A DNA stretch of 64,000 nt, taken from NCBI RefSeq assembly GCF_055900595.2, contig NZ_CM148325.1. The stretch is one strand, 5' to 3'. Numbering within the stretch: the first letter of the stretch is position 1; every line of letters begins with the position of its first letter. Under the pieces are notes generated by a model. It was not told the DNA's origin and searched no databases. It saw only the letters and a program-made list of their open reading frames with translations. This document shows, piece after piece, positions 1-64,000 of the stretch. A program made the position numbers and the translations under genes.

Positions 1-68
1 CGCTACGGCGTTTCACTTCTGAGTTCGGCATGGGGTCAGGTGGGACCACCGCGCTAAGGCCGCCAGGC
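1..68 (-). rRNA. rrfA: 5S rRNA, 3' portion cut by window edge
   Basis: Reverse complement matches the E. coli 5S rRNA sequence (…GCCGAACTCAGAAGTGAAACGCCGTAGCG…); its 5' end (TGCCTGGCGGCC) lies at about 68. Confidence 0.9.
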
Positions 69-162
69 AAATTCTGTTTCATCAGACCGCTTCTGCGTTC
101 TGATTTAATCTGTATCAGGCTGAAAATCTTCTCTCAATCCGCCAAAACATCTTCGGCGTTGT

Positions 163-3066
<2,904 letters not shown>

Positions 3067-3250
3067 CTCACAACCCGAAGATGTTTCTTTCGATTCATCA
3101 TCGTGTTGCGAAAATTTGAGAGACTCACGAACAACTTTCGTTGTTCAGTGTTTCAATTTTCAGCTTGATCCAGATTTTTAAAGAGCAAAACTTCGCAGTG
3201 AACCTTTGCAGGTACACTCTGAAGTATTTTTTATTTAATCACTACAGAGA

Positions 3251-3326
3251 TGGTGGAGCTATGCGGGATCGAACCGCAGACCTCCTGCGTGCAAAGCAGG
3301 CGCTCTCCCAGCTGAGCTATAGCCCC
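3251..3326 (-). tRNA. alaT: tRNA-Ala (anticodon UGC), spacer tRNA
   Basis: Reverse complement is GGGGCTATAGCTCAGCTGGGAGAGCGCCTGCTTTGCACGCAGGAGGTCTGCGGTTCGATCCCGCATAGCTCCACCA. Confidence 0.95.
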
Positions 3327-3368
3327 ATAACATGTAGTTAAAACCTCTTCAAATTTGCGGTGCAAATT

Positions 3369-3445
<77 letters not shown>

Positions 3446-3513
3446 GTAGAGGTTTTACTGCTCATTCTCATCAGACAATCTGTGTGAGCACTGCAAAGAA
3501 CAGTTCTTTCAGG

Positions 3514-5055
<1,542 letters not shown>

Positions 5056-5236
5056 AAAAGTTTGATGCTCAAAGAATTAAACTTCGTAATGAATTACATG
5101 TTCACTCTTGAGACTTGGTATTCATTTTTCGTCTTGCGACGTTAAGAATCCGTATCTTCGAGTGCCCACACAGATTGTCTGATAAATTGTTAAAGAGCAG
5201 TGCCGCTTCGCTTTTTCTCAGCGGCGCGGGGTGTGC

Positions 5237-5264
5237 ATAATACGCTTTCCCGCTTCAGAGTCAA
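5237..5264 (-). promoter_or_regulatory. rrn P2 promoter (-35 TTGACT, -10 TATTAT, GC-rich discriminator)
   Basis: Minus-strand reading: TTGACTctgaagcgggaaagcgTATTATgcacaccccgcgccgc; a boxA-like antiterminator (TGCTCTTTAACAA) follows in the leader at about 5187-5199. Confidence 0.75.
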
Positions 5265-5354
5265 GCATTTTTTTGCTTTTCTCTGTCGAGATTCTCAGGA
5301 GAATCTCGCTGACCCGGCGGCGTGTTTGCCGTTGTTCCGTGTCAGTGGTGGCGC

Positions 5355-5405
5355 ATTATAGGGAGTTATTCCGGCCTGACAAGAGGAAATTTAAAATAAT
5401 TTTCC
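5355..5405 (-). promoter_or_regulatory. rrn P1 promoter with AT-rich UP element
   Basis: Minus-strand reading: aaaattattttaaatttcctcTTGTCAggccggaataactcccTATAATgcgcc; classic rrn P1 architecture with a GCGC discriminator. Confidence 0.75.
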
Positions 5406-5431
5406 GACCGCGCATTTTTTACTCTTTATGC

Positions 5432-5977
5432 TTATTTCAGCGTCGGTTTGTCGGTTAAATGGGCGATTTCTCGGGCGAAATTCGCCACCTGCTGCCAATC
5501 GGTATAGACAACTTCTTTGCGCGTATCCGTTTCACCGCCTGACATCTTCATAATCAGCTTGATCATAAAGCGGTCGTACCAGCGGTAACGTGGATAACGT
5601 AGCGCCCCGGCAATGACGGCACAGCGATCGGGACGCCATTGTGAACTCATCAGAAACTTCCGCGCGTAGCTGTTGGTCTGTGGAGTACGCTTCTCCGGTT
5701 TACGCGCCACCAGGTTTACGGAGTAAAAGGCGCTCGGCATCGAATTCAGCCGCGTCGCATGCTTTTTGACAAATTCCTGGAACGCAGAGTGGTAGTGACC
5801 ATAGCGAATAGAAGCACCAATGACCACGCGATCGTAGTTTTCCCACTGGGGTTCTTCAATGCGATGCACATTAGCGACATCTGCCTGGATCCCCAGTTCT
5901 TTCAGTTCCGAAGCCAGGTAGGCGGCAATCTCGCGCGTTTGTCCGTCCCTTGTTGAGAAAAGAATTAATGTTTTCAC
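5432..5977 (-). CDS. hemG: protoporphyrinogen IX oxidase, flavodoxin-like
   Basis: 181-aa ORF starting [29 protein letters not shown]…; matches HemG; position immediately upstream of rrnA is conserved. Confidence 0.9.
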
Positions 5978-5988
5978 GTATTACTCCA

Positions 5989-7440
5989 TCATTCACGCCA
6001 GAAAGTCGGGGTAAAGAGCACCAGCAATGTAAAGACCTCGAGACGACCAAACAGCATATTGGCAATCAGGATCCATTTAGCCACCGGGTTCATACTGGTA
6101 AAGTTATCAGCAACCACGCCAAGCCCTGGCCCCAGGTTATTCAATGTCGCAACAACCGAGGCAAAGGCAGAAAAGTCATCCACACCCGTGGCGATAATCG
6201 CCAGCATACTGACGATAAACACCAGGGCATAAGCGGAGAAAAATCCCCAAACAGCTTCGAGGATACGTTCCGGCAGTGCGCGATTCCCCAGCTTAATGCT
6301 GTAAACGGCGTTCGGATGCACCAGTCGTTTCAGCTCACGGTTCCCCTGCTTAAACAGCAGCAGAATGCGGATCACTTTCAGGCCACCGCCCGTAGACCCG
6401 GCGCAACCGCCAATAAATGCTGAACATAAAAGCAGTACCGGCAAAAAGAGCGGCCAGCGGGCAATGCTGTCAGTCGTAAACCCGGCGGTTGTCGCCATCG
6501 ACACCACCTGGAAAAACGCCTGGTTAATTGTCATCAGCGCCGAACTATAGACATTATGAAACCACAGCACGAGGGTACAAATAACCACCAGCGTAAACTG
6601 TACGCCGATAAACATGCGAAATTCCGGATCGCGCCAATAAACCTTCAGACTACGCCCACTTAACAGCGAAAAGTGCAGACCGTAGTTACAGCCGGAGATC
6701 AGCAGGAAGATAGCAATGATAGTGTTAATAGTCGGGCTGTCGAAATAACCGATACTGGCATCATGTGTCGAGAAGCCGCCAATAGCGATAGTCGCAAAGC
6801 TATGGCCGATGGCATCAAAGGCATCCATTCCGGCAAACCACAACGCCAGCGCACAGGCGACGGTCAGCAAGACATAAATCAACCACAGGGTTTTCGCCGT
6901 TTCCGCAATTCGCGGGCGCATTTTGTTATCTTTCAGCGGGCCGGGCATTTCCGCGCGATAGAGCTGCATCCCACCCACGCCGAGGATAGGCAGTATCGCA
7001 ACCGCCAACACGATGATCCCCATCCCGCCAAACCATTGCAGCATCTGGCGATAAAAGAGGATTGCGTGAGGAAGTGTATCCAGTCCCACCAGCGTAGTGG
7101 CCCCCGTGGTAGTCAGACCGGAGAAAGATTCAAAAAACGCATCGGTAATCGTGAGGTTTGGGCTTTCCGAAAAGATAAAAGGGAGCGCACCGACGCTACC
7201 CAACACGGTCCAGAACAGCACCACTATCAGAAACCCTTCACGGGATTTCAGTTCGCCCTTTTCTTTACGGTTCGGCCACCACAGCATAGAACCAATGGCA
7301 AGGGCGACAAAAAAGGTCTGGGTAAAGGCGCGGCCCGCACCATCCCGGTAGATGAGTGCTACCAGCCCAGGGATAATCATGGTCCCTGAAAATAAGATGA
7401 CCAGTAGTCCAACAATTCGGGTAATGGCGCGAAAATGCAT
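5989..7440 (-). CDS. trkH: Trk-system potassium uptake protein
   Basis: 483-aa polytopic membrane ORF starting MHFRAITRIVGLLVILFSG…; synteny with hemG and pepQ. Confidence 0.9.
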   Translation of the reverse strand: MHFRAITRIVGLLVILFSGTMIIPGLVALIYRDGAGRAFTQTFFVALAIGSMLWWPNRKEKGELKSREGFLIVVLFWTVLGSVGALPFIFSESPNLTITDAFFESFSGLTTTGATTLVGLDTLPHAILFYRQMLQWFGGMGIIVLAVAILPILGVGGMQLYRAEMPGPLKDNKMRPRIAETAKTLWLIYVLLTVACALALWFAGMDAFDAIGHSFATIAIGGFSTHDASIGYFDSPTINTIIAIFLLISGCNYGLHFSLLSGRSLKVYWRDPEFRMFIGVQFTLVVICTLVLWFHNVYSSALMTINQAFFQVVSMATTAGFTTDSIARWPLFLPVLLLCSAFIGGCAGSTGGGLKVIRILLLFKQGNRELKRLVHPNAVYSIKLGNRALPERILEAVWGFFSAYALVFIVSMLAIIATGVDDFSAFASVVATLNNLGPGLGVVADNFTSMNPVAKWILIANMLFGRLEVFTLLVLFTPTFWRE

Positions 7441-7478
7441 CTCTGCCGCTTCCTTAGTTCTGCAAAATGAAGTGGGGA

Positions 7479-8096
7479 TTATTCTTCAATCGCTAACAAT
7501 TGCAATGAACCACGGCTAAAATCCGCCAGTTTTGCGGAAAATTCAGCCACTTTCGCCGCCGGAAGCGCCACCCGCAGCAGAACGAATGTCTGATAATCAC
7601 TGTTGATAATTTTGCCGCCACACTGCCCCAGCAATGCTTCAATGCCGGTTAACTGACTATATTCACATTGCAAAGTATATTCGGTTAATGGCGTCTTGCG
7701 TTGGGTCGTTAGCTGGCGCAGTGCCTGATTCACGCCGCCGCCATACGCTTTCACTAACCCACCGGTGCCCAGCAATATGCCGCCGTAGTAGCGCACCACC
7801 ACGGCGGTAATTTCCCCGACGCCGCTGCCCATAAGTTGGGCGAGCATCGGTTTACCTGCCGTTCCCGCGGGTTCCCCGTCATCAGAGAAACCCAGTTGTT
7901 GAGAATCATCCGGTGCGCCAGCTACCCACGCCACGCAATGGTGGCGGGCATCAGGGTGTTCTGCCCGCACCGATTCAACAAACGCTTTCGCCGCCTCGAC
8001 GCCATCGGTATGCGCCAACAGCGTAATGAAGCGGCTTTTTTTGATCTCTTCAACAACCGTGACCGGTGCCGCAGGAATTAACCAGCTTTCCATCAC
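7479..8096 (-). CDS. yigZ: IMPACT-family protein
   Basis: 205-aa ORF; 4-bp overlap with pepQ stop; conserved synteny. Confidence 0.8.
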
Positions 8097-9424
8097 GCCA
8101 GTTTCAGATCCCGGGTCATGTTTTCCACGTTGTTTTCGTGGATCACCACGTTGTCTTCGATACGAATACCGCCGAACGGTTTCAGTGCTTCAATTTTCTG
8201 CCAGTTGAAGTGTTTGCTGAACTGCCCTTCACGCCACGGTGCCAGCAGCGATTCGATGAAGTAGATACCCGGTTCGATGGTTAAGACCATGCCCGGCTGG
8301 AGAATACGGGTGCAGCGCAGGTACGGATATTTTGCCGGTGCCGCGAGGTGCGTACCGCTATCATCCTGCATAAAACCGGCCACGTCATGCACCTGCAGGC
8401 CCAGCGGATGGCCGATACCGTGCGGCATAAACGGTCCGGTAAGATCATTTTCGACCATCGCCTCTTCACTCATATCGGTGATGATTTGATGTTTACGCAG
8501 CAGTTTGGCGATACGCTGATGGAACTGGATGTGGTAATCCACATAGCTGACGCCTGCTTTCATGGTGGCGATCAGCGCCAGTTGTTCATCATTTACGTCT
8601 TTCACCAGCTGTGCATAGTCGTTGTCGCTTTTTGCCGACCAGGTACGAGTCAGGTCAGCCGCATAGCCGTTATATTCGGCCCCGGCATCCAGCAGGAAGC
8701 TGCGCATCTCTTCCGGTGCCTGATGGTCGAGTTTGGTGTAATGCAGTACCGCAGCGTGTTCGTTGAGCGCCACAATGTTGCTGTAAGGCACGTCGGTATC
8801 ACGATGACCGGTCGCGGTCAGATAGGCAATGTTGATATCGAACTCGCTCATGCCAGAACGGAACGCTTCTTCTGCCGCGCGATGACCGTTGACCGCCATT
8901 TTCTGCGCTTCACGCATACAGGCCAGTTCGTACTCGGTTTTGAAGGAGCGGTAGTAATGCAGGTAGTCGATCACCCCTTTCGGGTTGATATTGCTGGCCT
9001 CAATACCCAGTTGCAGCGCACGTTCCGGCACCGGACCGATATAACCGATATTGCCGCGCGCAGCTGGCAACAGGCTACCAATGCCATCGGCTTTCGGCAA
9101 CGCAATTACTTCCACGTCCTCAGTCCAGAAGGAGGTCGGCAGTGGTTCAACGTTGTGCCAGTAATCAACCGGCAGATAAAACCACAGTTTCGGCTTGTTC
9201 ACGCCATCTACCAGCAACCAGCAGTTTGGCACCTGGGTTACCGGCACCCACGCTTTGAATTGCGGGTTCACTTTAAAAGGATAGGGATGATCGTCGAGAA
9301 AAACGTTGAACAGTTCGCCGGAGTGAATAAGTAACGCATCCAGCTTGAAGCGCGCCAGCGCATCGCGAGTCCGTTCCTGTAAGGTAGCTATATGATTTTT
9401 ATAGAGCGAGGCCAGTGATTCCAT
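8093..9424 (-). CDS. pepQ: Xaa-Pro dipeptidase (prolidase)
   Basis: 443-aa ORF starting [26 protein letters not shown]…; M24 metallopeptidase motifs ([13 protein letters not shown]). Confidence 0.92.
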
Positions 9425-9570
9425 TTTTTACCCTTCTGTTTTTTGACCTTAAGTCTCCGCATCTTAGCACAACGTTAATACAGAGCGTGATTTCTGCCGA
9501 GCGTGATCAGATTGGCATTTCTTTAATCTTTTATTTGCATATTTTTAACACAAAATACACACTTCGTCTC

Positions 9571-9587
9571 ATCTGGTACGACCAGAT
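9571..9587 (+). promoter_or_regulatory. FadR operator of fadBA (ATCTGGTACGACCAGAT)
   Basis: Perfect palindrome ATCTGGT-ACG-ACCAGAT, 26 bp upstream of the fadB ATG; corresponds to the known FadR site. Confidence 0.8.
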
Positions 9588-9612
9588 CACCTTGCGGATT
9601 CAGGAGACTGAC

Positions 9613-11802
9613 ATGCTTTACAAAGGCGACACCCTGTACCTTGACTGGCTGGAAGATGGCATTGCCGAACTGGTATTTGATGCCCCAGGTTCAGTTAATA
9701 AACTCGACACTGCGACCGTCGCCAGCCTCGGCGAGGCCATCGGCGTGCTGGAACAGCAATCAGATTTAAAAGGGCTGCTGCTGCGTTCGAATAAAGCAGC
9801 CTTTATCGTCGGTGCTGATATCACCGAATTCTTGTCCCTGTTCCTCGTTCCTGAAGAACAGTTAAGCCAGTGGCTGCATTTTGCCAATAGCGTGTTTAAT
9901 CGCCTGGAAGATCTGCCGGTGCCGACCATTGCTGCCGTCAACGGCTATGCGCTGGGCGGTGGCTGCGAATGTGTGCTGGCGACCGATTATCGTCTGGCGA
10001 CGCCAGATCTGCGCATCGGTCTGCCGGAAACCAAACTGGGCATCATGCCGGGCTTTGGCGGTTCTGTACGTATGCCACGTATGCTCGGTGCTGATAGTGC
10101 GCTGGAAATCATTGCTGCCGGTAAAGATGTCGGCGCGGATCAGGCGCTGAAAATCGGTCTGGTGGATGGCGTAGTCAAAGCAGAAAAACTGGTTGAAGGC
10201 GCGAAGGCGATTTTACGTCAGGCCATTAACGGCGACCTCGACTGGAAAGCGAAACGTCAGCCGAAGCTGGAACCGCTAAAACTGAGCAAGATTGAAGCCA
10301 CCATGAGCTTCACCATCGCTAAAGGAATGGTCGCACAAACAGCAGGGAAACATTACCCCGCGCCCATCACCGCAGTAAAAACCATTGAAGCGGCTGCCCG
10401 TTTTGGTCGTGAAGAAGCATTAAATCTGGAAAACAAAAGTTTTGTCCCGCTGGCGCATACCAACGAAGCTCGCGCACTGGTCGGCATTTTCCTTAACGAT
10501 CAATATGTAAAAGGCAAAGCGAAGAAACTCACCAAAGACGTTGAAACCCCAAAACAGGCCGCTGTGCTGGGCGCAGGCATTATGGGCGGCGGCATTGCTT
10601 ACCAGTCTGCGTGGAAAGGCGTGCCGGTTGTCATGAAAGATATCAATGACAAGTCGTTAACCCTCGGTATGACTGAAGCCGCAAAACTGCTGAACAAGCA
10701 GCTTGAGCGCGGCAAGATCGACGGTCTGAAACTGGCTGGCGTGATCTCCACGATTCATCCAACGCTCGACTACGCCGGGTTTGACCGCGTGGATGTTGTG
10801 GTAGAAGCGGTTGTCGAAAACCCGAAAGTGAAAAAAGCCGTACTGGCAGAAACCGAGCAGAAAGTACGCCCGGATACCGTGCTGGCGTCTAACACTTCAA
10901 CCATTCCTATCAGCGAACTGGCCAACGCGCTGGAACGTCCGGAAAACTTCTGCGGGATGCACTTCTTTAACCCGGTCCACCGGATGCCGTTGGTAGAAAT
11001 AATTCGCGGCGAGAAAAGCTCCGACGAAACCATCGCGAAAGTCGTCGCCTGGGCGAGCAAGATGGGCAAAACGCCGATTGTGGTTAACGACTGCCCCGGC
11101 TTCTTTGTTAACCGCGTGCTGTTCCCCTATTTCGCCGGTTTCAGCCAGCTGCTGCGCGACGGCGCGGATTTTCGCAAGATCGACAAAGTGATGGAAAAAC
11201 AGTTCGGCTGGCCGATGGGTCCGGCATACTTGCTGGATGTCGTGGGCATTGATACCGCGCATCACGCCCAGGCAGTGATGGCAGCAGGTTTCCCGCAGCG
11301 GATGCAGAAAGATTATCGCGATGCCATCGACGCACTGTTTGATGCCAACCGTTTTGGTCAGAAGAACGGCCTTGGTTTCTGGCGTTATAAAGAAGACAGC
11401 AAAGGTAAGCCGAAGAAAGAAGAAGATGCCGCCGTTGACGACCTGCTGGCAGAAGTCAGCCAGCCGAAGCGCGATTTCAGCGAAGAAGAGATTATCGCCC
11501 GCATGATGATCCCGATGGTCAACGAAGTGGTGCGTTGTCTGGAGGAAGGCATTATCGCCACTCCGGCAGAAGCCGATATGGCACTGGTCTACGGCCTGGG
11601 CTTCCCTCCGTTCCACGGCGGCGCGTTCCGCTGGCTGGACACCCTCGGTAGCGCAAAATACCTCGATATGGCACAACAATATCAGCACCTCGGCCCGCTG
11701 TATGAAGTGCCGGAAGGTCTGCGTAATAAAGCGCGTCATAACGAACCGTACTATCCCCTGGTTGAGCCAGCCCGTCCGGTTGGCGACCTGAAAACGGCTT
11801 AA
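9613..11802 (+). CDS. fadB: fatty-acid oxidation complex alpha subunit (enoyl-CoA hydratase / 3-hydroxyacyl-CoA dehydrogenase)
   Basis: Protein from [32 protein letters not shown]…, 729 aa; the ORF track's upstream extension from 9415 is rejected. Confidence 0.93.
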
Positions 11803-12975
<1,173 letters not shown>

Positions 12976-12980
12976 CCACT

Positions 12981-13094
12981 TGCCGGATGCGGCGTAAACG
13001 CCTTATCCGGTCTACCGATCCTGCGCCCATGTGGGCCTGATAAGACGCGCAAGCGTCGCATCAGGCATCGTGTGCCGAATGCCGGATGCGACAT
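12981..13094. repeat. REP/BIME palindromic unit cluster
   Basis: GCCGGATGCGGCGTAAACGCCTTATCCGG…GCCTGATAAGACGCGCAAGCGTCGCATCAGGC…GCCGGATGCG; typical enterobacterial REP sequences between convergent fadA and fre. Confidence 0.8.
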
Positions 13095-13134
13095 AGATCT
13101 AAATGCCACTGTATAAAGTTTTAGTTGCCGTTCT

Positions 13135-13160
13135 TCCCGCCTGTCAGGGGCGGGTTTTTT
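13135..13160 (+). terminator. rho-independent terminator downstream of fadBA
   Basis: CCCGCCTGTCAGGGGCGGG stem-loop followed by TTTTTTAT. Confidence 0.7.
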
Positions 13161-13165
13161 ATATC

Positions 13166-13867
13166 TCAGATAAATGCAAACGCATCGCCAAACAGGCGAT
13201 CTTCCCGCGCATTACGCTCACTGCAAAACAGGTCACGGGCAATTTTCGCCATCTCAAAACGTCCGGCAATATAGATATCATGCTCTGCCAGCGTGCCGTG
13301 ATCCTGCAATACCGCCGTTAACACGGTGCCAGTACGCCCACGCCAACCCGCTTCCGGTTGTTCAACCACCGGCACCACTTGCAGACCAGGATGCTTCAGC
13401 GAAAGCGCCTCAAGCTCGGAGAGATCATAAAGATGCTGCTCTTCACGCCCGCCCCAGTAAATGGTGATATCACGGTTTGGGTTACGCGCCAGCGCCGTCA
13501 GCAAAATCGAGCGCGCATAAGAGAACCCGGTGCCACCCGCAATCAAAATCATCGGACGTTCTTCATCATCGCGCAGCCACGCTTCTCCGTGGGGAATATC
13601 GACCACGATTTGATGATCTTTGAGAATACGGTCCATAACGGCTTTCGCGTAAAGGTTAATTTCAGAAGCGCCAATATGCAGCTCGATGAAACCTTTTTCA
13701 TCCGGCGTCGAGGCCATTGAAAACGGACGTTTGTCGCGCTCATCCATCACTACCATCAAATACTGACCAGCACGAAAAGAAAAGGCCGCGTCTGGTACGA
13801 TTCGGACACGGTATACGGTATCCGTGATAGCTTCTACCGAGGTCACTTTACAGCTTAAGGTTGTCAT
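13166..13867 (-). CDS. fre: NAD(P)H-flavin reductase
   Basis: Protein from [25 protein letters not shown]…, 233 aa; the ORF-track start at 13900 is an 11-codon upstream extension. Confidence 0.9.
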
Positions 13868-13912
13868 GCGCTTTCTCTGTCGGATCGATAAATAGGGCAA
13901 AACAAACGCGCA

Positions 13913-15406
13913 TCAGGCGCTTTTACCGTTGTTAAAGATGGCCAGTTCATCCCAGATGGCGTCAATATGCGCGACAACATCCGGATCTTTTTTGATGGGA
14001 CGTCCCCATTCACGCTGGGTTTCCCCTGGCCATTTATTCGTGGCATCCAGCCCCATTTTTGAACCCAGCCCGGACACAGGCGAGGCAAAATCCAGATAAT
14101 CAATAGGCGTATTTTCTACCAGAACAGTATCCCGCGCCGGGTCCATACGGGTGGTAATCGCCCAAATCACATCGTTCCAGTCGCGTGCGTTGACGTCATC
14201 ATCGCAAACGATCACAAATTTAGTGTACATAAACTGGCGTAAGAACGACCAGACGCCCATCATGACGCGCTTCGCGTGTCCGGCGTACTGTTTTTTGATC
14301 GTCACTACCGCCAGGCGATAAGAGCAGCCTTCCGGCGGCAGGTAAAAATCGACAATTTCCGGGAACTGTTTTTGCAGAATCGGCACAAACACTTCGTTCA
14401 GTGCGACACCCAGCACCGCAGGTTCATCCGGCGGACGCCCGGTATAGGTGGAATGATAAATCGCATCTTCACGCTGGGTAATATGCGTCACAGTAAATAC
14501 CGGGAAACTATCGACTTCGTTATAGTAACCGGTGTGGTCGCCATACGGCCCTTCCGGCGCCGTTTCACCTTGTTCGATATACCCTTCCAGCACAATCTCC
14601 GCACTGGCGGGCACTTCAAGGTCATTGGAGATACACTTCACCACTTCGGTCTTGGTGCCGCGCAGCAATCCGGCAAACGCATATTCTGAAAGTGTATCCG
14701 GAACGGGCGTTACCGCACCGAGAATCGTGGCGGGATCAGCACCCAGCGCCACAGAAACCGGGAAACGTTCGCCCGGATGCGCCGCGCACCACTCCTGATA
14801 ATCCAGCGCGCCGCCGCGATGCGACAGCCAACGCATAATCAGTTTGTTTTTACCAATCAGCTGCTGGCGATAAATACCCAGATTCTGCCGTTCTTTATTC
14901 GGGCCGCGCGTTACGGTCAGCCCCCAGGTAATCAGCGGCGCGGCATCTTCCGGCCAGCAGGTCATAATGGGAATGCGGTTAAGATCGACGTCATCGCCAG
15001 AGACGATTTTTTGTTGGCAGGGCGCACCACGCAGTCGCTTTGTCGGCATGTTCAATACTTGTTTAAACTGCGGCAGTTTATCAAACAGGTCGCGGAAACC
15101 TTTTGGCGGCTCCGGCTCTTTCAGAAAAGCCAATAATTTACCCACTTCACGCAGCGCCGAAACATCTTCCTGCCCCATGCCCATCGCCACGCGCTTCGGC
15201 GTACCGAACAGGTTGCAAAGCACCGGCATTGAGTACCCTTTAGGGTTTTCGAATAACAGCGCAGGCCCACCGGCACGCAAAGTGCGGTCAGCAATTTCAG
15301 TGATTTCCAGATGCGGATCCACCGGGAGCGTGATACGTTTTAGCTCACCCTGCTGTTCAAGCAGCGTCAGGAAGTCGCGTAAATCGTTATATTTCATGGC
15401 ATCCAT
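13913..15406 (-). CDS. ubiD: 3-octaprenyl-4-hydroxybenzoate decarboxylase
   Basis: 497 aa starting [25 protein letters not shown]…. Confidence 0.92.
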
Positions 15407-15527
15407 TGTAGCCTCTTAATCTGCGCCCATTATACGGCGTTCATCTTTGCGATGCTGTAAATTTGTTAAATTAGCGTGAACTCTGACGGTATAACGCAAA
15501 CCGGGGAATATAATTAACTTAGCGTAA

Positions 15528-16852
<1,325 letters not shown>

Positions 16853-16881
16853 ATGACAACCGCCCTGACGGGCGGTTGAAT

Positions 16882-17658
16882 TTATTCTTCAGTTTTTTCG
16901 CTTTCTGCTTCAGCGTCGTTTTCCTCTTCCCGGTTTCGACCCTTACCAACGTAAAAGCGTGAGAAGAAGACACCGATTTCAAACAGGCAGTACATCGGGA
17001 TCGCCAGCAGCGTTTGCGAGAAGACATCCGGCGGCGTCAGCAGCATCCCGACAACAAATGCGCCAACCAGCACATACGGACGTTTTTTGCGTAAGTCTTC
17101 TGGCGAGGTAATTCCCATCCAGCACAGCAACACAATTGCCACCGGCACTTCAAAGGAGACACCAAACGCCATAAACAGCGCCATAACGAAGCTTAAATAG
17201 CTGGCGATGTCGGTGGATACCTGTACCCCTTCCGGCGCGGTATTGGCAAGGAAGCCAAATGCCAGAGGAAAGACCACAAAGTAGGCGAACGCCATGCCGA
17301 TATAAAACAGCAGAGAGCTGGAAACCAGCAGCGGCACCACCAGGCGACGTTCGTGCTTATACAATGCTGGGGCGATAAACGCCCACACCTGATAGAGAAT
17401 CACCGGCGCTGATAGAATCAGCGACACCATAAAGGTTAGCTTGATCGGCGTAAAGAACGGCGAGGCCACGTCAGTGGCGATCATCGTTGAGCCTTGCGGT
17501 AACTGCTTGATCAATGGCGCGGATACCAGGTGATAGATGTCATTGGCGAAATAGACCAGACACAGGAATATCACGATCACCGCGATAATGCAGTTCAGCA
17601 GACGCTTACGCAGCTCAATCAGATGCGTGATAAGCGGTTGAGTATCTTCTACAGACAT
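16882..17658 (-). CDS. tatC: twin-arginine translocase subunit TatC
   Basis: 258 aa starting [23 protein letters not shown]…; six-TM protein. Confidence 0.93.
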
Positions 17659-17660
17659 GT

Positions 17661-18176
17661 TTACGGTTTATCACTCGACGAAGGGGAAGGTGCAGCGGTT
17701 TTCGGTTCAGCGTCCGCAGCAGGTTTTACCACCGGCTCTGGCGTGGTTTCTGGCTTCTGTTCTGGCGAACTGGCCTGCGTTTGTGCAGCGGCAGGCGTTA
17801 CGCCTTCATGCGCAGCTTCATTATCTTTCACCACCGGATTATGGATGGTGTGCGCTTCATCGCTCGCCTTTTCAGGATCGTTTGCAACGTAGGAACGCTT
17901 CATCGACTCCGCGGCCTGGCGTAGTTCATCCATCGACGCTTTCAGTTCGGGCGTCAGGTTAGTGAGGCTCGCCTTTTCAACCTTTTTCAGGCTGTCCTGA
18001 AACTCCTGGAGTTTTAACTCCTGGGTCAGTTCGTTCTGCACCGTTGTCGCCAGTGAACGCAACGCGCGAATCCAGCCCGCTACCGTTTTTACCGCCACAG
18101 GCAGTCGTTGCGGCCCCAGAACGACGAGGCCGATGATGAACACCAATAGCAGTTCGCTAAAACCGATATCAAACAC
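17661..18176 (-). CDS. tatB: twin-arginine translocase subunit TatB
   Basis: 171 aa starting [26 protein letters not shown]…. Confidence 0.93.
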
Positions 18177-18179
18177 GGA

Positions 18180-18449
18180 TTACACCTGCTCTTTATCGTG
18201 GCGCTTTGCGTCTTCTGTTTTAGCCTGTTCCTGATTCGTATCCGCCTGCTTATCGGCGATAGTTTTCGCAGTAAAATCAGCATCCTGACTGGTTTTATCC
18301 TGCTTTGGTTCATCATCGCTCATTGCTTTTTTAAAGCCTTTGATCGACGCACCAAGATCGGAACCGATGGAGCCGAGCTTTTTGGTGCCAAAAAGCAGTA
18401 CAACGATGACGGCAATAATCAATAACTGCCAAATACTGATACCACCCAT
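18180..18449 (-). CDS. tatA: twin-arginine translocase subunit TatA
   Basis: 89 aa from [27 protein letters not shown]…; the ORF-track start at 18491 is an upstream extension. Confidence 0.92.
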
Positions 18450-18527
18450 ACATGTTCCTCTGTGGTAGATGATGATTAAACAAGGCCGCATTATACGTTA
18501 CACGGCCCGCCTTGAGCGATGAAAAAA

Positions 18528-20770
<2,243 letters not shown>

Positions 20771-20783
20771 TTCCGGTCTCCTG

Positions 20784-21539
20784 TCAGAACTTATAACCAC
20801 GATGCAGCGCCACAACCCCTGCCGTCAGGTTGTAATAGTCGACACTTTCGAATCCAGCATCCTGCATCATAGCTTTCAGGGTGTCCTGATCGGGATGCAT
20901 GCGGATAGATTCAGCAAGATAACGGTAGCTGTCAGCGTCGTTCGCGACCAGTGAGCCAATACGCGGCAGCACATGGAAGGAGTAAGCGTCATAGGCCTTA
21001 CTTAACGGCTCGATAATCGGCTTCGAGAACTCAAGCACCAGCAGTCGGCCGCCAGGTTTCAGAACGCGATACATTGAACGCAGAGCTTTATCTTTGTCAG
21101 TGACGTTACGCAGACCAAACGAAATGGTGATGCAATCAAAGGTGTTATCCGGGAACGGCAGCGCCTCAGCGTTCGCCTGAACATACTCAACGTTGCCAAT
21201 CACACCAATATTACGCAGCTTCTCGCGGCCCATTTTGAGCATGGATTCATTGATATCAGCAAGGACCACTTTGCCAGTTTCACCCACCAGGCGGGAGAAT
21301 TTCGCTGTCAGGTCGCCAGTACCGCCTGCCAGATCCAGCACGGTCTGCCCACGGCGTACGCCGCTGCAATCAATCGTGAAGCGTTTCCACAAACGATGTA
21401 TGCCAAAAGACATCAAATCATTCATGACATCGTATTTCGATGCCACGGAATGGAAAACGTGAGCGACCATATCCGCTTTTTGTTCCTTCGCGACGGTCTG
21501 AAAACCAAAGTGCGTCGTTTCTTGTGACTTATCCACCAT
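20784..21539 (-). CDS. ubiE: demethylmenaquinone / 2-methoxy-6-polyprenyl-benzoquinol C-methyltransferase
   Basis: 251 aa starting [30 protein letters not shown]…; SAM-binding motif LDLAGGTGD. Confidence 0.93.
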
Positions 21540-21633
21540 CTCAATGCCTGCTCATCAAAAAATTGTTCCAGAAGTGTAACAGATTGGGCGTCGATGCCCT
21601 AGATTTCTACCCGGCTTAACTACCCCCAATGGG

Positions 21634-23061
21634 CTAGCGCGACTGCTGATTATATTCATCATCGCGTTGATAAGCTTCATCATTCGGCTGCTCCGGAACC
21701 GACCGCAGTCGATACTCTTCATCCTGGCTCACCGCTTGTTCAGCCAAATCCGGATTAATCTCGCGTTTAATTTCTACCCCTAAACCGCGAAACGCTTCTG
21801 CTTGCGCCAGCACATTTCCGCGACCTGAAGAGAGTTTTTTCATTGCCTGACGATAGTTGTCCTGTGCTTTGTCCAGACTTTGACCAATCGCGGACATATC
21901 ATCGACAAACAAGCGCATTTTGTCGTACAACTTGCTGGCGCGATCGGCTATTTTCTGGGCGTTACGACTTTGATGCTCATAGCGCCAGAGGTTGGCGATA
22001 GTGCGCAGCGCCACCAGCAGCGTGGTCGGGCTAACCAGCATGATATTGTTTTTCAACGCTTCGGTGATCAGCTCCGGCTGGCGGTCAAGCGCCAGTAAAA
22101 AAGCGGGTTCAACGGGAATAAACATCAGCACGTAATCCAGGGTTCGCAGCCCCGGCAGCTGTTGATAATCTTTGCGTCCCAGCAAACGGATATGGTTACG
22201 CACCGACGCGATATGTTCCTGTAGCGCGCTTTCGCGGGTGTAGTCGTCTTCTGCGTTGAAATAGCGTTCATAGGCGACCAGCGTCATTTTTGCGTCGATC
22301 ACCACAACTTTGCCCTGCGGCAGCCGCACGATGACATCCGGCTGCATCCGCGAGCGGGCGTCATTTTCGATGCTGACCTGGGTTTCATATTCATACCCTT
22401 CACGCAGACCGGAAGCCTCCAGCACACGCGTCAATACTACCTCGCCCCAGTTGCCCTGGGTTTTATTGTCGCCTTTCAGCGCACGCGTCAGGTTGATCGC
22501 TTCCTGGGCCATTTGCGCGTTGAGCTGCTGGAGATTGCGTATTTCGTGAGTCAGGGTATGGCGTTCTTGTGCTTCTTTACCGAAACTGTCCTGAACCTGA
22601 CGACGAAAACCGTCCAGTTGTTCACGTAGTGGCGACAACAGGCTGTTCAGACTCTGACGGTTTTGCTCATCAACCCGGCGATTGCTGTGCTCGAAAATAC
22701 GGTTGGCGAGGTTTTCAAACTGCTCACTGAGGCGCTGTTCGCTGTTGATCATTTGGCGAATTTTATCGTCAGCATGTTGCTGTACGGCCTCCATTCGCGT
22801 GGTGACCTCACGCAGATCCGCCTCCAGCGAGGTGTTAATGCTTTGCAGACTGCGCACTTCATTATTGAGTAACTCGCACTCAGCACGCCAATGTTCGCTT
22901 TGGGTAATTTGTTGTTTTGCCGCACTTAACTCCGCGACCATCTCTTCACGTTCAGCGAATTGCTCGGCTTTTTGCTGCGCATGCTGATAACTGGCAATCA
23001 GCCAGCCAATCGCCACGCTCACCAACGCAATAACTGCGTAAACCATGATTGAGATATCCAC
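21634..23061 (-). CDS. rmuC: DNA recombination protein RmuC
   Basis: Coiled-coil protein with N-terminal TM segment; start placed at the GTG (VDISIMVYAVIALV…) giving 475 aa; the ORF is open up to 23154. Confidence 0.8.
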   Translation of the reverse strand: MDISIMVYAVIALVSVAIGWLIASYQHAQQKAEQFAEREEMVAELSAAKQQITQSEHWRAECELLNNEVRSLQSINTSLEADLREVTTRMEAVQQHADDKIRQMINSEQRLSEQFENLANRIFEHSNRRVDEQNRQSLNSLLSPLREQLDGFRRQVQDSFGKEAQERHTLTHEIRNLQQLNAQMAQEAINLTRALKGDNKTQGNWGEVVLTRVLEASGLREGYEYETQVSIENDARSRMQPDVIVRLPQGKVVVIDAKMTLVAYERYFNAEDDYTRESALQEHIASVRNHIRLLGRKDYQQLPGLRTLDYVLMFIPVEPAFLLALDRQPELITEALKNNIMLVSPTTLLVALRTIANLWRYEHQSRNAQKIADRASKLYDKMRLFVDDMSAIGQSLDKAQDNYRQAMKKLSSGRGNVLAQAEAFRGLGVEIKREINPDLAEQAVSQDEEYRLRSVPEQPNDEAYQRDDEYNQQSR

Positions 23062-23179
23062 AACGCCTCCAGCCTCATTACTTACCCGCACAAAATAGAA
23101 TTGTGCTGTACAAACGTCCAGTTTGAAAGAAGTTTCCTGCGAGGCGCTACGCAAAACGATCCTTAATTTTTATTATTTT

Positions 23180-23215
23180 ATCCCACAATATGAGACGTAG
23201 TTTATATTGTGGGAT
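23180..23215. promoter_or_regulatory. perfect 12-bp inverted repeat (ATCCCACAATAT-N12-ATATTGTGGGAT), candidate operator
   Basis: Arms at 23180-23191 and 23204-23215 are exact reverse complements; located about 60 bp upstream of the IclR-family regulator ATG. Confidence 0.5.
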
Positions 23216-23276
23216 ATATCACCTTTTCCCCACGTCATTATGTGGAACACTTCAGCAATATCATCAGGAGAAACGT

Positions 23277-24044
23277 ATGGCAGATACCTCTTCAACCACC
23301 GCTGGCGCACAAACGTTATTACGCGGGCTGGCGGTTCTTAATGCTGTTTATAACGGCTGCCATGACCTGAAAAGTATCGGCGAGTTCACCGGCACGACCC
23401 GGAGCACAACCCATCGTTTAGTCACCGTTCTGGTGGAACAACGCTACCTGCGCCACGTCCCAACGCAGGGCTACCAACTGGGCGCCAAACTGATCGAATT
23501 CGGTGCCAGAGCACTGGAAAGCACCTCGCTGTACGAAGTTGCGCTGCCCGTTTTGCAGCGTCTGGCCCGTTACACCCTGGACACCGTGCATCTGGGGATC
23601 GTTGAAGGCGGCGAAGTGCTGTATCTGGAGAAGATCAACAGTCAGCGTGGGCTGGAAATGCGCTCACGCCCAGGCCATCGCATGCCACTGGCAATCACCG
23701 GCATCGGCAAGGCATTGATCCTCAACCGAACAGAAGAAGAGTGGCGCACGCTGTTTAAGACCTGTGGTGATGAAACAAAACTGGGCACATTTATTCAGAA
23801 CATGCGTCGTTATGCCGCCAGTGGTTTTGCTTTTGATCTGGAAGAGAACGAGCCGACTATCCGTTGCGTTGCAGCGCCGGTTTACAACGCCCGGGATGAA
23901 ATTGTGGCGGCTATTTCTGTCGCCAGTACCACTACGTATATGTCACTGGCGCGTCTGGAAGAACTGGCACCTTACGTCAAATCCTGTGCAGAAGAGATAT
24001 CCGCTGAACTGGGCTGGGGTAAGCACGTCCACAAAAATAAATAA
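23277..24044 (+). CDS. IclR-family transcriptional regulator
   Basis: 255 aa from MADTSSTTAGAQTLLRGLAVLNAV…; N-terminal wHTH and C-terminal effector domain pattern of IclR/KdgR-like regulators; RBS AGGAGA upstream of ATG 23277. Confidence 0.75.
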   Translation: MADTSSTTAGAQTLLRGLAVLNAVYNGCHDLKSIGEFTGTTRSTTHRLVTVLVEQRYLRHVPTQGYQLGAKLIEFGARALESTSLYEVALPVLQRLARYTLDTVHLGIVEGGEVLYLEKINSQRGLEMRSRPGHRMPLAITGIGKALILNRTEEEWRTLFKTCGDETKLGTFIQNMRRYAASGFAFDLEENEPTIRCVAAPVYNARDEIVAAISVASTTTYMSLARLEELAPYVKSCAEEISAELGWGKHVHKNK

Positions 24045-24067
24045 ACCATGACTAAAGGAAACGGCTA

Positions 24068-25072
24068 ATGTCGGGAAACACCTCATTTATTGCCCTGGAC
24101 TGGGGAACGTCATCGCTTCGGGCATGGCGTTTTGGCGACTCACCCAATCCACAAGAAAAACGTGAATTCCCGTGGGGGATCATGAAATTACCCTCCCAGG
24201 CAGCAACACGTGAGGACGCTTTCCACGATACGTTTTTACGTGTCTGCGGCGACTGGCTGGCACAATCCCAATGCCCGGTTCTGGCTTGCGGCATGATCGG
24301 CAGTGCGCAAGGGTGGCAACCCGCAGCTTATTTACCTTGCCCGGTCACTCTCGAGGGTCTGGCAAAGCAGTTGACGCCTGTTATCTACCAGCAGCAGACA
24401 ATGCTGCACATCATTCCCGGCGTGATTAAAGAAGGTGAAATGCCCGAAGTGATGCGTGGCGAAGAGACACAAATCTTCGGTGCTATCTCGATGGAACCGG
24501 CCCTGCAAAACGCGATCCGCCAGGGTATGCCTGTGCTGATTGGCTTACCTGGCACACATGCGAAATGGGCGGTAGTTGAAAACAACACCATTACCGATTT
24601 CCGAACCTTTATGACAGGCGAGTTATTTGATGTTTTATCCCGCCATTCGATTCTCGGTGCCACCATGCGTTCGGGAGATGAACCGCACTGGGATGCCTTC
24701 ACCCATGGGCTGAAATCAGCACAAGAGCATCATCAGACCGGATTATTATCGACGCTGTTTTCGACCCGTTCGCGCCTGCTGACCAGTAATCTTACGCCGT
24801 CCTCGCAGGGGGATTACCTTTCAGGATTACTGATAGGCCATGAATTATGCGGTCTGGCATCCAGTTTGCTACGTGATTTACCCGCCACAACACCGATCGC
24901 CTTAATCGGTAGCGCCACTCTGAACAGCCGCTATTCACAAGCATTCAGCCACGTTTTTCCCGACAGACAGCTACACGCCATTCCTAATGCCACTGAACAG
25001 GGGTTATGGCGAATCGCCCACGCTGCCGGGCTACTCTCCACCAACGCCAGGGAATGTACTCATGCCATTTAA
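24068..25072 (+). CDS. 2-dehydro-3-deoxygalactonokinase-like sugar-acid kinase (DgoK family)
   Basis: 334 aa; blocks shared with E. coli DgoK as recalled: IALDWGTSSLRAW, MRGEETQIFGA, PGTHAKWAVV, DFRTFMTGELFDVLSRHSILGA, SGLLIG. Confidence 0.7.
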   Translation: MSGNTSFIALDWGTSSLRAWRFGDSPNPQEKREFPWGIMKLPSQAATREDAFHDTFLRVCGDWLAQSQCPVLACGMIGSAQGWQPAAYLPCPVTLEGLAKQLTPVIYQQQTMLHIIPGVIKEGEMPEVMRGEETQIFGAISMEPALQNAIRQGMPVLIGLPGTHAKWAVVENNTITDFRTFMTGELFDVLSRHSILGATMRSGDEPHWDAFTHGLKSAQEHHQTGLLSTLFSTRSRLLTSNLTPSSQGDYLSGLLIGHELCGLASSLLRDLPATTPIALIGSATLNSRYSQAFSHVFPDRQLHAIPNATEQGLWRIAHAAGLLSTNARECTHAI

Positions 25073-25691
25073 TACGCTTTTGCAAAAAACCGGGTTAGTC
25101 GCCATTTTACGCGGCGTGAAACCGGATGAGATTGTCGCCATCGGTGAAAAGCTGTATGCCGCTGGATTTCGCCTGATTGAGATTCCCATGAACTCGCCGG
25201 AGCCGTTGCAAAGTATCAGTTTACTGCGCGACGCCCTGCCTAAGGACTGCCTGGTCGGAGCCGGAACTGTGCTTTCGGTGGAGCAAGTCGTCGCGGTTAA
25301 AGAGGCTGGAGGCCAGATTATCGTAATGCCGCATTGCGATACTGCGGTGATCCGTCGTGCCCGTGCGCTGGGTATGTATTGTGCGCCTGGCGTCGCTACG
25401 CCCACCGAAGCTTTTGCTGCCATTGAACATGGCGCCAATGCCATCAAGCTGTTCCCGGCTGAACAAATTACGCCTGAAGTCACCAAAGCCTGGCGTGCGG
25501 TTATTCCACAATCCGTTCCGATGTTACCGGTTGGCGGTATCACTCCAGACACAATGGCGCGTTATCTGAGCCACGGCGCAAACGGCTTTGGCCTCGGTTC
25601 TGCGCTATATCGCCCCGGCATGACGCCAGAGCAAGTCTATGAAAATGCAGTACTGTTTATGAACGCATGGAACAATTTAAATAGCAAATAA
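25062..25691 (+). CDS. KDPG/KDPGal-type class I aldolase (DgoA/Eda family)
   Basis: 209 aa from MPFNTLLQKTGLVAILRGVKPDE…; LIEIPMNSP, GAGTVLSVEQV and VGGITPD blocks parallel DgoA; overlaps the kinase stop by 11 bp. Confidence 0.7.
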   Translation: MPFNTLLQKTGLVAILRGVKPDEIVAIGEKLYAAGFRLIEIPMNSPEPLQSISLLRDALPKDCLVGAGTVLSVEQVVAVKEAGGQIIVMPHCDTAVIRRARALGMYCAPGVATPTEAFAAIEHGANAIKLFPAEQITPEVTKAWRAVIPQSVPMLPVGGITPDTMARYLSHGANGFGLGSALYRPGMTPEQVYENAVLFMNAWNNLNSK

Positions 25692-25715
25692 CTGATAAAT
25701 AAGGATATAAAAGCA

Positions 25716-26690
25716 ATGATAAAACATCTTACCTTACCGAAAAAAATGGCTGCAATGGTACTTCTTGCCGGCGCTGCCCTCAGCACTGCGCCTGTGCAGG
25801 CGGCCTCCTGGCCAACCAAACAGATCGAGTTAGTCGTACCCTACGCGGCCGGAGGCGGTACGGATCTGGTTGCCCGTGCCTTTGCTGATGCCGCCAAAAA
25901 CCATTTGCCCGTCAGCATCGGGGTTATCAATAAACCTGGCGGTGGCGGCGCTATCGGCCTGAGTGAAATCGCCGCTGCCCGCCCTAACGGTTACAAAATG
26001 GGTTTAGGCACGGTTGAACTGACCACCCTTCCCAGTCTCGGAATGGTGCGTTTTAAAACCAGCGACTTTAAACCCATTGCCCGTCTGAATGCGGATCCGG
26101 CTGCTATCACCGTCCGTGCCGATGCACCGTGGAATAGCTATGAAGAATTTATGACTTACGCCAAAGCGAATCCCGGAAAAGTACGCATTGGTAACTCAGG
26201 CACCGGAGCAATCTGGCATCTGGCGGCAGCTGCACTGGAAGACAAAACGGGCGTGAAGTTTTCTCATGTCCCATATGACGGCGCAGCCCCTGCCATTACA
26301 GGCCTGTTAGGCGGGCATATTGAAGCGGTTTCCGTAAGCCCAGGTGAAGTTATCAATCATGTGAAAGGCGGCAAGCTGAAGACACTGGTAGTGATGGCGG
26401 ATGAACATATGAAAACCATGCCTGACGTACCGACGTTAAAAGAGAAAGGCGTTGATCTCTCCATCGGCACCTGGCGCGGCCTGATTGTGTCGCAAAAAAC
26501 GCCGCAGGATGTGGTGGATGTTCTGGCAAAGGCAGCAAAAGAGACGGCTGAAGAGCCTGCATTCCAGGATGCGCTGCAAAAGTTGAATCTCAACTATGCA
26601 TGGCTTGATGGTGCCAGCTTCCAGACCCAAATCAACGAGCAGGAAAAGTACTTTGACGAGCTGCTGACTCGCCTGGGCCTGAAAAAATAA
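25716..26690 (+). CDS. tripartite tricarboxylate transporter (TTT) periplasmic substrate-binding protein, TctC/Bug family
   Basis: 324 aa; signal peptide MIKHLTLPKKMAAMVLLAGAALSTAPVQA; family assignment from overall sequence character and the adjacent TctB/TctA-like genes. Confidence 0.7.
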   Translation: MIKHLTLPKKMAAMVLLAGAALSTAPVQAASWPTKQIELVVPYAAGGGTDLVARAFADAAKNHLPVSIGVINKPGGGGAIGLSEIAAARPNGYKMGLGTVELTTLPSLGMVRFKTSDFKPIARLNADPAAITVRADAPWNSYEEFMTYAKANPGKVRIGNSGTGAIWHLAAAALEDKTGVKFSHVPYDGAAPAITGLLGGHIEAVSVSPGEVINHVKGGKLKTLVVMADEHMKTMPDVPTLKEKGVDLSIGTWRGLIVSQKTPQDVVDVLAKAAKETAEEPAFQDALQKLNLNYAWLDGASFQTQINEQEKYFDELLTRLGLKK

Positions 26691-26706
26691 TCCCGAGGTA
26701 CGGTCG

Positions 26707-27213
26707 ATGAACACAAAACAGTCTGTTGCTCAACTCGCCGTACCGCACCGCAAGCGCCTTTCATCCACTGTGGTGGTGGCGCTGTTACTTTGTGTGGTTG
26801 CTGGCGCGGTGATAATTAATGCCGCTGATTTTCCAGCAACTGCCATTGAAACGGATCCCGGTGCAAGTGCCTTCCCTACTTTCTATGCCTGCGCTCTGAT
26901 TGTGCTCGCTGTCTTACTTGTGATACGCGATCTTTTGCTGGCAAAACCAGTCCCTTGCGCCAACGCACAGGAAAAACCGGCATTCAGGAAAACGGCAACA
27001 GGAATTGCGGCAACCGCGTTTTATATCGTGGCAATGAGCTACTGCGGTTATCTCATTACTACTCCTGTTTTCCTCATCGTCATTATGGCATTGATGGGCT
27101 ACAGGCGATGGGTACTCACACCGGGTATTGCGCTGCTGTTAACGGCAATCCTCTGGTTGCTGTTTGTCGAAGCGTTACAGGTGCCATTGCCTGTCGGCAC
27201 ATTTTTCGAATAA
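26707..27213 (+). CDS. TTT small membrane subunit (TctB-like)
   Basis: 168-aa hydrophobic four-TM-type protein between the TctC-like and TctA-like genes. Confidence 0.6.
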   Translation: MNTKQSVAQLAVPHRKRLSSTVVVALLLCVVAGAVIINAADFPATAIETDPGASAFPTFYACALIVLAVLLVIRDLLLAKPVPCANAQEKPAFRKTATGIAATAFYIVAMSYCGYLITTPVFLIVIMALMGYRRWVLTPGIALLLTAILWLLFVEALQVPLPVGTFFE

Positions 27214-27225
27214 CAGGGGCCTGCA

Positions 27226-28716
27226 ATGTTTGAAAGTGAACTTTTAACTCAGGGGTTTTCGACATTACTCAGTAATCCTCAGGCGCTGCTGTTTGCCACG
27301 TTTGGAGTGATGCTGGGTATTATGATTGGCGCTCTGCCTGGCCTGACAGCGACCATGGGTGTGGCGATTTTGCTGCCTTTCACCTACGGCATGGAGCCTG
27401 TTTCTGGCTTGTTGATGATTTGCGGTGTCTTTTTTGGTGGTGTGTATGGTGGTTCTATCACCGCAATTTTGCTCAAAATTCCCGGTACGCCTGCCGCCGC
27501 TGCCACCGCCATTGACGGATATGAGCTGACGAAGCAGGGAAAAGCCGGGCTGGCGTTAAGTGCCGCCACGTTCTCTTCTTTTAGCGGTGGAACGCTCAGC
27601 ATTATCGTATTGATGTTTCTCTCTCCGGTACTTGCCAGTTGGGCGTTGAAATTTAGTGCCTCGGAGTCCTTCGCCCTGGCAACCTTCGGACTGAGCATTA
27701 TTGCCAGTATTTCCGGTGAGTCACTGATTAAAGGGCTGATTGCCGGGGTTGGCGGATTGCTTATCGCAACGATAGGCCTTGATCCAATGGGCGGTTTTCC
27801 ACGCTTTACAGGTGGATTTGTGGAGCTGATGAATGTGCCATTTATCCCGGTGATGATTGGTTTATTTGCTGCTTCAGAAGCATTCCGCTCTATGGAGCAA
27901 AACCAGCAAATTCGTCAGGGGGCGAAGGTGGCTATCGGCAGTCTGTTACTGCCCTGGCAAACACTACGCCGCATCGCATTAACCATTTTGCGCTCATCAG
28001 GATTAGGGGTTTTTATCGGCATGATCCCCGGTGCGGGGGCAGATATTGCAGCTTTTGTTGCCTATAACGAAACTCGTCGTTTCAGTAAGACGCCTGAAAA
28101 CTTTGGTAAGGGTGAGATTAAGGCGGTGGCCTCCTGTGAGGCAGGCGCGAATGGCTGCACCGGTGGCGCATTGTTACCTATGCTGACGTTGGGGATCCCA
28201 GGCGATGCGGTAACTGCCATCATGCTGGGCGCGTTAACGTTACAAGGGATGCAGCCAGGCCCACTTATGTTTACCGACCACGGCGATATGGTTTATACGC
28301 TGTTTGTCGGCATGATCTTTTGTTACTTCATGCTGCTAGTTCTTGGACTGCTCTCTTTGAAAGTCATCGGTAACGTGGTGAAGATCCCCGGCAATATTCT
28401 CACGCCGATGATCCTCGCACTTTGTGTGGTCGGGACTTATGCGCTGAACAATAGCCTGTTTGATGTTGGCATTATGCTGATTGCAGGCGTGGTGGGCTAT
28501 TTCATGCAAAAAGGGGGGTATCCGGCATCACCCGTAGTGCTGGCATTGATTATGGGGCCAATGGCGGAAAGTAATTTTCGCCGTGCGCTGTCGCTTTCTG
28601 GTGGGTCACTCGACTTTCTGTATACCCGACCGATAACCCTGGCATTGCTGACACTGGCAGCCTTTACGCTACTGACGCCAATAATACGCAAAATTATGCG
28701 CTTACGGCGTCAGTAA
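27226..28716 (+). CDS. TTT large permease subunit (TctA-like)
   Basis: 496-aa polytopic membrane protein; glycine-rich blocks typical of TctA. Confidence 0.7.
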   Translation: MFESELLTQGFSTLLSNPQALLFATFGVMLGIMIGALPGLTATMGVAILLPFTYGMEPVSGLLMICGVFFGGVYGGSITAILLKIPGTPAAAATAIDGYELTKQGKAGLALSAATFSSFSGGTLSIIVLMFLSPVLASWALKFSASESFALATFGLSIIASISGESLIKGLIAGVGGLLIATIGLDPMGGFPRFTGGFVELMNVPFIPVMIGLFAASEAFRSMEQNQQIRQGAKVAIGSLLLPWQTLRRIALTILRSSGLGVFIGMIPGAGADIAAFVAYNETRRFSKTPENFGKGEIKAVASCEAGANGCTGGALLPMLTLGIPGDAVTAIMLGALTLQGMQPGPLMFTDHGDMVYTLFVGMIFCYFMLLVLGLLSLKVIGNVVKIPGNILTPMILALCVVGTYALNNSLFDVGIMLIAGVVGYFMQKGGYPASPVVLALIMGPMAESNFRRALSLSGGSLDFLYTRPITLALLTLAAFTLLTPIIRKIMRLRRQ

Positions 28717-28770
28717 TTGATATCGCTCCCCGACGTTGGGGAGTATGAGACTGATGACAAACGCTAAATT

Positions 28771-28868
28771 GCCTGATGCGCTGCGCTTATCAGGCCTACC
28801 ACAGAAATGCAATATATTGAATTTGCATGCTTTTGTAGGCCGGATAAGGCGATCACGCCGCATCCGGC
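28771..28868. repeat. REP palindromic unit pair
   Basis: GCCTGATGCGCTGCGCTTATCAGGCCTAC … GTAGGCCGGATAAGGCGATCACGCCGCATCCGGC. Confidence 0.75.
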
Positions 28869-28895
28869 ATGAACAAAGCACACGTTAACAACAAT

Positions 28896-28930
28896 CGGAA
28901 TGCTCCCCTAAGCCAGGGAGCGTTTTTTAT
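28896..28930 (+). terminator. rho-independent terminator after the transporter operon
   Basis: GCTCCCCtaagccaGGGAGCG followed by TTTTTTATTT. Confidence 0.55.
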
Positions 28931-29691
28931 TTCAGCAGACGACGCGCCGCTTCCACCACGATTTTCACCGCATGGCTTTCGGTTTGTTTCATCGTCTCAG
29001 CATTCGGGATCTCTTGTTGGGTACGATTGACGATAACGCCCGCCACCATACCGGCACGAAGGCCCTGGCTTGCACACATGGTCAGCAGGGTTGCAGATTC
29101 CATTTCATAGTTCATTACGCCCATCGCCTGCCACTCTTCCATAGAACCTTTAAAGTGACGAACTACGCGACCAGAGTAAGTATCGTAACGTTCCTGACCT
29201 GGGTAGAAGGTATCAGAAGAAGCCGTCACGCCAACGTGAGTCGTCGCGCCGATGGATTTCGCAGCCTCAACCAGCGCGGTCGTACATTCGAAATCAGCGA
29301 CAGCCGGGAATTCCAGCGGTGCGAAGTGCAGGCTCGCGCCATCCAGACGAACAGACGCCGTGGTAACCAGGACATCGCCAACATTAATATGCGGCTGAAT
29401 AGCGCCCGTTGTACCGATACGCAGGAAGGTGCGAATGCCCAGCTGTGCCAGCTCTTCAACTGCAATAGAGGTAGACGGGCCGCCGATACCGGTAGAGCAG
29501 ACGATAACAGGTTTACCATCCAGCTCTGCACGCCAGGTGGTGAATTCGCGGTGAGATGCCAGCTTAACCGGCTTATCCATCAGCGCGGCGATCTTTTCCA
29601 CACGATCCGGGTCGCCAGGGACGATGGCAAGCGTAGCCCCTTGTAAATCGTTTTTAGTGAGGCCGAGATGAAAAACATCAGACTTGGACAT
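28927..29691 (-). CDS. udp: uridine phosphorylase
   Basis: 253 aa from [31 protein letters not shown]…; the ORF-track first codon is a TTG two codons upstream. Confidence 0.92.
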
Positions 29692-29952
29692 ATACAACTC
29701 CTCTGTGAATCGGTTTAGTCAGAAGAAGCAAAAAGACACTTTACCGAAGGGTTTAACATTTTTTCGTGACACTCATCACCTTGATGCAAATGCGTTGCAT
29801 AAATTTACCCAGCAAAAGTGATGCGAATCACATAAATCACTCTTCATTCTGCATGACTGCATAAAAGATGAGCCGATTCAGGCAATGTGATTTGTTGCAT
29901 GCTGACTATAGTTAACATTGCGCAACATTTTTATAAGGGTACGGAGAATACC

Positions 29953-30768
29953 ATGGCAACAACACAACAATCTGGATTTGCACCTGCTGCATCACCTCTC
30001 GCTTCGACCATCGTTCAGACCCCGGATGACGCGATTGTAGCAGGCATCACCTCTATCCCTTCACAAGGGGATAACATGCCTGCTTACCATGCCAGACCAA
30101 AGCAGAGCGATGGCCTACTACCAGTGGTCATTGTAGTGCAGGAAATTTTTGGCGTGCATGAACATATCCGCGATATTTGTCGCCGTCTGGCGCTGGAGGG
30201 GTATCTGGCTATCGCACCTGAACTTTACTTCCGCGAAGGCGATCCGAATGATTTTGCCGATATCCCTACGCTGCTTAGCGGTCTGGTAGCAAAAGTGCCT
30301 GACTCGCAGGTGCTGGCCGATCTCGATCATGTCGCCAGTTGGGCGTCACGCAACGGCGGCGATGTTCATCGCTTAATGATCACCGGATTTTGCTGGGGTG
30401 GGCGCATCACCTGGCTGTATGCTGCGCATAATCCACAACTGAAAGCAGCGGTGGCATGGTACGGCAAATTAACCGGCGATAAGACGCTGAATTCACCGAA
30501 ACAACCTGTTGATATCGCAACCGATCTTAACGCTCCGGTTCTCGGCTTATATGGCGGCCAGGATAACAGCATTCCGCAGGAGAGCGTTGAAACCATGCGC
30601 CAGGCGCTGCGGGCTGCTAATGCGAAAGCAGAGATTATCGTCTACCCGGATGCCGGGCATGCATTCAACGCCGATTATCGCCCGAGCTATCATGCCGAAT
30701 CTGCGAAAGATGGCTGGCAGCGAATGCTGGAGTGGTTCAGGCTGTATGGTGGGAAGAAGTCGCTGTAA
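29953..30768 (+). CDS. ysgA: dienelactone hydrolase-family protein
   Basis: 271 aa from [14 protein letters not shown]…; alpha/beta-hydrolase with nucleophile in GFCWGG; RBS ACGGAG. Confidence 0.8.
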
Positions 30769-30776
30769 TGAGAAAA

Positions 30777-30806
30777 GACCGGGTGGTATTACCACCCGGT
30801 TTGGAT
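30777..30806. terminator. bidirectional terminator between convergent ysgA and metE
   Basis: GACCGGGTGGTattACCACCCGGT with T-rich runs on both strands. Confidence 0.6.
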
Positions 30807-30807
30807 T

Positions 30808-33069
30808 TTACCCCCGACGCAAATTCTGCGCCGCCTGCACCATGTTCGCCAGTGCCGCGCGGGTTTCTGGCCAGCCGCGCGTTTTCAGACCACAGTCCGG
30901 GTTGACCCACAGACGCTCTGCCGGAATGCGTTTTGCCGCTTTCTTCAGCAGGGACTCAATCCATTCCACGCTCGGTACGTTTGGCGAGTGAATGTCATAG
31001 ACGCCAGGACCGATTTCATTCGGATAATCAAACTCTTCAAACGACTCCAGCAACTCCATGTCGGAACGCGAGGTTTCGATTGTGATGACGTCAGCATCCA
31101 GCGCCGCAATCGAATCCATGATGTCGTTGAACTCGCAGTAACACATGTGAGTGTGGATTTGCGTGTCATCTTTCGCTACGGCAGCGTTGATACGGAAAGC
31201 CTCCACGCCCCACTGAAGATAGGCATCCCAGTCGCTGCGACGCAGCGGTAAACCTTCGCGTAGCGCCGGTTCATCAATCTGGATGATGCCAATTCCAGCC
31301 GCTTCCAGATCGGCCACTTCATCACGCAGCGCCAGCGCAATTTGTTTGGCGATGGTTTCACGGCTGACATCTTCACGCGGGAACGACCAGCAGAGAATGG
31401 TCACCGGACCAGTCAGCATCCCTTTCACCGGTTTGTCGGTCAGCGATTGCGCATACTTCGCCCACTCCACAGTAATCGGTGCCGGGCGGCTAACGTCACC
31501 AATGACAATCGGTGGCTTCACGCAGCGGGAACCGTAGCTCTGTACCCAACCGTTTTGCGTAAAGACAAAGCCATCCAGGTGCTCGCCAAAGTATTCCACC
31601 ATGTCATTACGCTCGGCCTCACCATGCACCAGCACATCCAGACCCAGACGTTCCTGCTCAACAATGGCCTGCTTGATATGTTCTGCAATGCCCGTACGAT
31701 AGTTGTTGGCGTCGAGATTACCCTTTTTGAAATCCAGACGCAGGGTACGGATTTCTGTGGTTTGCGGGAAAGAGCCAATCGTGGTGGTCGGCCAGGCTGG
31801 CAGTTTAAAACGCGCACGCTGGGCTTCAGCACGCACTTCATAAACGTTCGCACGCTGACTGTCCTGGGCGGTGATCGCCGACAGACGCTTTTCTACTGCC
31901 GGATTATGTACACGAGTAGAGTGACGACGCGCCTGAATCGGAGCGCTCCACCCTGCCAGAGCTGCCGTATCACCACTGTTCAGCGCATCGCGCAGCAATG
32001 CCAGTTCATGACATTTTTGCAGGGCGAAGGCAAACCAGCTTTTCACTTCTGCATCAAGACGCGTTTCCACGCTCAGGTCGATAGGGCTGTGCAGCAATGA
32101 GCAGGAAGATGCCACCCACAAATCACGTTTGCCGACAATGTCCTTAATTTGCGCATATTTCTCGGTAAGATCGGCGCGCCAGACGTTACGACCATTGATA
32201 AGACCAGCAGATAGCAGCCAGTCAGAAGGCAGACGCTTGTGCAGTTCAGCAACGTCATCTTTACCATGTACGAGATCGACATGCAGACCCTGAACAGGCA
32301 GCGCAGTAATGGTGTCGAGATTTGGCGTTACGCCTTCAAAATAGGTAGTCAGCAGCAGTTTCACCTGGCCCTGGAGCGCGTCGTAAGCGGGTTTATAGGC
32401 GTCCAGCCACGCCTGCGGCAGTTCCAGCACCAGCGCGGGTTCGTCGATCTGTACCCACTCAATGCCGCGTTTTGCCAGTTCTGCCAACACTTGCTGATAA
32501 ACCGGCAGAATGTCGTTTAGCAGGCTCAGGCGATCAAACTGTTCACCTTTCACTTTACCCAGCCACAGGTAGGTAACCGGTCCCAGCAGCACGGGCTTGA
32601 CCTTGTGGCCCAGCGCCAGCGCCTCGTCCACTTCCTCCAGCAGTTGCGTCCAGGTCAGTTTGAACTGTTGGCCTTTAACGAACTCCGGCACCATGTAGTG
32701 ATAGTTGGTGTTAAACCATTTGGTCATTTCCGCTGCCGCCGCAGGTTCGCCAGTCGGCGCACGTCCACGACCAATACGGAACAGGGTGTCGATATCTACC
32801 GAACCATCTTTGTTCTGGTGACGCGCCGGAACGTTACCCAGCAGCAGGCTGGTGGTCAGGACATGATCGTACCAGGCAAAATCACCCACCGGCAGCAGGT
32901 CGATACCTGCTTGCTTTTGTTGATCCCAGTGACGAGCACGCAGTTCACGCCCTACCGCCAGCAGTTCTTCACGCGTGGAGTTCCCCGCCCAATAACTCTC
33001 TTGCGCTTTTTTCAGCTCGCGACGCAGGCCAACGCGAGGGAAACCGAGGGTGTGATTAAGAATTGTCAT
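30808..33069 (-). CDS. metE: cobalamin-independent methionine synthase
   Basis: 753 aa starting [30 protein letters not shown]…. Confidence 0.95.
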
Positions 33070-33186
33070 TATATGCCCCTTATGGAATTTTTAGTATTTA
33101 GCCGTCCAGATGTTTACACATCCATAATTGGCGGTTACTGTATATTCCTCAAGCGCAAATTATTCATGCCGAAGTGAAGGACTTTC

Positions 33187-34140
33187 ATGATCGAAGTAAA
33201 ACACCTGAAAACGCTACAAGCGTTGCGGAACTGCGGCTCACTCGCAGCCGCTGCGGCGACGTTGCATCAAACGCAATCCGCCCTGTCTCACCAGTTTAGC
33301 GATCTGGAACAACGCCTTGGCTTCCGGCTATTTGTGCGTAAAAGCCAGCCGCTTCGGTTTACACCGCAGGGAGAAATCCTGTTGCAACTGGCGAATCAGG
33401 TGCTGCCGCAAATCAGCCAGGCACTGCAAGCCTGCAATGAACCGCAGCAGACGCGCCTGCGCATTGCCATTGAGTGCCATAGCTGTATTCAGTGGCTGAC
33501 GCCCGCGTTAGAAAATTTCCATAAGAACTGGCCGCAGGTGGAGATGGATTTTAAATCGGGCGTGACGTTTGACCCGCAGCCCGCGTTGCAGCAGGGTGAG
33601 CTGGATCTGGTGATGACCTCCGATATTCTGCCGCGCAGTGGCCTGCATTATTCGCCGATGTTCGATTATGAAGTGCGTCTGGTGTTGGCACCTGACCATC
33701 CACTGGCGACAAAAACGCGAATCACGCCGGAAGATCTCGCCAGCGAGACGCTGTTAATTTATCCGGTGCAGCGTAGCCGACTGGATGTCTGGCGGCATTT
33801 TCTTCAGCCCGCAGGCGTTAGCCCGTCACTGAAAAGCGTCGATAACACCTTGTTGTTGATTCAGATGGTTGCCGCACGGATGGGCATCGCTGCTCTACCG
33901 CACTGGGTGGTGGAGAGTTTTGAACGCCAGGGTCTGGTGGTCACCAAAACCCTGGGCGAAGGCTTGTGGAGCCGACTGTACGCCGCCGTTCGCGATGGTG
34001 AGCAGCGTCAGCCGATTACGGAAGCGTTTATTCGTTCAGCGCGCAATCACGCCTGCGATCATCTGCCGTTTGTGAAGAGCGCGGAGCGACCCACTTACGA
34101 TGCACCCACAGTGAGGCCAGGATCACCAGCGCGCCTGTAA
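33187..34140 (+). CDS. metR: LysR-family regulator of metE/metH
   Basis: 317 aa starting [37 protein letters not shown]…; divergent from metE. Confidence 0.92.
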
Positions 34141-34927
34141 TAAACGTTGGCCAGTGCGGCTGTTGGTGCCAGATAGCCAGGTTAACCAACAGCCCTGCCG
34201 GAACGTGCATATTATTCATAATGCCCAGCGTTCCGGCGTCCACCTGAGTCGCGCCGTAGTTCCACATAAAGTAGCCAATACCGGAAGCCACCACGCCAAG
34301 AAACACCAGAATGCCCCATTGCAGCGTGGTTTGCGGCATTTTCTGCGCATTTCCCAGCAAGAACCATGCAATCACCGCCACCAGGAACGCGCCAAGATAG
34401 AACCACGCAAAGGCGTTATGCTGCGGCATCGGGCGAGTTTCCATCAGGCGTTTGTAGCCCACCATGCCGATGGCAAAAGTGATATTGGAGAGTTGCACCA
34501 GCAACAGGCCGGTCCAGAAATGGTCAGTGACCTGATCATAGCGAATAATCCCGGCACCAATCACCGCCAACAAGGCGCTAAAAGCATAGCCCCAGCGCAG
34601 ACGGCGCTTACTCATGATGTCATAAATCAGCGTGATGTAGAGCGGCGTCAGTACGGTGAACAGCAACAGTTCGGAGACCGTCAGGTAGAGATAGGCGCGA
34701 AAACTCAGCATATACATCACGCCAAGCTGCATCGCGCCCACCAGCATATACAGACCGACCGTTTTCAGGCTATTGCCACGGGTACGCAGAAACGGCAGAA
34801 ACACGAGTGCCGCCAGGCCAACGCGCACCAGCACTGCAAAATAGCTATCGACGTGCCCCGCAAGGTACTCGCCATAAAAGCTAAAGGAGAAGGCCCACAG
34901 AATCGTGGTGATGATAAGTAGCGCCAC
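34028..34927 (-). CDS. yigM: DMT/EamA-family transporter (biotin uptake, BioP)
   Basis: Ten-TM EamA-type protein; start placed at GTG 34927 ([15 protein letters not shown]…) giving 299 aa; the ORF is open to 35002; 3' end overlaps metR convergently. Confidence 0.75.
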
Positions 34928-35002
34928 AATGGAAAACTCTTTGATTAACGAGTATCCATTGTAGCGAAGTATCAGGTTGACAACTGACCAAATAAAGAAC
35001 AA

Positions 35003-35803
35003 TTACGATAAATAGAGTTTACGCAGATAATGCGGCACCGCGTCGTCGGCATTAGTACCAATCACTTCCAGCTCCGGATGCAGATCTTTCAGACGCTGGT
35101 GCGCACTGCCCATAATGCAGCCTTTACCTGCCATCGACAGCATTTCGGCGTCGTTCATCCCGTCACCAAAGGCAATACAATCTTTCAGACTGTAGCCCAG
35201 TTTCTTCGCTACCGCTTCCAGGGCATGGCCTTTTGAAACGCCACCCGCCATCACTTCCAGACAAGTTAGGGTAGAGAAGCTGACGTTGACGCGATCGCCC
35301 CAACGAGCGTTGATTGCCTGCTCCAGCGGCAGCAGTTGCTCATGGGAATCGCAGGTGAAGAACACTTTGCTGACGCCTTCCGGCTCCAGTAATCCTGGCT
35401 CATACAGCGCATATTTGAACACCGCTTCTTTAAAAAAGCGCATCTCTTCCGGGCGGTGGCGATTCATAAACCATTCGTCGTCGCGATAAACGTTAGTAAT
35501 GATGTCCGGGTTGTCGTTGACCACGCCAAACAGATCGCTGGCAATGTCGCGATCCAGGTTATGAGCAAAAATCAGATTGCCATCCAGATCGTGAACACGC
35601 GCGCCATTGGAGGTAATCATGTAAGACTTAATCTCCAGATTATCGCGAATTTGCCCTACATCAACGTGGTGGCGACCGGTCGCAAACACAAAGTTAATGC
35701 CGCGCGCGGTGAGCAGCTTCAGAGTTTCTTTGGCGTAAGGGGATAACGTATGGTCGGGAGAAAGTAACGTGCCATCTAAATCAGACGCAACAACCTGGTA
35801 CAT
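35003..35803 (-). CDS. yigL: HAD-superfamily sugar/pyridoxal phosphate phosphatase (Cof-type)
   Basis: 266 aa from MYQVVASDLDGTLLSPDHTLSPYAKETLKLL…; HAD motif DLDGTLL. Confidence 0.88.
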   Translation of the reverse strand: MYQVVASDLDGTLLSPDHTLSPYAKETLKLLTARGINFVFATGRHHVDVGQIRDNLEIKSYMITSNGARVHDLDGNLIFAHNLDRDIASDLFGVVNDNPDIITNVYRDDEWFMNRHRPEEMRFFKEAVFKYALYEPGLLEPEGVSKVFFTCDSHEQLLPLEQAINARWGDRVNVSFSTLTCLEVMAGGVSKGHALEAVAKKLGYSLKDCIAFGDGMNDAEMLSMAGKGCIMGSAHQRLKDLHPELEVIGTNADDAVPHYLRKLYLS

Positions 35804-35810
35804 AAGAAAT

Positions 35811-36833
35811 TTAAACCTCTGTAGAGCGGTTTCCGCTGGGTGAGTTATGCCTGTTGAAAAAATCAACAATGGCGTGGAGCGCGACTGAGCGCATTGCGTC
35901 CTTTTCAAAAAGGATCTCATGGTACGCACCTTTAATTACCAGCGGTCGTCCCCCTTCGACAGGATGGCCCGCAGCGGTGCGGAGTTCACAAAAACGGTCG
36001 TGCATGCGGTTATCCACCACGCGTTCCTCTTCAGCCTGCAAGAGAAGCGTTGGCGTGGCGTCATCACCCGCACCGGCTAACACCTGTTCGCCAGCCAGAA
36101 TACTTTCGCGTACCCAATGGTAGGTCGGCCCACCGACGCGAATCGTTGGGTCATCAGCATAGAAGCGTAAGTTACGTCGATATCGCTGTCTGCTGTGGGT
36201 CAGTACGTTGATAGCAAACGGCAACGCGCGCCAGCGCCCGGTGCCTATTGCATAGCCATCACGGAAACGGGGATGCGCTTCGGCCCAGTTAAGGATCTGC
36301 CGCGCCATAAATGACGGCATACGAATCACGATCCCAAACATTGGCGCAGTTAGCGCAATGGCGTCACATACACCTGGATGGCGTTGCAGAAATAACGTGG
36401 AGATCGCACCGCCCATCGAATGTGCCAGTATATAGCGCTTACGCCACGGACCGGGCTGGACCTCCTGTTGCCAGAATGCCGCCAGATCATCAACATAATC
36501 ATTAAAGCGATTAACATGCCCAAGATGCGGATCGGCTAACAGGCGACCGGAACGTCCCTGCCCGCGATGGTCGATGATTAAGACATCAAACCCCAAATGG
36601 AACAGGTCGTAGGCCAGTTCCGCATATTTTACGTAGCTCTCAATACGCCCCGGGCAGATGACTATCACCCGGTCATGGTGCTGTGCGCGAAAACGGACAA
36701 AGCGCACCGGAATGTCATCTACACCAGTAAACTCTGCTTCATCACGCTGACGCCAGAAATCAGTCAGCGGTCCCATGGTAAAAGCAGCAAACGCGTTTTC
36801 TCTTGTTTCCCAGTCTTTTTGCTGCTGAAACAT
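35811..36833 (-). CDS. pldB: lysophospholipase L2
   Basis: 340 aa; alpha/beta hydrolase with HSMGG nucleophile motif. Confidence 0.9.
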   Translation of the reverse strand: MFQQQKDWETRENAFAAFTMGPLTDFWRQRDEAEFTGVDDIPVRFVRFRAQHHDRVIVICPGRIESYVKYAELAYDLFHLGFDVLIIDHRGQGRSGRLLADPHLGHVNRFNDYVDDLAAFWQQEVQPGPWRKRYILAHSMGGAISTLFLQRHPGVCDAIALTAPMFGIVIRMPSFMARQILNWAEAHPRFRDGYAIGTGRWRALPFAINVLTHSRQRYRRNLRFYADDPTIRVGGPTYHWVRESILAGEQVLAGAGDDATPTLLLQAEEERVVDNRMHDRFCELRTAAGHPVEGGRPLVIKGAYHEILFEKDAMRSVALHAIVDFFNRHNSPSGNRSTEV

Positions 36834-36943
36834 CGGGTAATCTGCCTCTTAAACCACGTAAAATCGTTTTTTTAAGCGTGTCTGACACAACGCTGCGACA
36901 GTAGCGTATTGTGGCACAAAAATAGACACACCGGGAGTTCATC

Positions 36944-37564
36944 ATGACCTTAGAATGGTGGTTTGCCTACCTGCTAACATCAATCATTTTAAGCCTGTCG
37001 CCAGGCTCTGGTGCAATCAACACCATGACCACCTCGCTCAACCACGGTTATCGTGGTGCGATGGCGTCTATTGCTGGGCTTCAGACCGGACTGGCGATTC
37101 ATATTGTGCTGGTTGGTGTGGGGTTGGGTACGCTATTCTCCCGCTCAGTGATTGCGTTTGAAGTGTTGAAGTGGGCAGGAGCAGCTTATTTGATTTGGCT
37201 GGGTATCCAGCAGTGGCGTGCTGCTGGCGCAATTGATCTTAAATCGCTGGCCTCTACTCAATCGCGCCGACATTTGTTCCAACGCGCAGTGTTTGTGAAT
37301 CTCACCAATCCCAAAAGTATTGTGTTTCTGGCGGCGCTCTTTCCGCAATTCATCATGCTGCAGCAGCCGCAACTGATGCAGTATATCGTGCTCGGCGTCA
37401 CCACTATTGTGGTCGATATTATTGTGATGATCGGTTACGCCACCCTCGCCCAACGGATCGCATTATGGATAAAAGGGCCAAAACAGATGAAGGCATTGAA
37501 TAAGATTTTCGGCTCGTTGTTTATGCTGGTAGGAGCGTTGTTGGCATCGGCGAGGCATGCGTGA
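36944..37564 (+). CDS. rhtB: LysE/RhtB-family homoserine / homoserine-lactone exporter
   Basis: 206 aa starting [27 protein letters not shown]…. Confidence 0.9.
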
Positions 37565-37572
37565 AAAATAAT

Positions 37573-37602
37573 GTCGGATGCGGCGTAAACGCCTTATCCG
37601 AC
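37573..37602. repeat. REP palindromic unit
   Basis: GTCGGATGCGGCGTAAACGCCTTATCCGAC between convergent rhtB and rhtC. Confidence 0.7.
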
Positions 37603-37625
37603 TTACTCTGATGACGCGTCTGGCA

Positions 37626-38246
37626 TCAACGCGAAATAATCAAATGAATACCAAATCCGGCAAATAACGCCCCGGCAAAACCATCAATCCACTTCGCCAG
37701 ACGTTGATAACCACGGCGCATTTGCGGCAGGGCAAACAGGCTGGCAACGACGGTAAACCACGCCAGTGTTTCGATAATAATCAACGCGAAAATGCCCCAG
37801 CGCTCAGTGGTGCCGACGTTATCGCCGACAAACAGCGAGAATACCGAACCAAAGTAGATAATCGCTTTCGGATTGGCGAGATTGGTCAGTAAGCCTTTCA
37901 GGAAACTGCGCCCGCTTTTTGCCAGTTCTACCTGTGGCGCAGGCGCAGAAACGACCTCTTTTTTCAGTGCGCTACGCAGCATCTGATAACCCATCCAGCA
38001 GAGATACAGGCCACCGCCCACCATAATCAGCGTATGCAGCCAGGCCATTTTTTCGATAATCAAATGCAGGCCAAGCAACGCGATCCCTGCCCAGACCATT
38101 ACGCCGCAGGTAATGCCCAGCACGCCCATCATCGCTTCTTTGCGCGAACGGCTAACGGCAGTCTGGGAGACAAAAAAGAAATCGGGACCGGGGCTCATAA
38201 GCGCCACGATATGAACCATGGCGACGGTGAGGAATAACATCAACAT
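37626..38246 (-). CDS. rhtC: LysE/RhtB-family threonine exporter
   Basis: 206 aa starting MLMLFLTVAMVHIVALMSPGPDFFFV…. Confidence 0.9.
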   Translation of the reverse strand: MLMLFLTVAMVHIVALMSPGPDFFFVSQTAVSRSRKEAMMGVLGITCGVMVWAGIALLGLHLIIEKMAWLHTLIMVGGGLYLCWMGYQMLRSALKKEVVSAPAPQVELAKSGRSFLKGLLTNLANPKAIIYFGSVFSLFVGDNVGTTERWGIFALIIIETLAWFTVVASLFALPQMRRGYQRLAKWIDGFAGALFAGFGIHLIISR

Positions 38247-38309
38247 ACAATTGACTCGCGGGGAAATCGTTTACGGAGTCTTCATCCTGGCACTTTTTTA
38301 TGCCGCTGA

Positions 38310-40139
38310 CTACTCTTCGTCGTCGCCATCGACATGCGCACGGATAAGTGCCATAAACGGTTTGCCAAAGCGCTCCAGTTTGCGCATCCCAACGCCGTTA
38401 ACGCTGAGCATTTCGCTGGCGGTGATTGGCATCTGTTCCGCCATCTCAATCAGGGTCGCGTCGTTAAACACCACATACGGCGGGACATTACTTTCATCAG
38501 CAATGGATTTACGCAGTTTGCGTAATTTGGCGAACAGTTTGCGATCGTAATTGCCACCGAACGATTTCTGCATCGCTTTCGGTTTGAGCGCCACAATACG
38601 CGGCACGGCAAGTTGTAAAGAGGATTCGCCGCGCAACACCGGGCGCGCGGCCTCTGTCAGTTGTAGGGCAGAATGCTGCGCAATATTTTGCGTCACCAGG
38701 CCGAGGTGAATCAGCTGGCGGATCACGCTGACCCAATGTTCATGGCTTTTATCGCGACCCATGCCGTAGACTTTCAGTTTGTCATGACCATAGTCGCGGA
38801 TTCGCTGGTTATTGGCGCCGCGAATCACTTCCACTACATAGCCCATACCAAAACGCTGATTCACACGACCAATGGTGGAAAGCGCAATCTGCGCATCGGT
38901 TGAACCATCGTACTGTTTCGGCGGATCGAGGCAGATATCGCAGTTCCCGCACGGCTCCTGCCGCCCTTCGCCAAAATAGTTCAGCAGCACCAGACGACGG
39001 CAAGTTTGCGCTTCGGCAAACGCGCCCATCGCATTGAGTTTATGACGTTCGATATCCTGCAACTGCCCCTGCGGCTTCTCTTCCAGGCAACGGCGCAGCC
39101 ACGCCATATCCGCTGGATCGTAAAACAGCATCGCTTCCGCGGGCAGGCCATCACGCCCGGCGCGTCCGGTTTCCTGATAATAGGATTCGATATTGCGCGG
39201 AATATCAAAGTGGACCACGAAGCGGACGTTTGGTTTATTGATGCCCATGCCGAACGCCACCGTCGCCACCACAATTTGCAGGTCATCGCGCTGGAATTTT
39301 TCCTGCACGTCCGCACGGACATCGTTTTCAAGCCCGGCGTGATAAGCCGCTGCGCTGATACCCTTGCTTTGCAGACGCGCTGCGGTGTCTTCTACTTTCG
39401 CACGACTATTACAGTAAATAATCCCCGACTTACCGCGTTGTTCCTGCACGTAGCGCATCAGCTGATCGAGAGGTTTGAACTTCTCCATCAGCATGTAGCG
39501 AATATTCGGGCGATCAAAACTGCTGATTTGAATCAGCGGATCGTTCAGCCCCAGCAGGCGCACGATATCCTGCCGCGTGGTGTCGTCGGCGGTGGCGGTT
39601 AGCGCCATAAACGGCAGAGTAGGAAAACGCTGACGCAGCTGACCGAGCGCGGCGTATTCCGGGCGGAAATCGTGCCCCCATTGGGAGATACAGTGCGCTT
39701 CATCAACGGCTAATAACACTGGATTCCAGTGCGCCAGATGCTCAAGGAAGTTATCCAGCATCAGGCGTTCCGGCGCGATATACAGCAGGCGGATTTGCCC
39801 GGTGCGGCAGCCTGTCATTACTTCAAGCTGCTGCTCGCGGGTTTGCGTCGAGTTAAGGCACGCCGCCGCCACGCCGTTGGCCTGTAGCTGATCCACCTGA
39901 TCTTTCATCAACGAAATCAGTGGTGAAACAACCACGGTAAGACCGTTTAGCAGTAAGGCAGGAATTTGATAGCAAAGGGATTTTCCGCCACCAGTGGGCA
40001 TGACGACCAGGCAATCGCGACCGGAAAGTACGGTGTCGATAATCTCTTCCTGGCCGGGGCGAAACTGTTGGTAGCCAAAGGTTTCTTGTAAAACCTGTTT
40101 AGCCCCGGACTCCAGATTCAACACTTCCGCCTGCGCCAC
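38310..40139 (-). CDS. recQ: ATP-dependent DNA helicase RecQ
   Basis: 609 aa; helicase motifs ([15 protein letters not shown], zinc-binding CGNCDIC), RQC and HRDC regions. Confidence 0.95.
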
Positions 40140-40270
40140 ATTAACCCCGATTGCCTGAAATAAAAACAGGCGCTATTTTCAGCGCCTGCGCGAGAAACTG
40201 CAATGCTTTTAGTCTCTGAGAGGGTAATCCTGGATGCTGGATTCCAGTTTTGCCTTTCAATCAACTCACA

Positions 40271-41140
40271 TTAGAACAAGTCGTTTAGCATAACCCCCAC
40301 ACCCACACGGGTCTGGTTAAAGTTATAGTCGATGAGCGATTCGCCATAACCGCTGTAAACCTGGGTATAAAGGCGCACATGCCTGGTGATCGGGTAACTT
40401 AAGCCTAACTCCGCACCACCGTAACCGGTGTTCCAGTTGTACTGTCCTTTCGCACTCAGCACCGCATCACCCAGGTGATAGCCGATTTTAAGCTGGTAGT
40501 AACCCATATATTTGGTGATATCTGGGTTATCGTCAGTATTCCCCACCACATACCACGGCTTCACCTCTACCAGCCAGTTACCGTTTTCTGCCATCAGACG
40601 GGTATAAAGGCGGTTCCAGCTGCGGGAAGTCGGGTCTGAACGCCCGTTAGAGTCGTGGTTATAACCCATCTCCACATCGCGCAGCGTCCAGCCAGCAAAG
40701 CGGTAATCTGTGGCAAAACCAAGGAACAATTGCGGTTCGTAGTTGGTTTCACGAAACGGTGAAGACTCTTCGCTATTGGACAGTTGCCACCAGGATTTTT
40801 GCGTGTAAGAAGCTCCCAACACCGAATTTGGCCCCAATATTCCGCGCCACAGCGGAAATGCCAGACTCAACTGGAATTTCACTTCATCCTTACGCGCATT
40901 TTCCGCCCAGTCATAACTGGCAATCGCTTCTTTATTCAGATCGCTGGTTTGGGTGTAGATGAGGTAGTTGGTGTCATAAGGATAGAGCGTGAAAGGATTG
41001 TCATGCTCCTGCAGCATATTCGCAATAATACTGCCACGCACCGCAGGCGCGTCATGCACCTCTTTTACCGTTGCCTCTTGCGCATACACTGCCATTGGCA
41101 ACATAAACACCGGCAACAACCAGCCCTGCAGAGTCCGCAT
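40271..41140 (-). CDS. pldA: outer-membrane phospholipase A
   Basis: 289 aa with signal peptide MRTLQGWLLPVFMLPMAVYA; beta-barrel OMPLA. Confidence 0.92.
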   Translation of the reverse strand: MRTLQGWLLPVFMLPMAVYAQEATVKEVHDAPAVRGSIIANMLQEHDNPFTLYPYDTNYLIYTQTSDLNKEAIASYDWAENARKDEVKFQLSLAFPLWRGILGPNSVLGASYTQKSWWQLSNSEESSPFRETNYEPQLFLGFATDYRFAGWTLRDVEMGYNHDSNGRSDPTSRSWNRLYTRLMAENGNWLVEVKPWYVVGNTDDNPDITKYMGYYQLKIGYHLGDAVLSAKGQYNWNTGYGGAELGLSYPITRHVRLYTQVYSGYGESLIDYNFNQTRVGVGVMLNDLF

Positions 41141-41304
41141 CGGTCGTGTTCTCCGTAACGAATTATTGATTAGATGAATATTTTTCTGCGGGCTATTTTA
41201 CATACTTAACTCCTTTGCCGTTAGTTATCCCTTCCTAAAGTAGAAACCAACAAAAAAGAAGCATAAAATCAACATTTCATTAACCAATAAAGTGTAAGGA
41301 TGAT

Positions 41305-41772
41305 ATGTCTGCCGTACTGACCGCTGAACAAGCCCTGAAATTAGTGGGTGAGATGTTTGTTTATCACATGCCATTTAACCGTGCGTTAGGGATGGAACTG
41401 GAGCGTTACGAAAAAGAGTTCGCACAGCTGGCCTTTAAAAATCAGCCAATGATGGTGGGTAACTGGGCGCAAAGCATTTTGCACGGCGGGGTCATTGCGT
41501 CGGCGCTGGATGTCGCCGCAGGTCTGGTGTGCGTGGGAAGTACCTTAACCCGCCACGAAACCATCAGTGAAGATGAACTGCGCCAGCGGCTATCGCGGAT
41601 GGGGACCATTGATCTTCGCGTCGATTATCTGCGCCCAGGCAGAGGCGAGCGTTTTACTGCTACCAGTAGCCTGTTGCGGGCAGGCAATAAAGTCGCCGTC
41701 GCCCGCGTTGAATTACACAATGAAGAACAGCTTTATATTGCCAGCGCTACAGCCACCTATATGGTAGGTTGA
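41305..41772 (+). CDS. yigI: hotdog-fold acyl-CoA thioesterase (PaaI-like)
   Basis: 155 aa; conserved position between pldA and rarD. Confidence 0.85.
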
Positions 41773-41823
41773 TAACGTAAAAGCAGGTAAACTGCTTTTA
41801 CCAATAAAAAATGAGTTTTGCCA

Positions 41824-42714
41824 ATGGACACCAAACAAACGCGGCAGGGCGTATTACTCGCTCTTGCCGCTTATTTTATTTGGGGTATTGCGCCAGCGTA
41901 CTTCAAGCTGATTTACTACGTGCCCGCCGATGAGATCCTGACGCATCGCGTGATCTGGTCGTTTTTCTTTATGGTGGTGCTGATGAGCATCTGCCGCCAG
42001 TGGTCTTATTTAAAAACGCTGATTCAGACGCCACAGAAAATTTTTATGCTGGCCGTCTCTGCCGTACTGATTGGCGGCAACTGGCTACTGTTTATCTGGG
42101 CGGTGAACAATCACCATATGCTGGAAGCGAGCCTCGGTTATTTTATTAACCCACTGGTGAATATAGTGCTGGGAATGATTTTCCTCGGCGAGCGATTCCG
42201 CCGGATGCAATGGCTGGCGGTGATTCTGGCGATATGTGGTGTGTTGGTTCAGTTGTGGACTTTTGGTTCACTGCCGATTATCGCGCTGGGGCTGGCGTTT
42301 AGTTTTGCCTTCTACGGCCTGGTACGCAAGAAGATTGCTGTTGAAGCGCAAACCGGCATGTTAATCGAAACTATGTGGCTGCTGCCCGTGGCGGCGATTT
42401 ACCTGTTTGCTATTGCCGACAGCTCAACCAGCCATCTGGGGCAAAACCCGATGTCGCTGAATTTACTGCTGATCGCCGCCGGTATTGTCACTACCGTACC
42501 GCTGTTGTGTTTTACTGCGGCTGCGACACGCCTGCGTCTCTCAACGTTAGGCTTTTTTCAGTATATTGGCCCGACGCTGATGTTCCTGCTGGCTGTGACG
42601 TTTTATGGTGAAAAACCGGGTGCCGATAAGATGGTGACCTTCGCCTTTATTTGGGTGGCGCTGGCAATTTTTGTGATGGATGCGATTTATACGCAGCGTA
42701 GAACGTCCAAATAA
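41824..42714 (+). CDS. rarD: DMT-superfamily permease RarD
   Basis: 296 aa from MDTKQTRQGVLLALAAYFIWG…; the ORF-track start at 41818 is a TTG two codons upstream. Confidence 0.9.
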   Translation: MDTKQTRQGVLLALAAYFIWGIAPAYFKLIYYVPADEILTHRVIWSFFFMVVLMSICRQWSYLKTLIQTPQKIFMLAVSAVLIGGNWLLFIWAVNNHHMLEASLGYFINPLVNIVLGMIFLGERFRRMQWLAVILAICGVLVQLWTFGSLPIIALGLAFSFAFYGLVRKKIAVEAQTGMLIETMWLLPVAAIYLFAIADSSTSHLGQNPMSLNLLLIAAGIVTTVPLLCFTAAATRLRLSTLGFFQYIGPTLMFLLAVTFYGEKPGADKMVTFAFIWVALAIFVMDAIYTQRRTSK

Positions 42715-42801
42715 ATATATTCTGAAAAAATATGCCGACTCTTGCATGAGAGTGGGCATATTGTCATGCTGACAGGAGACTCACACAAGGATGTAAAATT
42801 T

Positions 42802-43182
42802 ATGTTGCGTATATTTATCCCAACATCTAACGGTAAGATTTCCAGACGTCGTTATATATTTTCATTTATTTTAATAAATTTCATTTTTGCCTTTCTTATT
42901 ATCTTTTTTAACGATGGGGACGCAGGTTTTCTTGTTATTGTCTCTACCATCGCACTCCATTATCTCGTCATCAACATGAATTGCCAACGACTCCGTGATA
43001 GTGGTTTCATATATATAAAAACTTATGTTTTTGGTACATTAGCAGTATATATCATCTCTATCATCACAATGATAGCCGAACATTTTGATTGTTCAGGCAA
43101 TGGTTCGATGATTTTTTTGATTTGTTATTTTTCTACTTTCAGTATGCTAATGCTTGCACCTACTGATTCATCAAAACAATAG
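42802..43182 (+). CDS. yigG: small inner-membrane protein of unknown function
   Basis: 126 aa from [20 protein letters not shown]…; RBS AAGGA upstream of ATG 42802; conspicuously AT-rich. Confidence 0.75.
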
Positions 43183-43195
43183 TTATGGAGTATTT

Positions 43196-43576
43196 ATGAG
43201 TAAGGAATATATGAACGATGGTTCATTAAGTGAAAAATGGAAATATCGCTTTAGTTTTTATGATCAACATGGCTTTCCTGGATTCTGGGGGGCAACACCA
43301 GAATATAAAGCAGCATTTAAAGCATTAAAAGTAAGACAACGATTAACTATTCAAATTAATTTCATTGCTTTCTTCTGTTCCTGGATCTATCTATTTGTTC
43401 TGGGTTTATGGAAAAAAGCAATTATAGTTCTATTACTTTGCATTCTATCTCTATTTGTTGGTGCACTAATTGGCGTTAACATTTTGGGAATTGCCGTAGC
43501 AGCCTATGTTGCTGTTAACACGAACAAATGGTTTTATGAGAAAGAGGTAAAAGGGTTAAATACCTGGAGCCTTTGA
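43196..43576 (+). CDS. yigF: small inner-membrane protein of unknown function
   Basis: 126 aa from MSKEYMNDGSLSEKWKYRFSFYDQHGFPGFWG…; RBS GGAG upstream of ATG 43196; AT-rich. Confidence 0.75.
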   Translation: MSKEYMNDGSLSEKWKYRFSFYDQHGFPGFWGATPEYKAAFKALKVRQRLTIQINFIAFFCSWIYLFVLGLWKKAIIVLLLCILSLFVGALIGVNILGIAVAAYVAVNTNKWFYEKEVKGLNTWSL

Positions 43577-43618
43577 ATAACTGGTGGCTTAGCCGGGCTA
43601 AACCACCACTCTCGTTTT

Positions 43619-44569
43619 TTACAACCAGTTCTTCCGTTTAAAGTACAGATACGGTGCCAGGCCCGCGAGGATCATAAAGATAATCGCGCCTGGGTAGCCG
43701 AAGCTCCACTTCAGTTCCGGCATAAACTCAAAGTTCATCCCGTAGCTGGAAGCGACCAGCGTCGGTGGCAGGAACACCACGGATACCACCGAGAAGATTT
43801 TGATGATGCGGTTCTGCTCGATATTGATAAAGCCCATCGCCGCCTGCATCAGGAAGTTCACCTTCTGGAACAGGGATTCGTTATGCGGCAGCAGGGATTC
43901 GATATCTCGCAGGATTTCACGCGCCTGTTCCAGTTGCCCACCCGGTAAGCGTGCTTTACGTACCAGGAAGTTGAGCGCGCGCTGGGTATCCATCAGACAC
44001 AGGCGAACTTTCCAGCCGATATCTTCCAGTTCCGCCAGCGTGGAGAGCGCCTCGTCGTACTCATCGCCCTGATGCCCTTCCATAATTACCCGGCTCAACT
44101 GCTCCAGGTCGCTGTAGATATTTTCAATTTCATCTGCCAACTGTTCGATTTTGGTTTCGAACAGATCCAGCAGCAGCTCGTAGGCGTTACCGTCCACCAT
44201 TGACTGGCTACGGGCACGCATACGATACAGACGAAAAGCGGGCAGTTCACGCTCACGCAGAGTAAACAGACGACCATCACGGATGGTAAATGCCACAGTG
44301 GAGTTACCGGCGTGATCTTCCGCATCTTCAAAGAAGAAGAAGGAGTGAATATGCAGGCCGTCATCGTCTTCAAAGAAACGTGCCGATGCTTCGATGTCTT
44401 CCAGTTCCGGGCGGGTTGCCAGGCTCTGCCCAAGTTCAGATTGTACGCGCAGTCGCTCGTCGTCATCCGGTTCGACAAGATCAATCCATACTGCATTTAC
44501 AAGGGGTTGTGACTCTTCGACTTCCAGCCGGGTCAGTCGGTTATTTTCCAGTTGAAATGCGCTCAGCAT
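43619..44569 (-). CDS. corA: magnesium/cobalt transport protein CorA
   Basis: 316 aa from [31 protein letters not shown]…; C-terminal YGMNF motif. Confidence 0.95.
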
Positions 44570-44938
44570 GACCGGGACTCCCAATGCTTAAAATATCGGA
44601 CAGTTCGGTGGGCACACAGAAACAAATTGGGTTTCAGACCATTAAACAGCCTGACTCAGCGCGACGGGAAAAATTGAGGTCGCTGACAACCGCTAAGGCT
44701 ATCAGCAAAAAGGGATAGCCTTAGGAGTTGATCCTGGATGACAGGATAATGAGCCAGTATCTACTGGGTGTGTCCAAGGCGAATGTCCTCTTAGAGTGAT
44801 CGTGCGCGCATGTTACGCCAGCAAAATTTTGCCGTCAACACGCAACAGAACACCACAGAACAATAGTTGAACTTCGCGCTTTTTGGTACTCGTCAAGGTC
44901 GCTAACAGGATAAAAAAATCCCACATCCAGGACCTATA

Positions 44939-45703
44939 ATGGCGCATCGGCTACTCATTGGTAAAGGAATGATCACCTTGAATCTCAAACGGATTTTTCT
45001 CGCCCTCACCTTACTTCCCTTGTTTGCTGTTGCCGCTGATGATTGCGCACTATCAGATCCGACACTGACCGTACAGGCGTATACCGTTAATCCTCAAACA
45101 GAGCGGGTGAAAATGTACTGGCAAAAAGCCAATGGCGAAGCGTGGGAAACGTTACATGCGCTGCTGACGGATATTAATAGTCAGGGTCAGGTGCAAATGG
45201 CGATGAACGGCAGCATATATGATGAAAGCTATGCGCCGCTCGGTTTGTACATCGAAAACGGTCAGCAGAAGGTGGCGTTAAATCTCGCTTCAGGTGAAGG
45301 GAATTTCTTTATCCGTCCTGGCGGTGTGTTTTATGTCGCGGGAGATAAAGTCGGCATCGTTCGTCTGGATGCCTTTAAAACCAGTAAAGAGATTCAGTTC
45401 GCGGTGCAGTCAGGGCCAATGTTGATGGAAAACGGCGTCATTAATCCGCGTATTCATCCCAACGTCGCCTCACGCAAAATTCGTAACGGTGTTGGGATTA
45501 ATAAACAAGGGAACGCCGTGTTTTTGTTGAGCCAGCAGGTGACAAATTTTTATGATTTTGCCTGTTATGCCAAAACGAAACTGAACGTTGAGCAACTGCT
45601 TTATCTTGATGGCACGATTTCACATATGTATGTGAAAGGCGGGGCAATCCCGTGGCAACGCTATCCTTTTGTTACCATGATTTCCGTCGAGCAGAAAAGT
45701 TAA
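44939..45703 (+). CDS. yigE: secreted protein of unknown function
   Basis: 254 aa; N-terminal signal-like segment (MITLNLKRIFLALTLLPLFAVAA); conserved position between corA and uvrD; true start may be the internal Met. Confidence 0.7.
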   Translation: MAHRLLIGKGMITLNLKRIFLALTLLPLFAVAADDCALSDPTLTVQAYTVNPQTERVKMYWQKANGEAWETLHALLTDINSQGQVQMAMNGSIYDESYAPLGLYIENGQQKVALNLASGEGNFFIRPGGVFYVAGDKVGIVRLDAFKTSKEIQFAVQSGPMLMENGVINPRIHPNVASRKIRNGVGINKQGNAVFLLSQQVTNFYDFACYAKTKLNVEQLLYLDGTISHMYVKGGAIPWQRYPFVTMISVEQKS

Positions 45704-45736
45704 AACAACCGTTTTGTGTCACTGAATATGGTGCAG

Positions 45737-45841
45737 ATGCCGGATGCGGCGTAAACGCCTTACCCGGCCTACATGACATTGCAATTTATTGAATCTACAT
45801 GATTTTGTAGGCCGGATAAGGTGCGCAGCACCGCATCCGGC
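45737..45841. repeat. REP palindromic unit pair (BIME-like)
   Basis: GCCGGATGCGGCGTAAACGCCTTACCCGGCCTAC … GTAGGCCGGATAAGGTGCGCAGCACCGCATCCGGC in inverted orientation. Confidence 0.8.
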
Positions 45842-45845
45842 AACG

Positions 45846-48008
45846 TTATACCGTCTCCAGCCGGGCGTAAGCCGCCACCAGCCATTTAATACCCTGGCCC
45901 TGAAATGCCACCTGCAAACGACTATGTTCGCCGCTGCCTTCCATATTGACGATAGTCCCTTCACCAAACTTGGCGTGTCGTACGCGCTGGCCGAGTTTGT
46001 AACCGCTGTCGTTCTCAACCATCGGCGTACCCATACGCTGATGGCTGACCGGGCGGCTTACCGTAGCGCGTAAACGCACCTCTTCCACACACTCTTCCGG
46101 CAACTCGCCAATAAAACGCGACGGGCGATGGTAAACCTCTTTGCCATACAGACGCCGGGTTTCCGCGTAGGTCAGCGTCAGTTTCTGCATCGCGCGGGTT
46201 ACGCCAACGTAGGCCAGACGGCGTTCTTCTTCCAGACGCCCGCCTTCATCCAGCGACATCTGGCTTGGGAACATGCCCTCTTCCATACCGACAATAAACA
46301 CCTGCGGGAATTCCAGACCTTTCGCCGAGTGTAGCGTCATCAGCTGTACCGCATCCTGCCAGGTATCCGCCTGCCCTTCACCTGCTTCCAGTGCCGCATG
46401 GGAGAGGAACGCCTGCAGCGGCATTAAATCTTCGTCTTCTTCGTTGTAGCTGAACTGGCGCGTTGCCGTCACCAGTTCCTCTAAGTTTTCGATACGCGTC
46501 TGGCCTTTTTCGCCCTTCTCTTGCTCGTACATGGTGCGCAGGCCGGAGTCTTTAATTACCCGATCAGTCTGTACATGCAGCGGCATATCGGCAGTTTCTT
46601 GCGCTAAGGCGTCGATCAGTTCCATAAACCGTTGCAAAGCGCTGGCAGCACGTCCGGCGAGGGCTTTTTCCTGCAACAGTTCACGACATGCCTGCCAGAG
46701 TGTTAACTGGCGATCGCGCGATGTCTGACGTACCACGTCCAGCGTCCGGTCACCAATACCCCGCGTTGGCGTATTCACCACGCGCTCAAAGGCCGCGTCG
46801 TCGTTACGGTTGGCAATCAGGCGCAGATACGAGAGCGCATCTTTGATTTCCTGGCGTTCGAAGAAGCGCATCCCGCCATAAATACGGTACGGCATACTGG
46901 CTTGTAATAACGCCTCTTCCAGTACACGCGACTGGGCATTGCTACGATAGAGAATGGCGCACTCGGCGAGCGCCCCGCCGTTGTCCTGCCAGGTCTTGAT
47001 GCGGTTAACAACAAAACGCGCTTCGTCGAGTTCGTTAAAAGCGCAATAGAGGGAAATCGGCTCACCGTCCGCGCCATCGGTCCACAACTTTTTACCCAAA
47101 CGCCCGTTGTTGTTTTCAATCAAGGCGTTCGCCGCGCTCAGGATATTGCTAGTGGAGCGGTAGTTTTGCTCCAGACGGATAGTTTCGGCACCGGGGAAAT
47201 CATTGAGGAAACGCTGAATATTCTCCACCTGCGCCCCGCGCCAGCCGTAGATTGACTGGTCGTCATCGCCAACAATCATCACTTTGCCAGTATCGCCCGC
47301 CAGCAGGCGGATCCACGCGTACTGAATGTTGTTGGTATCCTGGAATTCGTCTACCAGGATATTGGTAAAACGTTCGCGGTAGTGTTGCAGGATATGCGGC
47401 TTGTTAAGCCACAGTTCGTGGGCGCGTAGCAGTAGTTCAGCGAAGTCTACCAGGCCCGCGCGGTCGCACGCTTCCTGATACGCCTGGTACACCTTCTGCC
47501 AGGTCTGCTCCACCGGATTACCGTAGCTTTGAATATGATGCGGACGCAGCCCTTCATCTTTCTGGCTGTTGATGTACCACATTGCCTGGCGCGGCGGCCA
47601 CTGCTTCTCGTCGAGGTTCATGGCTTTGATCAGACGCTTAAGCAGGCGCAGCTGGTCTTCGCTGTCGAGGATCTGGAAATCCTGCGGCAGGTTGGCGTCC
47701 ATATGGTGCGCACGCAGCAGACGGTGTGCCAGCCCGTGGAAAGTGCCGACCCATATACCGCCCTGGCTGGTACCCATCAGTTGCCCGATACGATGGCGCA
47801 TTTCCGCCGCCGCTTTGTTGGTAAATGTCACCGCCATAATCGAGTACGGCGAGCAGTTTTCCACGCTCATCAGCCAGGCGATACGATGCACCAGTACGCG
47901 CGTCTTACCACTGCCCGCGCCCGCCAGCACCAGAAGGTTGCTGCGTGGCGCGGCCACCGCTTCGCGCTGTTTGTCATTAAGGCTGTCGAGCAGGTAAGAA
48001 ACGTCCAT
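45846..48008 (-). CDS. uvrD: DNA helicase II (UvrD)
   Basis: 720 aa from MDVSYLLDSLNDKQREAVAAPRSNLLVLAGAGSGKTRVL…; the ORF-track start at 48194 is a 62-codon upstream extension running across the SOS box. Confidence 0.95.
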   Translation of the reverse strand: MDVSYLLDSLNDKQREAVAAPRSNLLVLAGAGSGKTRVLVHRIAWLMSVENCSPYSIMAVTFTNKAAAEMRHRIGQLMGTSQGGIWVGTFHGLAHRLLRAHHMDANLPQDFQILDSEDQLRLLKRLIKAMNLDEKQWPPRQAMWYINSQKDEGLRPHHIQSYGNPVEQTWQKVYQAYQEACDRAGLVDFAELLLRAHELWLNKPHILQHYRERFTNILVDEFQDTNNIQYAWIRLLAGDTGKVMIVGDDDQSIYGWRGAQVENIQRFLNDFPGAETIRLEQNYRSTSNILSAANALIENNNGRLGKKLWTDGADGEPISLYCAFNELDEARFVVNRIKTWQDNGGALAECAILYRSNAQSRVLEEALLQASMPYRIYGGMRFFERQEIKDALSYLRLIANRNDDAAFERVVNTPTRGIGDRTLDVVRQTSRDRQLTLWQACRELLQEKALAGRAASALQRFMELIDALAQETADMPLHVQTDRVIKDSGLRTMYEQEKGEKGQTRIENLEELVTATRQFSYNEEDEDLMPLQAFLSHAALEAGEGQADTWQDAVQLMTLHSAKGLEFPQVFIVGMEEGMFPSQMSLDEGGRLEEERRLAYVGVTRAMQKLTLTYAETRRLYGKEVYHRPSRFIGELPEECVEEVRLRATVSRPVSHQRMGTPMVENDSGYKLGQRVRHAKFGEGTIVNMEGSGEHSRLQVAFQGQGIKWLVAAYARLETV

Positions 48009-48066
48009 TGGCACCGCCGCGTAAAAATAGGTTGGGCGGAGAAGCGCAACGCCCTCCGCCAAAAAG

Positions 48067-48082
48067 CTGGGTATATATACAG
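48067..48082 (-). promoter_or_regulatory. LexA (SOS) box of the uvrD promoter
   Basis: CTGGGTATATATACAG fits CTG-N10-CAG with an alternating TA core; 59 bp upstream of the uvrD ATG. Confidence 0.75.
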
Positions 48083-48091
48083 ATTTGCTGA

Positions 48092-48808
48092 TTATATCAG
48101 CGAGGTCAGAGATGCCAACCGGGAAATTTCCAGATGCGGGAGTAAACGGCTGTCCCAGGTTTGCATCAGATCGCCATTTTCCGGTCTGATCCAACAGGCC
48201 TGCATTCCGCTGCGAATTGCCCCACCCACGTCAGTGGTGAGATCGTCCCCGACATGTAAGATCTCACCGATCGGCACGTTGAGTTTTTCCGCCGCCAGGA
48301 AGTACATATCGCTGAACGGTTTCGAGCGCCCGTGCGGACCAGCGCGCAGCACAAACTCAAAATAATGCCCCAAACCAAACAGCTCCGGCTGGGCGTTACC
48401 GTTGGTGATCGCCACCAGCGGCCATTTCTTCGCCAGCTGTTTTAAGGTGTCGTGCGTTTGCTGCGGAACGTCGATCCGGCTACGCCATTTGGCAAAGTTG
48501 ATCATTGCCGCGTGTGCGCCTGCACTGGCCTCTTCCGCGCTCAGCCCGGCATCAAGCATCGCTTGTTCTATTGAGCGAAAACGCCAGCGCGTCACATCAT
48601 GATAAATCTCGGGTTCCGCTTCCCGTACCGCCTGACGCAGACGTTGCAGATCTTCATTCTGGAAGCTGCGCAGCGCCGGATGGTAATTTTGCACAAAGGT
48701 AAGCGCCTCCTGCTCAGTGCGCAAAATCACCGGACGGTTATCGTAAAGGGTATCATCCAGGTCAAAGGTGAGCGCCGAGATGCGCCCCAAAGGCCGGTAA
48801 AAACGCAT
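48092..48808 (-). CDS. yigB: HAD-family phosphatase (FMN / 5-amino-6-ribitylamino-uracil phosphate phosphatase)
   Basis: 238 aa; HAD motif [12 protein letters not shown]. Confidence 0.88.
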
Positions 48809-49704
48809 TATTTCCCCCGTTTGGCGCGTGGATGCGCCGCATCGTACACCGAGGCAAGGTGTTGAAAATCAAGATGAGTATAGATTTGCGTGGTAGAAAG
48901 GTTGGCATGACCCAGCAGCTCCTGTACACCACGAAGATCACCGCTCGACTCCAGCATATGCGTAGCGAACGAGTGACGTAATTTATGCGGGTGAACGTGA
49001 TTATTCAGCCCTTGTTTTATGCCCCATTCGGCAAAGCGTTTCTGCACATTACGCGCGGAGATACGCTTGCCCAGTTTCGACAGAAAAAGCGCGTCGTCTT
49101 CGCTACCAAACAGGTCGCGCAAATCAAGCCAGTGCTCAATCCACGCCACGGCGTTGCGACCAATCGGCAGGCGGCGCTCTTTGCTGCCTTTCCCCATCAC
49201 CCACACTTCACCGGACTCCAGGTCGAGGTGTTTGATATCGAGCCCCACCAGTTCGGAAAGACGCAGACCCGCACCGTACATTACTTCCAGCATTGCCCGA
49301 TCGCGCACGGCGAGGGGATCGTTGATATCAATATCCAGCAGCCGATTTATATCATCGACGTCGATATTTTTCGGCAGATGACGCGGCGCTTTCGGTGCCG
49401 AAACACCTTTCGCCGGGTTGGCTTTAAGTTCGTTCTGGCTGACCAACCAGTCAAAAAAGCTACGTAGCGCAGAGAGGCGTAATGCGAGGCTTGCCGCGCC
49501 CAGCCCTTTACGGCGACTGCGTACAGCGAAATTGCGCACCATCGCCGCATCACATTGCTGCCAGCTTTGCAGGCCGTTTTCGCTGGCAAAATTGATGATC
49601 GCCTCAAGTTGGCGCTGGTAGTTAAGCAGGGTTATCGGGCTAAGCTGACGCTCCACGCTCAGATAACGTAGGTAGCGTTCTACATCGGTGTGTAAATCGG
49701 TCAT
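48808..49704 (-). CDS. xerC: tyrosine site-specific recombinase XerC
   Basis: 298 aa starting [29 protein letters not shown]…; catalytic R…HxxR…Y ([27 protein letters not shown]). Confidence 0.95.
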
Positions 49705-50408
49705 ACGCGTTCAATCCAACGCTCCAGAAGCTCCGGCAACATCAGCGCAATTTCATGAAGTAACTGCGTTCCCTGCCCTTGTTGATAGTGACTGGCATCG
49801 CGGCTGGTGAACAGCACGACACCCAAATCAGCATCGCTTCCCAGCATCGACATCGCCACCGATCCCACCGCTTTCGCTTCCGGTAGCACCACCAGCAGCT
49901 CCGGTCCGTTAAGCGGCCCAAGATAGTGCTGTTCCTGCCCCAGACGCTGAATACGCAGCGGTTCGAAAGACTGACGGCTTAATGCGAGATGAGTGTGGTT
50001 CGACGGCGCACCTAAGCGCCAGCGATCCGGAAACAGGCGCAGACTCGCACCTGCCAGGCCGAGATCGCGCGCCCAGCGGTGAAAACGCATCAGCATATCG
50101 TCGAGACTGCTGGCGGCTGTGAGACTACGCTGCAGGTAAAGTAAGCGATAGAACAAGCCTTCGTTGGCGATAGCCTGTTCCATCAACAGCGCCATGTTCT
50201 CTTCCAGAACATGAATATGATGACGTGCGCGGGCCATGTGCCACTCGACCAACGAAACGGTGCCGCGTACCGGATGCGGCACACGTATCGCTTCTACTGC
50301 GCGCGCATTGCGGATAAAAAACTCAGGATTTTTAATCAGATAATCGACAACCGCCCGGTCATCTAGCTCCGTGAGTGTTTCCTGTAGTTCTTCCCCTGGT
50401 TGCTTCAT
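49701..50408 (-). CDS. yigA: DUF484-family protein
   Basis: 235 aa; 4-bp overlaps with dapF and xerC; conserved dapF-yigA-xerC-yigB operon. Confidence 0.85.
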
Positions 50409-51229
50409 AGATGAATAAATCCGTCGTAGACATGTACCGCCGGCCCCGTCATATATAAGGGGTGACCCGGACCTTTCCAGGCGATATCAAGACGACCGCC
50501 GGGGAGTTCCACACGTACTTCTTCGGCCAGCAAACCTTGCTGAATCCCTACCGCCACCGCCGCACACGCGCCGCTGCCGCAGGCCTGGGTTTCTCCTGCC
50601 CCACGCTCATAAACGCGTAAACGAATATGCTCGCGCTTAACCACTTGCATAAAACCGATATTAGCGCGCTCCGGAAAACGTTCGTGGCTTTCCAGAACAG
50701 GACCAAGCGTTTCTACCGCCGCAGTATCGACATCATCAACCTGAATCACGCAGTGCGGATTTCCCATCGACACCACGCCGCATAAGATTGTCTGCTCGGC
50801 GGCGCGCATAATATAGGTCTTTTCCGCTTTGTTAGCGCGAAATGGCACGGCAGAAGGTTCGAAGTTGGGTTCGCCCATATTGACGCGCACCAGATCGTCA
50901 TCGGTGACGGTCAGAACCATCCGCCCGTTGGCAGTGCTGACGCGGATATCGCGCTTATTGGTCAGCCCTTTCAGGCGCACAAAGCGGGCAAAGCAGCGCG
51001 CGCCGTTGCCGCACTGCGTCACTTCACTGCCATCAGCATTGAAAATGCGATAGTGAAAATCCAGTTCCGGATCATACGGTGGCTCAACCACCAGCAGTTG
51101 GTCAAACCCTATCCCCAGGTGCCGATCCGCCAGGCGACGAATCAGTTCTGGTGAAAAAAAGACATTCTGCGTTACCGCGTCGACGACCATAAAATCGTTG
51201 CCAAGGCCATGCATTTTCGAGAACTGCAT
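50405..51229 (-). CDS. dapF: diaminopimelate epimerase
   Basis: 274 aa from [25 protein letters not shown]…; catalytic cysteines in GNGARC and GSGACA. Confidence 0.95.
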
Positions 51230-51265
51230 CATTTACTCCAATCACGCGGGTACAGAAACTGACTT

Positions 51266-51469
51266 TTAGTAATTCACCTGGGATGGGCCATCGCCAGTGG
51301 CGCGGTCGTTTTTATCCGGCACCGTGGATTGCGTTTGCGTCTCTACCGGTTTGGTCGGTGGCGGTGCGTTTTTATCTGCAGGCGGGAAATAGAGCGGACC
51401 TTTCAGACCGCAGCCCGTCAGGCTGAAGAGAGTAAGTAATACAGTGAGTGCCTTAAACACGTTTTTCAT
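51266..51469 (-). CDS. yifL: small lipoprotein
   Basis: 67 aa; lipobox LTGC (MKNVFKALTVLLTLFSLTGCGLKGP…). Confidence 0.85.
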   Translation of the reverse strand: MKNVFKALTVLLTLFSLTGCGLKGPLYFPPADKNAPPPTKPVETQTQSTVPDKNDRATGDGPSQVNY

Positions 51470-51602
51470 TATGGATTGCCTGTAAAGTTCATCGCTTTCT
51501 GCTTTCTATCATCGCAGGAGAAGACGTAAAAGCAAGCGTTTAGCGACTCTTTATGAAGTCTGAACCGCCCCGGGTTTCCTGGAGAGTGTTTTATCTGTGA
51601 AC

Positions 51603-52493
51603 TCAGGCTGCCAGATCATCGTTTCCGATGGAAGCATAATAAGCTTTTTCTGCTTCTGCCGGAGGAGTATGGCCCAGCCTTCCCAGCAATCGTCGATTGT
51701 TATACCAGTCCACCCACGTTAGTGTGGCCAGTTCCACTTCTGCACGGTTTTTCCAGCTCTTACGGTGTATTACCTCCGCTTTGTAAAGACCATTGATGCT
51801 CTCAGCCATCGCGTTGTCATACGAGTCGCCTGTACTCCCTGTTGATGCCAGTAATCCGGCTTCTTTTAGTCGCTCCGTATAGGCCAGTGACACATACTGA
51901 GAGCCTTTATCGCTGTGATGGATGGTGCCAGACGGACGACGGGCCCACAACGCCTGCTCCAGCGCATCCAGCACGAATGTCGTTTCCATAGACGATGAGA
52001 CCCGCCACCCCACGATGTATCCGGCAAACACATCAATGATAAACGCCACATAGACGAAGCCCTGCCATGTGCTGACGTAAGTAAAATCAGCCACCCACAG
52101 CTGGTCAGGTCGTTCTGCCACGAACTGACGGTTTACGCGGTCGCCTGCGGCAACGGCTTTCCGGCTGATGGTCGTACGGACCTTTTTACCCCGGAGAACA
52201 CCGGCAAGTCCCATAACCGCCATGAGACGTGCCACTGTACATCTGGCCACCCTGATTCCTTCCCGTAACAACTGACGCCAGACTTTACGCACACCGTACA
52301 CCTGATGATTTTCATCGTATACGCGCTGTATCTCTCTCTTCAGCCAGTCGTCGTGCTGCGCACGGGCACTGCGTTTATCCGGATGATGTCGCTGTTGCTG
52401 ACAATGGTAATACGTTGACGGGGCAATATGCAGTTCGCTGCATACCGGTCCGACCCCGTACTGCTCACGCAGCTTATCCAGCAGTGGCATCAT
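51603..52493 (-). CDS. IS3-family transposase OrfB (DDE integrase core)
   Basis: 296 aa; rve-type catalytic region (…[24 protein letters not shown]…[10 protein letters not shown]…); 4-bp overlap with orfA consistent with programmed -1 frameshifting. Confidence 0.88.
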
Positions 52494-52816
52494 TTTTTCC
52501 AGAGGCGGTCGAACTCCGCCTTCGCAAAATAAGCGGAAGCCTGGCGAAGGATATCGTTACTGCGGCGCAGTTCACGATTTTCACGTTCCAGCTCTTTCAG
52601 ACGCTGACGTTCAGCGCTGGTGAGCCCACCATCACCGCCCCCGGTATCCCGCTCATGCTGGCGAACCCAGACACGCAGAGTCTCCGGCGTACAGCCAATC
52701 TTTGGAGCAATGGAACAAATTGCCGCCCACTGTGAGTCATATTCATCCTGACTTTCCAGAACCATACGAATCGCCCGCTGACGGACTTCGGGGGAAAAAC
52801 GAGTATTTTTAGTCAT
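52490..52816 (-). CDS. IS3-family transposase OrfA (HTH)
   Basis: 108 aa [61 protein letters not shown]…; matches the IS629 OrfA sequence as I recall it. Confidence 0.88.
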
Positions 52817-52970
52817 CCTGTTTACCTCTTTCTCAGGGAGTTTAGTCTCCAGGATTTCCGGGGCGGTTCAGTCTGAAAAATGAGGAATTGCTGCGAGTAT
52901 AACGCTTACACGTGGGGATTTATGTTTTGCTGGTAGTTTCGTGATCGGCACCTCGCGCCAGGATGGCTTT

Positions 52971-54449
52971 ATGCACTATCGCAATGTGGTTTGTTTGTTG
53001 TCTTGTTCGTTATTCTTATCCCCGGCATGGGGATGTCGGCTTTCCGCGCCTGAACATAATATTTACCAGAAACAGGGAAAAGGCGTGGTGTACCTGCGCC
53101 CTTATAAAGAAACAAATCTTTCTCTACCTGACGTGAATTACAAGAGTTTGCGTCGTTTACCTAATTTATTAATAGACGCAACAACACAAGATGAATGGAA
53201 TAAAGAACCACCTCTGACTGATCTAACAACTGACAACCTCTATGAGGGCGCACAAGCCTGGTATCCCCATTACTCCTGGCATAGCGATGGTCGCTATATC
53301 CTCTACGCGGGTGAAGTAGTGCAAAATCCTCACGACGCACCACCCGTCGATATCGCCTCATTCAAGGCATGGGGAGATTTTGCCGCGGATAAACACAGTC
53401 TCTATTTTGAAGGCAAGCGCACCGATAACAATGGCGGGGGAAATAGCTTAGATATCAAAACACTGCATCAGGTGGAATTCCGGCCTCCCTGGGATCCTGA
53501 CTTACTGGGGCTGATATTACGTGACGCTAATTTCTTGTATATCAATGGGCATCGCCTCGCAGATCCCGATAGTTTCCGTGTGCTGGCACAAAAGTCATGG
53601 GATCAGCGAGGAAAGTTTTCTACCGCGTTTAATCCCTGTGTGGCTATGCCATTTGGCCCCTGGGATACCCTGGCTCGTACACGGACCAAAATCCTGATCA
53701 ACGGCGAACAGCTTGATGCCGACCCGGACACCTTTTCCGTCGTGCGCTGGATGCCCGGCTCACTCTTGACCTGGCGTGATAAAAACGGGCTACAGCGTAA
53801 AGTCCTCGACAAGGAAAATCTGGCGTGGGATGAAGATTTAACAAAGCACTGTCTGGATTTTTCTCTGCTGGAAAAGAAAGTGTTCTGGCGTAAAGGGCCT
53901 GCTTGTAAACAGGAAGAATTACCGGGGCTCGATCCTGAACAGTTCCACCCCATCAGTGATGCTGTCGCCCAGTATCAGGATTCGCTTTATACCATCATCG
54001 AAACAGAGTCTGGTGACCGCAAGCTGGAGATCGTAAAACTTGATGATCCCAATCTTATTATCAACAAACGTTTCAACGCCGGGAAACGCCATGGCTATTT
54101 ACTTACGCGTGCCGAAGGGTGGCCAAACCATTCCGGTTTACACGTGTTTGAATCTGACGGACCGCTGATCTTACTGGATAACCACTCTCCGGATGAACGC
54201 GAAGCCCATCTTGATGACCATCCCTTTTTGCGCAGATGGTATGCCCGCGATAACCGCTACGTTTACAGCTTTGATGGCGCGCAGCTCTGGCGATACCGCA
54301 CTGCGGATCCGAAACAAGTTCGCTTAATCTGGAAGGAACAACATTCGGGATATGGCTACGGGGTAAATTACAAAACGGGATATCTGGACGGAAAAATTAC
54401 CGATGACGGCGAATTTATTCCTGCCCCGCGCAATGAGGCGACAAAATGA
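52971..54449 (+). CDS. secreted repeat protein, DKNYY-like, paralog 1
   Basis: About 492 aa from ATG 52971 (MHYRNVVCLLSCSLFLSPAWGC…); an in-frame GTG at 52941 is an alternative start; repeated D-x-x-x-LY-x-x-G blocks (DKHSLYFEGKRT, DANFLYINGHRLADPDSF, GEQLDADPDTFSVV, DNRYVYSFDG). Confidence 0.7.
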   Translation: MHYRNVVCLLSCSLFLSPAWGCRLSAPEHNIYQKQGKGVVYLRPYKETNLSLPDVNYKSLRRLPNLLIDATTQDEWNKEPPLTDLTTDNLYEGAQAWYPHYSWHSDGRYILYAGEVVQNPHDAPPVDIASFKAWGDFAADKHSLYFEGKRTDNNGGGNSLDIKTLHQVEFRPPWDPDLLGLILRDANFLYINGHRLADPDSFRVLAQKSWDQRGKFSTAFNPCVAMPFGPWDTLARTRTKILINGEQLDADPDTFSVVRWMPGSLLTWRDKNGLQRKVLDKENLAWDEDLTKHCLDFSLLEKKVFWRKGPACKQEELPGLDPEQFHPISDAVAQYQDSLYTIIETESGDRKLEIVKLDDPNLIINKRFNAGKRHGYLLTRAEGWPNHSGLHVFESDGPLILLDNHSPDEREAHLDDHPFLRRWYARDNRYVYSFDGAQLWRYRTADPKQVRLIWKEQHSGYGYGVNYKTGYLDGKITDDGEFIPAPRNEATK

Positions 54450-55774
54450 AAGGTCAAATAATCACTGTTGCACTCATCCTGTTGGGGCACATATTTCTGA
54501 CGCCTGCTGTACAGGCCATAGGGTTCGACTATTACAATGATCACGGTGTTATGTCTTACGGTAAAGGTTATGGGGAGGATGAGAAAATCATTGCCCAATT
54601 TCCGAAGATGAACAGAGCCGATTTACGCCTTGTGACAAATATATCCAGGGAGCGGGAGTTGGTGGAAGGCTATATACCCACCGATGAAATAAGCATAAAA
54701 AATGAGGAATACCACTGGGTGACAGACGGCCGCGTTATTCTCTGGCGTGGCAAAATCGTTAGCAATCCACCGGGAACACCCACTGTCGATATTGCCAGCT
54801 TTCAGGCTATGGGCCGCTTCGCGGTCGATAAATATAGCCTCTATTTTGACGGACAGCGCACCGAAAGTAATAGCGGCGCGTCACGTGTTGATCTGGCGAC
54901 ACTAAAAGCTATCGAAGGTAACTCTACCACGCTGGTGGATAGTAAAAATCTCTATTTGTCCGGTCGACGTCAGGGGAGCAGCAGTAATGTTACTGTATTA
55001 GAAAAAAGATGGTGGGGTATTAATCCACGTCTTATGAGTGTAAACAGAAATTTGTATTCCAATGATCTGCTTATCCGCAGTGGGCAGAATATTTATTTAA
55101 ATGGCGTTCACCTTACGGCGAATGCAGACTCATTTGAGATAATTCGCTGGATACCTCATTCACTGCTGGTTTTTCGCGACAATAAGGGTATGCATCGTTA
55201 TCCCTTTGGGCAATTGTCTGGCAAAGCGATACCCGTAGATGATGACGTCTCTTTTGAAGTAGGGGAAAGTCGCGTTCGCTGGCGTAAACAGCTCACGTCC
55301 GACCGTCAGTGGAGCCAGTGGATAGACCTACCAGGTATTGAACCTGAACAATTTCATCTGATTACTGACAATATTGCGCAGTATAAAGATCGGCTGTATG
55401 TAACAAAATTATCGACTTTTGGTGAAGACCAGCTTGAAATAATCCCGCTGGATTTGCCAGACCTGGTCATTGATCACTCATTTAATCGCGGCAAACAGCA
55501 TGCTTACTTTATCCACCAATTACGGTCACGCAAGAGCGTGCAAATTATTCCAGTTAACGGCCCGCTAACTAAAAACGATCGCTTTGCTTATGACGATCGC
55601 AATGTTTATACATGGACCGATACAGAGGTAAGGATTACACCCTCCCCCTGCCCAGCGAAAACATACGTCAGAGAAAAGAATGTCCGTGAAATTCATAATA
55701 GCGACATTATTATTCCGGTGACGGAGGAATCGTGCCGGAACGCAGCAGCAGACGGGCAAACTTTGAAGCCCTGA
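54446..55774 (+). CDS. secreted repeat protein, DKNYY-like, paralog 2
   Basis: 442 aa; signal peptide MKGQIITVALILLGHIFLTPAVQA; start overlaps upstream stop (ATGA); collinear with paralog 1 (PTVDIASFQAMGRFAVDKYSLYFDGQRT vs PPVDIASFKAWGDFAADKHSLYFEGKRT; PEQFHLITDNIAQYKDRLY vs PEQFHPISDAVAQYQDSLY). Confidence 0.7.
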   Translation: MKGQIITVALILLGHIFLTPAVQAIGFDYYNDHGVMSYGKGYGEDEKIIAQFPKMNRADLRLVTNISRERELVEGYIPTDEISIKNEEYHWVTDGRVILWRGKIVSNPPGTPTVDIASFQAMGRFAVDKYSLYFDGQRTESNSGASRVDLATLKAIEGNSTTLVDSKNLYLSGRRQGSSSNVTVLEKRWWGINPRLMSVNRNLYSNDLLIRSGQNIYLNGVHLTANADSFEIIRWIPHSLLVFRDNKGMHRYPFGQLSGKAIPVDDDVSFEVGESRVRWRKQLTSDRQWSQWIDLPGIEPEQFHLITDNIAQYKDRLYVTKLSTFGEDQLEIIPLDLPDLVIDHSFNRGKQHAYFIHQLRSRKSVQIIPVNGPLTKNDRFAYDDRNVYTWTDTEVRITPSPCPAKTYVREKNVREIHNSDIIIPVTEESCRNAAADGQTLKP

Positions 55775-55821
55775 CACCATGCCGCTATACTGCCGCCATC
55801 ACCTAAAAACAGGAAACAACA

Positions 55822-56142
55822 ATGAACGACAGTGAATTTCATCGCCTGGCCGATACCCTGTGGCTGACCATTGAAGAACGTCTGGATGACTGGGATGGCG
55901 ACAGCGATATCGACTGCGAAATCAACGGCGGTGTGCTGACCATTACCTTTGAAAATGGCAGCAAAATCATTATCAACCGTCAGGAACCGCTGCACCAGGT
56001 TTGGCTGGCAACCAAACAGGGCGGCTACCATTTTGATCTGAAAGGCGACGAATGGATTTGCGACCGTAGCGGCGAAACCTTCTGGGATTTGCTGGAACAG
56101 GCGGCAACGCAGCAAGCGGGTGAAACAGTCAGTTTCCGCTAA
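55822..56142 (+). CDS. cyaY: frataxin homolog CyaY (iron-sulfur cluster assembly)
   Basis: 106 aa [73 protein letters not shown]…. Confidence 0.95.
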
Positions 56143-56181
56143 GATTGCATGCCGGATAAGCCTCGCTTTCCGGCACGCTCA

Positions 56182-58728
56182 TCACGAAAAATACTGCTGT
56201 AATAGCGGCGTGTCGTGATCCTGATTGGCAGGCGGCATGTTGCCGATAGATTTGGTGCGGAACGGAATCACCTGTTCACGACCATCAACCTTCACAATTT
56301 GATAGAACTGCGGCAGGTTGAAGTTGATGAAGCTTGAGCCGTAGGTGAAACGGTCGTGCGAAGACGAGTAGAAGCGACTGACGTCACGCACCAGTTCCTC
56401 TTTGCTGCCTTCGCAGTGGTGATACACCTCAACCCGGTTGCTTTCGTCGAGAATGTAGATATTAAAGCCATTCTCGTCTTGCGTTTCTTCGAAGAAGAAC
56501 TGGATGATCCCTTCGCTGGCAAAGCCGTCCACCACCGCCGGTAATTTGACGTGATTGGTTTCAACCTGCACTGACAGGCCGTGCAGTTTGTTATGCGAAA
56601 TAGCGCCATAAAACTCGATGGCATTTTCCAGTTTCTGTACCGATACATTCAGGCGTTCGAAGAATAAGCCCCAAGTTTGACCAGAAACGCGCAGCGCCTT
56701 GAAGCGCCCGGTTTCCTGGCGGGTGCTGGAAAGACGCAGTTCAATGCACTCAGAAACCAGTTGCTGCACGCGAGTACGGATTAAGCCGCGCAGATGCTGG
56801 CTGTAGCAGAAGACTTCCACGCTATCTGGCGGTGCGGCGTCCTGATGCATTTTGCCGAGAATGGTTTTCAGGGCTTCGATCATCGACTGCTCGCCGTTGA
56901 AGTGCAGCGTACGCACTTCGTTCCACGAGTTGCGGTACAGCAGGTCAACGCTACCTACCAGGCAATTTTGGTTTTCGCCAAAGCTGAAGACGTCCAGCTT
57001 ACGGAAATCAAAATGCACCACCTGATTGCGGAACGCAGCTGTCGGGTCATATTCCAGGTTAACGATAATCGCCAGATGGCGAATTTCACACGGGCTGTAG
57101 AGCGCTTTTGGCGTCGGTGCAGGCAGGCGCAGCGGGAAATGGTGCGACACATCGGCGACCATCTCCTGCAACTTAGGCAAATCGACAATGCCGTTGCCTT
57201 TAATATACAAGCGGGTGCGCGAGGTCAGCAGGCCGTTAAACCATGCCCACGCCACCAGTTTATTCAGGTAACGGTTATATTCCAGCGGCTGATGGCTGAT
57301 GATCGACTCAATATTTGGCGCGCGGTTATACAGATACCAACCTGAACGGTTAGCCCGGCCCGGCGGCACATAAATAAAGGTCAGATTCGGTTCCGAGAGA
57401 TCGGGCGAAATCTGCGGGTTTACCAGCGTCACTTTACCTGGCAATGCTTCAAACGCGGCGTACAGTTTACGCGTCAGAACACCGATATCCTGTGGGCTGG
57501 CGGAGACGCTAAGGTTATTGCGACGCGCAAAGCGGATCAGATTACGGTAGCTCTGCATCATTGCATCGAGCAGCTCGTTGTGCGCCTCACGCACCTGATC
57601 AATCTTCCAGTTAGCGCGGTTATCGAGCATTGCAAGACGACCATCGTCCCATTCCCACTCTTTCACTAACTGGGTTAGCACTTCACGACGCCAGCCTACA
57701 CAGGCGCGTTCACGGCTGAGTTTTTCGCACACTTTTAAATAGAAGCAGCGACGCACTAAATCCAGACGGGTGAAATCTTCAATCGCCGTCAGGTATTCAG
57801 TAACACGCTCCAGCATCATGCAGTACGGATCGAGACCAAACGATACAATCTCGCCGTCGTGCAAACGCTGTTTGATATCTTTCGCCAGCAGACGTGGGTT
57901 CGGGTATTCCCAGGAATAGGCTTCCAGCAGCAGTGTTTTCAGTACCGCTTTGTATGGGGAATCGATACTCTTGTAGAGCTGCCAAAGGCTGGCACCAAAG
58001 TACTCTTCAGCAGAAAGCGAGCTTAAGCCACCGAGATCCAGCCATTCATTTGGCGTCAGCACGCCCTGCGCGTAAAGCGTCATCACATAGTCATCGTAAT
58101 GCTCTTCTTCGTCACACGGCACCATATTCCACAGAATACGCTTACCGGCGAGACGCACGGCGGTACGATAAAATTCGTCAAGCAGCAGTATATGCTGGGT
58201 GGAGCCACAATCTTCGCCCCCCAGGCTGCCGCTTTCATTATGACGGAAGCGATTTTCATCAATCAGGAAGAAGCTAACTTCCACGCCCAGCGAGGCGGCC
58301 CAGCTTTCCAGCAGGCTGCATTTACGTTGTAGTAACTGGCGCTCTTCGCTATCAAGCCAGGATTGATGACAGACCCAGATATCCAGGTCAGAGGAACAAC
58401 TTTGCCCTACGGACGAGGTGCTGCCCATGGTGTATACACCAGTAATTGGAAGCTCACCTTTCGGCGGATCCTGTACTGACATTCCACGATACAGTTCAAG
58501 CTCGTTCAGGTAGTGGCGTTGAGTTTCATCAGGCGTGTAAAGGCAAATGCCTTTGGGAACGTTACCATCAAGGTAACCCGGCATTAGCGGATGGTGATAG
58601 TGCAACAATGTCGGCAGTAGACTGTAGACCTGTTGGAATGCAGGCCCCATAGCAGCAAGCGCGCGATCCACGCGCAATTGATTTATGGCATCCAGTCTCT
58701 GTTTCAGAGTCTCAATATAGAGGTACAA
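56182..58728 (-). CDS. cyaA: adenylate cyclase (class I)
   Basis: 848 aa starting [33 protein letters not shown]…; the initiation codon read on the minus strand is TTG (58726-58728). Confidence 0.95.
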
Positions 58729-59114
58729 GACGTATCGCCTGATTTGCTACCCGTCATGACTGTGATTCCGCCAACATCAACGGTAACACGCGGCATTCGG
58801 GATATTTCGTATGTCAAAGGTAACCGTTACCACTTTTCGCGCCTGGTTTTTTTAGTTTCACGACGAAAAAATGGTCTAAAACGTGATCAATTTAACACCT
58901 TGCTGATTGACCGTAAAGAAAGATGCGCTACATACAAGTGTAGCACCGTTTATTCTCTGTAAATTCCTTATTACGACGGCGTGAAACGCCTGTCAGGATC
59001 CACTGCCAGACCTCATTTTACGGTTTGCGCAGGCGTCTACGTTTCACCACAACACTGACATCGCTCTGGCAAGGATGTTAGGATGGACCACGGATGATAA
59101 TGACGGTAACAAGC

Positions 59115-60056
59115 ATGTTAGACAATGTTTTAAGAATTGCCACACGCCAAAGCCCACTTGCACTCTGGCAGGCACACTATGTCAAAGACAAGTTAATGGC
59201 GAGCCATCCGGGTCTGGTCGTTGAACTGGTACCGATGGTGACGCGCGGCGATGTGATTCTTGATACGCCGCTGGCGAAAGTAGGCGGAAAAGGTTTATTT
59301 GTTAAAGAGCTGGAAGTCGCGCTCCTGGAGAATCGCGCCGATATCGCCGTACATTCAATGAAAGATGTGCCGGTTGAATTCCCGCAAGGTCTGGGGCTGG
59401 TCACCATTTGCGAGCGTGAAGATCCTCGCGATGCCTTTGTGTCCAATAACTATGACAGTCTGGATGCGTTACCTGCAGGCAGTATCGTCGGGACGTCCAG
59501 TTTACGTCGCCAGTGCCAACTGGCTGAACGCCGCCCGGATCTGATTATCCGCTCCCTGCGCGGCAACGTCGGCACTCGCCTGAGCAAACTGGATAACGGC
59601 GAATACGATGCCATCATTCTTGCCGTAGCCGGACTAAAACGTTTAGGTCTGGAGTCACGCATTCGCGCCGCGTTGCCACCCGAGATTTCTCTTCCGGCGG
59701 TAGGACAAGGTGCGGTCGGTATTGAATGCCGCCTTAATGATACTCGCACTCGCGAGCTGCTTGCCGCGCTGAATCACCACGAAACTGCACTGCGTGTTAC
59801 CGCAGAACGCGCCATGAATACCCGTCTCGAAGGCGGATGTCAGGTGCCAATTGGTAGCTACGCCGAGCTTATTGATGGCGAAATCTGGCTGCGTGCGCTG
59901 GTCGGCGCGCCGGACGGTTCGCAGATTATTCGCGGTGAACGCCGCGGTGCGCCGCAAGATGCCGAACAAATGGGGATTTCGCTGGCAGAAGAGCTACTGA
60001 ATAACGGCGCGCGCGAGATCCTTGCTGAAGTCTATAACGGAGACGCCCCGGCATGA
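59115..60056 (+). CDS. hemC: porphobilinogen deaminase (hydroxymethylbilane synthase)
   Basis: 313 aa from [27 protein letters not shown]…; the ORF-track start at 59094 is a seven-codon extension. Confidence 0.95.
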
Positions 60057-60793
60057 GTATCCTGGTCACCCGCCCGTCTCCCGCTGGAGAAGAGTTAGTG
60101 AGCCGTCTGCGCACACTGGGGCAGGTGGCCTGGCATTTTCCGCTGATTAAGTTTTCTCCGGGTCGACAATTACCGCAACTTGCTGATCAACTGGCAGCGC
60201 TGGGGGAGAGGGATCTGTTGTTTGCCCTCTCGCAACACGCGGTTGCTTTTGCCCAATCACAGCTGCATCAGCAAGATCGTAAATGGCCCCGACTACCTGA
60301 TTATTTTGCCATTGGACGGACCACCGCACTGGCGCTACATACCGTAAGCGGACAGAAGATTCTCTACCCGCAGGATCGGGAAATCAGCGAAGTCTTGCTA
60401 CAATTACCTGAATTACAAAATATTGCGGGCAAACGTGCGTTGATATTGCGTGGCAATGGCGGTCGTGAGCTGATTGGGGATACCCTGACGGCGCGCGGTG
60501 CTGAGGTCACTTTTTGTGAATGTTATCAACGATGCGCAATCCATTACGATGGTGCAGAAGAAGCGATGCGCTGGCAATCCCGCGAGGTGACGACGGTCGT
60601 TGTTACCAGCGGTGAAATGTTGCAGCAACTCTGGTCGCTGATCCCACAATGGTATCGTGAGCACTGGTTACTACGCTGTCGACTATTGGTCGTCAGTGAG
60701 CGTTTGGCGAAACTCGCCCGGGAACTGGGCTGGCAAGACATTAAGGTCGCCGATAACGCTGACAACGATGCGCTTTTACGGGCATTACAATAA
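60053..60793 (+). CDS. hemD: uroporphyrinogen-III synthase
   Basis: 246 aa starting [32 protein letters not shown]…; 4-bp overlap with hemC. Confidence 0.93.
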
Positions 60794-60814
60794 CTCTCAT
60801 AACAGGAAGCCATA

Positions 60815-62020
60815 ATGACGGAACAAGAAAAAACCTCCGCCGTGGTTGAAGAGACCAGGGAGGCCGTGGACACCACGTCACAACCTGTCGCAACAGAAAA
60901 AAAGAGTAAGAACAATACCGCATTGATTCTCAGCGCGGTGGCTATCGCTATTGCTCTGGCGGCGGGCGTCGGTTTGTATGGCTGGGGTAAACAACAGGCC
61001 GTCAATCAGACTGCCACCAGCGATGCCCTGGCTAACCAACTTACGGCACTGCAAAAAGCCCAGGAGAGCCAAAAAGCCGAGCTGGAAGGCATTATCAAGC
61101 AACAAGCTGTACAGCTTGAGCAAGCGAATCGTCAGCAAGAAACGCTGGCAAAACAGCTGGATGAAGTCCAACAAAAGGTCGCGACTATTTCCGGCAGCGA
61201 TGCTAAAACCTGGCTGCTGGCTCAGGCTGATTTCCTGGTGAAACTCGCCGGAAGGAAGCTGTGGAGCGATCAGGACGTCACGACCGCTGCAGCGTTGCTG
61301 AAAAGTGCAGATGCCAGCCTGGCGGATATGAATGACCCGAGTCTGATTACCGTTCGTCGGGCAATTACCGATGATATCGCCAGCCTTTCTGCGGTATCGC
61401 AGGTGGATTATGACGGCATCATCCTTAAGCTGAACCAGCTTTCTAATCAGGTAGATAACCTGCGTCTGGCCGATAATGACAGCGATGGTTCACCAATGGA
61501 TTCCGACGGTGAAGAGCTTTCCAGTTCCCTCAGCGAATGGCGTATCAATCTACAAAAAAGCTGGCAGAACTTTATGGACAACTTCATTACGATTCGCCGT
61601 CGTGATGACACCGCCGTACCACTGTTAGCACCGAATCAGGATATCTATCTGCGCGAAAATATTCGCTCCCGCCTGCTGGTCGCGGCACAAGCCGTACCGC
61701 GTCATCAGGAAGAGACTTACCGCCAGGCGCTGGAGAATGTCTCCACCTGGGTACGTGCTTACTACGATACTGATGATGCCACCACCAAAGCGTTCCTCGA
61801 CGAGGTGGACCAGTTAAGTCAGCAAAATATCTCGATGGATCTCCCGGAAACCCTGCAAAGCCAGGCGATGCTGGAAAAACTGATGCAGACCCGCGTGCGT
61901 AACCTGCTGGCACAACCGGCAGCAGGGACAACGGAAGCTAAACCTGCACCTGCACCTGCACCTGCACCTGCACCTGCACCGCAAGCTGATACTCCGGCAG
62001 CCGCGCCGCAAGGAGAATAA
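60815..62020 (+). CDS. hemX: HemX (uroporphyrinogen-III C-methyltransferase-like membrane protein)
   Basis: 401 aa starting [24 protein letters not shown]…; single TM segment, coiled-coil, C-terminal (PA)n tract. Confidence 0.9.
61943..61972 (+). repeat. tandem hexanucleotide repeat (CCTGCA)x5 inside hemX
   Basis: Five perfect CCTGCA units plus one degenerate unit (CCGCAA), encoding the Pro-Ala tract [13 protein letters not shown]. Confidence 0.9.
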
Positions 62021-62022
62021 CC

Positions 62023-63219
62023 ATGCTAAAAGTGTTATTGCTCTTTGTGTTGCTGATTGCGGGGATCGTGGTCGGCCCGATGATTGCCGGTCATCAGGGG
62101 TACGTGCTGATCCAGACCGATACCTACAATATCGAAACCAGCGTCACGGGCCTGGCGATCATTTTGATTCTGGCGATGGTAGTGCTGTTTGCCATTGAGT
62201 GGCTACTGCGGCGGATCTTCCGCACAGGCGCACACACCCGTGGGTGGTTTGTCGGACGTAAGCGTCGCCGTGCCCGTAAGCAGACCGAACAGGCGCTGCT
62301 GAAACTAGCGGAAGGCGATTATCAGCAAGTTGAAAAGCTGATGGCGAAAAATGCCGATCACGCTGAACAACCGGTGGTGAACTATCTGCTGGCTGCCGAA
62401 GCCGCGCAACAACGCGGTGATGAAGCACGCGCCAACCAACATCTGGAACGCGCAGCGGAGCTGGCCGGCAACGACACAATTCCGGTAGAAATCACCCGTG
62501 TACGTCTGCAACTGGCCCGTAATGAAAACCATGCAGCACGTCACGGCGTTGATAAGCTGCTGGAAGTTACGCCACGCCATCCGGAAGTATTACGTCTGGC
62601 GGAACAGGCGTATATCCGCACCGGTGCATGGAGTTCGCTGCTGGATATCATCCCATCAATGGCAAAAGCCCACGTTGGCGATGAAGAGCATCGTGCAATG
62701 CTGGAACAACAGGCATGGATTGGCCTGATGGATCAGGCGCGTGCCGATAACGGTAGCGAAGGTTTGCGTAACTGGTGGAAAAACCAAAGCCGGAAAACGC
62801 GTCATCAGGTGGCGTTACAGGTGGCAATGGCGGAACATCTTATTGAATGTGACGATCATGATACTGCCCAGCAAATTATCATCGACGGCCTGAAACGCCA
62901 GTATGACGATCGCCTGCTGCTGCCGATCCCGCGTCTGAAAACCAATAACCCGGAACAGCTGGAAAAAGTGCTGCGCCAACAGATCAAAAACGTGGGCGAT
63001 CGCCCGTTGTTGTGGAGCACACTGGGTCAGTCGCTGATGAAGCACGGCGAATGGCAGGAAGCATCGCTCGCCTTCCGCGCGGCGCTGAAACAACGTCCGG
63101 ACGCCTACGATTACGCATGGCTTGCCGACGCGCTGGACAGACTGCACAAGCCGGAAGAAGCCGCAGCGATGCGTCGCGATGGCTTGATGCTAACCTTACA
63201 GAATAACCCGTCACAGTAA
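62023..63219 (+). CDS. hemY: HemY (TPR-containing heme biosynthesis-associated membrane protein)
   Basis: 398 aa starting MLKVLLLFVLLIAGIVVGPMIAGHQGYVLIQTD…. Confidence 0.92.
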   Translation: MLKVLLLFVLLIAGIVVGPMIAGHQGYVLIQTDTYNIETSVTGLAIILILAMVVLFAIEWLLRRIFRTGAHTRGWFVGRKRRRARKQTEQALLKLAEGDYQQVEKLMAKNADHAEQPVVNYLLAAEAAQQRGDEARANQHLERAAELAGNDTIPVEITRVRLQLARNENHAARHGVDKLLEVTPRHPEVLRLAEQAYIRTGAWSSLLDIIPSMAKAHVGDEEHRAMLEQQAWIGLMDQARADNGSEGLRNWWKNQSRKTRHQVALQVAMAEHLIECDDHDTAQQIIIDGLKRQYDDRLLLPIPRLKTNNPEQLEKVLRQQIKNVGDRPLLWSTLGQSLMKHGEWQEASLAFRAALKQRPDAYDYAWLADALDRLHKPEEAAAMRRDGLMLTLQNNPSQ

Positions 63220-63223
63220 TCTA

Positions 63224-63252
63224 TATCGCCTCGTTCAGAGGCGATATTTTTT
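63224..63252 (+). terminator. rho-independent terminator of the hemCDXY operon
   Basis: TATCGCCtcgttcagaGGCGATA followed by TTTTTT, immediately after the hemY stop. Confidence 0.7.
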
Positions 63253-63258
63253 ACCAGG

Positions 63259-63858
63259 ATGTCAAAATTGCGCACGCCGTCCCGCTATCTTTTCCGCTTG
63301 CCATCGCATGAAATTACTCCTTTTCGGGCAACGCTCTTTTTAATCTTGTTGATATGTGCCGCTCTGGCTGGCGTAAGTTGGCTGATTATTTCCTTTGTGC
63401 GTACGGGCAATACATTCATCTTCTGGTTAACACTTTTTATTGGGTATCTGATAGCTGCGGCGAAGCAGGAAAAAATCAAGCTCCTCAAGAAGTACCGAAT
63501 CATGGCAGATAAACGTCGGGTACGCTCCATTTGCCAGTTCGCCCGCGAATTTGACACCTACACCGTAGATACATGGGTGATTCGTGCGGTGTGGGATACC
63601 TTGCAAGGAAACGGCTATATCGATTACCCACTGCCACTGAAAGCCGATGATATACTGGACGATGATCTGGATTTGGTGCGCGACGCAGTCGAGTTAGAAG
63701 AGCTGGTTGAAGATACCGCTGCTCGTTGCGGGCGCGATCTATGCGGAATAGAAGAGAATCCGTTTCTTCCCATCGTCACGGTAGGCTCTCTTGTAAGAGT
63801 TTTAAACGCGCAACCGATGACCCAGGAGCGACGTAACCAGTTCTTTATTCGGTCATAA
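63259..63858 (+). CDS. hypothetical membrane-anchored protein with acidic C-terminal domain
   Basis: 199-codon ORF; predicted two TM helices (ATLFLILLICAALAGVSWLIISF; FIFWLTLFIGYLIAAA) then an acidic region (DDILDDDLDLVRDAVELEELVED); weak or absent RBS at the first ATG, so the real start is uncertain. Confidence 0.4.
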   Translation: MSKLRTPSRYLFRLPSHEITPFRATLFLILLICAALAGVSWLIISFVRTGNTFIFWLTLFIGYLIAAAKQEKIKLLKKYRIMADKRRVRSICQFAREFDTYTVDTWVIRAVWDTLQGNGYIDYPLPLKADDILDDDLDLVRDAVELEELVEDTAARCGRDLCGIEENPFLPIVTVGSLVRVLNAQPMTQERRNQFFIRS

Positions 63859-64000
63859 AAAAACGCCTGCTCTTATTACGGAGCAGGCGTTAAAACAGGT
63901 CTGTATGACAACAAGTGGGTGCTTCACTCAACGTTGTGTCCATGGTGTCTGATGAGGCATAAGCGACATCTGTCAGTGGACGATAAGCACCGTAAACGGC
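63859..64000 (-). ncRNA. glmZ: small RNA GlmZ (3' portion; 5' end beyond window)
   Basis: Reverse complement of the window end matches my recollection of the GlmZ 3' half, including the terminator AACGCCTGCTCCGTAATAAGAGCAGGCGTTTTTT; location next to hemY agrees with the known hemY-aslA intergenic position. Confidence 0.75.

What the first reader, a model, noticed from the sequence alone, without database searches (positions are those of the whole stretch)
61943..61978. Hexanucleotide tandem repeat (CCTGCA)n encoding a Pro-Ala tract in hemX
Five perfect plus one degenerate CCTGCA units encode (PA) repeats near the HemX C-terminus. In-frame hexamer repeats are prone to slipped-strand copy-number change without frameshift. 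The ORF here is 401 aa, whereas I recall about 393 aa for K-12 HemX, consistent with repeat-number polymorphism.
Basis: partly seen in the sequence, partly recalled or inferred. Interest (0 to 1): 0.35.

Follow-up and report, generated by a model that had tools for sequence, protein, structure and literature searches.

The report
Known E. coli typing repeat in hemX
The repeat is real and its copy number varies widely between E. coli strains, but it is the long-used strain-typing marker CVN014, sitting in a floppy, poorly conserved tail of the HemX protein, so it is ordinary and already known.

Summary
The repeat at window 61943-61978 is real. It has six perfect CCTGCA units, not five, followed by a degenerate CCGCAA. 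It lies in frame in hemX (401 aa) and encodes K(PA)6PQ, 13 residues before the C-terminus.

Of 5,426 complete E. coli genomes, 5,425 carry the locus. Copy number runs from 0 to 16 in a systematic sample of 119 genomes (16 alleles, Nei diversity 0.89, modes at 2, 5 and 6). HemX length is 389+2n aa. Four genomes with identical 1,828-nt flanks carry 5, 7, 8 and 15 units, and two of them are O157:H7.

It is not new. The published CVN014 primers of the generic E. coli MLVA scheme match the window exactly on either side of the repeat. The predicted amplicon is 147 bp, which reproduces the published 111-bp offset and gives allele 6. The literature calls CVN014 the most variable locus of that assay.

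The most likely mechanism is replication slippage in a non-conserved, probably unstructured tail, with little or no effect on fitness. A natural in-frame deletion of the whole tract exists. The tract is not a phase-variation switch. Folding predicts no effect on the hemY ribosome-binding site. Interest is low.

The parts
61943..61978 (+). (CCTGCA)x6 perfect hexanucleotide VNTR, encoding (Pro-Ala)6, HemX residues 377-388. This is the CVN014 repeat array, allele 6.
   Evidence: allelic series
61979..61984 (+). Degenerate seventh unit CCGCAA (Pro-Gln). It is constant in every allele fetched with n of 1 or more (it is deleted in the L013 null allele) and forms the 3' boundary of the array.
60815..62020 (+). 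hemX coding sequence, 401 aa. It has an N-terminal transmembrane helix, then a helical region, the PF04375 domain (residues 130-363) and a low-complexity tail.
61919..62017 (+). Non-conserved P/A/T/E/Q-rich C-terminal tail of HemX (residues 369-401), which contains the repeat. Between species, conservation collapses after RVRNLLAQP368 and returns only at the terminal PAAAPQGE.
   Evidence: coil in the model (low confidence)
61919..61938 (+). Binding site of published primer CVN014-R (GCAGCRGGGACAACGGAAGC). Exact and unique match.
62042..62065 (-). Binding site of published primer CVN014-F (TCCCCGCAATCAGCAAMACAAAGA). Exact and unique match, inside the start of hemY. The amplicon 61919-62065 is 147 bp, made of the 111-bp offset plus 6x6 bp.
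62010..62025 (+). hemY Shine-Dalgarno AAGGAG (62010-62015, inside the last hemX codons), hemX stop TAA (62018-62020) and hemY ATG (62023). This is the coupling junction, 31 nt downstream of the array. Its predicted pairing does not depend on copy number.

Best explanation
This is the VNTR locus CVN014 of the generic E. coli MLVA typing scheme. It is a perfect in-frame (CCTGCA)n microsatellite in the 3' end of hemX. Copy number changes by whole units, most likely through slipped-strand mispairing during replication, possibly helped by weak hairpins formed by the TGCA palindromes in the unit. Each unit adds one Pro-Ala dipeptide, so the reading frame and the downstream hemY translation signals are untouched. 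The tract lies in a non-conserved, probably unstructured tail beyond the HemX domain, so length changes are tolerated and behave as neutral or nearly neutral variation. That is why alleles from 0 to 16 units coexist in the species. Shown here: the identity with CVN014, the allelic series, the conservation of frame, and change that is fast relative to flanking substitutions. Inferred: slippage as the mechanism, neutrality, and disorder and periplasmic location of the tail.
For: Identity with CVN014:
- Both primers published for CVN014 (PMC8143711 Table 1) match the window exactly and only once, on either side of the array.
- The amplicon is 147 bp. Subtracting the 36-bp array gives 111 bp, exactly the published offset in the formula (PS-111)/6.

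Polymorphism:
- 5,425 of 5,426 complete genomes carry the locus, and matched spans differ by multiples of 6 nt.
- Fetched alleles have n = 1-13, 15 and 16 (no 14), all perfect CCTGCA, and HemX length is 389+2n aa.
- A systematic sample of 119 genomes gives 16 alleles and Nei diversity 0.89.
- This is close to the published CVN014 frequency table. [quoted passage not shown]

Fast change:
- Four genomes with identical 1,828-nt flanks have n = 5, 7, 8 and 15, including two O157:H7 strains (5 and 15). Another identical-flank pair has 13 and 15.

Tolerance:
- NCTC11023 has a natural in-frame deletion of the whole tract plus 15 nt, leaving HemX at 384 aa and annotated as intact.
- The tail lies outside the Pfam domain, which ends at residue 363.
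- The tail is the least conserved stretch between genera.
- The tail is modelled as coil after the last helix, which ends at residue 364.

Hairpin potential:
- The six-unit tract folds as single-stranded DNA at -5.9 kcal/mol (z = -3.3) on one strand and -7.1 kcal/mol on the other.
Against: - Neutrality is inferred, not measured. No fitness or phenotype data exist for any allele.
- The structure model is poor overall (mean pLDDT 43.5), so low confidence in the tail does not by itself show disorder.
- The same unit sits at the orthologous site in two Citrobacter species. This could mean the tract is maintained by selection, not merely tolerated.
- Slippage was not demonstrated. Unequal recombination would give the same pattern.
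- The hairpin energies are modest, and the minus-strand z-score is only -1.7.
- The frequency distribution comes from 119 systematically sampled genomes, not a full census. RefSeq over-represents laboratory K-12 strains and clinical clones.
Confidence: 0.85

Rival explanations
1. Adaptive length tuning. The (PA)n tract is a stiff spacer whose length is under selection. It would set the reach of the conserved terminal PAAAPQGE motif of a Mic60-like envelope protein, and the repeat would be kept as an evolvable tuning knob.
For: The same CCTGCA unit lies at the orthologous site in Citrobacter gillenii (30 nt perfect) and C. rodentium (24 nt), and C. sedlakii has a 9-nt variant there. The terminal PAAAPQGE is conserved across genera. 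HemX is described as a distant Mic60 homologue. A hemX deletion changes gentamicin sensitivity.
Against: The allele spectrum is broad and smooth from 0 to 16 units, with different numbers on identical haplotypes. A natural allele lacks the tract entirely. The Salmonella HemX sequences read here have no PA run in the tail. Conservation of the last codons can be explained by the hemY Shine-Dalgarno sequence embedded in them. No phenotype has been linked to copy number.
Confidence: 0.08
2. Unequal homologous recombination (RecA-dependent sister-strand exchange or gene conversion between alleles), not replication slippage, generates most of the length changes.
For: Large jumps occur on identical flanking haplotypes, 5 versus 15 units in O157:H7. 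A single unequal exchange could produce such a jump as easily as many single-unit slips.
Against: The arrays are only 6-96 bp, generally regarded as too short for efficient RecA-mediated exchange (own knowledge, not tested here). The sampled distribution runs without a gap from 0 to 13 units. The tools cannot separate the two mechanisms.
Confidence: 0.1
3. Regulatory role at the RNA level. Copy number changes mRNA structure upstream of hemY and so tunes the hemX-hemY translational coupling.
For: The array ends 31 nt before the hemY Shine-Dalgarno sequence, and the RNA repeat can form a hairpin that grows with n.
Against: In partition-function folding, the repeat pairs almost entirely with itself. 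The unpaired probabilities of the hemY SD and ATG are identical to four decimals for n = 0, 2, 6 and 15, and the region means are identical to three decimals for n = 0-16 and 20.
Confidence: 0.03
4. The apparent polymorphism is an assembly or sequencing artefact of a low-complexity region.
For: One genome (FCI17) has a 1-nt deletion in the tract and is annotated as frameshifted. P276M has an irregular tract together with a broken hemY. Both may be sequencing errors.
Against: The arrays are at most about 100 bp, shorter than a sequencing read. In complete genomes the differences are clean multiples of 6 nt with perfect units. PCR fragment sizing in independent MLVA studies shows the same range and similar frequencies.
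Confidence: 0.01

Closest known systems
CVN014, a VNTR locus of the generic E. coli MLVA scheme (GECM-7/GECM-10; Lindstedt et al. 2007, Lobersli et al. 2012, as cited in PMC8143711, PMC3877011 and PMC5217547)
   Same: It is the same locus. Both published primers match exactly on either side of the array, the unit is 6 bp, the 111-bp offset is reproduced, and the range and frequencies of alleles in RefSeq genomes resemble the published tables.
   Different: Nothing differs. The window carries allele 6, the most frequent class in the sample. None of the open-access papers searched links CVN014 by name to hemX, and the original description could not be read.
Other in-frame 6-bp VNTRs used for typing Enterobacteriaceae, for example the Salmonella Typhimurium STTR loci (five-locus MLVA, including STTR5 and STTR6, studied in PMC5183578)
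   Same: Short tandem units whose copy number differs between genomically identical isolates (STTR data; CVN014 data). That STTR5 is an in-frame hexamer repeat in a chromosomal gene is own knowledge, not tested here.
   Different: Different gene and species. The Salmonella HemX sequences read here have no PA run in the tail.
Ala-Pro-rich hinge and linker segments of bacterial envelope proteins (OmpA hinge, TonB proline-rich spacer, E2 acyltransferase linkers). This comparison is from own knowledge, not tested here.
   Same: Alternating Pro-Ala sequence, expected to be extended and semi-rigid. HemX is a membrane-anchored protein, and the tail is probably periplasmic.
   Different: The tract does not join two folded domains, because only 13 residues follow it. 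Its length is hypervariable within the species, which is not a described feature of those linkers.
Phase-variable contingency loci driven by simple-sequence repeats (Neisseria and Haemophilus type)
   Same: A hypermutable simple-sequence repeat inside a gene.
   Different: The unit length is a multiple of three and all clean alleles keep the frame. It changes protein length but cannot switch the gene on and off.

Membership tests
CVN014 MLVA locus | Flanked by primers GCAGCRGGGACAACGGAAGC and TCCCCGCAATCAGCAAMACAAAGA | tested here: met
   Exact, unique matches at 61919-61938 (+) and 62042-62065 (-), with 0 expected by chance. Primer sequences are from PMC8143711 Table 1.
CVN014 MLVA locus | 6-bp repeat unit and 111-bp non-repeat offset in the amplicon | tested here: met
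   Period 6. The amplicon of 147 bp minus the 36-bp array is 111 bp. Across the clean alleles with both primer sites, (PS-111)/6 equals the counted units.
CVN014 MLVA locus | Copy number polymorphic among E. coli isolates | tested here: met
   0-16 units, 16 alleles in 119 sampled genomes, Nei diversity 0.89. The published tables agree.
Coding-region microsatellite evolving by strand slippage | Perfect head-to-tail units; alleles differ by whole units with unchanged flanks | tested here: met
   19 clean alleles plus the window, all perfect CCTGCA with identical boundaries.
Coding-region microsatellite evolving by strand slippage | Length changes much faster than flanking point substitution | tested here: met
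   With 0 SNPs in 1,828 nt of flanks, n = 5, 7, 8 and 15; another such pair has 13 and 15. ST131 spans 2-11 units.
Coding-region microsatellite evolving by strand slippage | Changes arise by replication slippage (RecA-independent, dependent on tract length) | not testable with these tools
   This needs mutation-accumulation or amplicon experiments. The only support here is modest hairpin potential.
Phase-variable contingency locus | Repeat changes shift the frame or promoter spacing and switch expression on and off | tested here: not met
   The unit is 6 nt. All clean alleles keep hemX intact. The single frameshifted record is a 1-nt deletion, probably an error.
HemX family (PF04375) | Significant match to the Pfam HemX domain above the gathering score | tested here: met
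   E = 3.5e-108, 361 bits against a cut-off of 25.9, residues 130-363. The context is hemC-hemD-hemX-hemY.
Inter-domain Pro-Ala linker (OmpA hinge or E2 linker type) | Connects two independently folded domains | tested here: not met
   Only 13 residues follow the tract, and no domain or helix is predicted after residue 364.

The most novel reading that the evidence does not exclude
The CCTGCA microsatellite has been kept at the same site of the HemX tail since before Escherichia and Citrobacter diverged, because selection favours an evolvable Pro-Ala spacer. The spacer would set how far the conserved C-terminal PAAAPQGE motif of this Mic60-like inner-membrane protein reaches into the periplasm. 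On this reading CVN014 alleles are functional variants and not neutral markers.
Probability: 0.06. Interest if true: 0.4.

Novelty: already known. Interest (0 to 1): 0.1.

Why it matters
It matters little beyond bookkeeping. The locus has been used since 2007 to discriminate E. coli and Shigella isolates, and its hypervariability is documented. This analysis adds four things:
- an explicit mapping of CVN014 to the hemX 3' end and the HemX tail
- a length rule (HemX = 389+2n aa) that explains why annotated HemX lengths differ between strains
- confirmation from 5,425 complete genomes that the frame is essentially always kept
- the observation that the same unit sits at the orthologous site in some Citrobacter species

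For annotators, differences in HemX length between strains should not be read as errors or as functional divergence. For biology, it would matter only if HemX tail length turned out to have a phenotype, and nothing here suggests that.

Tried and rejected
- Effect on hemY translation through mRNA structure: rejected. SD and ATG pairing probabilities are identical for every n tested, n = 0-16 and 20.
- Structure prediction to show that the tail is disordered: the model was poor overall (mean pLDDT 43.5, 15 close homologues). Only the secondary-structure boundary at residue 364 is used, with a caveat. No fold search was attempted on such a model.
- The 485-aa HemX (P0001) as a candidate extreme expansion: rejected. 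It is an 84-aa segmental duplication, probably a metagenome misassembly, and not extra PA units.
- Literature link between hemX and VNTRs: the only hit was a Salmonella paper that lists a hemX point mutation, which is irrelevant.
- Original CVN014 description (Lindstedt 2007): not held in the library, so its own statement of the gene location could not be checked.
- Phase-variation reading: rejected, because the unit is a multiple of three and the alleles keep the frame.
- Replication-strand context: GC skew of the window's + strand is negative overall but +0.017 in the last 8 kb. This is too weak to say more than that hemX probably lies on the lagging strand.
- Scans of metagenome and species-representative genome collections were not run, because they could not change the verdict.

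Full report
**Observation**

Window 61943-61978 reads CCTGCA six times without a mismatch. Tandem Repeats Finder reports 61942-61980, period 6, 6.5 copies, 100% matches. The next hexamer, CCGCAA (61979-61984), is the degenerate unit.

The tract is in frame in the ORF 60815-62020 (401 aa). It starts at codon 377 and gives ...TTEAK(PA)6[13 protein letters not shown]. The ORF is HemX (PF04375, E = 3.5e-108, residues 130-363). It lies between hemD and hemY in a hemC-hemD-hemX-hemY operon. It is the only perfect repeat of a 4-9 nt unit with four or more copies in the 64-kb window, and none arose in 200 shuffles.

**Polymorphism**

I ran megablast with the repeat plus 100-nt flanks against 5,426 complete E. 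coli genomes. It found the locus in 5,425 of them, and the matched spans differed from the query by multiples of 6 nt. A second search with a 2-unit allele as query showed the same pattern.

I fetched 21 of these loci.
- Alleles with n = 1-13, 15 and 16 (no clean 14-unit allele) were all perfect CCTGCA arrays with the same boundaries. HemX length is 389+2n aa and the gene is annotated as intact.
- The 2-unit allele (L011, HemX 393 aa) is 100% identical over 451 nt to K-12 substr. GM4792 and AB1157.
- NCTC11023 has lost the whole tract plus CCGCAAGCTGATACT in frame, leaving HemX at 384 aa.
- FCI17 has a 1-nt deletion inside the tract and is annotated as frameshifted. This is probably a sequencing error.
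- P276M has an interrupted but in-frame array, (CCTGCA)7-CCTGCTGCA-CCTGCA-CCA-(CCTGCA)4, in a genome whose hemY is also broken.

The two 'spread' tables are systematic samples of the ranking. Their span-derived copy numbers matched the true number in every clean array I fetched. Together they give 119 genomes, 16 alleles (0-16 units), Nei diversity 0.89 and modes at 2 (17%), 5 (15%) and 6 (18.5%) units. The window's allele is the commonest class.

**Rate relative to substitutions**

Four genomes (57_142493, 114, O157:H7 WS4202 and O157:H7 Z885) have no difference in 1,828 nt of flanking hemX and hemY sequence, yet carry 8, 7, 5 and 15 units. Strains 13KWH46 and D7 have identical flanks with 15 and 13 units. 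Strains 2273-PO3 (11 units) and NT1F25 (1 unit) differ by one flanking SNP. The tract therefore changes much faster than the surrounding DNA accumulates substitutions.

**It is a known marker**

PMC8143711 prints the primers of the generic E. coli MLVA scheme. For CVN014 they are F TCCCCGCAATCAGCAAMACAAAGA and R GCAGCRGGGACAACGGAAGC, and the allele is called as (product size - 111)/6. Both primers match the window exactly and only once, at 62042-62065 (-) and 61919-61938 (+), bracketing the array. The amplicon is 147 bp. Subtracting the 36-bp array gives 111 bp, so this is allele 6. The same formula returned the counted unit number for every clean fetched allele that has both primer sites.

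The literature agrees with what I found in the genomes.
- It reports 2-11 units within ST131 alone (PMC3407997).
- It gives a frequency table for 2-12 repeats that resembles my genome sample (PMC5217547).

I could not read Lindstedt et al. 2007. No open-access paper in the library links the names CVN014 and hemX.

**What the tract is in the protein**

An alignment of HemX from E. coli, six Citrobacter species and Salmonella is almost invariant up to RVRNLLAQP368. It then becomes a length-variable P/A/T/E/Q-rich stretch and recovers only in the final PAAAPQGE. The Pfam domain ends at residue 363.

The AlphaFold model built on this shallow alignment is poor (mean pLDDT 43.5). It places the last helix at 343-364 and leaves 365-401 as coil. 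I use this only as weak support.

The final codons contain the hemY Shine-Dalgarno sequence (AAGGAG, 62010-62015). The hemX stop is at 62018-62020 and the hemY ATG at 62023. That overlap is enough to explain why the last residues are conserved (inference).

HemX itself is poorly characterised. The RefSeq product name 'uroporphyrinogen-III C-methyltransferase' goes back to a 1988 suggestion. One preprint treats HemX as a distant Mic60 homologue that lacks the mitofilin domain. A Keio hemX deletion is viable and less sensitive to gentamicin. The cluster of lysines before the single transmembrane helix suggests an N-in topology, which would put the tail in the periplasm. This is inference and was not tested.

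**Mechanism and rivals**

The pattern is whole-unit changes, perfect units, unchanged flanks and a high rate. This is what replication slippage produces. The unit contains the palindrome TGCA, and six units fold as single-stranded DNA into an imperfect hairpin of -5.9 kcal/mol (z = -3.3) on one strand and -7.1 kcal/mol (z = -1.7) on the other. That is modest, and at most a contributing factor. Unequal recombination cannot be excluded with these tools.

It is not a phase-variation switch, because the unit is a multiple of three and the alleles keep the frame.

I tested whether copy number could alter hemY translation through mRNA structure. In partition-function folds the repeat pairs with itself as an insulated hairpin. 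The pairing probabilities of the hemY SD and ATG are identical for every n tested, n = 0-16 and 20. That rival is unsupported.

An adaptive tuning role for the Pro-Ala spacer cannot be excluded. The evidence that weighs against it is the smooth 0-16 spectrum on identical haplotypes, the natural null allele, and the absence of a PA run in the Salmonella tails.

**One mildly interesting point**

The same CCTGCA unit occupies the orthologous position in Citrobacter gillenii (30 nt perfect) and C. rodentium (24 nt). C. sedlakii has a 9-nt unit, GCACCTGCC x3, at that site. The repeat-prone site therefore predates E. coli, or it arises recurrently in this tail.

**Verdict**

The feature is the established typing locus CVN014 and is most probably a near-neutral slippage-driven VNTR in a disordered protein tail. 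It is already known and of low interest.

Noticed in passing
window 62000-62070: The hemY Shine-Dalgarno sequence (62010-62015) is predicted to be almost fully paired (unpaired probability below 0.005) in a strong local hairpin with roughly the first 35 nt of hemY coding sequence. The hemX stop lies 2 nt before the hemY ATG. This fits translational coupling, in which ribosomes finishing hemX open the hemY start.
   Followed up: partly
L022:1390-1500, L023:1390-1503, L024:1380-1491 (Citrobacter gillenii, C. sedlakii, C. rodentium hemX 3' ends): The same CCTGCA unit lies at the orthologous site in C. gillenii (30 nt perfect) and C. rodentium (24 nt). C. sedlakii has a 9-nt GCACCTGCC x3 repeat there, and the Salmonella protein tails have no PA run. 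The repeat-prone site is older than E. coli or arises recurrently.
   Followed up: partly
L013:1380-1430 (E. coli NCTC11023): A natural in-frame deletion removes the whole PA tract plus CCGCAAGCTGATACT, leaving HemX at 384 aa. A SNP also lies in the CVN014-R primer site. This strain has no repeat units at CVN014 and could fail to amplify in MLVA.
   Followed up: yes
P0001 (ENA metagenome protein, 485 aa): This HemX has an 84-aa internal tandem duplication whose junction falls exactly at the K-P-A start of the PA tract. Its tract is interrupted (PAPAPAPTPAPAPAP). It is a misassembly or a repeat-associated duplication.
   Followed up: no
P0053 (Salmonella enterica serovar Berta HemX, 413 aa): A 24-aa tandem duplication ([24 protein letters not shown]) spans the end of the transmembrane segment.
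   Followed up: no
window 61843-62078: The window's hemX/hemY-junction haplotype is rare. Only 4 of 5,425 genomes are at least 99% identical over 236 nt. The best match is strain 2013C-4282 (human stool, USA) at 100%. HemX here has AVQLEQ and SSSLSEW where the other E. coli alleles fetched have AAQLKQ and SSSISEW.
   Followed up: partly
L021 (E. coli P276M): hemY is annotated as frameshifted with an internal stop, and the hemX tract is irregular, (CCTGCA)7-CCTGCTGCA-CCTGCA-CCA-(CCTGCA)4. This is either a decaying hemXY region or a low-accuracy assembly.
   Followed up: no
window 60815-62020 and RefSeq annotations in L001-L021: RefSeq names HemX 'uroporphyrinogen-III C-methyltransferase'. The papers read call it poorly characterised and a distant Mic60 homologue. 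The product name is probably a legacy misnomer.
   Followed up: partly
window 63259-63858 (+): A 199-aa ORF lies directly after hemY and appears to have a hydrophobic N-terminal region. At the corresponding position in strain FCI17, RefSeq annotates a hypothetical protein.
   Followed up: no
E. coli genome search results: One of the 5,426 genomes has no match to the hemX 3' end. At least one genome has two copies, and one match lies on a plasmid.
   Followed up: no

What the first reader, a model, noticed from the sequence alone, without database searches (positions are those of the whole stretch)
63253..63866. 199-codon ORF wedged between the hemY terminator and the glmZ 3' end
The ORF begins 7 bp after the hemY terminator T-run and its stop codon abuts the glmZ terminator, leaving no obvious room for a promoter or RBS. 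It encodes a predicted two-TM protein with a highly acidic C-terminal region. I do not recall a protein-coding gene between hemY and glmZ in K-12, so this may be an inserted or strain-specific gene, or an unannotated one. Its position next to glmZ also raises the possibility of read-through interplay.
Basis: partly seen in the sequence, partly recalled or inferred. Interest (0 to 1): 0.5.

Follow-up and report, generated by a model that had tools for sequence, protein, structure and literature searches.

The report
Membrane-anchored serine-less ACP-like accessory gene
The ORF between hemY and glmZ is a real gene, present in about 13% of complete E. coli genomes (including ST131) and absent from K-12, that encodes an inner-membrane protein whose cytoplasmic domain has the acyl-carrier-protein fold but lacks the serine needed to carry anything, and its function is untested.

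Summary
An intact ORF fills the gap between the hemY terminator and the glmZ terminator, and K-12 has only a 47-bp spacer there.

Corrections:
- The true start is TTG 63268 (196 aa), not ATG 63259. It is ATG in the ST131-type allele and GTG in a 57%-identical ortholog.
- An AGGA Shine-Dalgarno lies 8 nt upstream, so there is room for an RBS.
- RefSeq already annotates the gene as "hypothetical protein".
- It is ancestral, not inserted. The same hemY–ORF–glmZ/aslA arrangement occurs in E. albertii and in a more distant enterobacterium, so K-12-type strains probably lost it.

The gene is present in 693 of 5426 complete E. coli genomes, as two alleles. dN/dS is 0.31 between alleles and 0.12–0.16 against the distant ortholog.

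The family is large (about 1000 clusters at 50% identity), has no Pfam, NCBIfam, PADLOC or PHROG match, always stands alone, and has no conserved neighbour.

The most likely function is a membrane-tethered, non-carrier ACP-like interaction module. Its partner and physiological role are unknown.

The parts
62023..63219 (+). hemY CDS, the upstream gene (context)
   Evidence: ORF list. PGAP annotation of an identical stretch in NZ_CP098223.1.
63223..63252 (+). hemY intrinsic-terminator-like hairpin (63223-63247) plus T-run (to 63252)
   Evidence: Terminator scan. RNA fold of 63205-63300 gives -24.5 kcal/mol, z -4.0. Conserved in the ST131-type allele and in E. albertii.
63256..63259 (+). Shine-Dalgarno AGGA, 8 nt upstream of the TTG start
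   Evidence: Read from the sequence. The ST131-type allele has AAGGA and ortholog L036 has AGGAG at the same place.
63268..63858 (+). CDS of the 196-aa protein (TTG start). The in-frame ATG at 63259 gives the 199-aa form that some annotations use.
   Evidence: PGAP CDS in L001 maps to 63268-63858. The start codon at this position is TTG, ATG or GTG in three orthologs. The family N-terminus begins M-[RK]-x-P-S-R. dN/dS is 0.12-0.31.
63331..63462 (+). Two-helix membrane hairpin: TM1 at residues ~22-44, short loop RTGNT, TM2 at residues ~50-65. Predicted N-in/C-in.
   Evidence: Hydropathy and charge counts: N-terminus +4, loop +1, juxtamembrane 66-87 +10. AF2 helices 18-46 and 49-82.
63470..63475 (+). 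A6 run, a recurrent frameshift site in relatives
   Evidence: Located. E. albertii has A5 here and a split ORF. E. coli variants P0026 and P0037 leave the frame right after KQEK.
63529..63816 (+). Cytoplasmic ACP-fold domain, residues ~88-183: an extra helix alpha0 (FAREF) followed by a four-helix ACP-like bundle
63682..63693 (+). D139-A140-V141-E142, the position equivalent to the ACP D-S-L-D phosphopantetheine site. The serine is replaced by alanine.
   Evidence: hhalign of the family profile against E. coli AcpP aligns D35-S36-L37-D38 with D139-A140-V141-E142. Ser frequency at this column is 0.10 across 153 sequences.
63857..64000 (-). glmZ sRNA gene, 3' two-thirds (5' end cut by the window). 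Terminator hairpin at 63862-63891. Convergent with the ORF.
   Evidence: Rfam RF00083, 139 bits, E 1.4e-35. Terminator scan. 100% identical in ORF-less genomes.

Best explanation
What it is. Window 63268-63858 (+) is a functional accessory protein-coding gene. It is ancestral to the hemY-glmZ interval of Escherichia and has been lost from K-12-type E. coli.

Expression.
- Translation starts at TTG 63268, preceded by an AGGA Shine-Dalgarno.
- The gene has no recognisable promoter of its own. It is inferred to be transcribed from the hemCDXY operon by read-through of the hemY terminator.
- Its mRNA ends at, or runs through, the convergent glmZ terminator.

Product. The 196-aa protein is predicted to insert into the inner membrane as a two-helix hairpin with both ends in the cytoplasm.
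- The N-terminal end is a short, highly conserved peptide (M-R-x-P-S-R-x-M-P).
- The C-terminal end is a ~100-residue domain with the four-helix acyl-carrier-protein fold preceded by an extra conserved helix.

How it probably works.
- The serine that carries phosphopantetheine in every true ACP is Ala140 here, and is mostly Asp, Pro or Glu in relatives. The domain therefore cannot act as an acyl or peptidyl carrier.
- The most likely mode of action is inferred, not shown. It would be a membrane-tethered ACP-like protein-interaction module.
- It would use its acidic helix II face and the conserved Arg/Asp positions (R83, R106, D101, D128, R153, R156) to bind, recruit or compete for a partner at the cytoplasmic face of the inner membrane.
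- It possibly works as a dimer.
- The partner and the physiological role are unknown.
For: Gene reality
- The ORF is intact in 693 of 5426 genomes, as two alleles: 104 genomes at >=95% and 589 at ~88% nucleotide identity, the latter including O25b:H4-ST131. It occurs at one place per genome. It was annotated as a single CDS in 39 of 40 sampled rows.
- dN/dS is 0.31 between alleles and 0.12-0.16 against the L036 ortholog.
- The profile search found 1057 clusters at 50% identity with E<=1e-3, of which 787 have E<=1e-10.

Start and RBS
- TTG, ATG and GTG occupy the same codon in three orthologs, and L036 has no upstream in-frame start.
- The family N-terminus is M(92%)-[RK]-x-P-S(97%)-R(93%).
- AGGA, AAGGA or AGGAG lies 7-8 nt upstream.

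Ancestral locus
- The same position downstream of hemY is occupied in E. albertii and in L036.
- In L036 the gene is followed directly by the glmZ terminator.
- An E. fergusonii homolog exists, B7LU57.
- No repeats or tRNA flank the gene.
- GC is 48.9% against 52.3% for the window.
- The family is absent from the phage collection. The plasmid collection gave only one weak partial match.

Topology: two hydrophobic helices and a positive-inside charge pattern.

Non-carrier status
- S36 of AcpP aligns with A140.
- Ser frequency is <=0.10 in all columns 131-146.
- There is no PF00550 or other Pfam hit and no NCBIfam hit.

Stand-alone status
- No neighbour family is shared across 28 loci beyond within-lineage synteny.
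- In Kosakonia, Superficieibacter and an Enterobacteriaceae MAG the gene sits 20-37 nt after rlmC, again at the tail of an upstream gene.

Precedent for a prosthetic-group-independent ACP function at the membrane: Therisod & Kennedy 1987, title as cited in the reference list of PMC9542644.
Against: - No expression evidence of any kind is available here: no TSS, ribosome profiling or proteomics.
- A stable, canonical-looking terminator lies only 15 nt upstream of the start codon and no promoter-like site was found. The gene may therefore be poorly expressed.
- This allele uses a weak TTG start.
- Selection is clearly weaker than on hemY (omega 0.31 against 0.01-0.03).
- Most E. coli have lost the gene.
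- It is frameshifted in E. albertii and in some E. coli at an A6 run. It is therefore dispensable.
- The interaction-module mechanism rests only on fold, charge and the missing serine. No partner is indicated by gene neighbourhood.
- Sequence similarity to ACPs is not statistically significant (E 0.27-1, hhalign probability 3.8%). The Ser-equivalent assignment therefore depends on a weak alignment, although it is consistent across methods.
Confidence: 0.65

Rival explanations
1. The ORF is a decaying relic: still open in some lineages, no longer doing anything useful, and on its way to deletion.
For: - Absent from 87% of complete E. coli genomes.
- Frameshifted in E. albertii and in some E. 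coli clusters.
- Within-species omega (0.31) is higher than between genera (0.12-0.16).
- This allele has a TTG start, and there is a terminator directly upstream with no promoter.
Against: - pN is significantly below pS even between the two E. coli alleles.
- Both alleles stay full length in 693 genomes, and nearly all sampled rows are annotated as one CDS.
- The family motifs (N-terminal PSR, FAR-F, D101, D128, R153/R156, NP, Q182) are all retained in this protein.
Confidence: 0.15
2. It is a single-gene conflict or defence element, for example an abortive-infection-type membrane effector with an ACP-like sensor, or an orphan immunity protein.
For: - Sporadic, stand-alone distribution.
- In several non-enteric genomes it lies in island-like contexts next to HigB/RelE toxins, an MqsA-type antitoxin, a SLATT-domain protein, an integrase fragment or a transposase-like ORF (the last judged by eye only).
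- The architecture, a small membrane anchor plus a small cytoplasmic domain, is common among such effectors (general knowledge).
Against: - No hit in PADLOC or PHROGs.
- No phage homologs, only one weak partial plasmid match, and no viral structural match.
- In Enterobacteriaceae the gene is stably syntenic between core genes (hemY|glmZ, rlmC|artJ) across genera. That is unlike fast-turnover defence genes.
- No conserved toxin partner.
Confidence: 0.1
3. The physiologically relevant product is a soluble ~118-aa ACP-like protein made from the internal Met79 (MADKR...), as annotated in E. albertii.
For: - RIMAD is conserved in all Escherichia-type orthologs, including L036.
- E. albertii and Escherichia sp. 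E2586 are annotated with exactly this 118-aa product after the frameshift.
Against: - Position 79 is Leu in 74% of the family and Met in 9%.
- There is no good Shine-Dalgarno before the ATG at 63502.
- The N-terminal motif and both TM helices are conserved family-wide and under purifying selection (omega 0.27 and 0.20 for codons 1-80).
Confidence: 0.05
4. It is a recently inserted, horizontally acquired gene (a mini-island) specific to some strains.
For: - Presence/absence polymorphism exactly between the hemY stop and the glmZ terminator.
- Slightly lower GC (48.9% against 52.3%).
- Allele dS (0.29) exceeds that of flanking hemY (0.15).
Against: - The same locus is occupied in E. albertii and in a 57%-identical ortholog.
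- No direct or inverted repeats, tRNA or integrase.
- Essentially absent from plasmids and absent from phages.
Confidence: 0.05

Closest known systems
Acyl carrier proteins / PP-binding domains (AcpP, Pfam PF00550)
   Same: - Acidic start of helix II and a conserved Asp at the D35 position.
- A conserved T-V ... L-V helix IV pattern that aligns with AcpP ITTVQAAIDYI.
   Different: - No Ser at the DSL site: Ala here, and Ser in only ~10% of relatives.
- No significant sequence or Pfam match.
- The C-terminal half of helix II is basic (R153-x-G-R156) instead of acidic.
- An extra conserved helix alpha0 (I-C-x-F-A-R-x-F).
- Fused to a two-TM membrane anchor and a conserved N-terminal peptide.
- Never found next to fatty-acid, polyketide or NRPS genes or a phosphopantetheinyl transferase.
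Prosthetic-group-independent role of E. coli ACP in membrane-derived oligosaccharide (OPG) synthesis (Therisod & Kennedy 1987, cited in PMC9542644)
   Same: An ACP fold acting purely as a protein cofactor for an inner-membrane process, without phosphopantetheine. This is the nearest functional analogy for a Ser-less, membrane-located ACP-like domain.
   Different: That activity belongs to the normal soluble AcpP. Nothing links the present family to OPG synthesis. The analogy comes from the literature and was not tested here.
ACPs used as structural or adaptor subunits of membrane complexes (mitochondrial complex I NDUFAB1/SDAP; AcpM bound to MmpS5L5, PDB 9rfu)
   Different: They keep the serine and are soluble proteins. 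In the mitochondrial cases they use their acyl-phosphopantetheine arm to bind LYR partners (general knowledge). The present protein is itself membrane-anchored and has no arm.
RefSeq 'hypothetical protein' WP_032304174.1 / WP_001260226.1; UniProt A0A192CFN8 (E. coli O25b:H4) and B7LU57 (E. fergusonii)
   Same: These are the same gene, at 80-100% identity.
   Different: None of these records carries a name, domain or function.

Membership tests
Acyl carrier protein / PP-binding (PF00550) | Four-helix ACP fold | tested here: met
   [not shown]
Acyl carrier protein / PP-binding (PF00550) | Conserved Asp-Ser-Leu motif whose Ser carries 4'-phosphopantetheine (definition from PMC9542644) | tested here: not met
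   AcpP D35-S36-L37 aligns with D139-A140-V141. The family column has Ser in 10% and D, P or E in most members. No column in 131-146 exceeds 10% Ser.
Acyl carrier protein / PP-binding (PF00550) | Significant match to the Pfam or NCBIfam ACP profiles | tested here: not met
   No PP-binding hit at E<=10 for the protein or for any of 18 relatives. No NCBIfam ACP model matched. PDB profile hits to ACP reach only E 0.27-1.
Acyl carrier protein / PP-binding (PF00550) | Actual phosphopantetheinylation and acyl loading | not testable with these tools
   Needs mass spectrometry or an in vitro AcpS/Sfp assay.
Acyl carrier protein / PP-binding (PF00550) | Genomic association with FAS, PKS, NRPS or PPTase genes | tested here: not met
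   No such neighbour was shared among 28 loci. The neighbours are hemY/glmZ, rlmC/artJ, or miscellaneous.
The uncharacterised 2TM + ACP-like family found here (no database name) | N-terminal M-[RK]-x-P-S-R motif, two TM helices, the S-I-C-x-F-A-R-x-F-D ... V-D-T-W-V-I-R-A-V block, R-x-G-R-x-L, and N-P ... T-V ... L-V ... Q-P | tested here: met
   All of these are present in the window protein. The phmmer and profile searches recover 58 and 1057 relatives.
Known anti-phage defence proteins (PADLOC-DB 2.0.0) / phage protein families (PHROGs v4) | Profile match | tested here: not met
   0 families matched at E<=1 in either library.
Mobile-element cargo (island, prophage or plasmid gene) | Flanking repeats, integrase or tRNA, or presence on plasmids or phages | tested here: not met
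   No flanking repeats or tRNA. The only plasmid-collection match is a weak partial hit on a Pseudoalteromonas 801-kb replicon, and there are no phage hits.

The most novel reading that the evidence does not exclude
The family is a widespread, so far undescribed class of membrane-tethered 'pseudo-ACPs'. These would be serine-less ACP mimics that regulate or scaffold an ACP-dependent inner-membrane process, such as phospholipid, lipid A or OPG synthesis or acyl-ACP recycling. They would act by competing with, or substituting for, AcpP at its docking site. Its presence in ExPEC lineages such as ST131 and its loss from K-12-type strains would then mark a lineage difference in envelope lipid homeostasis.
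Probability: 0.15. Interest if true: 0.6.

Novelty: new variant of a known kind. Interest (0 to 1): 0.38.

Why it matters
The gene sits in a very well-studied interval (hemCDXY / glmZ) but is invisible in K-12. It has therefore never been examined, even though it is carried by major pathogenic lineages such as O25b:H4-ST131.

It also gives a first structural handle on a large protein family (about 1000 clusters at 50% identity across Proteobacteria, Planctomycetes and other phyla) that has no Pfam or NCBIfam model.

If the serine-less, membrane-tethered ACP-like domain proves to be an ACP mimic or adaptor, it would add a new kind of regulator to bacterial lipid and envelope metabolism. If not, it remains an ordinary lineage-variable hypothetical gene.

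For annotation, the result fixes the start codon. It also shows that the K-12 arrangement is the derived one.

Tried and rejected
- **Family libraries.** Pfam, NCBIfam, PADLOC and PHROGs scans of the protein and of 18 relatives gave nothing significant. The weak Adenine_glyco, SpoIIGA and AaeB hits fall on the TM region and were dismissed as hydrophobic noise.
- **PDB sequence and profile search.** Only sub-threshold ACP hits were found.
- **Conserved operon partner.** All-against-all BLAST of ORFs in 28 loci found none. The 'conserved' antisense ORFs are shadows of the gene itself.
- **Apparent long N-terminal fusions.** The 445-aa ORF in L018, the 294-aa ORF in L032 and the extension in P0164 are over-extended ORFs in 64-71% GC genomes. 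The true starts are at the M-[RK]-x-P-S-R motif.
- **Promoter search.** The tool scan and a looser hexamer scan of my own over 62700-63275 and the orthologous regions found only poor, non-conserved candidates. I considered a TATTTT -10 inside the terminator T-run driving a leaderless mRNA from ATG 63259. I rejected it because there is no -35 or extended -10 and the ATG is absent from L036.
- **Mobile-element signatures.** None were found.
- **Plasmid, phage and viral-structure searches.** Negative or only weak ACP hits.
- **Literature.** Searches by accession, by hemY+glmZ and by 'ACP-like / immunity / serine-less' wording found nothing on this gene.
- **Invariant Cys89 as an alternative acyl-attachment site.** Rejected as a family feature because about 10% of relatives have Gly there, and P0064, P0113 and P0133 lack it.

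Full report
**1. What is in the sequence**

The window carries hemX (60815-62020) and hemY (62023-63219) on the + strand.
- A 10-bp G+C-rich hairpin at 63223-63247 followed by TTTTTT looks like an intrinsic terminator. The region 63205-63300 folds at -24.5 kcal/mol, z = -4.0 against shuffles.
- An ORF then runs from ATG 63259, or TTG 63268, to TAA 63856-63858.
- Rfam finds glmZ (RF00083, 139 bits, E 1.4e-35) on the - strand from the window end down to 63857. Its terminator hairpin is at 63862-63891.
- The ORF stop codon therefore overlaps the complement of the glmZ U-tail.

**2. Comparison with other E. coli**

Against 5426 complete E. coli genomes, the glmZ part of the query is found in virtually all of them at ~100% identity. 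The ORF is found in only 693, always once per genome.
- 104 genomes carry the window-type allele at >=95% identity.
- 589 genomes carry a second allele at ~88% nucleotide identity. These include O25b:H4-ST131 and O2:H6 strains.
- PGAP annotates both alleles as 'hypothetical protein', WP_032304174.1 and WP_001260226.1. All cluster members in public collections carry the same non-name.
- The K-12 derivative J53 and another ORF-less strain have a 47-bp spacer with a different hairpin and no T-run between the hemY stop and the glmZ terminator.

**3. Is it a real gene, and where does it start?**

Evidence for purifying selection:
- The two E. coli alleles differ at 34 synonymous and 39 non-synonymous sites. 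dS is 0.29, dN is 0.09 and omega is 0.31.
- Against a 57%-identical ortholog from a metagenomic enterobacterial contig (L036), omega is 0.12-0.16.
- Both halves of the gene are constrained.
- hemY next door is far more constrained, with omega 0.01-0.035.

So this is a fast-evolving gene that is nonetheless clearly under purifying selection.

Evidence for the start codon:
- PGAP starts the CDS at the position equivalent to 63268.
- That codon is TTG here, ATG in the ST131-type allele and GTG in L036. L036 has no in-frame start upstream.
- AGGA, AAGGA or AGGAG lies 7-8 nt upstream.
- In 153 aligned sequences the protein begins M-[RK]-x-P-S-R-x-M-P, with S5 at 97% and R6 at 93%.

The 199-codon reading from ATG 63259, which some database entries also use, is therefore probably three codons too long.

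The internal Met79 is Leu in 74% of relatives, so it is not a conserved alternative start.

No sigma-70-like promoter was found upstream. By inference, the gene is transcribed by read-through from hemCDXY. Its homologs in Kosakonia, Superficieibacter and an Enterobacteriaceae MAG likewise sit 20-37 nt behind rlmC.

**4. Inserted or lost?**
- The same hemC-hemD-hemX-hemY-ORF-aslA-aslB order is found in E. albertii.
- hemCDXY-ORF, followed directly by the glmZ terminator, is found in L036.
- An 80%-identical protein exists in E. fergusonii, AFDB B7LU57. Its locus was not checked.
- No flanking direct or inverted repeats and no tRNA were found.
- GC is only slightly below the window average.
- The family is essentially absent from the plasmid and phage collections.

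The parsimonious reading is that the gene is ancestral at this locus and was deleted in the lineage leading to K-12-type strains.

The gene is also decaying in places. E. albertii has lost one A from the A6 run at 63470-63475, which splits the ORF. Some E. coli clusters (P0026, P0037) leave the frame at the same spot.

**5. What the protein is**

No Pfam, NCBIfam, PADLOC or PHROG family matches.

Homology searches give:
- 58 relatives by word-indexed phmmer.
- 1057 clusters at 50% identity by an exhaustive profile search, 787 of them with E<=1e-10.
- A genome scan and AFDB place members in Enterobacteriaceae, Pseudomonas, Motilimonas, Burkholderiales, Methylotenera, Woeseiaceae, an alphaproteobacterium, Sulfurovum, Planctomycetes and an Armatimonadetes MAG.

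All members have one architecture of about 175-200 aa:
- The conserved N-terminal peptide.
- Two hydrophobic helices.
- A basic juxtamembrane stretch.
- A conserved C-terminal domain.

Charge distribution (N-terminus +4, loop +1, residues 66-87 +10) predicts both termini in the cytoplasm.

Structure:
- AlphaFold2 with an 18-sequence alignment gives a confident model, pLDDT 87 and pTM 0.77.
- Sequence-profile matches to ACPs are the best PDB hits but are not significant.

**6. Not a carrier**

ACPs are defined by the Asp-Ser-Leu motif, whose serine carries phosphopantetheine. Changing that serine abolishes modification (PMC9542644).
- hhalign of the family profile against E. coli AcpP aligns D35-S36-L37-D38 with D139-A140-V141-E142 of this protein.
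- HMMER alignments to two other ACPs use a register within a few residues of this one.
- The family has Ser in only 10% of sequences at that column, and never more than 10% in any column from 131 to 146.
- The alignment score itself is weak. The register is supported by agreement between methods and by the fold match, not by statistics.
- The second half of helix II, which is acidic in ACPs, carries the nearly invariant R153-x-G-R156.
- The domain has an extra N-terminal helix with the I-C-x-F-A-R-x-F motif.

The protein therefore shares the ACP fold but fails the defining chemical feature of ACPs.

**7. How it probably works**

Shown or directly predicted:
- It is a conserved, translated-looking gene.
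- It has a cytoplasmic ACP-fold domain tethered to the inner membrane by a helical hairpin.
- It has no phosphopantetheine site.
- It has no conserved genomic partner.

Inferred:
- It acts through protein-protein contacts as a membrane-tethered ACP-like module.
- The only precedent I can cite for an ACP acting without its prosthetic group at the E. coli membrane is its role in membrane-derived oligosaccharide synthesis (Therisod & Kennedy 1987, title cited in PMC9542644).
- One relative (P0064) encodes two complete units in tandem, a weak hint that the unit works as a dimer.

I put about 0.9 on 'real gene encoding a 2-TM, Ser-less ACP-fold protein'. I put about 0.3-0.4 on the interaction-module idea in general, and far less on any particular partner.

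**8. Rivals**
- *Decaying relic.* This fits the losses, the frameshifts, the weak start and the upstream terminator. It does not fit the purifying selection and the retained family motifs.
- *Defence or conflict role.* Island-like contexts in some non-enteric genomes suggest it: HigB/RelE, an MqsA-type antitoxin and a SLATT protein. Against it are the negative PADLOC, PHROG, phage and viral-structure searches and the long-term synteny between core genes in Enterobacteriaceae.
- *Recent insertion, and a soluble product from Met79.* Both are unlikely for the reasons given above.

**9. glmZ interplay**

The glmZ sequence and terminator are identical in ORF-bearing and ORF-less genomes.
- On the + strand the shared hairpin is followed by only UU, so ORF or hemY transcripts may run antisense into glmZ.
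- K-12's hemY 3' hairpin also lacks a T-run, so this is not specific to the ORF.
- Nothing here tests it.

**10. Verdict**

The finding is real and mostly correctly described. It is an already-annotated, uncharacterised accessory gene rather than a new or inserted one.

Its modest interest lies in the fold assignment (a membrane-tethered, serine-less ACP-like domain), in the size of the unnamed family, and in its presence in ST131-type E. coli but not K-12.

Noticed in passing
window 63470-63475: An A6 run inside the ORF is a recurrent frameshift site. E. albertii has A5 here, which splits the gene into 102-aa and 167-aa (annotated 118-aa) ORFs. E. coli protein clusters P0026 and P0037 go out of frame right after KQEK. 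This could be simple decay or slip-strand on/off switching.
   Followed up: partly
window 63268-63858 versus 62023-63219 and 63857-64000: Synonymous divergence between the two E. coli alleles of the ORF (dS 0.29) is about twice that of adjacent hemY (0.15). glmZ immediately downstream is 100% identical across strains. hemY itself is unusually divergent for E. coli (dS 0.15-0.20 between window, ST131-type and K-12). This suggests old haplotypes or recombination at this locus.
   Followed up: no
window 60815-62020 (hemX 3' end): hemX ends in an (Ala-Pro)n repeat ([15 protein letters not shown]). The hemX CDS length varies among strains: 1182, 1188, 1194 and 1206 nt in four RefSeq genomes.
   Followed up: no
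L003 2957-3003 (K-12-type spacer; replaces window 63220-63856): ORF-less E. coli have a 47-bp spacer with a hairpin CCCGGAGG-CAAGCA-CCTCCGGG and no T-run. hemCDXY transcripts there have no canonical terminator of their own before the convergent glmZ terminator.
   Followed up: partly
L015 927-1355 (Motilimonas eburnea): The gene directly upstream of the family member encodes a protein with a signal-peptide or lipobox-like N-terminus. It also has an ACP-like domain (NCBIfam ACP models, E 7e-6, below cut-off) in which the DSL position appears by eye to read D-V-L, so it is serine-less too. This is a single case.
   Followed up: no
P0064 (354 aa, metagenomic): Two complete, divergent units of the family (each with TM hairpin and ACP-like domain) are encoded head-to-tail in one ORF. 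This may be a true fusion or two adjacent genes with a lost stop. It hints at dimeric function.
   Followed up: no
L005, L011, L012, L013 (match at ~6001-6600): In Kosakonia, Superficieibacter and other Enterobacteriaceae the 34-41%-identical homolog occupies a different fixed slot, between rlmC and artJ, 20-37 nt after rlmC. There are therefore two stable chromosomal 'homes' for the family in Enterobacteriaceae.
   Followed up: partly
L007 6001-6582 (Pseudomonas solani): The homolog lies two genes from glmS (LysR regulator, then glmS-glmR-glmU-atpC). This is probably unrelated to the glmZ adjacency in E. coli.
   Followed up: no

What the first reader, a model, noticed from the sequence alone, without database searches (positions are those of the whole stretch)
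63859..64000. GlmZ sRNA 3' portion, convergent with the hemCDXY operon
The window end matches my recollection of the 3' half of GlmZ on the minus strand, including its intrinsic terminator. GlmZ activates glmS translation and is processed by RNase E via RapZ. The 5' end and promoter lie beyond the window.
Basis: partly seen in the sequence, partly recalled or inferred. Interest (0 to 1): 0.3.

Follow-up and report, generated by a model that had tools for sequence, protein, structure and literature searches.

The report
GlmZ small RNA, cut by window end
The last 144 bases of the window are the 3' two-thirds of GlmZ, a well-studied E. coli small RNA that switches on the cell-wall precursor enzyme GlmS, so the finding is correct and ordinary.

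Summary
Window 63857..64000 (minus strand) matches Rfam GlmZ_SraJ at 139.3 bits (gathering score 60, E 1.4e-35), model positions 64-214, cut at the 5' end by the window edge. It is 100% identical to nt 64-207 of the curated E. coli K-12 glmZ gene (b4456). It is at least 99% identical in 5,424 of 5,426 complete E. coli genomes.

The window holds 70% of the 207-nt RNA, not half. It includes:
- the central stem-loop SL2, which RapZ and RNase E recognise
- the 26-nt single-stranded region with the glmS-pairing site and the RNase E cleavage positions
- the terminator

Stem-loop 1 and the promoter lie outside the window. In a genome identical to the window over its last 901 bases, the full RNA scores 218.4 bits.

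One correction concerns the neighbourhood. GlmZ is not directly convergent with hemY here. A 196/199-aa accessory gene of unknown function lies between them, and its stop codon overlaps the GlmZ U-tail. This gene is present in 693 of 5,424 E. coli genomes and absent from K-12. Its predicted structure is a hydrophobic helical hairpin followed by an acyl-carrier-protein-like domain that lacks the modified serine.

Verdict: already known, low interest.

The parts
63857..64000 (-). GlmZ sRNA, nt 64-207 of 207. The 5' 63 nt (stem-loop 1) and the promoter lie beyond the window end.
   Evidence: Rfam RF00083 at 139.3 bits, E 1.4e-35, model 64-214/214, cut at the 5' end. 100% identical to K-12 glmZ b4456 nt 64-207.
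63918..63991 (-). Central stem-loop SL2 (GlmZ nt 73-146). This module is bound by RapZ and is decisive for RNase E cleavage. The RapZ-contacting residues A125 and A127 are at window 63939 and 63937.
   Evidence: Structure line of the Rfam alignment. The module folds on its own at -21.2 kcal/mol. Roles are from PMC4737144 and PMC9841335.
63892..63917 (-). 26-nt single-stranded region (GlmZ nt 147-172). It carries the glmS-pairing sequence, the Hfq site and the RNase E cleavage positions.
   Evidence: Unpaired in the Rfam consensus, apart from the small 3-bp hairpin the consensus draws inside it, and largely unpaired in the MFE fold. Its length of 26 nt matches the published figure (PMC4737144).
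63907..63914 (-). glmS-pairing block 1, UUGUUGUC (GlmZ nt 150-157). The RNase E cuts at 153/154 and 155/156 fall at window 63911/63910 and 63909/63908.
   Evidence: RNAduplex against the glmS leader of a genome identical to the window over its last 901 bases. Cleavage positions are from PMC4737144.
63895..63901 (-). glmS-pairing block 2, GACCUGU (GlmZ nt 163-169).
   Evidence: The two blocks together give -20.5 kcal/mol with leader positions -48..-21, and 11 of 500 shuffled leaders reach that energy.
63857..63891 (-). Intrinsic terminator SL3. The stem-loop is at 63862-63891 and the U7 tail at 63857-63863. The U-tail also contributes to Hfq binding.
   Evidence: Terminator scan: 11 pairs, 7 G-C. 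Fold energy -19.4 kcal/mol. Hfq role from PMC4737144.
63259..63858 (+). Context, not part of GlmZ: an accessory ORF of 199 aa from ATG 63259, or 196 aa from the RefSeq start TTG 63268. Its TAA stop codon (63856-63858) overlaps the last 2 nt of the GlmZ U-tail.
63223..63252 (+). Context: terminator-like hairpin plus T-run directly after the hemY stop codon (hemY is 62023..63219).
   Evidence: Terminator scan: 10 pairs, 5 G-C, followed by TTTTT.

Best explanation
The window ends inside the glmZ gene of an E. coli chromosome. The RNA is read from the minus strand. Its transcription start and sigma-70 promoter lie 63 nt and more beyond the window end. The window contains nt 64-207.

The published mechanism is inferred to apply here because the sequence is identical. 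Full-length GlmZ, helped by Hfq, pairs through its 26-nt single-stranded region with the glmS leader. This opens a hairpin that hides the ribosome-binding site and so raises GlmS synthesis when glucosamine-6-phosphate is scarce. When the metabolite is plentiful, the adaptor RapZ binds stem-loops 1 and 2 and presents the RNA to RNase E. RNase E cuts inside the pairing sequence (153/154 and 155/156) and inactivates the RNA. The decoy sRNA GlmY counteracts this by sequestering RapZ.

Shown here: identity of the sequence, its structure modules, the terminator, complementarity to glmS from a genome identical to the window over its last 901 bases, and the gene neighbourhood. Inferred from the literature: expression, protein binding and regulation.
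For: - Rfam match of 139.3 bits against a gathering score of 60, E 1.4e-35.
- The full-length RNA scores 218.4 bits over model positions 1-214 in a genome that matches the last 901 bases of the window at 100%.
- 100% identity to curated K-12 glmZ (b4456) over nt 64-207.
- At least 99% identity in 5,424 of 5,426 complete E. coli genomes, while the flanks vary from 90 to 99%.
- The published neighbourhood of aslA, glmZ and hemY is kept (PMC4152352).
- Terminator with 11 pairs and a U7 tail.
- A two-block duplex of 8 + 7 bp with the glmS leader, at leader positions -48..-21, -20.5 kcal/mol.
- The published cleavage positions fall inside pairing block 1 (PMC4737144).
Against: - Nothing contradicts the identification.
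- The 5' 63 nt and the promoter are not in the window and were read from other genomes.
- In the 9 genomes that share the window lineage's promoter segment, the -10 hexamer is CATACT instead of the published CATAAT (PMC3045617). Expression strength in this strain is therefore not certain.
- The pairing test is only modestly above chance: 11 of 500 shuffles reach the observed energy.
- A whole-molecule duplex test was uninformative.
Confidence: 0.97

Rival explanations
1. The sequence is the paralogous decoy sRNA GlmY, which belongs to the same Rfam clan, and not GlmZ.
For: GlmY and GlmZ are homologous and share Rfam clan CL00011. Lower-scoring overlapping matches from that clan existed and were suppressed in the output.
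Against: - GlmZ_SraJ won the clan competition at 139 bits.
- The sequence is identical to K-12 glmZ b4456.
- The single-stranded region is 26 nt and complementary to glmS. In GlmY it is 12 nt and not complementary (PMC4737144).
- The neighbours are aslA and hemY. The published glmY neighbourhood is purL and the glrK-yfhG-glrR locus (PMC3045617, PMC4152352).
Confidence: 0.005
2. In this particular strain the gene is weakly expressed or silent. Either the -10 hexamer variant or convergent transcription from the inserted ORF would reduce or abolish GlmZ output.
For: - The closest genomes read tggCATACT where the published promoter is tggCATAAT.
- Mutating the right half of the -10 motif abolished expression in K-12 (PMC3045617).
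- The adjacent ORF has no canonical terminator of its own on the + strand, so read-through would run antisense into glmZ.
Against: - The variant keeps the most important -10 positions (A at 2, T at 6) and the TG of an extended -10.
- The RNA body is perfectly conserved, as expected under continued selection.
- The ORF starts immediately after a hemY terminator, and no promoter-like site was found in 63000-64000. Strong convergent transcription is therefore unlikely.
- The promoter lies outside the window and was read from proxy genomes.
Confidence: 0.03
3. The conserved hairpin at 63857-63891 is there chiefly as a two-way terminator for the + strand genes (the ORF and hemCDXY), and the resemblance to an sRNA is incidental.
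For: The hairpin lies exactly at the end of the + strand ORF, with an A-run on its upstream side.
Against: - The match covers 144 nt, including SL2 and the single-stranded region, not only the hairpin.
- On the + strand the hairpin is followed by TTAAAACAGG, which is not a T-run, and the scan finds no + strand terminator there.
- hemY has its own terminator at 63223-63252.
Confidence: 0.01

Closest known systems
GlmZ (SraJ/RyiA) of Escherichia coli K-12, gene b4456; Rfam RF00083 GlmZ_SraJ
   Same: The sequence is identical over all 144 nt present in the window (nt 64-207). Strand, terminator, single-stranded pairing region, SL2 and the aslA/hemY neighbourhood are the same.
   Different: - The window holds only 70% of the gene.
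- In this strain a ~640-nt segment carrying an accessory ORF replaces the 79-nt hemY-glmZ spacer of K-12.
- The closest genomes have one base change in the -10 hexamer, outside the window.
- The K-12 RefSeq feature is drawn as 172 nt and stops before the terminator. The Rfam match in these genomes spans 207 nt, including the terminator.
GlmY (Rfam RF00128, same clan CL00011)
   Same: It is a homologous sRNA with the same three-stem-loop layout, and RapZ binds it (PMC4737144).
   Different: GlmY has a 12-nt single-stranded region without glmS complementarity, is not cut by RNase E/RapZ, and lies at a different locus. The window sequence has the GlmZ versions of all these features.
Acyl carrier proteins (for the neighbouring ORF only)
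   Different: - No Pfam PP-binding match at E up to 1.
- No serine in the stretch where the phosphopantetheine attachment site would be expected (residues 127-160 contain none).
- An N-terminal hydrophobic helical hairpin precedes the domain.
- The ORF is not filed as an ACP.

Membership tests
GlmZ_SraJ (RF00083) | Covariance-model score above Rfam's gathering threshold | tested here: met
   139.3 bits against 60 for the truncated copy in the window. 218.4 bits for the full copy in a genome identical to the window over its last 901 bases.
GlmZ_SraJ (RF00083) | Orthology with the experimentally studied E. coli K-12 glmZ (b4456) | tested here: met
   144 of 144 nt identical to K-12 nt 64-207.
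GlmZ_SraJ (RF00083) | [quoted passage not shown] | tested here: met
   SL2 and SL3 with U7 are in the window. SL1 lies outside the window and was seen only in proxy genomes.
GlmZ_SraJ (RF00083) | 26-nt single-stranded region complementary to the glmS leader, which distinguishes GlmZ from GlmY | tested here: met
   8 + 7 bp duplex with leader positions -48..-21 of glmS from a genome identical to the window over its last 901 bases, -20.5 kcal/mol. 11 of 500 shuffled leaders reach this energy. The length of 26 nt is as published (PMC4737144).
GlmZ_SraJ (RF00083) | Location between aslA and hemY, on the strand opposite to both | tested here: met
   and PMC4152352, with an extra ORF between hemY and glmZ in this strain.
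GlmZ_SraJ (RF00083) | Escherichia-type sigma-70 promoter ATGTTA-N15-tggCATAAT | tested here: inconclusive
   The promoter is outside the window. The closest genomes read ATGTTA-N15-tggCATACT, one mismatch in the -10 hexamer (PMC3045617).
GlmZ_SraJ (RF00083) | Binding by RapZ and Hfq, cleavage by RNase E at 153/154 and 155/156, and activation of glmS translation | not testable with these tools
   Inferred from sequence identity to the RNA used in the published experiments (PMC4737144, PMC9841335).
Acyl carrier protein / PP-binding (neighbouring ORF) | Small helical-bundle carrier-protein fold | tested here: met
Acyl carrier protein / PP-binding (neighbouring ORF) | Conserved serine (DSL motif) for phosphopantetheine attachment | tested here: not met
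   There is no serine in residues 127-160, and no conserved serine in the family alignment around the start of the second carrier-fold helix.
Acyl carrier protein / PP-binding (neighbouring ORF) | Sequence match to the Pfam PP-binding profile | tested here: not met
   No such hit at E up to 1. None of the 58 homologues has a precomputed Pfam domain.

The most novel reading that the evidence does not exclude
In about 13% of E. coli genomes, including this one, an accessory gene sits so close to glmZ that its stop codon overlaps the GlmZ U-tail. It encodes a protein with a predicted membrane-anchoring hairpin and an acyl-carrier-like domain that has no attachment serine, and it has no terminator of its own on the + strand. 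Read-through of its mRNA would be antisense to GlmZ. It could therefore modulate GlmZ termination or abundance, adding a strain-specific layer to GlmS control. This lineage's -10 variant might add to that effect.
Probability: 0.04. Interest if true: 0.35.

Novelty: already known. Interest (0 to 1): 0.08.

Why it matters
GlmZ is a thoroughly characterised regulator of cell-envelope precursor synthesis, and finding it at its usual locus in an E. coli window adds nothing new. The practical points are small:
- Automatic RefSeq (PGAP) annotation leaves glmZ unannotated in the four non-K-12 records inspected.
- The curated K-12 feature is drawn 35 nt short of the terminator.
- The segment between hemY and glmZ is a variable spot that in a minority of strains holds an uncharacterised gene.

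Tried and rejected
- **Whole-molecule duplex test.** RNAduplex of GlmZ nt 64-207 against the glmS leader was uninformative: 476 of 500 shuffled leaders scored at least as well, because long duplexes ignore internal structure. I restricted the test to the single-stranded region.
- **Link between the ORF family and amino-sugar genes.** One Pseudomonas solani homologue lies two genes from glmS and three from glmU. Five other contexts show no such link: a gap between rlmC and artJ, toxin-antitoxin/integrase islands, an array of small ORFs with Imm27, and a site beside an Mrr nuclease. I rejected the link as coincidence.
- **Family searches for the ORF.** Pfam, NCBIfam, PADLOC and PHROGs scans found nothing meaningful.
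- **-10 variant and the ORF.** I asked whether the CATACT variant travels with the inserted ORF. It does not. Two genomes carrying other ORF alleles that I inspected keep CATAAT, and only 9 genomes share the window lineage's 71-nt promoter segment, which includes the variant.
- **First script.** It failed because a locus file had not synced. I reran it with the sequence pasted in.

Full report
**The observation**

The last 144 bases of the window, 63857..64000 read on the minus strand, match the Rfam covariance model GlmZ_SraJ (RF00083). The score is 139.3 bits against a gathering score of 60. E is 1.4e-35 in a 2-kb search and 4.6e-34 over the whole window. The match covers model positions 64-214 of 214 and is flagged as cut at the RNA's 5' end, as expected for a gene running off the window edge. 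The fragment alone folds at -44.5 kcal/mol, better than all 200 dinucleotide shuffles (z = -3.3). A consensus scan finds the terminator: an 11-bp stem with 7 G-C pairs at 63862-63891, followed by a T-run.

**What organism and what gene**

The last 901 bases of the window match several complete E. coli chromosomes at 100%. In one of them (NZ_CM128605.1, locus L001) the same Rfam model matches end to end: 207 nt, 218.4 bits, model positions 1-214. The curated K-12 MG1655 record annotates glmZ (b4456) between aslA and hemY. The window is identical to K-12 nt 64-207 at every position, and divergence begins three bases past the U-tail. The window therefore holds 70% of GlmZ, not half. A search with only the 144 nt finds at least 99% identity in 5,424 of 5,426 complete E. 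coli genomes. The flanking DNA is less conserved, at 90-99%.

**Anatomy in window coordinates**

| Feature | GlmZ nt | Window coordinates |
|---|---|---|
| Stem-loop 2 | 73-146 | 63918-63991 |
| RapZ-contacting A125 and A127 (PMC9841335) | 125, 127 | 63939, 63937 |
| 26-nt single-stranded region | 147-172 | 63892-63917 |
| Terminator stem-loop 3 | 173-202 | 63862-63891 |
| U7 tail (first two U close the terminator stem) | 201-207 | 63857-63863 |
| RNase E cuts (PMC4737144) | 153/154, 155/156 | 63911/63910, 63909/63908 |

The first 63 nt (stem-loop 1) and the promoter are beyond the window.

**Target pairing**

I fetched glmS from the same proxy genome (locus L003, glmS at 19349) and read its 161-nt glmU-glmS spacer. 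[quoted passage not shown] UUGUUGUC (nt 150-157) pairs with GACAACGA, and GACCUGU (nt 163-169) pairs with ACAGGUU, for -20.5 kcal/mol in total. Eleven of 500 dinucleotide-shuffled leaders reach that energy. This is modest statistical support. It fits the published mechanism, in which GlmZ pairs with one half of a hairpin that masks the glmS ribosome-binding site (PMC4152352). The RNase E cuts fall inside block 1, matching the published statement that cleavage removes the pairing site. A duplex test with the whole molecule was uninformative.

**Mechanism**

The steps below come from the literature and are inferred here from sequence identity.
- Hfq binds the single-stranded region and the U-tail and promotes pairing with glmS (PMC4737144).
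- RapZ binds stem-loops 1 and 2 and presents the RNA to RNase E, which cuts in the single-stranded region. Stem-loop 2 is decisive for cleavage, and stem-loop 3 can be replaced by another terminator (PMC4737144, PMC9841335).
- GlmY sequesters RapZ when glucosamine-6-phosphate is low (PMC4152352, PMC7073468).
- The cleavage product also competes for RapZ (PMC6602413).

None of this can be tested with sequence tools.

**Context and a correction**

The orientation is right:

| Gene | Window coordinates (+ strand) |
|---|---|
| hemC | 59115-60056 |
| hemD | 60053-60793 |
| hemX | 60815-62020 |
| hemY | 62023-63219 |

However, hemY has its own terminator-like hairpin and T-run at 63223-63252. An additional ORF runs from 63259 (ATG, 199 aa) or 63268 (the RefSeq TTG start, 196 aa) to 63858. 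Its TAA stop codon overlaps the last two bases of the GlmZ U-tail. In K-12 a 79-nt spacer takes the place of this ~640-nt segment, and the sequences become identical again three bases beyond the GlmZ 3' end. Only 693 of 5,424 genomes carry at least 80% of the 901-base query, which requires the ORF segment. Among them the query matches at about 99-100% or about 90% identity.

**The ORF (side observation)**

It has no hit in Pfam, NCBIfam, PADLOC or PHROGs. A database search finds 58 relatives, all unnamed and without Pfam domains. They occur in Escherichia, and same-length relatives at 30-38% identity occur elsewhere, including Pseudomonas solani. The family alignment shows a conserved core.

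The gene neighbourhoods of six distant homologues share nothing, so the single case near glmS in Pseudomonas is most likely coincidence. The ORF's function remains unknown. No promoter-like site was found in 63000-64000, and the ORF starts just after the hemY terminator, so even its expression is uncertain.

**Promoter (outside the window)**

The published Escherichia glmZ promoter is ATGTTA-N15-tggCATAAT (PMC3045617). The genome identical to the window over its last 901 bases reads tggCATACT. Only 9 of 5,276 genomes share that exact 71-nt promoter and 5' segment. Other ORF-carrying genomes keep CATAAT. Whether this weakens transcription is untested.

**Verdict**

The finding is correct, and the feature is a textbook sRNA with a sequence identical to the reference. 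Novelty: already known. Interest is low. The most novel reading still open is strain-specific interference between the abutting accessory ORF and GlmZ, and I consider it unlikely.

Noticed in passing
window 63259..63858 (+): An accessory 196/199-aa ORF lies between hemY and glmZ, and its stop codon overlaps the GlmZ U-tail. It is present in 693 of 5,424 complete E. coli genomes and absent from K-12. It matches no known family. Its predicted structure is a hydrophobic helical hairpin followed by an acyl-carrier-protein-like domain without the attachment serine.
   Followed up: partly
L001 4965..5005 (-), just beyond window position 64000: The glmZ -10 hexamer reads CATACT in the window-like lineage, against the published K-12 CATAAT. 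Only 9 of 5,276 genomes share the exact 71-nt promoter and 5' segment (PMC3045617).
   Followed up: partly
window 63223..63252 (+): A strong terminator-like hairpin with a T-run follows directly after the hemY stop codon, only ~10 nt before the accessory ORF. This leaves no room for an ORF promoter.
   Followed up: no
L004 2433..2604 (K-12 MG1655 3986432..3986603): The K-12 RefSeq glmZ feature is drawn as 172 nt and ends before the terminator, whereas the Rfam match in these genomes spans 207 nt. The four PGAP-annotated E. coli records I inspected do not annotate glmZ at all.
   Followed up: no
window 20165..20416 (-): Full-length match to the Rfam Erse small RNA, 307 bits.
   Followed up: no
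window 52419..52535 (-): Match to the Rfam ALIL pseudoknot, 121.5 bits. From my own knowledge this is a frameshift element of IS3-type insertion sequences, so it suggests an insertion sequence in the window.
   Followed up: no
window 1..5055 (-): A ribosomal RNA operon: 16S, two tRNAs, 23S and the start of 5S, which is cut by the window start.
   Followed up: no
L007 5001..5582: A Pseudomonas solani homologue of the accessory ORF lies two genes from glmS and three from glmU. This is not repeated in five other contexts and is judged a coincidence.
   Followed up: yes
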